Shown here: one piece after another, positions 1 through 38,784 of the stretch
Numbering within the stretch: position 1 is the stretch's first letter
Layout: the number at the start of each line of letters is the position of its first letter
Virus record (IMG/VR): IMGVR_UViG_3300048762_000230
Span: 1 to 38,784 of that record
Strand: one strand, 5' to 3'
Length of the DNA stretch: 38,784 bases
From: a virus
Taxonomy: Duplodnaviria > Caudoviricetes
Notes under the pieces: model-generated
Database searches by the model: none
What the model was told of the DNA's origin: nothing
The model's input: the letters and a program-made list of their open reading frames with translations, nothing else
Translations under genes and position numbers: made by a program

Positions 1-51
1 GTACACCAACGGAAGCACAGAAAATGACAACTTATGGGTTGATTTCCCCAT
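1..51 (-). CDS. Possible 5' end of a gene downstream of the repressor (MGKSTHKLSFSVLPLVY..., runs off window)
   Basis: ATG at 51-49 with GAGG about 10 nt upstream; frame open to the window edge. Confidence 0.3.
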   Translation of the reverse strand, partial: MGKSTHKLSFSVLPLVY

Positions 52-109
52 TGCCAAACCCGACCTCTCGCAGGCAAGATTGAACCGCATTTTAGGGCGA
101 GGCGTATAA

Positions 110-679
110 TTATGATTCACCGGGACGATTCCTTGGATCCTCAGACGAGGGCTTTGGTGAATAAGTTGTCCGCGAAGCAACGCCTGGCGCTCGCCCGGAG
201 GCACGCCCGCCGCGCTTTGATACTTTTCGCTTGGTGTCAGGCGACCCCTTCGTTAGCGCGCGACTCTCAGATGCAAAAATGTCTCCGGTGTTTGGCGAAG
301 TTTTCAAAGAACTAGGCCGCTTCGGACGGCCCCCTCCGCTTCCCTGAAGCAGTGAATCAATGAGATCCTCGGCGAGCTCCTGTTTTCCTGGCGGGAGTTC
401 TAAAAATCTTCCAGCAACGGCGATCGCCTTATCATGTTTTTCAGTGGCGCCAGGCAAACCGACCTCCGCCGCGCGCCGCATGCGGTCAACCTCCCCGCGT
501 ACGGCGCGCCGGATCTGTTGCAGCGTCCGCATTCCGCATTTCTGATATCCCCCTAGATATTTCCGGAGCGTCTCCGTTTTGACAAAGGAAAGATCGGCGA
601 TCTTGTCCAGGGTCAAATGGCTTTCATCGAGCAGCGCCCGCAGTTCCTCTGCCTGCCTCGGAAAGTTCATCTGATTCAT
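110..679 (-). CDS. Phage repressor, XRE-type HTH with basic low-complexity C-terminal tail
   Basis: LRALLDESHLTLDKIADLSFVKTETLRKYLGG HTH pattern; divergent from the early operon; start taken at ATG 679 (or 670) because 680-740 is an AT-rich control region. Confidence 0.8.
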   Translation of the reverse strand: MNQMNFPRQAEELRALLDESHLTLDKIADLSFVKTETLRKYLGGYQKCGMRTLQQIRRAVRGEVDRMRRAAEVGLPGATEKHDKAIAVAGRFLELPPGKQELAEDLIDSLLQGSGGGRPKRPSSLKTSPNTGDIFASESRALTKGSPDTKRKVSKRGGRASGRAPGVASRTTYSPKPSSEDPRNRPGES

Positions 680-704
680 CCCCAAAAATATTTTAAAAAA
701 AGTG

Positions 705-733
705 TTGACCGTCATACCATGACAACCGATAGT
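705..733 (+). promoter_or_regulatory. Early promoter (Pe-like): -35 TTGACC, 17 bp spacer, -10 GATAGT
   Basis: TTGACC 705-710, GATAGT 728-733, A/T-rich UP-like tract 685-701. Confidence 0.7.
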
Positions 734-744
734 CATGGTATGAC
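711..744. promoter_or_regulatory. Operator: perfect 13-bp inverted repeat GTCATACCATGAC-N8-GTCATGGTATGAC
   Basis: Arms 711-723 and 732-744; each arm is itself a GTCAT-N3-ATGAC palindrome; overlaps the promoter and the ner start. Confidence 0.8.
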
Positions 745-931
745 TAGTCACAGTCAAGACAATGAAATACGGAAATGGGCGAAAGTCAAAGGGCAATTAA
801 TCGGTACTTTTACGACCGTTCGAAGCGCTGCTCTGGCTTGTGGCTGTCATCCCAATTCTTTTCGCCTTGCCGCGCGCGGTCAGTGCCCCCGCATCCGGGC
901 ATGGCTGGAGGCCAATAATGTCAGAACCTGA
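740..931 (+). CDS. Ner/Cro-like small DNA-binding protein (63 aa)
   Basis: First early gene opposite the repressor; TVRSAALACGCHPNSFRLA HTH-like segment. Confidence 0.65.
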   Translation: MTSHSQDNEIRKWAKVKGQLIGTFTTVRSAALACGCHPNSFRLAARGQCPRIRAWLEANNVRT

Positions 932-1148
932 GTCAACGCAGTATTTTGTCTCCGAGAGCATAAAGCTGGCGCGCCAGATGAACTTGCCTGATGCGCGACA
1001 CTACCTCCGGGGGATGCTCAATCTCATTGGCGACGTGGAGGAGGCCCACGATATCCGCGACGCCGCCATCCTCCTGGATCAGTCCGACCGCCAACTGGAA
1101 CTCATTTCGATTACGAACTCGCATCGCGGGTCTCGACCGGAACGATGA
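918..1148 (+). CDS. Hypothetical protein (76 aa)
   Basis: GGAGG at 907-911 upstream of ATG 918; operon position. Confidence 0.65.
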   Translation: MSEPESTQYFVSESIKLARQMNLPDARHYLRGMLNLIGDVEEAHDIRDAAILLDQSDRQLELISITNSHRGSRPER

Positions 1149-1160
1149 GGAGAAACCGCA

Positions 1161-1295
1161 ATGAGTACTACTTTTAAAGTTGTCTTCGGCGTCTTCGCCG
1201 TCAACGCCATCCTCATTGTCGCCTTCGTTATTGCATGGCAGGTGCGTGAGGTGCGGTGGCTCCTTCGAGAAATAAAGCGCTTCATCAAGAGCTAA
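1161..1295 (+). CDS. Small single-pass membrane protein (44 aa, not in ORF track)
   Basis: GAGGAG SD; MSTTFKVVFGVFAVNAILIVAFVIAWQVREVRWLLREIKRFIKS. Confidence 0.6.
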   Translation: MSTTFKVVFGVFAVNAILIVAFVIAWQVREVRWLLREIKRFIKS

Positions 1296-1314
1296 TTTAA
1301 ATCTGATCAACGAC

Positions 1315-2082
1315 ATGAACTCCACTATGGAAACAACCAGAAAGCAACAACCTCTGACCAAAATCATCGATGTCACACCGGCGTTGGCTGGGAAACGCGT
1401 AGCTGCCGCTGTGGCTGAAGCCCTGAGATCTGTTGAGGATGCGCGGCAAAAGTGTTTTGTGGCTGGCCAGCTCATGGCTGAGTTTAAGGAGGCAGTCGGC
1501 CATGGAGCCTTCCTGCAGTGGCTGCGTGATAATTTTCCGGACATGTCCGAAGACACCGCCCAGCGATGGATGATGGCGGCAGGCAATATCATCAGGGCGC
1601 TGCCGCCAATCCCGGCCGCGATCGACGTTGAGACGATTTCAATATCACAGATTCTCACGATGCCGGAGGCTGAACTGTCCGAGAATCAGCGCGAGTGGAA
1701 ACAGCAATGGTTCGACTTTACGTCGGACAAGACGATCAAAGAATGCCTGGCTGGGGTCTTTGTGGAGGGTGATTCGGCCTCGCGTGTGGATCGGGCGATC
1801 AACGGCAAGACCAAGGGCGGCGCCGGCGGCGACCGTAAGGATTTTCCACTTTTCGTCGCGGTGAAGCTCAAGGATATGGGGACGCATTTCGGGCACTGGA
1901 AGGGCATGACTGAGACGCAGCGCACCGAGGTGAAGGACGTGCTGAGGGCTTCAATCCTCGGGGATGCGGTGACGTTGCGCGGGCGTAACCGCAAACCGTT
2001 CACCTTCCAGACGTGGCCTGATGAAGTGTGCGTTGTCGCCATCGAGGCGCTCAAGGACCGGCTGAAAGCGAGGAAGGCATAA
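1315..2082 (+). CDS. DUF3102-like protein
   Basis: AGQLMAEFKEAVGHGAFLQWLRDNF..SEDTAQRWM motif; typical position upstream of Mu-like transposases. Confidence 0.75.
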   Translation: MNSTMETTRKQQPLTKIIDVTPALAGKRVAAAVAEALRSVEDARQKCFVAGQLMAEFKEAVGHGAFLQWLRDNFPDMSEDTAQRWMMAAGNIIRALPPIPAAIDVETISISQILTMPEAELSENQREWKQQWFDFTSDKTIKECLAGVFVEGDSASRVDRAINGKTKGGAGGDRKDFPLFVAVKLKDMGTHFGHWKGMTETQRTEVKDVLRASILGDAVTLRGRNRKPFTFQTWPDEVCVVAIEALKDRLKARKA

Positions 2083-4199
2083 TGAACAGCCGATTTCCAA
2101 TGGTCGATGGTGAAATTTCCGCGCCGGCCGAACCAGAGACCGGGTTGCCGGCGCCATTTGATTCCAGGGTGCGCTCAATGCCGGATGTGGAGGCGGGTAT
2201 GGTGTCGGAAGAAACCTCCGAACGGGTACCGCGGGCTGAGCTGTCCCGCGATGGCGAGGGTTACGCCATTGGGTTGCCTCATGTAAACACCACTCCGCAG
2301 TCCGGCATTGACCGCCCTCTGGAAGTTACAGATTACGATTGGAAAGAGGCGGAGGCCAAGGCGGCAATTTGCCGGGAGTTCCAGCGCATGACCGGCGAGG
2401 GCTTCTCGCTGCGCCAGGCCGCAGCGGGATTGGGCAAGTCAGGAAGTTGGTTCAGCGGTCCGGATTCACCACTGGCCAGGTTTGAGCGCGAGGGCGTGGC
2501 CGGGCTCTTGCCACAGCGCCGCGCGGCAGGCGCGCCGATCACATTTGAAGTGCCGGAATGGTTCATTCCTGCGGCCCGGTTTTTCTACCTCCTCACCAAT
2601 CGAACAGAAAACGGCGGTTCCGTGCCTGAATCTATACGCCGCGTCATATCGTTGCCGTGTCTGCCCCCTGGCTGGACCCGTAAAGTTACCGGTCAGTTTT
2701 TAGCGGCGGTTTCTGCCCAGGAAACTCCAGTGTGCCCCGCGGAATTGCGCGATCAGATCCTGGCACGGGAGAAGGCCGGCCAATCACTCGTGACAGAGCG
2801 GATCGCCCGCCAGATCACAGCGCGAACAGCCATCGTCCGCCAGCATCGCCACCCGACAAACGCCGCGCTTGATTACCTGTGCGCGCCCGGCTCTATGTTT
2901 TTCATTCACGATTCCAGGACGGGTGAGCGACGGCCGCCAATGGTCGGCGAAGTGATCGAAGCGGACGATGCCACGATCAATTTCCCCGTGTGCGTGCCCT
3001 GGACGCTGGGTGGGGATCCGTGCAGCGACAAATACGGTGTAAAGGTTGGCCGGTTCCAATGGCTCGTGTCCATTGATGCGGCGAGGGGCTACGTGACCGC
3101 CTACAGCTACACCATGCGCCCGCGCGGCAGTTACCGCGGCGAAGATGCGCTGGCCCTGGTCCGTGCCCATTGCCTCCAGCACGGCAAACCGAAACGTGCC
3201 CACTTTGAACAGGGTGTATGGAAGAGCAACCTGGTGAAGGCAGCGCTTGCGGCCGCTGACATCGAACTGCACACAGTGTGGAGCCCGCACCAAAAGCCGC
3301 ACATCGAAGGGCTGTTCAACACCCTTTGGACCAAGCTTTCGGTGCACTTCCCCGACGCTCATGTTGGCCGGTTCCGTGGAGAGCATGAAGCCGCCAATGA
3401 CTTACTGGTTGCCTGTCAGCGTGGCAGCCGGAATCCGCGCCGCCATTTTCCAATGTTGGGAGATGCAATCGCAGCTTTCGACGCGGCTGTCGCGGAGAAG
3501 AACCGAACGCCTGTCAACAGCGCCATCGGCAGGTGGATCCCAGAAGAGGCGTGGACAGCGCGACAGCCCGGCGATCGCCTGGCCGTCGAAACTGAATGGC
3601 TATTCAGTCCGTGGCAGCGCACCTGGACCGTGAGGGGAATGTTGGTGGGCGGAAAGGTGCCCCTCTTTGAAGATTTGAGCGTGCCGTTTGATTTCAGCGC
3701 CAATTGGCTGCCGAATTATCACGGCGCGAAGGTCCGCTGTCATTTCGACCCCACCGCCCCCCGTTGCCACGCAATGCTGGTTCTTGCGGAGCCGTTCTCT
3801 GGCGAGCCCGCCGGCAAGGTGTTGGGGCTGGCACAGCAGATCAATGAGCTGGCCGGTTATGCGCGCCTGGTGCTCGGCTGGGGTGATGATCCCGCCAATG
3901 CCGGGCGGCTGGCCCGCCAGCAGGCCGCGGCGGCTCTGCGGCGCGAGGTCCGCGCGATCGTGCCGGGCGGCCACGGCTACGCCGCCAGCGAAGAGCGGGA
4001 TGGAGTAGCCAACGCGATAAAGATTTCTCGCGAGCAGAATCACCAGGAGAAGGAGGCACCGGATCGAAGTAGGCAACCACAGGTTGCTGAAACCAAGCCC
4101 TTAAATTCTTCCACCGCGGAACGCTGCTCGCGAGATTCTGACTTGAAGGAGCGTGAAGCGGCCCTGGCCGGCGAGGAGTGCGCCCTGGATTTTCTGTAA
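2082..4199 (+). CDS. MuA-like DDE transposase
   Basis: N-terminal HTH (SLRQAAAGLGKS); RNase H-like core EADDAT...HFEQG...QKPHIEGLFNTL; TAATG coupling; upstream of AAA ATPase. Confidence 0.85.
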   Translation: MNSRFPMVDGEISAPAEPETGLPAPFDSRVRSMPDVEAGMVSEETSERVPRAELSRDGEGYAIGLPHVNTTPQSGIDRPLEVTDYDWKEAEAKAAICREFQRMTGEGFSLRQAAAGLGKSGSWFSGPDSPLARFEREGVAGLLPQRRAAGAPITFEVPEWFIPAARFFYLLTNRTENGGSVPESIRRVISLPCLPPGWTRKVTGQFLAAVSAQETPVCPAELRDQILAREKAGQSLVTERIARQITARTAIVRQHRHPTNAALDYLCAPGSMFFIHDSRTGERRPPMVGEVIEADDATINFPVCVPWTLGGDPCSDKYGVKVGRFQWLVSIDAARGYVTAYSYTMRPRGSYRGEDALALVRAHCLQHGKPKRAHFEQGVWKSNLVKAALAAADIELHTVWSPHQKPHIEGLFNTLWTKLSVHFPDAHVGRFRGEHEAANDLLVACQRGSRNPRRHFPMLGDAIAAFDAAVAEKNRTPVNSAIGRWIPEEAWTARQPGDRLAVETEWLFSPWQRTWTVRGMLVGGKVPLFEDLSVPFDFSANWLPNYHGAKVRCHFDPTAPRCHAMLVLAEPFSGEPAGKVLGLAQQINELAGYARLVLGWGDDPANAGRLARQQAAAALRREVRAIVPGGHGYAASEERDGVANAIKISREQNHQEKEAPDRSRQPQVAETKPLNSSTAERCSRDSDLKEREAALAGEECALDFL

Positions 4200-4223
4200 C
4201 CCTCAACCCCATGAAATGCACAA

Positions 4224-5246
4224 ATGCACACCGAACTTAAAAAAGTAGCTCAACAGATCAAGGACTATCAGGACCGTCGCGGCCTCTCTGATGCGGGCCT
4301 GTGCCGTGAGTTCGCCGGCCTTGGCTCCAGCAAGACCTATAAGAACATTCTCAGCGGTGACACCGCCGAACTCAATATTGACCGGCAGCTTCAAAACTAC
4401 ACCCGCGTCCTGGAGTTGACACGCATCAAGCCGGATCCGGATGCCGGCGCGATCTACGACGATCTGCGGCATGTGCGCCAGACGTTGCTGGCGGTCAAGG
4501 AAGCGTACCTCGAGAAGGGCAACGATCACCTGGTTATCATCGAAGGCCCCACCGGCAGCGGCAAAACCGAGACGCTGGGATTGGTTGAGCGCGAGTTTGG
4601 AAATGCTGCAATCAGGACCGAGGCGCATGGGGGTTGGAAGATTGGCAACAACCCGCTCACAGTGATGGCCGGGGACCTCCTGGAAGTCGCGCGCTTGCGG
4701 GAATATGGAGAGAAATCCGACGGGGCGGAAAACAAGGCTTCCGCCGCGGACTCCCTGCCGGTTTCGTTTGCAGCTCGGAAGAAGAAGCTTTTTGACGCCC
4801 TGAATGAGCGCAAGCGGATCCTGATCATAGATGAAGGCCAGGAGATGGGGCCGTCTTGCCTGAACCTGCTCAAGAGTATCATCAACCAGACGCCGACGGT
4901 GATTGTTCTGGGGGTCATCCCGACAATTTTCCGCCGGCTCGAAAGCAAGAGCTATGAGGACGCCATCCAGCTCACAGGTAATCGCCTTTACGAGCGGATC
5001 CGCATTCCCTCACCGCAGCCGCCGGAAATCACGAAGTTTTTAGAGCGTCGTGGTGTGAAGTTTACGGACCTGGACACGGCTGAGAAGTGTGTTGCCAAGC
5101 TGGCTGAGATGGCCCCTTACAGCGCCAACTGGAAGTTCATCACCCGATTTGCACGCCGCGCCAAGGCCGCCAAGGGCGGCTTGGACATCGAGCAGTGTGT
5201 TGAGCACATCACGGCCATTGAGAAGGCCAGGAAGGGGGCAGCGTGA
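4224..5246 (+). CDS. MuB-like transposition AAA+ ATPase
   Basis: Walker A GPTGSGKT, Walker B ILIIDEGQ, N-terminal HTH. Confidence 0.9.
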   Translation: MHTELKKVAQQIKDYQDRRGLSDAGLCREFAGLGSSKTYKNILSGDTAELNIDRQLQNYTRVLELTRIKPDPDAGAIYDDLRHVRQTLLAVKEAYLEKGNDHLVIIEGPTGSGKTETLGLVEREFGNAAIRTEAHGGWKIGNNPLTVMAGDLLEVARLREYGEKSDGAENKASAADSLPVSFAARKKKLFDALNERKRILIIDEGQEMGPSCLNLLKSIINQTPTVIVLGVIPTIFRRLESKSYEDAIQLTGNRLYERIRIPSPQPPEITKFLERRGVKFTDLDTAEKCVAKLAEMAPYSANWKFITRFARRAKAAKGGLDIEQCVEHITAIEKARKGAA

Positions 5247-5677
5247 TTGTTGGTGAGACCAAGCCCCGCGGTTCCAAGACTCTCCCGCTGCACATCAGCG
5301 ATGATGGCAGCCTCTATATTGTGCGCGTGCGGCGCGGGCCGATGACATTCCGCGCCAGTGTGGCCAAATCCTCTTCGGACGCGCTGAATCATGCCCTGCG
5401 CTTGCGTGATCAATTCCTGATCGCATCCGGTCCGGCCCTCTATAAAAACCAGCGCTGGCCTTCCCATGCGCGCAGCAACACGGGGCTGGTTGGGATCAGC
5501 GAGACGGTAAAGTGGACGCAATACCGCCCGCGCTACTGCTTTGCTGTCTCCACGGCCTGGACGCATCCGACCATGAAGCGGGTTTATTTCGGGCCACACA
5601 GCCGCACCCGCGCCGAGGCGCTGCGGATGGCCCGTGGATATCGCGCCCGGATGAAAGCGACGGTGGCACATGCCTGA
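5243..5677 (+). CDS. AP2-like DNA-binding protein
   Basis: RSNTGLVGIS...KRVYFG...RAEALRMARGYR pattern. Confidence 0.55.
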   Translation: MIVGETKPRGSKTLPLHISDDGSLYIVRVRRGPMTFRASVAKSSSDALNHALRLRDQFLIASGPALYKNQRWPSHARSNTGLVGISETVKWTQYRPRYCFAVSTAWTHPTMKRVYFGPHSRTRAEALRMARGYRARMKATVAHA

Positions 5678-5861
5678 GTACCCTTACAAACAGATCGAGG
5701 TGGAAGACCTCAATTGCACCGGCACCGCGACGTTCACGCGCCAGGATCGCGAGACGGAACTTGTCACGATCGAGATCGGTGCCCCCGTGTTCCATATCGA
5801 CCCGCTGACGCTGCATGTGATCGGCCAAATCATGGCGGATGATCGGATTCAACTGCACTAA
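5670..5861 (+). CDS. Hypothetical protein
   Basis: Overlapping operon arrangement. Confidence 0.55.
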   Translation: MPEYPYKQIEVEDLNCTGTATFTRQDRETELVTIEIGAPVFHIDPLTLHVIGQIMADDRIQLH

Positions 5862-5865
5862 AGCT

Positions 5866-6375
5866 ATGGCCGCCCCGCTGACTAAAGGTCAAAAGGCTTA
5901 CCTGGCGCAGCTCGCCAGGCGGGCATTCAACATGGCTCTCGCCAAGGCGCGCGGCAGCGGGAATACGTTCGACGGTTCGGACGATCCTTCGGATACACTC
6001 TTGCGCGATGAGGGGGCGTGGCGTCACGCGCAGGTGGCTCTCTCGTGTGGAAAGTTGGGGCTCCGTTGTTGCAGCCAGGACGATTACCGAATCATTGAAG
6101 GCCACTTCCTTGAACTGCTCGGCCAGCATGGAGCGGCTTTCAACGCCCAGATGCATGCGTCCACGGAAAAGAAGCGCGTGGCTCAATTTAAGGTGATGGA
6201 GGCGTGCAAACGATTCGGCTTGAGCATCGGCTACGCGGCTCACATCGCGAAAAATCAAAATAACGGCTCGGCCCTGGAGGATCTCAGCGAACGCGCGCTC
6301 TGGAATCTGGTTTACACGATCAACAACCGGGGCCGCAAAAAAACCCAAGCTCTGGCCCGCGAGATGACCCCATGA
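5866..6375 (+). CDS. GemA (DUF1018)-like protein
   Basis: LTKGQKAYLAQLARRA N-terminus, C-terminal LEDLSERALWNLV; Mu semi-essential region position. Confidence 0.5.
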   Translation: MAAPLTKGQKAYLAQLARRAFNMALAKARGSGNTFDGSDDPSDTLLRDEGAWRHAQVALSCGKLGLRCCSQDDYRIIEGHFLELLGQHGAAFNAQMHASTEKKRVAQFKVMEACKRFGLSIGYAAHIAKNQNNGSALEDLSERALWNLVYTINNRGRKKTQALAREMTP

Positions 6376-6569
6376 AATCCTCCGCGACCATGTTCATCGT
6401 CCGGGTGCACCGTTACGCCGTCCATTTCCACACCAATCTTTGCGGGAAGGTCTATTCCGTCGTGCGCGATGGAGAGGCTACCCGGTTTTACAGCCAGGTG
6501 GACGCCGCGCGGGCCGCCCGGGACTGCAATCTCAATCCGGCGGAGTACACGATTGAAAATGCACTATGA
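6372..6569 (+). CDS. Hypothetical protein
   Basis: ATGA coupling on both sides. Confidence 0.6.
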   Translation: MKSSATMFIVRVHRYAVHFHTNLCGKVYSVVRDGEATRFYSQVDAARAARDCNLNPAEYTIENAL

Positions 6570-6988
6570 CTATCGAATTAAAAATTGAGGAGATGGAACA
6601 GCGGGTGAGAAATCTGGAAACCATGTTTGGAGTGGGTCCGAAATTGCAGCTAGGCACGCACCGCCTGCAGGTCAAGGCCATCCAGATCAAGATCTGCCGA
6701 GGCTTTGACATCACGATGCATGATCTTCTTGGGACATGCCGGGAGCAGCGTTTTGTTCACCCGCGCTTTTTGGCCATTTGGCTGGCGCGCAAGATCACCC
6801 AGGCCCCATGCAGCCACCTTGGTCTCCTGTTTCATCGCGACCATGGCGCCATTAGCCACGCCTGCCGGACCGTGGAAGCGCTCATTGCCACCGAACCTAA
6901 TTACGCCGCTGAGGTCCGGCGATGGCTTGATGCGCTCAACCCAAAACAAGAAAGCACGAAAAGGACAATCCATGAACTCGCTCATTGA
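6566..6988 (+). CDS. DnaA C-terminal (domain IV)-like HTH protein
   Basis: DLLGTCREQRFVHPRFLAIWLARKIT...LGLLFHRDHGAISHACRTVE matches the Bac_DnaA_C pattern. Confidence 0.8.
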   Translation: MTIELKIEEMEQRVRNLETMFGVGPKLQLGTHRLQVKAIQIKICRGFDITMHDLLGTCREQRFVHPRFLAIWLARKITQAPCSHLGLLFHRDHGAISHACRTVEALIATEPNYAAEVRRWLDALNPKQESTKRTIHELAH

Positions 6989-7202
6989 ATTGAAGGATGA
7001 GTACAACCTCGAATTGCGCAGGCACCGACAAAAGAAAATCCTCGCCAAAATCGGAATCCTTACGGCTACGGCCGTTTCCTCTTACATCATCGGCGCAAGC
7101 CTCGCTGATCTTGGAGTGCGCAGTTTTTCCATCGCAGCCGCCGCGTTTGGCTGCGGTGCCTGGGGAGTCTGGGGCTGGTTTTTCCTCTTCAAACGGCATT
7201 GA
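6972..7202 (+). CDS. Small two-TM membrane protein
   Basis: AAGGA upstream of ATG 6972; two hydrophobic segments. Confidence 0.6.
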   Translation: MNSLIELKDEYNLELRRHRQKKILAKIGILTATAVSSYIIGASLADLGVRSFSIAAAAFGCGAWGVWGWFFLFKRH

Positions 7203-7238
7203 GCATTTAACAACGTAGAAGCGAAAGGACACTAAAGA

Positions 7239-7766
7239 ATGAAGCTACTTTCAATCACATCAGTCGAGGCCCTCGACGCGGCCGTGGCCTCCGTCGTGTG
7301 GCTCAAGGTTCAACACACCGAAGCAACCGCAACCAAGGACAGCGAGGTGGTCGCCCTGGAGAAAAAGCATCAGATGCGCATCCAGGGACTGGTCGATGGG
7401 ATCCACGATCTTGAGGCCGTAATTCTGGATTTCTGCCAGGCGCACCGCGATGAACTGTTCATCGACAAGAAGTCCCGGGAGACAACACTGGCCGTCATCG
7501 GTTTTGAACTGACGCCCTACCGCGTCGAGAAGGCCAAGAAACTCAAGTGGAGTGACGTGGTCAGCAGACTGCTCAAGCTGTCCTGGGGCAAAGCTTACGT
7601 GCGCCAGCCTGAGCCGCAGCCAGACAAGGACGCGCTCCTGAATGACCGGGAGAAGTTTAAGGAGATGCAGTTGATCGCCGCCGGCATCAAGTTCGACCGC
7701 GATGAACAATTCTTCATCCGGCCAAAGCCGGAGACGGCGGCCGATTCAGTGAAGGAGGCGGCGTGA
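7239..7766 (+). CDS. gam: Mu Gam-like host-nuclease inhibitor
   Basis: Coiled-coil N-terminus, FCQAHRDELF..KKSRE...IGF, DKDALL...AAGI....EQFFIRP. Confidence 0.85.
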   Translation: MKLLSITSVEALDAAVASVVWLKVQHTEATATKDSEVVALEKKHQMRIQGLVDGIHDLEAVILDFCQAHRDELFIDKKSRETTLAVIGFELTPYRVEKAKKLKWSDVVSRLLKLSWGKAYVRQPEPQPDKDALLNDREKFKEMQLIAAGIKFDRDEQFFIRPKPETAADSVKEAA

Positions 7767-7779
7767 CAGAAAGGCGAGA

Positions 7780-8211
7780 ATGAGTGACGACACGCGCCAA
7801 CGGATTATTGCCCTGCACGCTATCTATATCCAATTGACGGGCTTGACGCTGCCGCTGGACATGCACCGGGAATCAGTCTGGTACGAATGGCAACGGCGCG
7901 GGCATGGCGAACGGGAGCTGCGCGACGTGGTCGCGCACATCCGGCAGGGCATTGCCTCCCAGCGCCGCAATCCAGGCGCCCTCAAGTTTTCCAACCTGAT
8001 AGGGCAGCCTGATTATTTCGAGGAGGACCTGGCCGAAGCTCGCGCCATGGCGCGCGCTCGAAGCGCCAGGCACCAGGGCGCCAAGGCCGTGGCGCTCCGT
8101 TCCACCGGCCGCGAGATCTGTGTCCAAAAGACCGAGGCGAGGACCGCTGCCGAGATCATCGCCGCCGAGAAGGCGTTCGAGAACTTCCGGGCCTTGAAAG
8201 GCAAGCTGTGA
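7780..8211 (+). CDS. Hypothetical protein
   Basis: Operon position, coupling to next gene. Confidence 0.7.
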   Translation: MSDDTRQRIIALHAIYIQLTGLTLPLDMHRESVWYEWQRRGHGERELRDVVAHIRQGIASQRRNPGALKFSNLIGQPDYFEEDLAEARAMARARSARHQGAKAVALRSTGREICVQKTEARTAAEIIAAEKAFENFRALKGKL

Positions 8212-8507
8212 ACCCCGTCGATTTCCGGGATGCAACATTTCACGGCCTGCGCGGGTCGCTTGAAGGGATGCGGTTGGCGGCATATGACGCATGGGTCAAA
8301 TTCGGCCCGGGAACCACGCGCCAGATCGCTGAGCAGTGCGGGATTGACCTGCTGACGTTCCGGCCGCGCACGACAGACCTTTGTCAAGTGGGCCTGGTGA
8401 AAGTAGCCGGGGCAAAGGACGGTGAGGGAATCTACGAGGCCGCGCCGCAGAGCGATTGGGAACGATGGCGCGAGGATAAAGTCAACGCTCAAATGCAATT
8501 GATCTAG
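8208..8507 (+). CDS. Winged-helix DNA-binding protein
   Basis: GPGTTRQIAEQCGIDLLTFRPRTTDLCQVGLV wHTH pattern. Confidence 0.6.
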   Translation: MNPVDFRDATFHGLRGSLEGMRLAAYDAWVKFGPGTTRQIAEQCGIDLLTFRPRTTDLCQVGLVKVAGAKDGEGIYEAAPQSDWERWREDKVNAQMQLI

Positions 8508-8523
8508 TCACAAACCAAACGCC

Positions 8524-8922
8524 ATGGCTGAAACAATTAAAATATCAGGGATGAAGTCGAGCCTGGGCGCCCTCAGGCGCATGGCGCGAGCAGCGAAGGT
8601 TGCGGCGCCGGCGCCGGTCAGTCCGTTCATTCACCGTCCTGGCGCGCGGCCCCCATTGATTACGACTCCATGGACCAGGATTCCGCAGCCGGATGGCAGC
8701 TTCGTGATGCGTCCAGGCAAACCCGTGATTCAAGATGAGGAAATCGGAACGGCCCACGCCGCAAGGATTCTCGGGCTGAGCCAGCGCCGCATAGAATCCA
8801 TGTGCGATGAAGGCGTGTTAGCGCAGGGCGAGGACTGGTGGCGGATGCCAGGCTCCAGCCGGCCCGGGAAGTACCGGATCAAGCTCGCGTCGGTGATGAG
8901 ACTGCGTATGGGGGAAGGCTGA
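8524..8922 (+). CDS. Xis/MerR-like (HTH_17) DNA-binding protein; candidate late activator
   Basis: IGTAHAARILGLSQRRIESMCDEGVL...GKYRIKLASV. Confidence 0.65.
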   Translation: MAETIKISGMKSSLGALRRMARAAKVAAPAPVSPFIHRPGARPPLITTPWTRIPQPDGSFVMRPGKPVIQDEEIGTAHAARILGLSQRRIESMCDEGVLAQGEDWWRMPGSSRPGKYRIKLASVMRLRMGEG

Positions 8923-8951
8923 TGACGATCTAAGCCAGGAAGATCAATTCT

Positions 8952-9938
8952 ATGGGAGAGCGCACTAATATCGTCTGGACGGATTCAACACACAACTTCT
9001 GGCGCGGTTGCACCAAGGTCAGCCCTGGCTGTGTCAACTGCTACGCCGAAACTCTTGTGACGACTCGGTTGGGAGGCGAGTGGGGCAAGGGCAAACCACG
9101 CGTTCGGTCTAAGAGCTTCGATGAGCCGCTCCGGTGGAACAAGAAGCCGAATGTCTGCGGCTGCTGTAACGAAGCGTTCAGCACCGAGGCTGGGTTCACC
9201 CACCGGCACGGCTCCATCATTCCTGCGTTCCACACCCGCCGCGTCTTCTCCCTCTCCCTCGGAGACTGGCTGGACGATGAAGTGCCGATCGAGTGGCTGG
9301 CCGATATGCTGGACGTGATCCGGCGATGCCCGAACCTGATCTTCCAGTTGCTCACCAAGAGGCCGGAGAATTTCACTGAACGCCTGACGGCCGTCATGAA
9401 GCACATCGAGAACTCTTCCGAGAATCACACATCACGTGGAGCCTCCTTGCATTTGTGGGCGCTTGATTGGGTTGTTGGCCAAAAGGTTCCATCGCACATC
9501 TGGATTGGTGCCAGCGTCGAGAATCAGCCCGAGGCTGACCGGCGCATTCCTGAACTACTCAAGATTCCCGCTGCGGTGCGGTTCCTGAGCTTCGAACCGT
9601 TGCTGGAGGACATTGATTTCAGCCGCTTCACCCCCTGGTTGCCAGCGCATCCTCAATACAACGCCAGCGAATGCGTTCAATGGGTCATCGTCGGCGGCGA
9701 GAGCGGACCGCACGCCCGGCCCTGCAATGCCGATTGGATCCGCAGCGTCGTCAGCCAGTGCAAAGACGCGAGCGTGCCGTGCTTCGTAAAGCAGCTTGGA
9801 GCCAAAATCACTGTGCCACACCCGCAATTTGGAGAGTGGGATAATTGGCACGTGAAAGTGAAAGACAGAAAAGGCGCTGACCCGTCCGAGTGGCCGCAGG
9901 ATCTGCAGGTGAGACAATTCCCGGAGGGGGCACAATGA
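8952..9938 (+). CDS. DUF5131 (Gp37/Gp68) family, radical-SAM-like protein
   Basis: WTDSTHNFWRGCTKVSPGCVNCYAE, FQLLTKRPE, RFLSFEPLL, WVIVGGESG, FVKQLG. Confidence 0.92.
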   Translation: MGERTNIVWTDSTHNFWRGCTKVSPGCVNCYAETLVTTRLGGEWGKGKPRVRSKSFDEPLRWNKKPNVCGCCNEAFSTEAGFTHRHGSIIPAFHTRRVFSLSLGDWLDDEVPIEWLADMLDVIRRCPNLIFQLLTKRPENFTERLTAVMKHIENSSENHTSRGASLHLWALDWVVGQKVPSHIWIGASVENQPEADRRIPELLKIPAAVRFLSFEPLLEDIDFSRFTPWLPAHPQYNASECVQWVIVGGESGPHARPCNADWIRSVVSQCKDASVPCFVKQLGAKITVPHPQFGEWDNWHVKVKDRKGADPSEWPQDLQVRQFPEGAQ

Positions 9939-10459
9939 ACATCCGAAGAATTGAAAAGCTCTGGCTGCAATTCCAGCTCAGTCACAACGTACCCGGCGAT
10001 GAATGGGCATCTGATACGTACTGGGGAATGTATAGTGCCGAACACTGCGCGTCGCATGGCTGTGCTCGATTGGCAGCGCAATTCTTCCGGTGGGCGTTAG
10101 GAAGATATCAATCCGAAGACAGGGAGGCCTACGTGCAGGCCAAAGCGGTGGAGGTTCGAATCCTAGAGGCGGCGTTCTACCTGTGGAGATGCAACTGTAT
10201 GGACCCTTTATTCTTTGATCCCGGCAGCGTGACTAGGGGATCCGCGAGCTACATATCGCCAGTCCCGATGATGCTTGTTAAAGCGCTCTACTTTCCCGCC
10301 CTCTCCGATGAAGAATACAAACTTGCTTGGGATGCGCTTGAGAGAGGCATATCAGCGAGAAAGGCGCTGTGGCCACAACGCCGTCGAACCAAAACCAAAT
10401 ACATCGCGCTGATGGCCGCAGCGCAAACCATCACGCAACATGCAAATAAAAAAAACTGA
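9935..10459 (+). CDS. Hypothetical protein
   Basis: ATGA overlap, GGAGG SD. Confidence 0.6.
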   Translation: MNIRRIEKLWLQFQLSHNVPGDEWASDTYWGMYSAEHCASHGCARLAAQFFRWALGRYQSEDREAYVQAKAVEVRILEAAFYLWRCNCMDPLFFDPGSVTRGSASYISPVPMMLVKALYFPALSDEEYKLAWDALERGISARKALWPQRRRTKTKYIALMAAAQTITQHANKKN

Positions 10460-10661
10460 CCAACGGCTTAACGACTTTTGTGAACTGCTGGTAGAACTAG
10501 ACTCGGCGTTCCAAACGTTCCACAGCCAGACGGCCACGTTGGCCGACAGGGCCACGCCCGAAAATGAGGCGGTAGATGTCGGGGCAGATCGCGAGGTCCA
10601 AAAAAGGGTGATTCTTGGCATCGCATACCGCATCAACAAAGCCTCACGCGGCGAGGTATAG
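10440..10661 (+). CDS. Hypothetical protein
   Basis: Operon position. Confidence 0.5.
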   Translation: MQIKKTDQRLNDFCELLVELDSAFQTFHSQTATLADRATPENEAVDVGADREVQKRVILGIAYRINKASRGEV

Positions 10662-10681
10662 CCAGAAGTCATGAAAAGAGT

Positions 10682-11062
10682 ATGAGAAACATCAGCTTTT
10701 CAATTACGACGGATCAAGTGAAGGCCCGGACAAAAACCACAACACGCCGGTTGGGTTGGAAGAACCTCGCTGTGGGCGAGCTGCTTCAGGGGTGCCGGAA
10801 ATGCATGGGGCTCAAACCGGGTGAGCGGATCGAAAAGCTGGCAGTGATCAGGGTTAAGTATGTGCGCCGGGAACCCCTCAATGCGCTGATCGGTGGCGCT
10901 TACACGGATCGCATGGCCAAGCGGGAAGTGATCGCGGAGGGATTCCCGGAGCTTTCAGCCCGGCAGTTCGTTGAGATGTTTTGCCAGCACATGGACTGCG
11001 ATCCAGATGCCGAAGTCACCCGCATTGAGTTTGAGTACGCGACCCGCTCATGGAGCCCATGA
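10682..11062 (+). CDS. ASCH-domain protein
   Basis: ISFSITTDQVKARTKTTTRRLGW...EGFPE...FVEMF...VTRIEFEY. Confidence 0.85.
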   Translation: MRNISFSITTDQVKARTKTTTRRLGWKNLAVGELLQGCRKCMGLKPGERIEKLAVIRVKYVRREPLNALIGGAYTDRMAKREVIAEGFPELSARQFVEMFCQHMDCDPDAEVTRIEFEYATRSWSP

Positions 11063-11065
11063 ATT

Positions 11066-11106
11066 AGTTTTCTTCGCCCTTCCCGCAATCCGCGCCGGAT
11101 ACGCTT
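11066..11106 (+). promoter_or_regulatory. Late promoter/activator-binding element, copy 1 (before lysis block)
   Basis: 39/41 identical to 20410-20450; intergenic at the early/late boundary. Confidence 0.75.
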
Positions 11107-11143
11107 ACACGTTTCCGGCGTGTGTGTTTTTGTGAAGGCTGCA

Positions 11144-11413
11144 ATGACGTTCAGGCAACAGTTGGACCGCTGGCTCCTTGGTATTCCACGGGCGGTGATT
11201 GAGGGCGGCGCAACGGCTGTGACAGCCGCGCTCTCCATCGCAACGGCAAACTCGATAGGGCTGCCAATGAACCAACTCAGCCTGAACCAACTCGGCGCTG
11301 TCTGGCTTGGAGGGGCGGCATGGTCCCTCAATAAATATCTCACGGCCAATCCGCTCCCGACGCCGCAGCCACCTGATACCACATCCACAACATCCACAGA
11401 GGTTAAAACATGA
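11144..11413 (+). CDS. Putative holin
   Basis: First late gene, 89 aa, two hydrophobic segments. Confidence 0.55.
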   Translation: MTFRQQLDRWLLGIPRAVIEGGATAVTAALSIATANSIGLPMNQLSLNQLGAVWLGGAAWSLNKYLTANPLPTPQPPDTTSTTSTEVKT

Positions 11414-12015
11414 ACACTCGAAAATTCCGATCCTTTTTCACCAGCGCCCTGCTGGCTCTCGCGCTGCTGGCTCTCGGCGTCGCGCTGCCGGCCATGGCGC
11501 AAACGACCACCAACCCGCCAGCAATGGTTGCTCCAACTCCGACCGGCCTCCTGACGTCGCTCAGCAGCTATGTGTCGAGCCGCAACACCAACTTCACCTA
11601 TCAGTCCGCATTGATCTGGACTGGCCCAGTATGGGAGAACCAGATCAATTTCGGGAATGAGCTGGGCGCCAGCTACGATTTCTACCAGAGCAACCTGACC
11701 AACGGCATATTCGCGTCGGTTGAAAGCCGGACGCGGACCGCTGGGATTGCCGGGACATTCGTGAGTGAAGGAGTCGGCCTGGAAGGTGGCTGGCTGAGTT
11801 ACGATGTCAAAATCGGCGTCTTCCTCGATGGCGTTTACAAGGTGCCGGAGAAAAGTGGCGCGGCTGAGTTTGGCTTGTTCGGGTTCAAGCTGATGACGCC
11901 CAAAACCGGCGTTGGACTGTTCGCCTCATGGCAGACTGGCCAGCATTACCCCATAATCGGTGGCCAGTTCAATCTGAGCTTCGGGTCCGGCAACGGCTTC
12001 CTCGGCCTGCTCTAA
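11410..12015 (+). CDS. Exported protein, probable small outer-membrane beta-barrel
   Basis: Sec signal (RKFR + hydrophobic + AMA|Q); successive Gly/aromatic amphipathic strands (ELGASYDFY, VGLEGGW, IGVFLDGVY, VGLFASW, GGQFNLSF). Confidence 0.6.
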   Translation: MNTRKFRSFFTSALLALALLALGVALPAMAQTTTNPPAMVAPTPTGLLTSLSSYVSSRNTNFTYQSALIWTGPVWENQINFGNELGASYDFYQSNLTNGIFASVESRTRTAGIAGTFVSEGVGLEGGWLSYDVKIGVFLDGVYKVPEKSGAAEFGLFGFKLMTPKTGVGLFASWQTGQHYPIIGGQFNLSFGSGNGFLGLL

Positions 12016-12170
12016 GTCGTCAATCCATTCCAAAACCAAGCCGCAACCAAATCGGGAGCAAAATCCATGGTGCACAGCGATAACCGAGTGATTGAGTGCA
12101 GGCCGCCGTACCCACCGTCGCGGATGGCTCAGTCTGTCGGCTCGGCCGCTGTGCGCCATGGCCGTGTCAG

Positions 12171-12644
12171 ATGCGCATAGCCCTTTACGAGGGGATCGGC
12201 CGCGTCAGCCGGGCCATCCGCTGGATTACCAGCAGCCGGTTCTCGCACGCGGCGTTCCTGCTCGACGATGATTCCGTGATCGAGGCGTGGGTGCCATGCG
12301 TGCGGCATGTGAGCAGCCTCTCGGCCCAGCACACCCCGGGAACGACGGTCCGGATCATGGAATTTGCCGAGCCGCTCAGCGCCGATGAGAACAGGGCTCT
12401 GCAATATCTGGCCTTTGGGGATCTCGGAATCCCCTACGACTTTTTCGGTTGCGTGCATTTTCTGACGCGGCAGAAACAGGACAAATGGGACACCGGGAAA
12501 ATCTTTTGCAGCCGGCAGGTCTATTCCCGCACCGAGAAGATTGGCCGGCTGCTGCTCGCGCGCACCCTGGATTATCAGGTGTCCCCTGGACTGATCTGGC
12601 GTTCACAGCGGCTGATTAACACACACTCCATCACAACAGTATGA
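12171..12644 (+). CDS. Permuted papain-like NlpC/P60 (YiiX/YaeF, C92) hydrolase
   Basis: IRWITSSRFSHAAF (His), GIPYDF, KIFCS (Cys), VSPG. Confidence 0.8.
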   Translation: MRIALYEGIGRVSRAIRWITSSRFSHAAFLLDDDSVIEAWVPCVRHVSSLSAQHTPGTTVRIMEFAEPLSADENRALQYLAFGDLGIPYDFFGCVHFLTRQKQDKWDTGKIFCSRQVYSRTEKIGRLLLARTLDYQVSPGLIWRSQRLINTHSITTV

Positions 12645-13066
12645 TCCCACTCATCCTCGCTCAGCCCATTCCACTGTTGCCCCCGCCGGATTCCTACCAG
12701 GCCGTGGGCTGGGTATGTGTGATGGTCCTGGGACTGAGCGGCGGGGTTTATTATGCGCTCTTGCTCATGGACCGGTTGAAAGGCAAGCCACAACAGCCAC
12801 CCAACCGCGCACTTGAATCCACGCTCAATGCGGTGGAATCACGCGTCGTGGCCATTGAGAAAAAGCTGGACGGTTTTATCAGCGTTGAATGGGCCAAGGA
12901 GAATTACGCGACGATTTACGTGCGCTTGAACAAGGGGGAGAAAGATATCGCCGATGTTTGGACGACCATGCGGCTGGAGGATGCCGCGACCCGGGACACG
13001 ATGCACCGCTACTTTCAGGAGATCGAACGCGCGCTGGGACGAATCGAGGGCGCGATCAAGCATTGA
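12641..13066 (+). CDS. Membrane-anchored coiled-coil protein (Mu gp25-like position)
   Basis: N-terminal TM, C-terminal LGRIEGAI; synteny. Confidence 0.6.
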   Translation: MIPLILAQPIPLLPPPDSYQAVGWVCVMVLGLSGGVYYALLLMDRLKGKPQQPPNRALESTLNAVESRVVAIEKKLDGFISVEWAKENYATIYVRLNKGEKDIADVWTTMRLEDAATRDTMHRYFQEIERALGRIEGAIKH

Positions 13067-13068
13067 AT

Positions 13069-13338
13069 ATGAACAGCGCACAGCAGAGAGAGGACTTGCG
13101 GCATGTGGTGCTTGACATTCTTGCGACGCGCCACCCCGTCGCGCTGCCACCGCAGGCCATCCGCCGCCGTGCCGCGATCGAGATGGACTTCACGCTGGAA
13201 GACGCCGACGTGATCGCCGCGCTCGAGCTTCTTGCGGGTCTTGGCCTGGTCAAAAGTGAAACGGACAGCCTGGGCAGCATGAAGTATTGGAATGCAACCG
13301 CCGCTGGAGTGCTGGCTTTCGAGAGGGGCGTAACATGA
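13069..13338 (+). CDS. Mu gp26-like winged-helix protein
   Basis: EDLRHVVLDIL...ALELLAGLGLV...ATAAG; position before terminase small subunit. Confidence 0.65.
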   Translation: MNSAQQREDLRHVVLDILATRHPVALPPQAIRRRAAIEMDFTLEDADVIAALELLAGLGLVKSETDSLGSMKYWNATAAGVLAFERGVT

Positions 13339-13571
13339 CCCCGACAATTGGCAGAATCGTCCACGCGGTCCTCCGCGATAACCGCGGGGCTGTGATCATC
13401 CGCCCGGCCATCATCACGCGCATATGGGATGGCAGCTCATGCGTTCAAGCAACGATCTTTCCTGACGCAAACAATGACGGCCTTGGCCAAATCCTTTCGA
13501 TGTCGTCGCTCCCTTGCGATCCGGCTGGCCTGTTGGAAAATTCCTAGCATTGGCCGCCGAAAGACTATTGA
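13335..13571 (+). pseudogene. Small phage protein (PTIGRIVH...PAIIT type) interrupted by in-frame TAG
   Basis: ORF stops at TAG 13545-13547 but continues HWPPKDY to TGA 13569-13571, which overlaps the next ATG. Confidence 0.55.
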
Positions 13572-14299
13572 TGACCACGCGTCGTGGAAAGATTGCCCGC
13601 CTGCCCCTCGCCATCCGCGAGGAGATCAACCGCCGGCTGCTTGAGAACCTGACGGCGCGCAAGATCTGCGGCTGGCTGAATGAATTGCCGGAAGTCAAAT
13701 CCGTCCTGGCTACTTTCAACGATGGCAATCCGGCCGGGCCGATCGACGGCAACAATATTTCCGAATGGCGCCATGGCGGCTTCGAAGATTGGAGCCGGCG
13801 CCGGGATTCCATCGAGGAGACGCGGGAGATTGCCCAATGGAGCGTGAAGCTGGCCAAGGCCAGTGGGGGCAATATCACCGAGGGCGCCGCGGCCATCCTC
13901 TCCGGGCAGATCCTTGAGGTGCTCGAAGGGCTGGCCAGGTTGAAATCCGACTCAGGGGGCGACGATGAAAAGACCGCCGAAAAACTGGCGGCGATCGCCC
14001 AAACCGTTGACCAGGTCTCGCTGGCCCTGCGGCGGGTGCGAAGCGGAGACCACGATCGCATCAAGCTGGACCAGAATCAGGAGCGCCTCGGGCTGAGTGC
14101 GCAATCCCTGCGGTTGGATCGGGAAAAGTTTGAACTGATCGCATCCGGTAAAATGCTGGATGAAGCCATCCGCCTCAAAGCCGAGCAGATCGCCAACTCC
14201 ACTCTTTCGCACACGGACAAAATCGCCGCGATGCGCAAGGCCGCATTCCAGGACGTGGACGCTCTGGATAAAACGGGCGAGGTTCAGATCCCCACTTGA
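13571..14299 (+). CDS. Terminase small subunit (DUF3486, Mu gp27-like)
   Basis: RRGKIARLPLAIREEINRRL...ICGWL; directly upstream of large subunit. Confidence 0.8.
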   Translation: MTTRRGKIARLPLAIREEINRRLLENLTARKICGWLNELPEVKSVLATFNDGNPAGPIDGNNISEWRHGGFEDWSRRRDSIEETREIAQWSVKLAKASGGNITEGAAAILSGQILEVLEGLARLKSDSGGDDEKTAEKLAAIAQTVDQVSLALRRVRSGDHDRIKLDQNQERLGLSAQSLRLDREKFELIASGKMLDEAIRLKAEQIANSTLSHTDKIAAMRKAAFQDVDALDKTGEVQIPT

Positions 14300-14302
14300 T
14301 CG

Positions 14303-15919
14303 ATGGCCCCAAAGCGACAGCGCAGGAAGTATGAGCAGGTTGCGCTAGTCGCAGTCCGCAAGACCCGCCAGATCGTGTTGTTCTGGGCGCGGCGCTGTCG
14401 CAAATCCACCACGCTCGGAAGCATCGCCTTTGACGAGATGAGCAAAGAGCCAGGGCGAATGGTGATCGCCGCATCCGCCTCGCTGCTCCTGGGAAAGGAA
14501 TTGGTCGGCGTGACCCTGTCCGCCGCCGAGCAGGCGATGGTCGTGGCGCAGGAGGCGGCCGCAGTGCGGGAGGTGTTCGAAGCGCGCGCAGGCGAAAAGA
14601 GCCTGGACTTTAAAGTGGCCGACTCCGGCAAGGACAAGGTTCTCACGGGAATGACCGCGGAGGATTTTGCCGAGCTTTACCAATCAAGCCGGATGGAGTT
14701 GCGCCTCTACTTTGATCGCACGTCCTATTCCCGCGAGCAGGTGATTGCGCCCAACCCGGCCACCGCCCGGTCCTGGCGCGCCCTGGTCCTGCGGGATGAG
14801 GCGGGTTACACGCCGGCCAATCTCGAAAATGAGCTGCGGGTTGCCACCGATCCCATGATGCGCGACACGCCGGACTTGAAGATGGTTTACGCCTCCAACC
14901 TTTGCATGAACGACCGGCATCCGTTTTTTGAAATGACGATGCCGCGCGAAATCACCAGCAGCTCGGAGGAAGAACAATTTCCCGCCAATCAATCCGGCCA
15001 CCTTTACATCGGGCAACAGGGGATCCTGGTGCACCGCGTCGCATTAAAGGACGCATACGCGGCCGGCCATGAACTCTTTGACGACGCTGGCAAGGCGATG
15101 ACGTATGAGGAATGCAGGACATTCCCACAGTTCAGACTTGGCTGGGATGCCACCTACGCGTTGAACCACAAGCCCGGTGGCGCGGCGGTGATTGATCTGA
15201 TTGCCCTCCTGACCGCCCAGCGCCGCGGCTCCGGCCAGTGCGCGTTCGTTTATGTCGAAAGCGATGCGGATTGGCGCCGCGCCTGCGAGCTGCTCCGGTC
15301 CCTGCTGAAGAACGGCAAAGTGGGCATGGGCTTCGACGTGGCCAGCACGACGGGAGAATTGAGCAACCCGTCGAGTGTGACGGTGACGGAGAAGATCGGC
15401 ACGGAACGATTTCAGAGACTGGTTGCGGTGTTCAAAAGCAAAAAGCGCGTGGTAATGAGCGCCCGTCTTGAGGACCTGATCGGGATCGTCCGAGCCCGGA
15501 AGACCGGCGGCCCGGCCCGGAGGCTCTGCATCGATGCCAGCAACGAACGCCTGGCTGCTGAGGAGACGGCTGACGATCTGCGCGGCAAGATTGCGGTCGA
15601 ATTGGTGATCGGCGGCGGCTCGATCCATCCACCCGGTTACACTGAGCCGACCAATTACAAGACATACCTGGGAGATCTTTACAGCACGGCGGTCAATGAC
15701 GGGTGCTACTCGCTGCCCCCGGATAAATATTTCAAGGACGATCACCGGCTCACCATGAAGGACGGCGGCCGGTATATCTGCGTTCCGGATCCGGACGGCA
15801 AACACGGTGACACCTTCGATTCCGGCAAGCAGGCCGAATGGGCTTTGGTCTCCAAGGGTGACACCTGCACCTTTGCCAAACCGGCGGGGATTGGAACCTA
15901 CCAAGGAGTCGGTTTATGA
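14303..15919 (+). CDS. terL: Terminase large subunit
   Basis: Walker A-like WARRCRKST, Walker B LRDEAG, nuclease GFDVA, IDAS, HGDTFDS. Confidence 0.85.
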   Translation: MAPKRQRRKYEQVALVAVRKTRQIVLFWARRCRKSTTLGSIAFDEMSKEPGRMVIAASASLLLGKELVGVTLSAAEQAMVVAQEAAAVREVFEARAGEKSLDFKVADSGKDKVLTGMTAEDFAELYQSSRMELRLYFDRTSYSREQVIAPNPATARSWRALVLRDEAGYTPANLENELRVATDPMMRDTPDLKMVYASNLCMNDRHPFFEMTMPREITSSSEEEQFPANQSGHLYIGQQGILVHRVALKDAYAAGHELFDDAGKAMTYEECRTFPQFRLGWDATYALNHKPGGAAVIDLIALLTAQRRGSGQCAFVYVESDADWRRACELLRSLLKNGKVGMGFDVASTTGELSNPSSVTVTEKIGTERFQRLVAVFKSKKRVVMSARLEDLIGIVRARKTGGPARRLCIDASNERLAAEETADDLRGKIAVELVIGGGSIHPPGYTEPTNYKTYLGDLYSTAVNDGCYSLPPDKYFKDDHRLTMKDGGRYICVPDPDGKHGDTFDSGKQAEWALVSKGDTCTFAKPAGIGTYQGVGL

Positions 15920-16077
15920 GAAACCTGATTTGCCCTGAGCGGCGTTGCTGCCTGCCACACCGCCCCGAGGGAGCCGATTTTGAATCGGGGGGCGCCTTGC
16001 CCTCGGCGAAGCTCGGCGGCAGGCCGAATCTTGCCCCTCATTTCGGGAGCGGGCGGTTCGCGGAAGGCCATTTTTGA
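15916..16077 (+). CDS. Possible 53-aa hypothetical protein
   Basis: AAGGAG SD and ATGA overlap with terL stop; no recognisable motif. Confidence 0.3.
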   Translation: MRNLICPERRCCLPHRPEGADFESGGALPSAKLGGRPNLAPHFGSGRFAEGHF

Positions 16078-16086
16078 GGTTTCAGC

Positions 16087-16338
16087 ATGCAGACCCATCC
16101 GGACATCTCGGAGCTTCACCAGGATCCGCCATGCACCGAACGGCGGCCCGGTGGAGATTTCTATTCGCGCATGTGCAGCGACAAGACCCGGTACGCGGAC
16201 AAGCGCGACGCGCAAACGGCGATGAACAAATTTAAAACCAAACGGGGCCGGCACGGCAGACCCGAACGATTGAGAGCTTACGCCTGTCCGCTCTGCCGCG
16301 GCTGGCATTTGACGAAAGGTGACAATGAGCATTGTTAA
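16087..16338 (+). CDS. Small Cys/His Zn-binding protein
   Basis: CSDKTRY...RAYACPLCRGWHLT motif common in phage hypotheticals. Confidence 0.65.
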   Translation: MQTHPDISELHQDPPCTERRPGGDFYSRMCSDKTRYADKRDAQTAMNKFKTKRGRHGRPERLRAYACPLCRGWHLTKGDNEHC

Positions 16339-18121
16339 AACACTGGTCAACAATACGAGGGATGCGGTCAGGATCTTGGTGGGAAAGCCTCCAATCCATC
16401 GCCAGAATTGGCTTGGACCCCGCTTTGAGCCGTCGAACATTTCCAGCTATGCCAAGGTCAGCACGATCCAGGAGGCGATCCGGGAGGCCGAAAATGGCGA
16501 TCCAACGACCCTTTTCCGATTCTACCGCGATGCCCTGCTTGGCGATGAACATATCCAGGGTGAACTGGGCAAGCGCAAGTTAGCCGTCCTGGGTGAGCCC
16601 CTGGTGATCCTGCCCAGGGACAAGGAAAACCGGGAGGACATCGCCGCGGCGGCCGCGTGCCTGCAGGCCGTCGAGGATTGCGAAAACTGGGGTGCCGGAC
16701 TTTCCGCATTACTCGGAGCCTCCCAATGGCCCGTGGCGATCGTGGAGAATATCTTCCAGCCGGCAAATGCCGCGCCGGTGCGGTTTTCTGTCGGCGAGGA
16801 AAAAGGCGAGCTGCGTCTCCAATACACACTCAAACGACTGGAGCCTGTCAACCCCATGCTCTTCTGTTACCGGCACGCCTACCTTGTCGGGGGCGTCGGC
16901 CTGGGGACCGCCTCGCCCATCCAGCAGGCCGGCTTGATGAAAGAGGCCCAGCAATCCACATGGAAAGTCGGCACCTCTCCGTGGTACATGATCAATCTGG
17001 ATGATTGGGAACCTTTCCTGCGCCTGTGGCCGATCGATGAAGCAGGCCGCATCATCTATGATGCAAGCAACGCGAGCAAACTTGATTCCACGCGGCACAT
17101 TGTCCATCGCGGCCATTTGATCACCGATCAGCGCGACAATTGGGGTGGCCCAATGCGCGCGATTTCGGCCTGGTGGCTCTTGCGCGGCCTTGGCCGTGAT
17201 TGGTTTGCCCGGTTCATGGAGCGTTACGGTTCGCCCTTCCCGGTCGGCAAGACCAATGTCGATGATCCGCAGGCTGTCGATTTCCTGCGCGAAGCATTCA
17301 ACCTGGCCACAAAGATCGGCGGCCTGGTGATCGGAGATGATGATTCAGTGGAGCTGCAGCAGGCGATGGTGCAGGGCGGGGCGGAGGGACATAAAATCTG
17401 GCACGACGTCTGCAACGACGCCATCAGCTTCCACATCACGGGCTATAAGAGTTCACAGAAGCCGGCGGGGCTGAACGCCGGTGAAGCGACCACGACGGAA
17501 AACATCCGGGAGGATATCCGCGTGTTTGATGAAAAGACGCTGGGCGAAACGCTCGTTAAACAGCTCTTCCGAAACTTCCAGAAGTTTAACGGGCTCACAG
17601 GTTCGATTCGAATTGTCTGGGGAGGCCTGAGCATCGATGACGCCGCGACTTTTGCCGCGCTCTTGAAGACAATGGGCGAGGCTGGACTGGAGCCTACGGA
17701 CGAATCGATGCCGGTCGTGGATGAAAAGACCGGGCTGCAATGGCAGCGCAAAGCGGTCCCCGCCCCACTCGATGACGATCCTGCGGCCGGCCCCAAGGGA
17801 CCGGATGAGGATGATGCGGAAACGCTCTCCACTCGGGCTGGCCTTGGCCGGCTCATTTGCTTCAGCGCCGGCGGAGGCCCACGGCGCCATGATCCCGTGG
17901 ACGGGATAGTTGCCAGGCGCAAGGAAGCTCTTGTCGCGGCATACAAGGGGGCGATGGCGCCCTTCCGCCAGGCGATCCTGAGCAGCAATTCCAAAGAGGA
18001 ATGCCTGGCCAAACTCCACGCCCTTTACTCTGACTGGTCACCGGAACGGTTGGCGTCTGAACTTGATGCCGCGCTGCAGATCTGCGCCGCCGCCGGAGCC
18101 GCGCGCGCCGTCGAAGGGTGA
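16325..18121 (+). CDS. Portal protein (DUF935, Mu gp29-like)
   Basis: AENGD...DEHIQGELGKRKLAV, DWFARFMERYGSPFPVGK. Confidence 0.92.
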   Translation: MSIVKTLVNNTRDAVRILVGKPPIHRQNWLGPRFEPSNISSYAKVSTIQEAIREAENGDPTTLFRFYRDALLGDEHIQGELGKRKLAVLGEPLVILPRDKENREDIAAAAACLQAVEDCENWGAGLSALLGASQWPVAIVENIFQPANAAPVRFSVGEEKGELRLQYTLKRLEPVNPMLFCYRHAYLVGGVGLGTASPIQQAGLMKEAQQSTWKVGTSPWYMINLDDWEPFLRLWPIDEAGRIIYDASNASKLDSTRHIVHRGHLITDQRDNWGGPMRAISAWWLLRGLGRDWFARFMERYGSPFPVGKTNVDDPQAVDFLREAFNLATKIGGLVIGDDDSVELQQAMVQGGAEGHKIWHDVCNDAISFHITGYKSSQKPAGLNAGEATTTENIREDIRVFDEKTLGETLVKQLFRNFQKFNGLTGSIRIVWGGLSIDDAATFAALLKTMGEAGLEPTDESMPVVDEKTGLQWQRKAVPAPLDDDPAAGPKGPDEDDAETLSTRAGLGRLICFSAGGGPRRHDPVDGIVARRKEALVAAYKGAMAPFRQAILSSNSKEECLAKLHALYSDWSPERLASELDAALQICAAAGAARAVEG

Positions 18122-19677
18122 AGCAAGTGGACCAGGACTTTACCCTTCAAGCCCCGCATGAGGAGGCTGCCGCGCTCATCCGCGGCAAGCCGGCGATAAC
18201 CCGCAGCGTATTTGACCAGCTCCTCCCGGAACTTCGCGCCAGGGCTTTTACGGTCACCGGCATTGAGGGAGCCAACACCCTGCAGCGCATTCGCGACGCC
18301 ATCGCCGGCATCGCGACGGGGCAGACCTGGGACGATGCCAAGAAGCAGATTGTCGAGGATCTGGACCCCTACCTTGGCGACGGCGCTCAGGTCCGGGCGG
18401 AGATGCTCTTGCGCACTCACGGCTTCCAGGCTTTCCAGGGCGCATTCTGGCGTTCGGCCCAGAAGGACCCGGACACGACGCATCTCCAATACCTGACGAT
18501 GGAGGATGATCGCGTGAGGGATTCACACGCGGCATTGGATGGGGTCGTGCTTCCCAAGGATGATCCCTTCTGGGCAAAGCACTTTCCGCCCTGGGAATGG
18601 GGCTGCCGGTGTTTAACGCGCTCGATGAACTCCGATCAGGTGGATGAAGAGCGCGCGGCCGACGCCGACAAGAATCCGGAAGACCACAACGTGATCGAAG
18701 GGGCAGTCCGCGACCAGCTCGAGCACGGAACCCTCATGCGCGAGGGGCGGCGTTTCGACGTCACAGCGCCCAGCGACGGGCCGGATGGCGCGGTCGCATT
18801 TCAATGGCACCCGGATAATTTACGGCTGCCCATCACTCAACTGCAGAGCCATTACGATCCGGGCATCTGGCTTCAATTCGAAGCCTGGGCCAAGAATCAG
18901 GAGATCGAGCCGGGCCGCACGATCTGGCAGTGGCTCAATGAGAAGCCTGTCAAATCAACCCGCAAACGCCGCACCGCTGCCAAGACGGAGGCGCCGGCGC
19001 CGGCGTTATCAAACGTTCCTGATGGGATACGGCAGCTTGCCGACCGATTCACGGCGGCAAAGTTCAGCAGGGAAGTGGTGGATCAAGTCCAAGCACTGCC
19101 TGCCGCGGTTGCGCCCTACATGGAAGATCTCTCCGTCCAGCCGTGGAGCGGGAGGGCACATTACGGTCCGACGGAACAGCGCGTTTATATGCGCAAGAAT
19201 CCGACCGATTGGTCCGGGACTCCAGACACGGCCGTCCACGAGATCGGCCATCATCTCCATTACAAGACCAATACGCTGACCTATACCCACACAGATCCAA
19301 GGTTCATTGAGGCGGCAGCCAGGGATGTGGTGGGATTCAAAAAGTGGGCGGAGCAGATGGCCGGGCCAAATTGGCAGCAAGAATTTTCTCCACGACGATC
19401 GACCTCATTAAAGCACATTTCCAGAGCGCTGGGCTATGGCGAATATTCCGAGGCGCTTCCACTGTCCGCCAGACGGCGCGTCATTCGATTTACGGATGCG
19501 ATCATGGGTATTTCCCGCGGGGAATATGGATTGGGGCATTCGCGTATGTATATGAGGCGCTATGGGTTCATGGAAGCCTTCACCCATGCATGGACGGCAA
19601 TCGTTGACAAAGACGCGGAATTTGCTAAGTTGTTTCCTGCGGTAACAGATCTGGTCCGCCAGATCCTGAAACTATGA
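18118..19677 (+). CDS. MuF (gp30) minor head protein with C-terminal HExxH metallopeptidase-like extension
   Basis: QYLTMEDDRVRDSHAALDG..DDPFW..HFPPWEWGCRC; linker; AVHEIGHHLH...MEAFTHAW. Confidence 0.9.
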   Translation: MKQVDQDFTLQAPHEEAAALIRGKPAITRSVFDQLLPELRARAFTVTGIEGANTLQRIRDAIAGIATGQTWDDAKKQIVEDLDPYLGDGAQVRAEMLLRTHGFQAFQGAFWRSAQKDPDTTHLQYLTMEDDRVRDSHAALDGVVLPKDDPFWAKHFPPWEWGCRCLTRSMNSDQVDEERAADADKNPEDHNVIEGAVRDQLEHGTLMREGRRFDVTAPSDGPDGAVAFQWHPDNLRLPITQLQSHYDPGIWLQFEAWAKNQEIEPGRTIWQWLNEKPVKSTRKRRTAAKTEAPAPALSNVPDGIRQLADRFTAAKFSREVVDQVQALPAAVAPYMEDLSVQPWSGRAHYGPTEQRVYMRKNPTDWSGTPDTAVHEIGHHLHYKTNTLTYTHTDPRFIEAAARDVVGFKKWAEQMAGPNWQQEFSPRRSTSLKHISRALGYGEYSEALPLSARRRVIRFTDAIMGISRGEYGLGHSRMYMRRYGFMEAFTHAWTAIVDKDAEFAKLFPAVTDLVRQILKL

Positions 19678-19868
19678 TCGCCATCGCCAATGAAGCGCAG
19701 GTGGACGCCTATTCGGAGAAGTTTGACAACTTTGACGAAGTGGGCCATCCCGCCATTGTCACAACCGCCCGCTTTGGTGATCTATTGCAAAAGGCAACCA
19801 ATCGCGGAAGCCCGTTGACTCGCCAAGAGGTGGAGGCGGTTTTCGGCGACCTCAGTTGGGAGGAGTGA
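19674..19868 (+). CDS. Small acidic protein, candidate MuF immunity protein
   Basis: 64 aa, ATGA-coupled to MuF, between MuF and gpG. Confidence 0.55.
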   Translation: MIAIANEAQVDAYSEKFDNFDEVGHPAIVTTARFGDLLQKATNRGSPLTRQEVEAVFGDLSWEE

Positions 19869-19874
19869 TCCTCC

Positions 19875-20396
19875 ATGGCGAACGTCAAGTTCACCATCAA
19901 CCGCAACGACATCTCACCGAAGCTTTCGGGCATGGCAAGCGTGGCCCATCATCCGGCGCCCGTCTTCCGTTCCATGGGAATGGCGCTGATGAGCCTCACC
20001 ACGGGCAACTTCAATTCCGCCGGAGCCCAGTACCGTCCCACGCCCTGGCCGGCGAAGAAAGACGGCTCGCCTGCTACGCTCAAAAAGAGCGGCCTGCTCT
20101 GGCATTCATTCCATCTGTCGGTGAGCGACACGGGAGCTACGCTGAGCAATCCAACGCCCTACGCGGCCCGTCACCAGTTTGGCGATCGCGGCTATGTGCC
20201 CGGGAAAAAAGTTGGCACGGTGAAAACCAAGTTCGCCAACAACCGTTACAAGGGCTCCTTCCAGGATGTGATGGCTGGATCTCACGGAATGCCGCCGCGC
20301 CCCTTCGTTCCGGTGGACGCCAACGGACGCCTGACACCCGCCGCGTTCGAGATTTTAAAACAGGCCGGCTATCGCGCGATCATGCGCCAGTACTGA
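19875..20396 (+). CDS. Virion morphogenesis protein (Mu gpG / tail completion)
   Basis: TLKKSGLLWHS, PYAARHQFG, MPPRPFVP. Confidence 0.9.
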   Translation: MANVKFTINRNDISPKLSGMASVAHHPAPVFRSMGMALMSLTTGNFNSAGAQYRPTPWPAKKDGSPATLKKSGLLWHSFHLSVSDTGATLSNPTPYAARHQFGDRGYVPGKKVGTVKTKFANNRYKGSFQDVMAGSHGMPPRPFVPVDANGRLTPAAFEILKQAGYRAIMRQY

Positions 20397-20409
20397 CTCT
20401 TCGCCCCTG

Positions 20410-20450
20410 AGTTTTCTTCGCCCTTCCCGCAGTCCGCGCCGGATGCGCTT
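20410..20450 (+). promoter_or_regulatory. Late promoter/activator-binding element, copy 2 (before protease, P_I-like)
   Basis: 39/41 identical to 11066-11106. Confidence 0.75.
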
Positions 20451-20475
20451 CATCGTTTGACTGGCGCGGGCCAAA

Positions 20476-21582
20476 GTGCGCGGCGTGATAGAGATCACAC
20501 TTCGATCAACTTATCTGTCCGGCGGCTTCAAGACCGTTGACGGCAAGCTTCCCGCGCGCATCAAGCTCCTTAACTGGGGCACCAATGCGACCAGTGAAGG
20601 TCCGGTGATCGTGGATGATCTGACGGCGAGCTTTTTCGCCGCCAACCAGAAAGCAATCGGGCGCGAGCGCGTTGCGCTGGACTTCGAGCATAACACGGTC
20701 CCCGGCACGCCCGAGTATGAGCGCACCCAGGAGCCCAGAAGGACCGCTGGCAGTCTGCAGCTTGTTTGCATCCCGGGCGAAGGCATCTTCGGTGAAGCTC
20801 TAACCTATACGGGCACCGGCATTCTTCACGCCGCTGATTTCGAGGACCTGAGTCTGGCGCCCTACCTGGATAAGGAAGGACGCGTAATCGCCGCGCATTC
20901 GGCGGCCCTGACCCGCACCGGGGCGACTTACGGCATCACCTTCAAGGCCGCGGACGCCGCCAGCCTCACTGCCTCTGAGAAATCTCTGGCCGCCGACCTC
21001 AAAACCCTGTCCGCCTCGAGTGGGGCGGTAGCTACCAAACAAACCAAAACTCAAGATCCTATGGCTGAAAAATATTTATCGTTGCCGGCTCTCGCCGTGC
21101 TTGTCGGGCTTTCCGCAACCGCTGAAGAGGCGGATGTGGTGTCCAAATTGAAAGAGCGGCTCACACCCGCCTCTCCGGTTGATCTCGCACCGCTCTTGGC
21201 GCGAATTGAAGCGATCGAGAAGAAATCCGCCCCCGTCGTGATCGACCTGGCGCCTCTCACAGCCCGGCTGGACAAATTCGAGACCCGGCTCAACACCGAG
21301 TCCAGCGCGTCAACCAGCAGCGAAAAAGCGCGCATTGTGGCTCTCTTCGCCAAAGAAGGCCAGGCGCCCGTCAATCCGGACACAGGCAAAGCCTACACCG
21401 CCGAGGAGCTGGGCAATCTGGATCTGCCGATCCTGCGGCTGCTCCACGCCAACACGGCGATCACCGTTCCGCTCAGCGCCCGGCCCCGCGTCACCATTGA
21501 CGGGAAGGTAATCGACCCGGCCCTGAAGGGCCGCAGCCGTTTCGTTGCCGCGCAGGAACGCGACATGGTCGTGAGGAACTAA
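20476..21582 (+). CDS. Head maturation protease/scaffold (Mu gpI-like)
   Basis: RIKLLNWG, VALDFEHNT, HSAALT; precedes capsid. Confidence 0.85.
   Translation: MRGVIEITLRSTYLSGGFKTVDGKLPARIKLLNWGTNATSEGPVIVDDLTASFFAANQKAIGRERVALDFEHNTVPGTPEYERTQEPRRTAGSLQLVCIPGEGIFGEALTYTGTGILHAADFEDLSLAPYLDKEGRVIAAHSAALTRTGATYGITFKAADAASLTASEKSLAADLKTLSASSGAVATKQTKTQDPMAEKYLSLPALAVLVGLSATAEEADVVSKLKERLTPASPVDLAPLLARIEAIEKKSAPVVIDLAPLTARLDKFETRLNTESSASTSSEKARIVALFAKEGQAPVNPDTGKAYTAEELGNLDLPILRLLHANTAITVPLSARPRVTIDGKVIDPALKGRSRFVAAQERDMVVRN
21061..21582 (+). CDS. Probable in-frame internally initiated scaffold (gpZ-like)
   Basis: In-frame ATG 21061 preceded by an A/C-rich leader like those of capsid and tube genes; LAVLVGLSATAEEADVV pattern; Mu I/Z precedent. 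Confidence 0.6.
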   Translation: MAEKYLSLPALAVLVGLSATAEEADVVSKLKERLTPASPVDLAPLLARIEAIEKKSAPVVIDLAPLTARLDKFETRLNTESSASTSSEKARIVALFAKEGQAPVNPDTGKAYTAEELGNLDLPILRLLHANTAITVPLSARPRVTIDGKVIDPALKGRSRFVAAQERDMVVRN

Positions 21583-21625
21583 CCGGAGCATTTCACTCAA
21601 CTCCAACAATCAATAACAAAAATAT

Positions 21626-22612
21626 ATGGCAGACCAATTTTTAAGCTTACTGGATATCACCGCTCGTCGCGGGACCGATCAGGCTGTGGGCCTGGTCGAG
21701 GAAGTCGTGACCTATGCGCCTGAAATCGAAAAGGTGATGGGCCGTCCCATCCCCGGCAATTACTACACGGCGCGCGTGCGCACGCTGTTGCCGGGCGGAG
21801 GCGCCTTCCGCAAAGCCAACGCTGGCGTCTCGATCAGCTCGAGCCGTTACATCCAAAAGCGCTTTGACTGTTTCAACTTCGACGCGCAGTTGCAGATCGA
21901 TGAAGCGGACATCAAGACGGCCGAAAACCAGGGTGATTCCGCCGCAGCGGTGATGGCTGACGAAGCCGGTGGCGCAATGCGCCAAAAGGCGATTGTCATG
22001 GGCCAGCAGTTCTACACCGGGCCAACCGATGATCCCTCCGGCGGATTCCCCGGCCTGATCAACTTCGTCAACTCGGCGCAGGTTATCGATGCATCGGGCA
22101 CCGCCGGCGGCGCATGCGAAGTTGCCTGGTTCATCTGGATGCATCCCCAGGGTGTGCATTTCCTCTTCGGCGGCAACCAGGGATTGGACATTGCCCCCTG
22201 GACCAAGCAGCAGGTCAAGGATTCCACGGGTGCCAGCTTCATGGCCTGGGTATCCAACATCAACGGCTTGATCGGCCTTTCCTGCGCGCACGTCCGCGCT
22301 GTGGGCGCCATCAAGAACATCGACAACACCGTCACCGGTGGCACCTATGCCCATCCGATCACGGATAAGTTGATCGCGCAGTTGGAATCGAAATTCCCGG
22401 TCGGCATCCAGCCCAACCTGGTGTTCATGTCCCGCGCCTCGCGCGCAGGGCTGCAAGTCAGCCGCACACCCACGCTCTTCGCGCAGCTCGGCGGCGGACG
22501 GCCGACCGTCGGCGACATCGGCGCGATCGCACCGCTGCCCACGGCCACGATGAGTGGCGTCCCGATCGTCCCCTCGGACTCGATCCAGTTGGGCAACCAG
22601 AATCCGTTTTAA
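21626..22612 (+). CDS. Major capsid protein
   Basis: 328 aa after protease; FRKANAG, FYTG....GFPGL, GVPIVPSDSI typical of HK97-fold capsids. Confidence 0.85.
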   Translation: MADQFLSLLDITARRGTDQAVGLVEEVVTYAPEIEKVMGRPIPGNYYTARVRTLLPGGGAFRKANAGVSISSSRYIQKRFDCFNFDAQLQIDEADIKTAENQGDSAAAVMADEAGGAMRQKAIVMGQQFYTGPTDDPSGGFPGLINFVNSAQVIDASGTAGGACEVAWFIWMHPQGVHFLFGGNQGLDIAPWTKQQVKDSTGASFMAWVSNINGLIGLSCAHVRAVGAIKNIDNTVTGGTYAHPITDKLIAQLESKFPVGIQPNLVFMSRASRAGLQVSRTPTLFAQLGGGRPTVGDIGAIAPLPTATMSGVPIVPSDSIQLGNQNPF

Positions 22613-22616
22613 CCTT

Positions 22617-22661
22617 TTCGCCCAGGCCTCTCCCGTGAAAGCGGGAGAGGCAATGGGCGAA
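22617..22661 (+). other. Long GC-rich hairpin with GAAA tetraloop after capsid gene
   Basis: TTCGCCCA/TGGGCGAA outer stem, GCCTCTCCCG/CGGGAGAGGC inner stem; no U-tract. Confidence 0.65.
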
Positions 22662-22693
22662 GAGTCAACCGCAACATCAACCAAATACCAACT

Positions 22694-23095
22694 TTGAAAG
22701 ACGCACAATTTACGGTTTCTTTGGCGCTCCCCAACACGGGCGCGAACAACAACACCGCCAGCCTGAACTTCAATCCTGAGCTGGCCGGGTTCCTGACCAA
22801 TCAATGGCGCTTGGGTTATTGGGCCGTGGCCGTGCCGGCATTGGCCGATCATACCAACACCTCCGTCAACAACACGCTGACGCTGCAGGACAGCGCGGAT
22901 GGCACCAACTTCGCCAACACGTCGCCTCTCGTTCAAATCCAGGTTCCCGGCGTGGCGTCCACCGGCAGCGCAGCGGCTACCGTCAAGGTCCCCAATACGC
23001 CCGGCATCCGCCAGTATGTGCGGTTTAACCAGAACATTCCGGCCAATGGCGGCAATGGAAACAACGCCGTCGTGACGTACTCGCTGAGCGTTTAA
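22694..23095 (+). CDS. Capsid decoration/cement protein (Bbp16-like)
   Basis: Beta-rich 133 aa after capsid; TLQDSADGTNF, RQYVRFN; TTG start with A/C-rich leader. Confidence 0.65.
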   Translation: MKDAQFTVSLALPNTGANNNTASLNFNPELAGFLTNQWRLGYWAVAVPALADHTNTSVNNTLTLQDSADGTNFANTSPLVQIQVPGVASTGSAAATVKVPNTPGIRQYVRFNQNIPANGGNGNNAVVTYSLSV

Positions 23096-23183
23096 AAGGT
23101 GTTCGGCGGCAACGCCGACTTCATGGTGGCGGCTGGTGTGGCGTGCATTCCATACCAGCCGCTTTCCGAAGGCCGGCACACCC

Positions 23184-23780
23184 ATGAAAGATCGCATCTT
23201 CACTTGCCCCCTGGATTGCCTGGCCGGCGTCGGCGAGGTCTTGGGCGGTCAATACAACGTTGCGATCCAAGTGGCCGGCGCGCCGCGCGTGCTGGATATC
23301 GGCGCCAATGTGGGCGCCTTCTCCCTTTACGCCTTGGGGCTGTGGCCACAGGCCCAGATCATCGCCTACGAGCCCCACCCGGCCATCTTCCGGTACCTGA
23401 GACAAAACACGGCGCAAATGGCCGTGACTTGCGTCGAGGCGGCCGTCGGGGATTCCAGCTTTGCCAGGCTTCGGCCTGGCTCGGACACCCGCCTTTGTTC
23501 CAGCCAATACGACCTCGGACGCCAGGGCAACGCCTCCATCGACATCAAGGTGATCCGGCCCGAGGACCTCCCGCCGGCCGATATCATCAAGATCGATACG
23601 GAGGGCGCCGAAGGTTACATCGTCAGCCATCTCCAATCCCACCCGCGTTTGCTGCTGGTTGAATATCACACCGAAGTGACGCGGATGCAGGTCGAGTGCG
23701 GCCTGCTCTCCAAAATGAAATTGATTTCCAGCCGCGTCGGCAGACCCGGCTACGGCTTCCTGGCTTTCATCGCCTCATGA
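23184..23780 (+). CDS. FkbM-family SAM-dependent methyltransferase
   Basis: VLDIGANVG, IAYEP, IIKIDTEGAE, VEYH. Confidence 0.92.
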   Translation: MKDRIFTCPLDCLAGVGEVLGGQYNVAIQVAGAPRVLDIGANVGAFSLYALGLWPQAQIIAYEPHPAIFRYLRQNTAQMAVTCVEAAVGDSSFARLRPGSDTRLCSSQYDLGRQGNASIDIKVIRPEDLPPADIIKIDTEGAEGYIVSHLQSHPRLLLVEYHTEVTRMQVECGLLSKMKLISSRVGRPGYGFLAFIAS

Positions 23781-24466
23781 ACGAACGCAAGGTCTATATC
23801 GCCGTCGCGGCGCATTTCGGCGCGCAGGACATGCTCTTTGTCCAGGCGCTGTGTCAACTGCTGGTCGCGCGGCCCTGCCCGATGCAGATCGGCTGGAATT
23901 GTGACCCGTGCATTGACCGGGCGCGGAACATCCTGGTCGCAAACTTCCTTGAGAGCGATTGCACTCACATCCTCTTCATCGACGGCGATATCGGGTTCAG
24001 CCCCGGCGACGTGACGCGGATCATCTCGCACGATGAGCCTGTGGTTGGCGGCATGTATCCCCTGAAGCGGGATGGCAAACAGATCGAATGGTGCGGCAAC
24101 GGGATCCTGGGCCGCGTGGCCGCGCTCCGCGATGACGGCCTCCAGGAGGTCCGCTATATTGGCACCGGTTTCATGTGCGTCGCGCGCGCGGCATTCGAGA
24201 AGATCATCGCGACGGATGGCGCAGCGATCCAATATGAGGCGGATAACGAGCCGCACCGCCGAGAATGGGCTTTCTTCCGGGAAGGCGTCTGCAAGACCGA
24301 TGACGCCAGAATCCGGTTCCTGACTGAGGATTGGTTTTTCTGCCAGCGCTGGCTCGATCTGGGCGGCCGGGTCTTTGGTGACACGCGTGTGCTGTTGCGC
24401 CACGCCGGGCGGGCTGTCTGGCCCCTGCCGCTCCAGGAAAATAATCCATTCAACCCTCCCGCCTGA
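23777..24466 (+). CDS. GT-A fold glycosyltransferase (GT2-like)
   Basis: IDRARN, HILFIDGDIGF (DxD), VVGGMYP, IGTGFM, TEDWFFC. Confidence 0.88.
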   Translation: MNERKVYIAVAAHFGAQDMLFVQALCQLLVARPCPMQIGWNCDPCIDRARNILVANFLESDCTHILFIDGDIGFSPGDVTRIISHDEPVVGGMYPLKRDGKQIEWCGNGILGRVAALRDDGLQEVRYIGTGFMCVARAAFEKIIATDGAAIQYEADNEPHRREWAFFREGVCKTDDARIRFLTEDWFFCQRWLDLGGRVFGDTRVLLRHAGRAVWPLPLQENNPFNPPA

Positions 24467-24879
24467 TGCCTTACGTCACCCAATCACAGGTCACCGCCAA
24501 GATCCCGGCGCCCGTTCTGAACGACGCGCTGGACGACGACGGCGACGGGCAGGCCGATCCGGGGTCCCTGGATAACATCATCGCCCTGGCCAGCCAGGAG
24601 GTTGACAGCTACCTGATGGGCCTCTTTAACACGCCCTTCCAGGATCCGGCCCCGGCGAAGGTTCAATCCGCAGCATTCAGTTTTGTATGCGAGATGATCT
24701 ACCAGCGCCGCGCCGTGCCGGAGGAAAAAAACCCGTTCACAGCGCCCGCGAAATTCTGGCGCGAGCATCTGCAAAAGGTCGGCAATCGGGAGCTGCCATT
24801 TGACGCCCAGGTCCAGAGGGCCTTCTGGCCCGGAGCAAAGATCACGACCGGAGTCAGCAACGACGTTCAGAGCACATGA
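24466..24879 (+). CDS. Head-tail adaptor (Mu gp36 / DUF1320-like)
   Basis: MPYVTQ...ASQEVDSYL...IYQRR. Confidence 0.85.
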   Translation: MPYVTQSQVTAKIPAPVLNDALDDDGDGQADPGSLDNIIALASQEVDSYLMGLFNTPFQDPAPAKVQSAAFSFVCEMIYQRRAVPEEKNPFTAPAKFWREHLQKVGNRELPFDAQVQRAFWPGAKITTGVSNDVQST

Positions 24880-25382
24880 CCATCGCCCAGCAATTAAAAG
24901 CGACTGCGAAAGCGCTCAAAGCCTGGGCGTCAGGCAATAATGGCGTCGTCTCGATCGCCGGGGATCTTGAGGGCATGTTGACCGTTTTGCGCGAAGTTCC
25001 GGGCGCGGTCCGCGTCGTCGTGATGTTCCATCGCGAGGAGAAGAGGGGTGATTACGAAGAGCGCGGCGCGGTGGACCGCTATTTCTGGGTGGCGCTCGCG
25101 CGCGGGAAGGGATTGAAGATCGAGACGGGCGCCAACCTGGTGGAAGGCACCGCCGGCGGCGCGCCGCTCTTCGATCTCGTGGATGAAGCGCGCCAGGTGA
25201 TCCGCGGCTTGAGCTTTGATTCCGACACGACGGAGGTCACGCCCGATTACAAGGGGGCCGACCCGCTCACCGTGAACGGATTGACCCTGACCGATGTGCA
25301 ACGGTTGGAGTTCAGCATCGGCACGCAATTGCCGGCCGTTGATCAAAGCAATCCAACTGGAGGCAATACCGATGAAGGTTAG
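24876..25382 (+). CDS. Neck/tail terminator (Mu gp37-like)
   Basis: Synteny after gp36; LFDLVDEARQVIRGL. Confidence 0.6.
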   Translation: MTIAQQLKATAKALKAWASGNNGVVSIAGDLEGMLTVLREVPGAVRVVVMFHREEKRGDYEERGAVDRYFWVALARGKGLKIETGANLVEGTAGGAPLFDLVDEARQVIRGLSFDSDTTEVTPDYKGADPLTVNGLTLTDVQRLEFSIGTQLPAVDQSNPTGGNTDEG

Positions 25383-27069
25383 ACTCGCTTTCATTTGGAT
25401 TTTTGTCCTGACCTGCTCCTGGAGCGCGACAGCGGCCGATGTGTTTTTCCCGTTGCACGATTTCCGGTCGCTGCCGCCCACCAATCGGAATGCGCTGATC
25501 ACCCCCGTAGGGCTCTTGCCTGGAACCGCTTTCCTCACGGTCCAGGATAAATGGATGTACCAGACCGGAACGAACGGGTCATTCTGGGTGAGCAACATGG
25601 TCCCCGGCAGTTATGTGCTCACAGTTATGGGACCTCCGACGACCAGCTTCTTTCCTTTTTTCGTGGACCCCACGAACCAGACGCAGAACGCCGCAGCCAA
25701 CGTCATCACGTCAACGAACCTGGCCTGGCCGCCCAACGGCTTTGCATGGACAGCGCAGGCTTCGGATGCGCGCTACGGAGCCGGATCCACCGGGCTCCTA
25801 TCGTTGTCGTGGGGTGGTTACGTGGCTCTTTCGAGCAACCTGGTTCAAACCGTCACTCTTGTGACCAACGTCGCCTACCTCGCCACGGGCGCCGGTTCCT
25901 CTTTTGCAAATGGACTCTTCCTTCCAGCCGCTTCGAATGGCTCTGTTTATACCAACACCGCGGCCACGACGCTTTCAAGCAACCCTTATGAGCAATGGTA
26001 TTTCGCCCCACCGAGCGGAGTCTGGGCCTATTCATCCCGCTCCGCATCTTCGACGCCCCCTACCGGCGCGGGACAATTTACGGTTGATATGGGGGTCTCG
26101 CCCGCGCCCGTTCTCACGATCTCAAACATCGTCTCCTCCGTCACTAACACGATCTATTTACCCCTCCTCCAAATCGTCTCTCCAGCCGGCCTGGGCGCCA
26201 GCGCGTTCTACGGCCAATTGATCTTCCCGCCAGGCGCTCAATTCGGCTATGTTCTCACCAGTGACACGAACGGGGCCGGCTCCTGGCAGGCGCCAGCCGC
26301 AGGGGTGGGAGGCGCGAACCTCTTCGCGCTGCAAACGAACTTCCTCACGCGCAATGTGGTCTTTGTTGATGCGGCCAATGGGGCGGACACCAACCCTGGC
26401 ACAGCCAACCTTCCATGGGCGACGATAGGCCACGCCCAGCAGAACACGCCAGCCGGCCTTACCATTGCAGTCGCTCCGGGGTCTTACGCGGACATTTTCA
26501 CGAACACAGCCCTCAACGTTTGGCTGGGTGACGGGGCCACGATCAACGTCTCCTACAGTTCAGCGGGCACGAACAGCATCGAGGGGTCTGGCAACGTGAT
26601 ACTCAGTGCCAGCGGAAGCTGGTCGGGCGGCACTTCCGCTACTGTTTACTGCAGGAACCTGACATGCGATGGCGCAAATCAAATCGGGGGGACAATGGAG
26701 GTCCACTGCGTTAACGCCACGAACATAATATTATTGGGCGCGAACAGCTCGACTCTGATCATTCACTGCGAGCATTTCTCGGGCAGCATGGCGACCGGAA
26801 CCGGGCTGGCCAGCCTCAAACTGTATGCCACGGAGGACGCCACCATGATCGCGCAATGGATCCTTGGGTCGAGCAGCGTCGTCTCTACCCCGTTGCTGTT
26901 TACTGGCGGCAACACCTTCTCGACCGGACCGGGTTTTACTTATGCTGTGGGTGGCACCTACTGCTCAGGCGTGGTCCCACTGTTCCCCGCCCACATGATG
27001 TTTTTAGGGGACCCCTACTTTGATCACGCCCCGACAGCGCCCAGCGCAGTGGGCACGATCCAGTATTGA
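25372..27069 (+). CDS. Signal-peptide protein with fibre-like motif and C-terminal beta-helix (DUF1565/pectin-lyase-like)
   Basis: GGAGG SD; MKVRLAFIWIFVLTCSWSATAA; GYVLTSDTNGAGSWQAP; VFVDAANGADTNPGTANLPWATIGHA. Confidence 0.7.
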   Translation: MKVRLAFIWIFVLTCSWSATAADVFFPLHDFRSLPPTNRNALITPVGLLPGTAFLTVQDKWMYQTGTNGSFWVSNMVPGSYVLTVMGPPTTSFFPFFVDPTNQTQNAAANVITSTNLAWPPNGFAWTAQASDARYGAGSTGLLSLSWGGYVALSSNLVQTVTLVTNVAYLATGAGSSFANGLFLPAASNGSVYTNTAATTLSSNPYEQWYFAPPSGVWAYSSRSASSTPPTGAGQFTVDMGVSPAPVLTISNIVSSVTNTIYLPLLQIVSPAGLGASAFYGQLIFPPGAQFGYVLTSDTNGAGSWQAPAAGVGGANLFALQTNFLTRNVVFVDAANGADTNPGTANLPWATIGHAQQNTPAGLTIAVAPGSYADIFTNTALNVWLGDGATINVSYSSAGTNSIEGSGNVILSASGSWSGGTSATVYCRNLTCDGANQIGGTMEVHCVNATNIILLGANSSTLIIHCEHFSGSMATGTGLASLKLYATEDATMIAQWILGSSSVVSTPLLFTGGNTFSTGPGFTYAVGGTYCSGVVPLFPAHMMFLGDPYFDHAPTAPSAVGTIQY

Positions 27070-27072
27070 TTT

Positions 27073-28245
27073 ATGCCACTGCTGACAACTCTTGCGGGGG
27101 CGCTGATCGCAGCGAATGTGGCGTTCTCGACCAATATCCAAACGCTTTCGACCAGCACCAACCTGGACGAGATTGCGGCACTGACCAGTAGTTCTGTGAA
27201 CACCGTCACGAACGCGGTTCACTCGCCGGAGATGTACACCACCCTCAGCCAGGGCGGCTGGGGGTATCAAACAATTGTGACGCCGCCTGCGGCCAGAATG
27301 GGATTAAACTACACAGTGTTGCCTGGGTCGCTGGCGTTTCACGCGTTGACCAACTCGATTGTTCACACGAACGGTTTTGGAGCTTATGCAGCCGCCGAGA
27401 GCCTTTTTACGCCGACGATCCCGTTGAACTCTGTGATCGCCAACAGCAATGCGATGTCTATCTGGACCAACATTTCGTCTCACCTGACCGGAACGTTGAC
27501 CCGAAACAGCAACTGCTGGTTCTCTGGCTATCCAGAGCTGAGCGCGGTGGTTGTGGCGGACGATGCGGATCGCACCAGTACGACCAACAATGGCGGCTTT
27601 GTCGAGTTCAGGATTGGAGCAACAGCCATTTCGCCAAGACACATCCTTTGCGCCGCTCATGCCTCTTATTCGGCTGGTACGGTCATGGTCTTTGTTGACA
27701 CGAACAACGTGGCCTTTCAGCGCACCGTGGTGTCGGAGCAGGACCCCGTGGATAGCAGTTCTGACATCACCTGCTGTCTGCTGGATGCCGATCTGCCTGC
27801 GTCCATCACGCCGATGAAGGTGTTGCCGACAAACTATCTGGCGTGGCTGCCAACGCTGACCAATCACTGCGAAGTCCCTTTGCTCGTCATCAACCAGCAG
27901 CTCATGGCGCTGCCCAAATCATGGATTCCTTTCGCCGGCATCGAGGTGTCGCTGGGCCAAGACACCTATTGGGTGAGCACAAACTGGTTTGACACCTACA
28001 CGACGGCCGCCGGAGGGATCACTGGTGGGGACAGCGGTCATCCGATCATGGTCGCGATCGGCACGAACCTGGTCCTGGTGAGCCATTTCACAACCGCAGG
28101 TACGGGCTCCTCCATCGCTTATTTCGAGCCGCAGATCAATGCCGCGATGCATTCACTTTCAGTCGCTGCCGGTCTTGAATCAAACTATCAGCTTGCGCCG
28201 ATCGACCTGTCGGCGTGGCCGAACACCACTACGGGATTACATTAA
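27073..28245 (+). CDS. Trypsin-like serine protease, probably exported
   Basis: AISPRHILCAAH (His), SDITCCLL (Asp), GGDSGHP (Ser); hydrophobic N-terminus. Confidence 0.8.
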   Translation: MPLLTTLAGALIAANVAFSTNIQTLSTSTNLDEIAALTSSSVNTVTNAVHSPEMYTTLSQGGWGYQTIVTPPAARMGLNYTVLPGSLAFHALTNSIVHTNGFGAYAAAESLFTPTIPLNSVIANSNAMSIWTNISSHLTGTLTRNSNCWFSGYPELSAVVVADDADRTSTTNNGGFVEFRIGATAISPRHILCAAHASYSAGTVMVFVDTNNVAFQRTVVSEQDPVDSSSDITCCLLDADLPASITPMKVLPTNYLAWLPTLTNHCEVPLLVINQQLMALPKSWIPFAGIEVSLGQDTYWVSTNWFDTYTTAAGGITGGDSGHPIMVAIGTNLVLVSHFTTAGTGSSIAYFEPQINAAMHSLSVAAGLESNYQLAPIDLSAWPNTTTGLH

Positions 28246-28247
28246 CT

Positions 28248-28811
28248 ATGAGAACTTACCTCACCATCGCACTTTCCTGTTTGGCCCTATTATTCCTCGA
28301 CGCGACCGCTCTGGGAGGCCAGTCGGTCGGCCTGTGCTGGAATCCGTACCAGGACCAAACCGTCACCGGGTTCAAGGTTTATGAGGGCATGGTCAGCAGG
28401 GGCGCAACCGGATCGCCGCCCTTCGCCGGCTACACGAACGTCATCACCGTCCTGGGTGCCTCCCAGACCAACGCGGTGTTCGCGAACCTGCCTGTTGGCG
28501 CGATCTGTTTCTTTTCGGCGACGGCGTTCATCACCGTGGGCGGAACGAACCTCGAAAGTTACTTCAGCGGGGAAGTCTCCTACGGCCCGATCCGCCCATC
28601 TCCGCCCTCGATCCAGACCCCATACCTGGCGCTGTCGTGGGACGGCCCTTATACCATTTGGGGCAGCTCGAATCTCGTGGCCTGGTCGCCACTTCTGACG
28701 ACGCCATTCAACACCGCGAGTCTGCCGATAGTCCTCGGACAACAATTCTTCCGGGTGTCCAACTCGCAGAGCAATCTCCTGGTGATCGTGAAACAGAGCC
28801 CGGCATCATGA
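28248..28811 (+). CDS. Exported fibronectin type III-like protein
   Basis: Signal peptide; SVGLCWNP...VTGFKVY...FFSATA...ESYFSGEV; C-terminal SSNLVAW...QQFFRV. Confidence 0.75.
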   Translation: MRTYLTIALSCLALLFLDATALGGQSVGLCWNPYQDQTVTGFKVYEGMVSRGATGSPPFAGYTNVITVLGASQTNAVFANLPVGAICFFSATAFITVGGTNLESYFSGEVSYGPIRPSPPSIQTPYLALSWDGPYTIWGSSNLVAWSPLLTTPFNTASLPIVLGQQFFRVSNSQSNLLVIVKQSPAS

Positions 28812-29032
28812 GCGCCTCCCTGTCCATCCAGGCGACCCCGGTGCGCGCGGGCATCATGGAGCAGTCGCGCCAGGCGCTTGCCGCCTGCGCGGGGCTGCGG
28901 ATCATGTTTGAGAGGGACTTTGCATTGGCCGAGCAGTTGGGAGTCTCACTCGTGCACGGTCCTCGCTCCGGGCAGCGACAGGTCCTGGACATGAAGCATA
29001 TTTCGTTTCAACACCCCGATTCGTACTCCTGA
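28808..29032 (+). CDS. Hypothetical protein
   Basis: ATGA coupling. Confidence 0.4.
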   Translation: MSASLSIQATPVRAGIMEQSRQALAACAGLRIMFERDFALAEQLGVSLVHGPRSGQRQVLDMKHISFQHPDSYS

Positions 29033-29063
29033 TAAAGCACCACAATTAAACATCTAAACAATC

Positions 29064-29456
29064 ATGCCAACACCAATCATCAAGGGAATAGCAACCATCA
29101 TCTGGGGCATCGGAAACGGGATGAACGCGCCGGCCGGCGCCCTTATTGAATCCATCCAGGTCACACCCAAGAACGGCAACCCCATCGAGATCGAGGACAA
29201 CAACGGCTTTGCCATCAGTGAAATTCTGCTGGTGGACGGCTTCGACGCCAAGCTCAACTGCGTTTACGATTCAGCCAAGGTATGGCCGCTCGAGGGATCC
29301 AACGTCACGCTGAACCTGCCCATGGCGACGGGTAACAACTCAAATGCCACCACGGCATTTGTTTGTCTGGTCGCCAGCCAGGCGCCTGCCTTGAAGCGCA
29401 AGGGGGAAGCGATGATCGCTTTTAACATGACATACCGGCCTGGTGTGTCGGTCTAA
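29064..29456 (+). CDS. Putative tail tube protein
   Basis: 130 aa beta-rich, strong A/C-rich leader, precedes chaperones and tape measure. Confidence 0.65.
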   Translation: MPTPIIKGIATIIWGIGNGMNAPAGALIESIQVTPKNGNPIEIEDNNGFAISEILLVDGFDAKLNCVYDSAKVWPLEGSNVTLNLPMATGNNSNATTAFVCLVASQAPALKRKGEAMIAFNMTYRPGVSV

Positions 29457-29522
29457 CACGGTTATCCCGATCGGGTGAGCGCCGCGCTCTGTGGCGGCCT
29501 CTCTCGCTTGGCGGGTGAGCCC

Positions 29523-30140
29523 ATGAACAACGAAACCACAAAGCCGGAGACGGCGGGGGAGCCATATGCGGGCTACCAGCAGGAAATCCTGGCGCTGGAG
29601 AAAAAGCTCGCCGAACTTCGGGCGGCGGCCGCCGCTCCACTTCCGGGACCGCTTCGCGAAGCTTTCGCGGGCGACCCGCCGAAGGTCGGCGCATTTGCGC
29701 TGATGCCGGTGACTGCTGGTTTGGTGGTTATTCTCGTGCGCATCAATTCACCCTTGCTCGATATCGTGCGCATCTACCGCGCCAACGCCGGCCTGGGCAC
29801 CGATGCTATCGCCGATATCATCGGCAAGGAACTCAAGCCAGAGCCGGAGCAGTTGATTGAGACGGTCTTTTGTTTCGTCACGGAGATCCGCAAGCTCCGG
29901 GCTCTGCTGGCGCAAGGCCGGGAGGCCTTCCGCGAGCAGGCGCTTCAGGAGATCGGCGACAAGCTTCATCCGACGGAATTGGCGGAGCTGGAGAAAGCCT
30001 GCGGCGCCCATTTCGCCTCGAGCTTCGCCACGATCGTGGAGCATGAGGCTTCGAAAGGTTCGGGTGGAGAGTTTTTTACTCAGCCACCGGCGGAGCCGAT
30101 GACGGCCTCGGCTGGTGGCTCGACATCGTCGGCCAAATGA
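29523..30140 (+). CDS. Tail assembly chaperone (G-like)
   Basis: Between tube and TMP; contains slippery G TTT TTT at 30071-30077. Confidence 0.7.
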   Translation: MNNETTKPETAGEPYAGYQQEILALEKKLAELRAAAAAPLPGPLREAFAGDPPKVGAFALMPVTAGLVVILVRINSPLLDIVRIYRANAGLGTDAIADIIGKELKPEPEQLIETVFCFVTEIRKLRALLAQGREAFREQALQEIGDKLHPTELAELEKACGAHFASSFATIVEHEASKGSGGEFFTQPPAEPMTASAGGSTSSAK

Positions 30141-30301
30141 CCCGCGACTTTCACATGGCCCTGGATTACGTCCTGGACGACCTGCCGCTCTCGCAGGCAT
30201 TCGCCCTGGCGGCCTGGAACGTGGAGGCCAATCCCTGGGCCAAGGTCGAGCGCACAAGCGACGGCTACGTCGCTCAGGAGCGGGAACGGCTCAAATCATG
30301 A
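30074..30301 (+). CDS. Tail assembly chaperone -1 frameshift extension (T-like; not in ORF track)
   Basis: -1 frame reads FYSATGGADDGLGWWLDIVGQMTRDFHMALDYVLDDLPLSQAFAL...ERLKS*, stop overlaps the TMP ATG. Confidence 0.75.
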   Translation, partial: FYSATGGADDGLGWWLDIVGQMTRDFHMALDYVLDDLPLSQAFALAAWNVEANPWAKVERTSDGYVAQERERLKS

Positions 30302-31719
30302 ACCAGGGAATCCTTCAATTTACACTCGGCCTGACGACCGGAGGCTTTGTGAGCAGCCTGGGGGCTGCGGATGCCAAGCTGAAGAGTTTTATCGGCGGGA
30401 TGCTCAGCGTGGGCGCGGTGACCGCAGGCGTGATGCAGGCCATTGATCGCGGCGCGGAATTGGAGCGCCTGCACAAGCGCACCGGAGAGAGCGTGCGCGA
30501 CTTGTTTCTGCTTGAAAAGGGATTCAGGGCGGTCGGGCTTTCCTCAGAGGATGTGAGCCCGGCACTCTTCCAGATGCAGCGGGCCATCGGCGGCGTCAAT
30601 GAAATGGGTGAGCGCACAGGAGACATTTTCCAACGCATGGGGCTCCAGGCCGCGAGCTTGAAGCGCATGGGCGGAGCTGACGCGCTGGGCCTGATCCTCC
30701 AGCAGCTTGGGAGGTTGAACCAGAGCGATGCCGCCAAGGCGGGCAGTTCTATCTTTGGCCGGATGCAGGCCGGGAACATGATTCAGTTGGCCAGGAGCAC
30801 AGGCGAATTTGCCGAGGGCATGGCTGCAGCCGCCGATCAGGCGGCTATTTTCGAGCGATCCGCCCGCATTTTTGAACGCCTGGATATCAGCATGGATCGG
30901 GTGAAAAGCAAAGGTCAGGCGCTCTTCGCCGGCATTGCCGAGGGTGCGGCGCCGGCGATCCAGAACGTGCTCGACATGTTGAATAACGTTGACCTGACAA
31001 GTCTGGGCCAGGAGATCGGAAGAGTCTTGACGGCCCTTACCCAGGCGTTCCGGGAAGGCACAGTGTCGGAGTTGATCGCCGAATCTTTGCGCGTCGGATT
31101 TGAGGCGGGCGTCGCCGCATTGCCCGCCTCGATGGAGAAAATCGGTTACATGCTGCTCAAGGTGTTCGAAACGCCGCTCATGTATCTCCAGTCAGGAATG
31201 CAGTTAGCGATCGAGCAGGTCATGGCCGGGTTGGCAAAGATTCCTGGATTAAATAAGGCGATGGGGCTGAAGGGATTCGAGGCCGACTCCTGGGAGAGCA
31301 TCTACGCGGATGAAAAACAGAACGGTCTCAAGCTGGGCTCGGCGGACTTCGGCCTGGGCGACATCGGCAAGGATGCTGATAAGCGATGGGCTGAGGCGAA
31401 GTCAAACATCAAGAAGATTTCCGAACCGTTGATGGCGATGATCGACGGGCTCTTGGCCCGCGCTCCAAAAGCCAAGCAAGCTGCGGACAACGTCAAACGC
31501 GGCGGCTCCGGTGATGATCTATCCAGAACGGCCAATTATTTGCCCGGGTTCACCGGCCTGGAAAAAATGGGTTTCGTCATGGGCGGCCTGGGCAATCCCT
31601 TGATTGACCCGACGCGCGGCATCGAGCGGAACACGCGACGCATGGTTGAACTCATGCCGCAATTGATACAGGCGTTCGGTCGCGCGCAGATGGGCGAGTT
31701 ACTTCATCAACCCCTATAA
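30298..31719 (+). CDS. Tape measure protein (473 aa)
   Basis: Helical Ala/Gly-rich; LERLHKRTGESV; follows chaperones; ATGA coupling fixes the start at 30298. Confidence 0.85.
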   Translation: MNQGILQFTLGLTTGGFVSSLGAADAKLKSFIGGMLSVGAVTAGVMQAIDRGAELERLHKRTGESVRDLFLLEKGFRAVGLSSEDVSPALFQMQRAIGGVNEMGERTGDIFQRMGLQAASLKRMGGADALGLILQQLGRLNQSDAAKAGSSIFGRMQAGNMIQLARSTGEFAEGMAAAADQAAIFERSARIFERLDISMDRVKSKGQALFAGIAEGAAPAIQNVLDMLNNVDLTSLGQEIGRVLTALTQAFREGTVSELIAESLRVGFEAGVAALPASMEKIGYMLLKVFETPLMYLQSGMQLAIEQVMAGLAKIPGLNKAMGLKGFEADSWESIYADEKQNGLKLGSADFGLGDIGKDADKRWAEAKSNIKKISEPLMAMIDGLLARAPKAKQAADNVKRGGSGDDLSRTANYLPGFTGLEKMGFVMGGLGNPLIDPTRGIERNTRRMVELMPQLIQAFGRAQMGELLHQPL

Positions 31720-31722
31720 CTT

Positions 31723-32088
31723 ATGATTGTCCTCTCAGATTTGACCGGAAACGGTGCGGTGGGAACGTGGAATGAGACTCACGGCATTCTGTCCACCGTG
31801 CTCGATGAGCCGATCACCGGCTTTTTCCGACAGGTGCAGCTTGGCACCGCGGGGCTCACTGTGAAGAACGGCGGCAATTCGGTGGGGATACCGTTGGCTT
31901 TGATCCTTGAACTGGCCCAGACGTTGTGCCCGGCACTGACTCCGCCGCAGACCTCGCCAGTGGTCAGCGCGGCTGCACCGGCCGCCGCCAGGCCTGCAGC
32001 GGTCAGCACGCCCTTGGGCAGCGCTGCACCGGACGCCGCCGCGGCCTCGCCGGCGACGCCCGTTAAAACTCAACCCGCGGCATCCTGA
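31723..32088 (+). CDS. Hypothetical protein with Ala/Pro-rich tail
   Basis: Operon position, TGATG coupling. Confidence 0.6.
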   Translation: MIVLSDLTGNGAVGTWNETHGILSTVLDEPITGFFRQVQLGTAGLTVKNGGNSVGIPLALILELAQTLCPALTPPQTSPVVSAAAPAAARPAAVSTPLGSAAPDAAAASPATPVKTQPAAS

Positions 32089-32831
32089 TGGGTACGCCAA
32101 TATGGAAAGGCACGACGGCCCTGTCGTTCCAGGTAGAGAGCGGCACGCTTGTCCTTTCTGACCGCAGCACGTACGTCGATATTTACCGGGGGCCGTACAT
32201 TGCCGCTTACGACGGCCTCCTGGCCCGTGGCACGTTCGGCACAGCCGCACGGCTTGGCTGGGTTGTGACCAGCTCGAAAGTGGAATCAGAAAAGGGCGGC
32301 GTTGGAAAGCTCACGATCAACTGGGAGGCGGGCGGCACATATGCATGGCCTCCGCTGCCGTGTGATGAGTTTACCCTGGCGGCGTTGGAGCTTTATCCAT
32401 CCATCGAACGGGCCGGCTATTTCAACGGGATCACCGCGGTGACGGCGGCCCTGGCCAAGGCATGTGGCACGGGCTCCACGGCCATGGCCCGCGCGGCTGC
32501 CTATGATCAAATCACTCTCATCAGCGATCCAACACAGCAGGCTCTCGGCCTTTCGCTGGCGGCAAAATATTCAAGGGGGGAAGAGACGTTTTACCTGGCC
32601 GGATGGCGTTACGTGTGGACGTCCTACTCTTACTCGCTGCCATCAACGACTTTGGGGGCTATGATCCAGGCTCCTCTTGGACCGCTCTACGGTTATTTTT
32701 CAGGCTCAATTTCATTTTTACGGCTCGCGGATGACCTGCAATCCGCAGGCGTCAACGGATCCTGCTTCAAGGTCTCCAGGACGTGGCTGGGCGCTCCGGA
32801 CGGGTACTGGGATTCTGACATATACCCATGA
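32088..32831 (+). CDS. Putative tail-tip protein
   Basis: Post-TMP position, beta-rich. Confidence 0.55.
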   Translation: MGTPIWKGTTALSFQVESGTLVLSDRSTYVDIYRGPYIAAYDGLLARGTFGTAARLGWVVTSSKVESEKGGVGKLTINWEAGGTYAWPPLPCDEFTLAALELYPSIERAGYFNGITAVTAALAKACGTGSTAMARAAAYDQITLISDPTQQALGLSLAAKYSRGEETFYLAGWRYVWTSYSYSLPSTTLGAMIQAPLGPLYGYFSGSISFLRLADDLQSAGVNGSCFKVSRTWLGAPDGYWDSDIYP

Positions 32832-33478
32832 CGCCGCTCCGTTCAGGTGAAAGATCCTCACGCGACTGGCAGCACATCAACGATCTGGCCGGCAATGCCA
32901 GATACAGCCGCGATCAAGTAATAAACCTGCGCCACCAGGTCACCGCGCTCCAGGAACCGGCCCTTGACGCGGCCTTCATGTTCCCGTTTCGTATCTATAG
33001 CTTTCCGATCTGCTGGCGGGCGGCCGGGAATTATACCACGGACTGGCTCAAGTTCCGCGTGCATGCGGGTCGCTACATGGGTGTGATTGTCACCGGAACG
33101 GATTGCGCTGACGTGGATCCCGGCGGCACAAATTACCCGACCGCCATGGCTGATGCTGACGCGCCTCCAAAAGAATCCGATGTGACGGATATCGCCATTC
33201 CAGCAGGCACCCAGCAGTTCTGGTTCTGGATTGATGTCAGCAACGCGGCCATCCCGGTCATAAAATACGGGTTCACTGGCAGCTCGGCCGGCGCCGGCGC
33301 CGGCGGCGATCCCGTGCTGCAGGGTTGGACTACATTTCCGACCGCCGACGGCAGCCATGCCCCTGTTGGCTGGGTGGATGTCTTGACCCATGCCACCGAC
33401 AGCAGCGCGATCATCAGACAACTGATCCGGACAGACGTCATCGCAGGTGGGGGAAGTGGCGCCACATGGCTGCCTTGA
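32828..33478 (+). CDS. Putative tail-tip protein
   Basis: FPFRIY..., C-terminal IIRQLIRTDV; position. Confidence 0.55.
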   Translation: MTPLRSGERSSRDWQHINDLAGNARYSRDQVINLRHQVTALQEPALDAAFMFPFRIYSFPICWRAAGNYTTDWLKFRVHAGRYMGVIVTGTDCADVDPGGTNYPTAMADADAPPKESDVTDIAIPAGTQQFWFWIDVSNAAIPVIKYGFTGSSAGAGAGGDPVLQGWTTFPTADGSHAPVGWVDVLTHATDSSAIIRQLIRTDVIAGGGSGATWLP

Positions 33479-36400
33479 TTCCATATCTGAAGGGAGGCGA
33501 ATCGGCCAGCGCGTCCTACATGAACGCGCTGTTTGGCGCGTTGGACGCCAAACTCACCGCGATTCTGAGCGGTAAATCCTTTTTCCTGGCCCAGGAGCTG
33601 GCGATGCCAGTGAAGTTCTGCGGGAAGATATTCTGCTTCACAAGCGGCACGCCGCTGTATGCAGGGCGCGCGCCGGCCGTGGTGAGCACCGCCTATAATC
33701 ATGCGCCATTCACGGCGGCGGCCGCTGCATTTGCAAGCTCGGTGAGCCCATGGGACGAAACCAACAAAATCGCAATCATCCCCGAGGTTGCGTCGTCCTA
33801 TTACACCAGCGCCGGAGTGCCACAGGAGCTTGGGGTGCGCGGTTACCCAATCAGCACGTTCTTCGATTGGTCGCTGGAAGCGCACCATTACATGCACCAA
33901 GGGTCAAACGACACCGCGCCGGTGCCCTACTACATCCAGGAGGCTCAGATTGTCTCCAGCCCGTTGTATTTGTGCCCGATTCACCCTCCTGAAAAGCATC
34001 TAAGATTCGCGCTGGCCGAGATCGTGATCGAGGGACCGACTTCAGTCACGCTTCCGGCAAATTACGACAAATACTCATGCTTTCGGGTCCACAACCTCAA
34101 CAGCGTGGCGGTCACGGTGAACTTCGGGGGTGCGTACACGCTCACACTGCAGCCGTTCCAGACCGCCTGTGTGCGCCGGGATTCCCCGACGGCCAACTAT
34201 CGCCGAAGCGCATTCAATTACTTCTTCCAGTTTGAGGGTGGGGATCCGCGCTTCTACTGGTTCATGCCGACCATTTGCGACGTCGGAAATTACAACGAGG
34301 CATTGATGGCGACAGGCTCTCAGGTCTCCAACTCGATGCAGGCGAATAACCTCAGCAATCCCGCCTGCCTCCACGATTGGGTGCAATATTTTCTTCGCGA
34401 CATGAGCACCTGGGGCGGGGTGGACAACGCCGCGGTGGACCGGTGGTATGCCGGCTGGCAACAGGATCCGTCGATCCAGTGCGACATCCATCCGCTGTAT
34501 CCGGCGGCATTCGGGGATCCAGGCAATCCGGCCACGCTGCTTGGGGACCTGCTCCATCACCAGGGCAAGATCGTGATTAAACGGACGGCAACGGTCCCCG
34601 ACCCGATTACGGGCATCAAAGCTGAGACCTGGGACTCTGTCCAGTTCAACGGCTACACGACTATCGTCGCCGATTTCGCCGCAAAGCTGTTGACCGTGGC
34701 GCCGAACAGCGCGGGGGACCTGGTCATCACAAATGCCGACACGAACAATGATGTGCTGTTGATTCCGATCGGGACCAACATGTTCAAATCTTTCACGAAC
34801 GCCGGGAGCGGTGTGACGGGGACAGAGGTGCATCCATCCAGCATTGCGCTGGCAGCCAACACGCCATCCAGCAATTTCACGATCGAGAATGCAATATTTG
34901 AAAACCCCAATTACCAGAATCTGACCGCGACACCGGCACAGCAGATTTTCCAGCCCGCTCTGGCGACCGCGACAAATCAGCGTACGTGGACCCAGGTCAC
35001 CACCTATCCTGTTAGTGGGCCGCTTGTAGGCACCCCGGTCGTGGTGAGCGGCCCGGACTCGCAGACCTTGGATTGGACCCACGCGCGGGCCACCGCAAAA
35101 ACTCTGCACGGAATCCACCAGATCACCGTCGCGCAGATCCTGCAGTTGGATTGGTGGGGCGACCCGGCTGCCGGCAACCAGCAATCCACCTACGTCAGCA
35201 TCAGCAAGCGGAGCCTGCAGTTGACACCGGAGGGGCTGGTGCTCCTTTACATCGAGACGGATTCAACCATCCAACCCGTTTCCGGCGGGACAGGCGCGCA
35301 GCTTAATAATTGGGCTGCGGCTAAAATCGGGTTGCCGATCTGCAAACAGATCAAATTCCGCTCACACGGATGGGGCTACGTCAGCGCGGAAAATGGTTCG
35401 CTGGACACCGGATTTCTGAGCCCTCAATTCGGGCGCTATCTCTGCGGAACCAATTTCACCGGTGAAATCCTCGCGCCCGCCGGCGCCGACTTCTCACTGC
35501 CGACACTCTCGGTCATCCAAAATTCAATCCAGGTGCTCACAAAAATCCGGACAGGCGACCTTTCGCATGTGCAGGGTGGCCGATTTTGGCAGACCAACGC
35601 GCCCGGGGGCGACTCCCTGGACACCTTTGTCGAGGGGTCGGATACGCCGATCGCCACACCGGCTCCGATCGCCATGGCGTTGCTCGCCGAGATGTATAAT
35701 GCGATGGCAAGAGCCGTGAACGCCATCACATCCGGTTGCGCCCTTTCCTGGCGGACATTGCGCTGGAATATTACCACCGGCGGCGTGACAAAAACAGTCA
35801 GTCTTTCGGGCGCTGCCGGTGATTGGGGGCTTCTCCCGCTCGCCAACCGGACTCGGCTCCAGGGTAAAGGGACCTGGAACGCCGCCACCAACACGCCCGA
35901 CATCACATCCGGGCCAACCGTTGGCGATTACTATCAGGTATCCATAGCCGGCACATTCGCGGGCAAGAGTTTCAGCATCGGTGATTATGCTTATTACAAC
36001 GGAACCGCGTGGCTGCAGCTTCTCCAGGCAGGTCCACAGGACGGGTCCAAAGCATACACGCTGCCTATGGCCGCGTTCACCGTGTTCAATCCGGGGAGCG
36101 ATTACGCCGCGCTATGCACATTACTGTCGATACCCGTCAATTCAGTTTTGCCAGGCGGTTTGGACACAGCCGGCGACTCGCAGCCATTCAGCTATTTTGT
36201 GAGCAAGCAAATCGTCCCCGCGATGATTGAGACCACCTTTACCTGGAACGGAGGCGCTTTTGCCTGCAGCAGCGTGGATTCATACGGCAACTTCACCGCC
36301 ACCGGGACGTTCACCAGCTCATGGAGCGCGACCCTCCTCTCCGCAGCAGACACGAAGTCACGCTGGCCAACCTACCCTGGGGCCGTCGGGGTAACCCTGG

Positions 36401-37371
36401 ACGGCACTTCGCTGGGGGGTTTTCCGGCCCTGGAATGGTGCGCGCTCAACGATGTGCGCGCCGCCGTTGAAGCCCTCGGTTTTCACTTTTCATACCAGGA
36501 AATCGTTATCCCGCTCGCCCTTGAGTATTGGGAGGATCCCTGCAGCATCAGCATGCGGACGATCCCCGGAAACCTGAATCAGAGCCAGGTATATAACACA
36601 TCCCTGGGCGGTTGCTGCAACAGCCCGGCCGTCTTCTTGAGTGAATTGATCGCCTACTGCACTGGACCCCAGAGCAGCGTGTCTGACAGCGCGGCGGGTT
36701 TCAACTCCGCGCTGTTGAAGTTTGTGCAGACCACGGACAGTTCAAAAGCCCTTTGGAAAACAATTTTGGCGGGTGCGCCGCCCATTACCGTGTTCTCGGC
36801 GCAGGTGAGAAACCTGCATTCACCAATTTATACGTGGGACGCAACTGGTGTGCAGTTCTTCACATGGGAAAAACCGGTGGCGCTCGATTTATTCGTCCTC
36901 ACCGTCGGAACGGTGCCGTCTGTCCTCTCTCAGATGGCGGAGTATGGGATTGAGTTTCAGCCAACCGTCAGAAATGCCTCAGATTTTCTGCAAATGACTG
37001 AGACTGACGGCTCGATCTTTGACCAGTTGAACTGCTTCGCCATCAACATTGTCGCCTCATCAGGCCTGACTGTTTTCTCCAGCCCGGTATTGCTGGTGGG
37101 ATCTGGATTTTGGAGCATTCAGACCGATTACTGGGGCCTGGGCACCGTGGAGCGTTATTCAGAGCCGGCCGCCGGGTTCAGCCCCTGGATCTGGGTGTCA
37201 GCGCCCGCAAACAAGATAATCCCCCTCGCACCCGGTCTGAACATTATTTCTCCTGGGGCTCAAAATGTGAAATATTCCGCCTGTTTTAACCTCACTCAAG
37301 CACTCATATCGCTTGGCGATTCTGCCTCATCAAGTGACAGCGCCAGCGGTTCAACCTCAGCATCGTCATGA
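33466..37371 (+). CDS. Large tail/receptor-binding protein (about 1300 aa)
   Basis: Size and position; KGTWNAATNTP..VGDYYQVSIAGT..IGDYAYYNGTAW fibre-type module; no signal peptide. Confidence 0.65.
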   Translation: MAALIPYLKGGESASASYMNALFGALDAKLTAILSGKSFFLAQELAMPVKFCGKIFCFTSGTPLYAGRAPAVVSTAYNHAPFTAAAAAFASSVSPWDETNKIAIIPEVASSYYTSAGVPQELGVRGYPISTFFDWSLEAHHYMHQGSNDTAPVPYYIQEAQIVSSPLYLCPIHPPEKHLRFALAEIVIEGPTSVTLPANYDKYSCFRVHNLNSVAVTVNFGGAYTLTLQPFQTACVRRDSPTANYRRSAFNYFFQFEGGDPRFYWFMPTICDVGNYNEALMATGSQVSNSMQANNLSNPACLHDWVQYFLRDMSTWGGVDNAAVDRWYAGWQQDPSIQCDIHPLYPAAFGDPGNPATLLGDLLHHQGKIVIKRTATVPDPITGIKAETWDSVQFNGYTTIVADFAAKLLTVAPNSAGDLVITNADTNNDVLLIPIGTNMFKSFTNAGSGVTGTEVHPSSIALAANTPSSNFTIENAIFENPNYQNLTATPAQQIFQPALATATNQRTWTQVTTYPVSGPLVGTPVVVSGPDSQTLDWTHARATAKTLHGIHQITVAQILQLDWWGDPAAGNQQSTYVSISKRSLQLTPEGLVLLYIETDSTIQPVSGGTGAQLNNWAAAKIGLPICKQIKFRSHGWGYVSAENGSLDTGFLSPQFGRYLCGTNFTGEILAPAGADFSLPTLSVIQNSIQVLTKIRTGDLSHVQGGRFWQTNAPGGDSLDTFVEGSDTPIATPAPIAMALLAEMYNAMARAVNAITSGCALSWRTLRWNITTGGVTKTVSLSGAAGDWGLLPLANRTRLQGKGTWNAATNTPDITSGPTVGDYYQVSIAGTFAGKSFSIGDYAYYNGTAWLQLLQAGPQDGSKAYTLPMAAFTVFNPGSDYAALCTLLSIPVNSVLPGGLDTAGDSQPFSYFVSKQIVPAMIETTFTWNGGAFACSSVDSYGNFTATGTFTSSWSATLLSAADTKSRWPTYPGAVGVTLDGTSLGGFPALEWCALNDVRAAVEALGFHFSYQEIVIPLALEYWEDPCSISMRTIPGNLNQSQVYNTSLGGCCNSPAVFLSELIAYCTGPQSSVSDSAAGFNSALLKFVQTTDSSKALWKTILAGAPPITVFSAQVRNLHSPIYTWDATGVQFFTWEKPVALDLFVLTVGTVPSVLSQMAEYGIEFQPTVRNASDFLQMTETDGSIFDQLNCFAINIVASSGLTVFSSPVLLVGSGFWSIQTDYWGLGTVERYSEPAAGFSPWIWVSAPANKIIPLAPGLNIISPGAQNVKYSACFNLTQALISLGDSASSSDSASGSTSASS

Positions 37372-38543
37372 AGATCAAGATCATTGGACTCAGCCTTTTG
37401 CTTGCCTCTGCCGCCGGCGCGCAGATCACAAATATGAACAACGGGGCCTATCAAGGCGACCCAACCGCCGGCAGCGTCTGGTCCGCCCTGCAGACGGGGA
37501 ACGCTGATTTCGACTGGATAGGAGCCCAGCTCGCCGCCCTGCCTGATGCCCAGACCAATTCCGTGCTCAACAGTTTCAAGAATCCGCTTTGGTCCACCAA
37601 CAGCATCAGCTTCGCCACAACGAACTGGGTCATCTTGCCTGTCTCGGTCACGAACTACGCCGGCACGACATTCTCTTACGCCCAAGGAGGCGGCCTGACG
37701 TTCAATTATTCAACGGACGGCGGGGCGTCCTGGTGGCCGGACTCCGGCACTCTCATCACCAACATCCCGGTGATGCTCGCTTTCACGAACGTCAACCAGG
37801 GTGCCTTTGCGCCATCCATCCCTGCCATCCTCACCAATCTGACGATTTACGTCCAGACCAGGCCGGATCTGTTCGCCAAGAGCAATTCTGTCATCGGGCA
37901 GGATTTCATGGTTGGAACCCCATTGGGGCCGAATGACGCCACGCCCAAGAGTTATGTGGACGGGCTGATGCAGGCCACGCCCTGGTGGAGCGCCCCACAA
38001 TCGGTCCAACTGAACGGATACCCGCTGAATTTCAATCCAATCTGGCAGGTAAGCAGCGCCACGAACAGTGCCTCAATCACGTGGAATTACATTGGAACTC
38101 CAGCCGTCAGCATTTCCGGGCCTGCGGCGACCTACGCCAGTGTAAGCAACATTCTCGTCAAGACCAATTGGGTGTTTTTGCTGGTGAGAACCAACAGCGT
38201 CACCAGTCCAATCATTCCCCAATACACCGCTTCGCTTTTGCAACAGAGTTGGCTGACTGTTCCGGCCTACACCAGCACGTACCCATTTTTCACGAACGGG
38301 CTTTACACCGTGACGTTCCCGATACCCAATCCGAACGCGGCATTCATCAGGTTGGCCTTCTTTCCTCCTGGGGCTGCCGTATTGAGTTCCTTCGGGTCGT
38401 TGTGGCAAACTCTATCGACCGTCACCAACTCGACGGACTCAACGGCTGGGTGGGGGGCTGGGGTGATGAAGTGGGACACGAACTATATTTACGTGTCGGT
38501 GGGAACGAATCAGTGGAAGCGGGCAGCCCTGAGCACCTGGTGA
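37368..38543 (+). CDS. Tail-fibre-like protein with Sec signal peptide
   Basis: MKIKIIGLSLLLASAAGA|Q; NDATPKSYVD; C-terminal WDTNYIYVSVGTNQWKRAALSTW. Confidence 0.7.
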   Translation: MKIKIIGLSLLLASAAGAQITNMNNGAYQGDPTAGSVWSALQTGNADFDWIGAQLAALPDAQTNSVLNSFKNPLWSTNSISFATTNWVILPVSVTNYAGTTFSYAQGGGLTFNYSTDGGASWWPDSGTLITNIPVMLAFTNVNQGAFAPSIPAILTNLTIYVQTRPDLFAKSNSVIGQDFMVGTPLGPNDATPKSYVDGLMQATPWWSAPQSVQLNGYPLNFNPIWQVSSATNSASITWNYIGTPAVSISGPAATYASVSNILVKTNWVFLLVRTNSVTSPIIPQYTASLLQQSWLTVPAYTSTYPFFTNGLYTVTFPIPNPNAAFIRLAFFPPGAAVLSSFGSLWQTLSTVTNSTDSTAGWGAGVMKWDTNYIYVSVGTNQWKRAALSTW

Positions 38544-38597
38544 GCCTTCGCGGCCTCTCCGCGCTCATTACGCGGCGATCTCGCTGGGGTGCCGCGA

Positions 38598-38667
38598 GGT
38601 TACTTTGTGACCGGTTTTCGGTTACTTTATGACCCATTCCAGGGCCTCGTACGACCCATTCTGAACA
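38598..38667. repeat. Putative right end (attR): three direct repeats at 22-bp period, then terminal CA
   Basis: GGTTACTTTGTGACCGGTT (38598), GGTTACTTTATGACCCATT (38620), GGGCCTCGTACGACCCATT (38642), then CTGAACA. Confidence 0.7.
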
Positions 38668-38678
38668 TTACCGGGTCT

Positions 38679-38783
38679 TTACGCCAGGTAACGATCCGCC
38701 GGATTCAATGCCGCGTAGTGAACTTCCAGAATGACCTCGCCTTCCCGCGAGACCGGATCCGGCACGTCGGCCAACCGCAGTCC
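38679..38783 (-). pseudogene. Truncated host MDR (zinc-binding dehydrogenase/quinone oxidoreductase) N-terminal fragment
   Basis: Minus strand GLRLADVPDPVSREGEVILEVHYAALNPADRYLA*, the GroES-like ADH_N motif, stopping at the phage border. Confidence 0.7.
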
Positions 38784-38784
38784 G

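Follow-up and report, generated by a model that had tools for sequence, protein, structure and literature searches.

The glycosyltransferase (GT) encoded behind the cement (decoration) gene of the phage described here is best explained as an enzyme that adds sugars, in the cytoplasm, to many asparagines of the cement protein, most of them outside sequons, with the FkbM-family methyltransferase (MT) encoded beside it methylating the sugar; we give this reading a probability of about 0.6, and glycosylation of a virion protein of one kind or another is very probable. The observation that carries it is an excess of Asn that is confined to the cement protein and depends on the presence of the GT, seen more weakly in a second lineage. 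What we infer from there is that the genes are co-expressed late, that the cement protein is the acceptor, that the linkage is through nitrogen and that the sugar carries a methyl cap.

Genomic setting of the cassette

The window, by which we mean the whole stretch of 38,784 nucleotides that was analysed, is a linear viral contig of 38.8 kb with a CheckV completeness of 66%, and all labelled runs that contain this stretch are peat metagenomes. Its layout is Mu-like, with a transposase, transposition ATPase, Gam, Mu-type small terminase, portal, gp30, protease and gp36, and the region of interest has the order major capsid, cement, FkbM MT, GT and gp36 (Table 1). The first-pass annotation had placed an FkbM methyltransferase and a GT-A enzyme between the decoration gene and gp36, coupled by overlapping codons, and ORF coordinates, protein families and predicted fold confirm this, the overlaps ATGA (23777-23780, between MT and GT) and TGATG (24464-24468, between GT and gp36) being read directly in the sequence.

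Table 1. Features of the capsid to gp36 region of the window
Feature	Position	Strand	Evidence
Major capsid protein, epsilon15 gp7 / BPP-1 type, 328 aa	21626..22612	+	NF045672 107.5 bits > 75; PF20911
Long stem-loop between capsid and cement genes, without U tail	22614..22666	+	-43.4 kcal/mol, z -7.8; 0/200 shuffles fold as well
Putative Bbp16-like jelly-roll cement (decoration) protein, 133 aa, TTG start	22694..23095	+	fold, Asn content
Structured spacer, end adjoins MT start codon	23098..23182	+	-47.7 kcal/mol, z -3.7; 2/200 shuffles fold as well
FkbM-family SAM-dependent methyltransferase, 198 aa, ATG start, TGA stop, predicted glycan O-methyl cap	23184..23780	+	TIGR01444, PF05050
GT-A glycosyltransferase, STIV A197-like group, 229 aa, ATG start, TGA stop; DGD69-71, SED/TED 183-185, H209	23777..24466	+	
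Mu gp36-like head-tail adaptor, start overlaps GT stop	24466..24879	+	PF07030 36.7 > 24.7; phrog_195

The spacer ahead of the MT may dampen translation, and together with the stem-loop behind the capsid gene it may help to fix the ratio of capsid to cement to enzyme protein. A frameshift introduced during assembly was rejected as the source of the split between MT and GT, as the junction is crossed without indel by contigs from two other peat DNA runs; the presence of P0001 on 5 contigs was also counted against it. Contigs from RNA libraries of two peat runs span parts of the capsid, cement, MT and GT genes, where DNA may be present, and we do not claim expression from them. Among genome assemblies, the nearest homologues of the GT come mostly from Verrucomicrobiota records (L083-L086, L088, L102 and L112; L082, in the top row, carries the label Bifidobacteriaceae), and the host is therefore likely to be a bacterium of this phylum.

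Acquisition of the pair as a horizontally transferred moron was ruled out by a GC content that is the same as that of the flanks and by scans for promoters and terminators, the promoter scan over 5.2 kb giving 1 promoter-like site against 1.3 expected. The same scans bear on the idea that the pair serves lysogenic conversion by modifying or methyl-capping the LPS or another surface glycan of the host, an idea that agrees with a temperate phage (it encodes a transposase) and with the occurrence of FkbM enzymes in O-antigen loci, the MT having a weak match to RfbT. However, no sigma-70-like promoter was found ahead of the MT and no terminator isolates the pair; GC does not set it apart, the GT overlaps gp36 translationally, no membrane or flippase partner is found, and the position behind the cement gene is fixed in many phages. 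As a separate promoter or terminator is absent, conversion of the host surface is very unlikely.

Elsewhere in the window four tail-region genes on the plus strand (25372-27069, 27073-28245, 28248-28811 and 37368-38543) encode Thr-Asn-rich proteins with signal peptides apparent by eye and with 13, 12, 3 and 15 TN dipeptides respectively. Relatives have similar secreted-looking genes whether or not they carry the GT (L001, L002, L004, L249, L256 and L262), sometimes between the capsid and cement genes. The Mu gp30-like protein (18118-19677, plus strand) has 519 aa against ~270-290 in close relatives, and its extra C-terminal part contains an HEIGH segment which we take to resemble a metallopeptidase motif. 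A DUF5131 gene (225 bits) lies in the early region at 8952-9938 on the plus strand.

The glycosyltransferase

The GT belongs with PHROG 1574 (E 5e-20), whose profile picks up 1,591 representative proteins at E 1e-30. Its AlphaFold2 model (pLDDT 94.8) has GT-A enzymes as its best matches among solved structures, and neither a signal peptide nor a membrane helix is seen in the model. Residues D69-x-D71, E184-D185 and H209 are invariant across 51 homologues, and we take them to be the DxD metal motif, the xED catalytic motif and the C-terminal His of such enzymes. The top solved match found by Foldseek is A197 of the archaeal virus STIV (E 1.4e-8), followed by human LH3, mimivirus R699, COLGALT1 and Mnn9, and a search of the PDB with a profile of the 51 homologues returned A197 at E 0.0094, the best of 3 hits. 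Single-sequence searches of PDB sequences with the GT and with the MT returned nothing, the link to A197 having come from the profile and fold searches only. GT and A197 share the segments FLE..LF.D.D, VVGG.Y.LK and G.GF..I.RE.FE. Judged from profile and model, the GT is a remote homologue of A197, which does not imply the same substrate. Membership of the Anp1/Mnn9 family (PF03452) was considered and rejected, the match of 20.3 bits over 45 residues falling below the curated cut-off of 28.8 and Mnn9 ranking 16 in the structural search.

Predicted viral structures that match the GT include many proteins of uncultured phages, a glycosyltransferase of Sulfolobus filamentous virus 1 and an uncharacterised PBCV-1 protein, Q98454, of 227 aa (E 1.9e-11, TM 0.67). 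A tblastn search over 50,697 phage records at E 1e-3 matched 63 of them, with mycobacteriophages absent from the 63, a result that is compatible with remote homology. Close homologues (53-54%) that have no cement gene beside them were seen at L085:5734-6411 and L183:2692-3714, where they stand at the end of small elements; these encode proteins that are rich in Thr-Asn and have what look like signal peptides. There are also distant chromosomal homologues (28-33%) in Acetobacteraceae (L090, L097 and L099), presumably near flagellar genes from their look, and in Sphingopyxis (loci such as L123 and L132), presumably near glycine-cleavage genes.

Distant homologues (27-31%) are encoded by the T4-like Caulobacter phage Cr30 (L361) and Stenotrophomonas phage DLP_6 (L364), in both of which the gene sits between those for peptide deformylase and the sliding clamp, that is among replication genes. 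The proposal of Asn glycosylation on a cement protein is for this reason restricted to the cement-linked subgroup; both phages are cultured and usable as test systems for the wider GT family.

The T4-like location is one of the points in favour of a role in DNA hypermodification, by which a modified base would receive a sugar from the GT and that sugar a methyl group from the FkbM enzyme, in place of mom. The lack of a mom gene, already remarked on in the first-pass annotation, is upheld by scans for the Mom family that found no match in 45 ORFs (PHROGs and Pfam) or in 23 further window ORFs (Pfam), in a record that is 66% complete and so possibly lacks genes. Phage GT-A enzymes that hypermodify DNA (TET/5mYOX- or ThyS-linked, JGT-like) share the fold and the general active-site motifs R...DxD...ED, and in the available text of the same source their pathways usually cluster with TET, ThyS-like or C5-methyltransferase enzymes (bioRxiv 10.1101/2023.12.21.572611; this and the other sources cited by number are represented by excerpts). 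Unlike these, the GT of the window is acidic and linked to a cement gene, and no base-hydroxylating partner was found: genes for TET/JBP, thymidylate-synthase-like and C5-methyltransferase enzymes were not found in this 66% complete record, the TET search being a weak one that was silent in all control genomes. Furthermore, all 71 cement-linked GT domains have a pI < 8.5 (median 5.8), and DNA modification leaves both the Asn shift and the co-inheritance with the cement gene unexplained. With partner genes not found, an acidic GT and an unexplained Asn shift, DNA modification is very unlikely, in agreement with the lower rank that it had been given at first pass.

The methyltransferase

The MT matches the FkbM model TIGR01444 with 64.8 bits (cut-off 37.7) and PF05050 with 27.9 bits (cut-off 22.7). 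A precomputed PF05050 domain is present in 44 of 57 longer GT homologues, so that fusion of MT and GT is common, and the predicted substrate of the MT, to judge from this fusion, is a sugar that it would O-methylate. The nearest fused homologue is 66% identical in its GT part and 37% in its MT part, which fits an exchange of the MT. On such comparisons the GT is the core and constant part of the cassette, and the MT is an optional and exchangeable one.

Synteny of the cassette in related phages

The synteny survey that had been proposed as a check was run on 242 GT loci, reduced to 175 by dereplication and to 135 by requiring 2.5 kb or more of upstream sequence, the genes being labelled by profiles iterated from the window proteins. 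Among dereplicated homologues of at least 40% identity with at least 2.5 kb upstream the GT is kept behind a cement gene in 52 of 56, and only 2 of 54 homologues below 35% identity match the cement profile upstream. Some less similar homologues (30-38%) lie after decoration-like genes that stand behind capsids of other types (L157, L068, L076 and L062). The cassette had been considered in the context of Mu, which has no such genes at this place; it is real but not specific to Mu-like phages, as 32 of the 62 cement-linked loci have Mu-type markers and 30 have none of the markers tested. From the survey it is a module of the cement gene that is found behind several capsid types and is not peculiar to Mu.

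Across the same 62 loci FkbM is fused to the GT in 29, adjacent in 7 and absent in 26 (36/62 with an MT). The methylated glycan proposed at first pass remains a prediction, with a methyl cap that would be optional.

A domain scan that covered 45 of 89 candidate ORFs identified variants of the slot with an added GT2 domain (L025, L233 and L207), with a Methyltransf_24 enzyme replacing or beside FkbM (L086 and L010) and with a doubled FkbM (L026 and L204), which from their domains look like glycan tailoring. In a phage without the A197-like GT, a GT2-family enzyme (L315:6626-7708) follows a cement gene whose product is rich in Thr and poor in Asn (2.6%), which hints that a different GT pairs with a different acceptor residue.

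The cement protein and its asparagines

The model of the 133-aa cement gene product is an all-beta jelly roll. E-values were weak in all rows of the fold search, in which the BPP-1 cement protein (3j4u_H; E 2.2e-3, rank 10) has the highest TM-score, 0.65, among the matches listed; in the ESM Atlas the Bbp16 cluster was given at 0.95, with a recognition score below the bar of the tool, and a Pfam scan of the protein gave no Bbp16 match. Given the jelly-roll matches and a position after a BPP-1-type (NF045672) capsid gene, we take it to be a probable Bbp16-type cement (decoration) protein. It has no signal peptide, and its 19 Asn make up 14.3% of its residues, the highest share of the 38 window proteins counted. 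Two cement-family genes per phage were seen at L192:7616-9836 and L277:8026-8929, those of L192 being both Asn-rich and flanking an MT-GT fusion.

Cement-bearing phages without the GT were obtained by a reverse search with the capsid protein (107 loci, 60 after dereplication), for which narrower capsid alignments were used, the whole-family capsid and cement alignments being too diverged. A locus was called GT-negative if its downstream sequence ran to 2.8 kb or more and a GT match was lacking within 4.5 kb; GT-positive loci were mostly found by GT-based searching. In the 82 pooled cement proteins, dereplicated at 80%, Asn is 11.5% with the GT (n=65) against 3.0% without (n=17; p 5.6e-10), a median of 14 Asn per protein against 3. 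There are exceptions on both sides, namely three GT-positive phages with Asn-poor cement proteins (L304 3.4%, L009 4.3% and L172 4.5%) and a GT-negative one with a higher value (L370, 7%). Ser is lower with the GT (6.6 vs 9.3), as are Asp and Glu, and Thr shows no difference. Presence of the MT leaves cement Asn unchanged (11.4 vs 11.7), which rules out an MT acting on Asn as the cause, and the excess is also present in phages where the GT is alone in the slot.

The other virion proteins do not follow. Capsid Asn shows no significant shift with the GT (4.9 vs 4.3), nor does the Asn of portal, protease or tail tube, and locus GC is alike with and without the GT, so that a genome-wide or GC-driven bias is ruled out. 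In the three GT-negative phages that have gp36 and gp37 (low-GC genomes) the Asn of these two proteins is higher. The major capsid protein of the window has 4.3% Asn and is not the predicted main acceptor.

Sequon-directed N-glycosylation was considered and found to be weakly indicated, given that N-X-S/T sequons hold 171 of 874 cement Asn against 144 +/- 10 in shuffled sequences, a slight excess that leaves ~80% of the Asn outside. Around these Asn, Ala at -1 is enriched 2.0-fold and Asn at +/-3 is enriched 2.3-fold. Asn columns that are conserved among the cement proteins correspond to N14, N20, N59, N72, N75, N118 and N121 of the window protein and to positions close by.

In a second lineage, of phages with a protease-capsid fusion, cement Asn is 7.5% with the GT (n=7) and 4.1% without (n=13; p 0.001), the capsid giving p 0.08; these 20 dereplicated loci remain from 88, of which 40 had a cement match and 30 passed the filters, and the 7 positives all come from GT-selected loci, the first seed having drawn attention by being Asn-rich.

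Co-inheritance of cement gene and glycosyltransferase

Across 62 phages the distances between GTs follow those between cement proteins, even with Asn columns ignored (Spearman 0.65, partial 0.64), and not those between capsid proteins (Spearman 0.19, partial -0.15). A quick capsid tree of 79 rows implies 11 changes of the GT label, 6 of them forced, and Asn-richness of the cement protein tracks the GT in 6/6 independent pairs (p 0.03), which capsid Asn does not. On a cement tree with Asn masked the label changes 6 times, 2 of them forced, and the data do not reject a topology with one GT-negative clade (p-AU 0.60).

From these comparisons cement gene and GT are a module that moves as one behind different capsids, and the contrasts are not fully independent of each other. 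As the two genes travel together the six pairs of the capsid tree may stem from few origins, and the Asn excess could have been inherited with the module. Fully independent, repeated gain of Asn is unsupported, one GT-negative clade on the cement tree being compatible with the data; co-inheritance is good evidence for a functional pair and weaker evidence for repeated gain.

Linkage and start of the proposed glycan

HMW1C/NGT, which are demonstrated cytoplasmic Asn-glycosyltransferases, have a GT-B fold, and LH3, COLGALT1 and Mnn9, the solved relatives of the GT with a known reaction, transfer to hydroxyls, as an O-linked glycan would require. Such a glycan could be carried by Ser/Thr of the cement protein, or by the capsid or tail tube, the Asn excess then being a side trait of the module that might, for example, hold the glycan or the enzyme by hydrogen bonds. 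The cement protein is 11% Thr, the tail tube of the window is 10% Asn, cement and GT are co-inherited, and the capsid glycosylation of mycobacteriophage Che8 is described, in the excerpted text, as oxygen-linked (PMC13445384). With the GT present, however, Asn alone rises, Ser being lower and Thr no higher, and the composition of capsid and tail tube is independent of the GT. Aromatic residues, which a face that binds sugar should contain, show no enrichment in the cement protein with the GT (413/7597 vs 99/1901). As only Asn rises, N-linkage is favoured, and an O-linked glycan is unlikely. The earlier proposal that the decoration protein carries a virion glycan, with Asn, Thr and Ser all in view, is therefore supported by the comparative data as regards the acceptor and narrowed to Asn as regards the residue.

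It is also conceivable that the GT merely extends or caps a glycan which a host enzyme has started on cement Asn or on another virion protein. GT-A enzymes commonly extend glycans, as does domain 1 of PBCV-1 A064R in the excerpts of PMC9614988, and the Thr-Asn-rich tail-region proteins with apparent signal peptides hint at a host glycosylation system. Against this, the cement protein lacks a signal peptide and has its Asn excess only with this GT, even where the GT is the sole enzyme of the slot, and the GT-negative phages L249, L256 and L262 have Thr-Asn-rich secreted-looking proteins but an Asn-poor cement protein. Extension of a host-made glycan is quite unlikely on these grounds, and direct transfer to cement Asn by the GT is the reading that we prefer.

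Comparison with known systems

As in the virion glycosylation of mycobacteriophages, the GT (and MT) genes of the window lie in the virion operon. Freeman et al. 2023 reportedly described the glycosylation of the Che8 virion. In Corndog, a cluster O mycobacteriophage, an O-methyltransferase (gp35) and three GTs (gp36-38) are encoded between portal and protease (PMC4351075), and these enzymes were later reported to modify capsid and tail tube (PMC11600133, PMC11256854); the window, in contrast, has one GT, which follows a cement gene, and an Asn signal in the cement protein. One mycobacteriophage tail protein may carry a HexNAc on N/S/T, which is described as dependent on a host enzyme (PMC13445384). 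By the tblastn homology test the GT falls outside the set of mycobacteriophage enzymes; judged from genes alone, it would work like known virion-glycosylation systems. Capsid cassettes of MT and GT are already known from Corndog, and what is new is the GT-linked Asn signal of the cement protein and the predicted homology to A197. A search of the open-access literature turned up no paper on this cassette, on a phage cement protein glycosylated at Asn, or on such a linkage made by an enzyme that a phage encodes.

STIV A197, the best structural and PDB sequence-profile match, is likewise a minimal stand-alone viral GT-A. It is essential, the STIV capsid protein is glycosylated and A197 is proposed to glycosylate it in the cytoplasm, donor and acceptor being given as not determined in the excerpts of these papers (PMC10551542, PMC4187194). 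Unlike the GT it comes from an archaeal virus with a double-jelly-roll capsid, the two are 18% identical, and no MT partner is described for it in the same excerpts.

The chlorovirus PBCV-1 provides a precedent for the chemistry, in that its capsid protein Vp54 carries methylated N-glycans on Asn outside N-X-S/T that are virus-encoded and made in the cytoplasm, and A064R, a GT-GT-methyltransferase fusion that we compare together with A061L, extends and caps the glycan, the O-methyl caps being added by a GT-fused MT (PMC9614988). Unlike the phage it is a eukaryotic giant virus with many GTs and a nine-sugar glycan on four sites. Eight putative GTs of PBCV-1 are listed by gene name in the excerpts (PMC9614988), and how the first glucose gets added is described as an open question (PMC9614988, PMC7826918). 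A064R is not among the structural matches listed for the GT; PBCV-1 Q98454 was.

Proposed role and significance

In the reading that we prefer the GT would be made late together with the head proteins and, in the cytoplasm, would move sugar from a nucleotide-sugar of the host onto Asn of the cement protein; where an MT is present it would O-methylate the sugar, and extra GT2 domains would extend it. The finished head would then bear a dense coat of methylated glycan, possible benefits of which are a shield against proteases or grazers, solubility or stability in acidic peat, and hiding from host sensors.

Within the excerpted literature examined, phage-encoded virion glycosylation has been demonstrated for mycobacteriophages only, with an O-link. 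The chemistry predicted here differs in being Asn-linked, independent of a sequon and carried out by a stand-alone GT-A of 229 aa. For a large group of uncultured phages, comparative genomics of the module names both an enzyme and a candidate acceptor and, as both proteins are small and soluble, the proposal is testable by co-expression that needs neither virus nor host. If true, a compact tool for cytoplasmic glyco-engineering may follow.

A wider reading, which we hold only tentatively, is that A197-like GT-A enzymes are widespread viral cytoplasmic N-glycosyltransferases that prime capsid glycans on Asn, independent of a sequon, in viruses of all three domains of life. Their acceptors would be the phage cement protein (~14 Asn sites), the STIV capsid protein and possibly, through Q98454, a chlorovirus protein, Q98454 being a possible candidate for putting the first glucose on Vp54. 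If the proposal for the cement protein is true it would give a function to PHROG 1574, and it would bear on the substrate of STIV A197 and on the first step of chlorovirus glycosylation.
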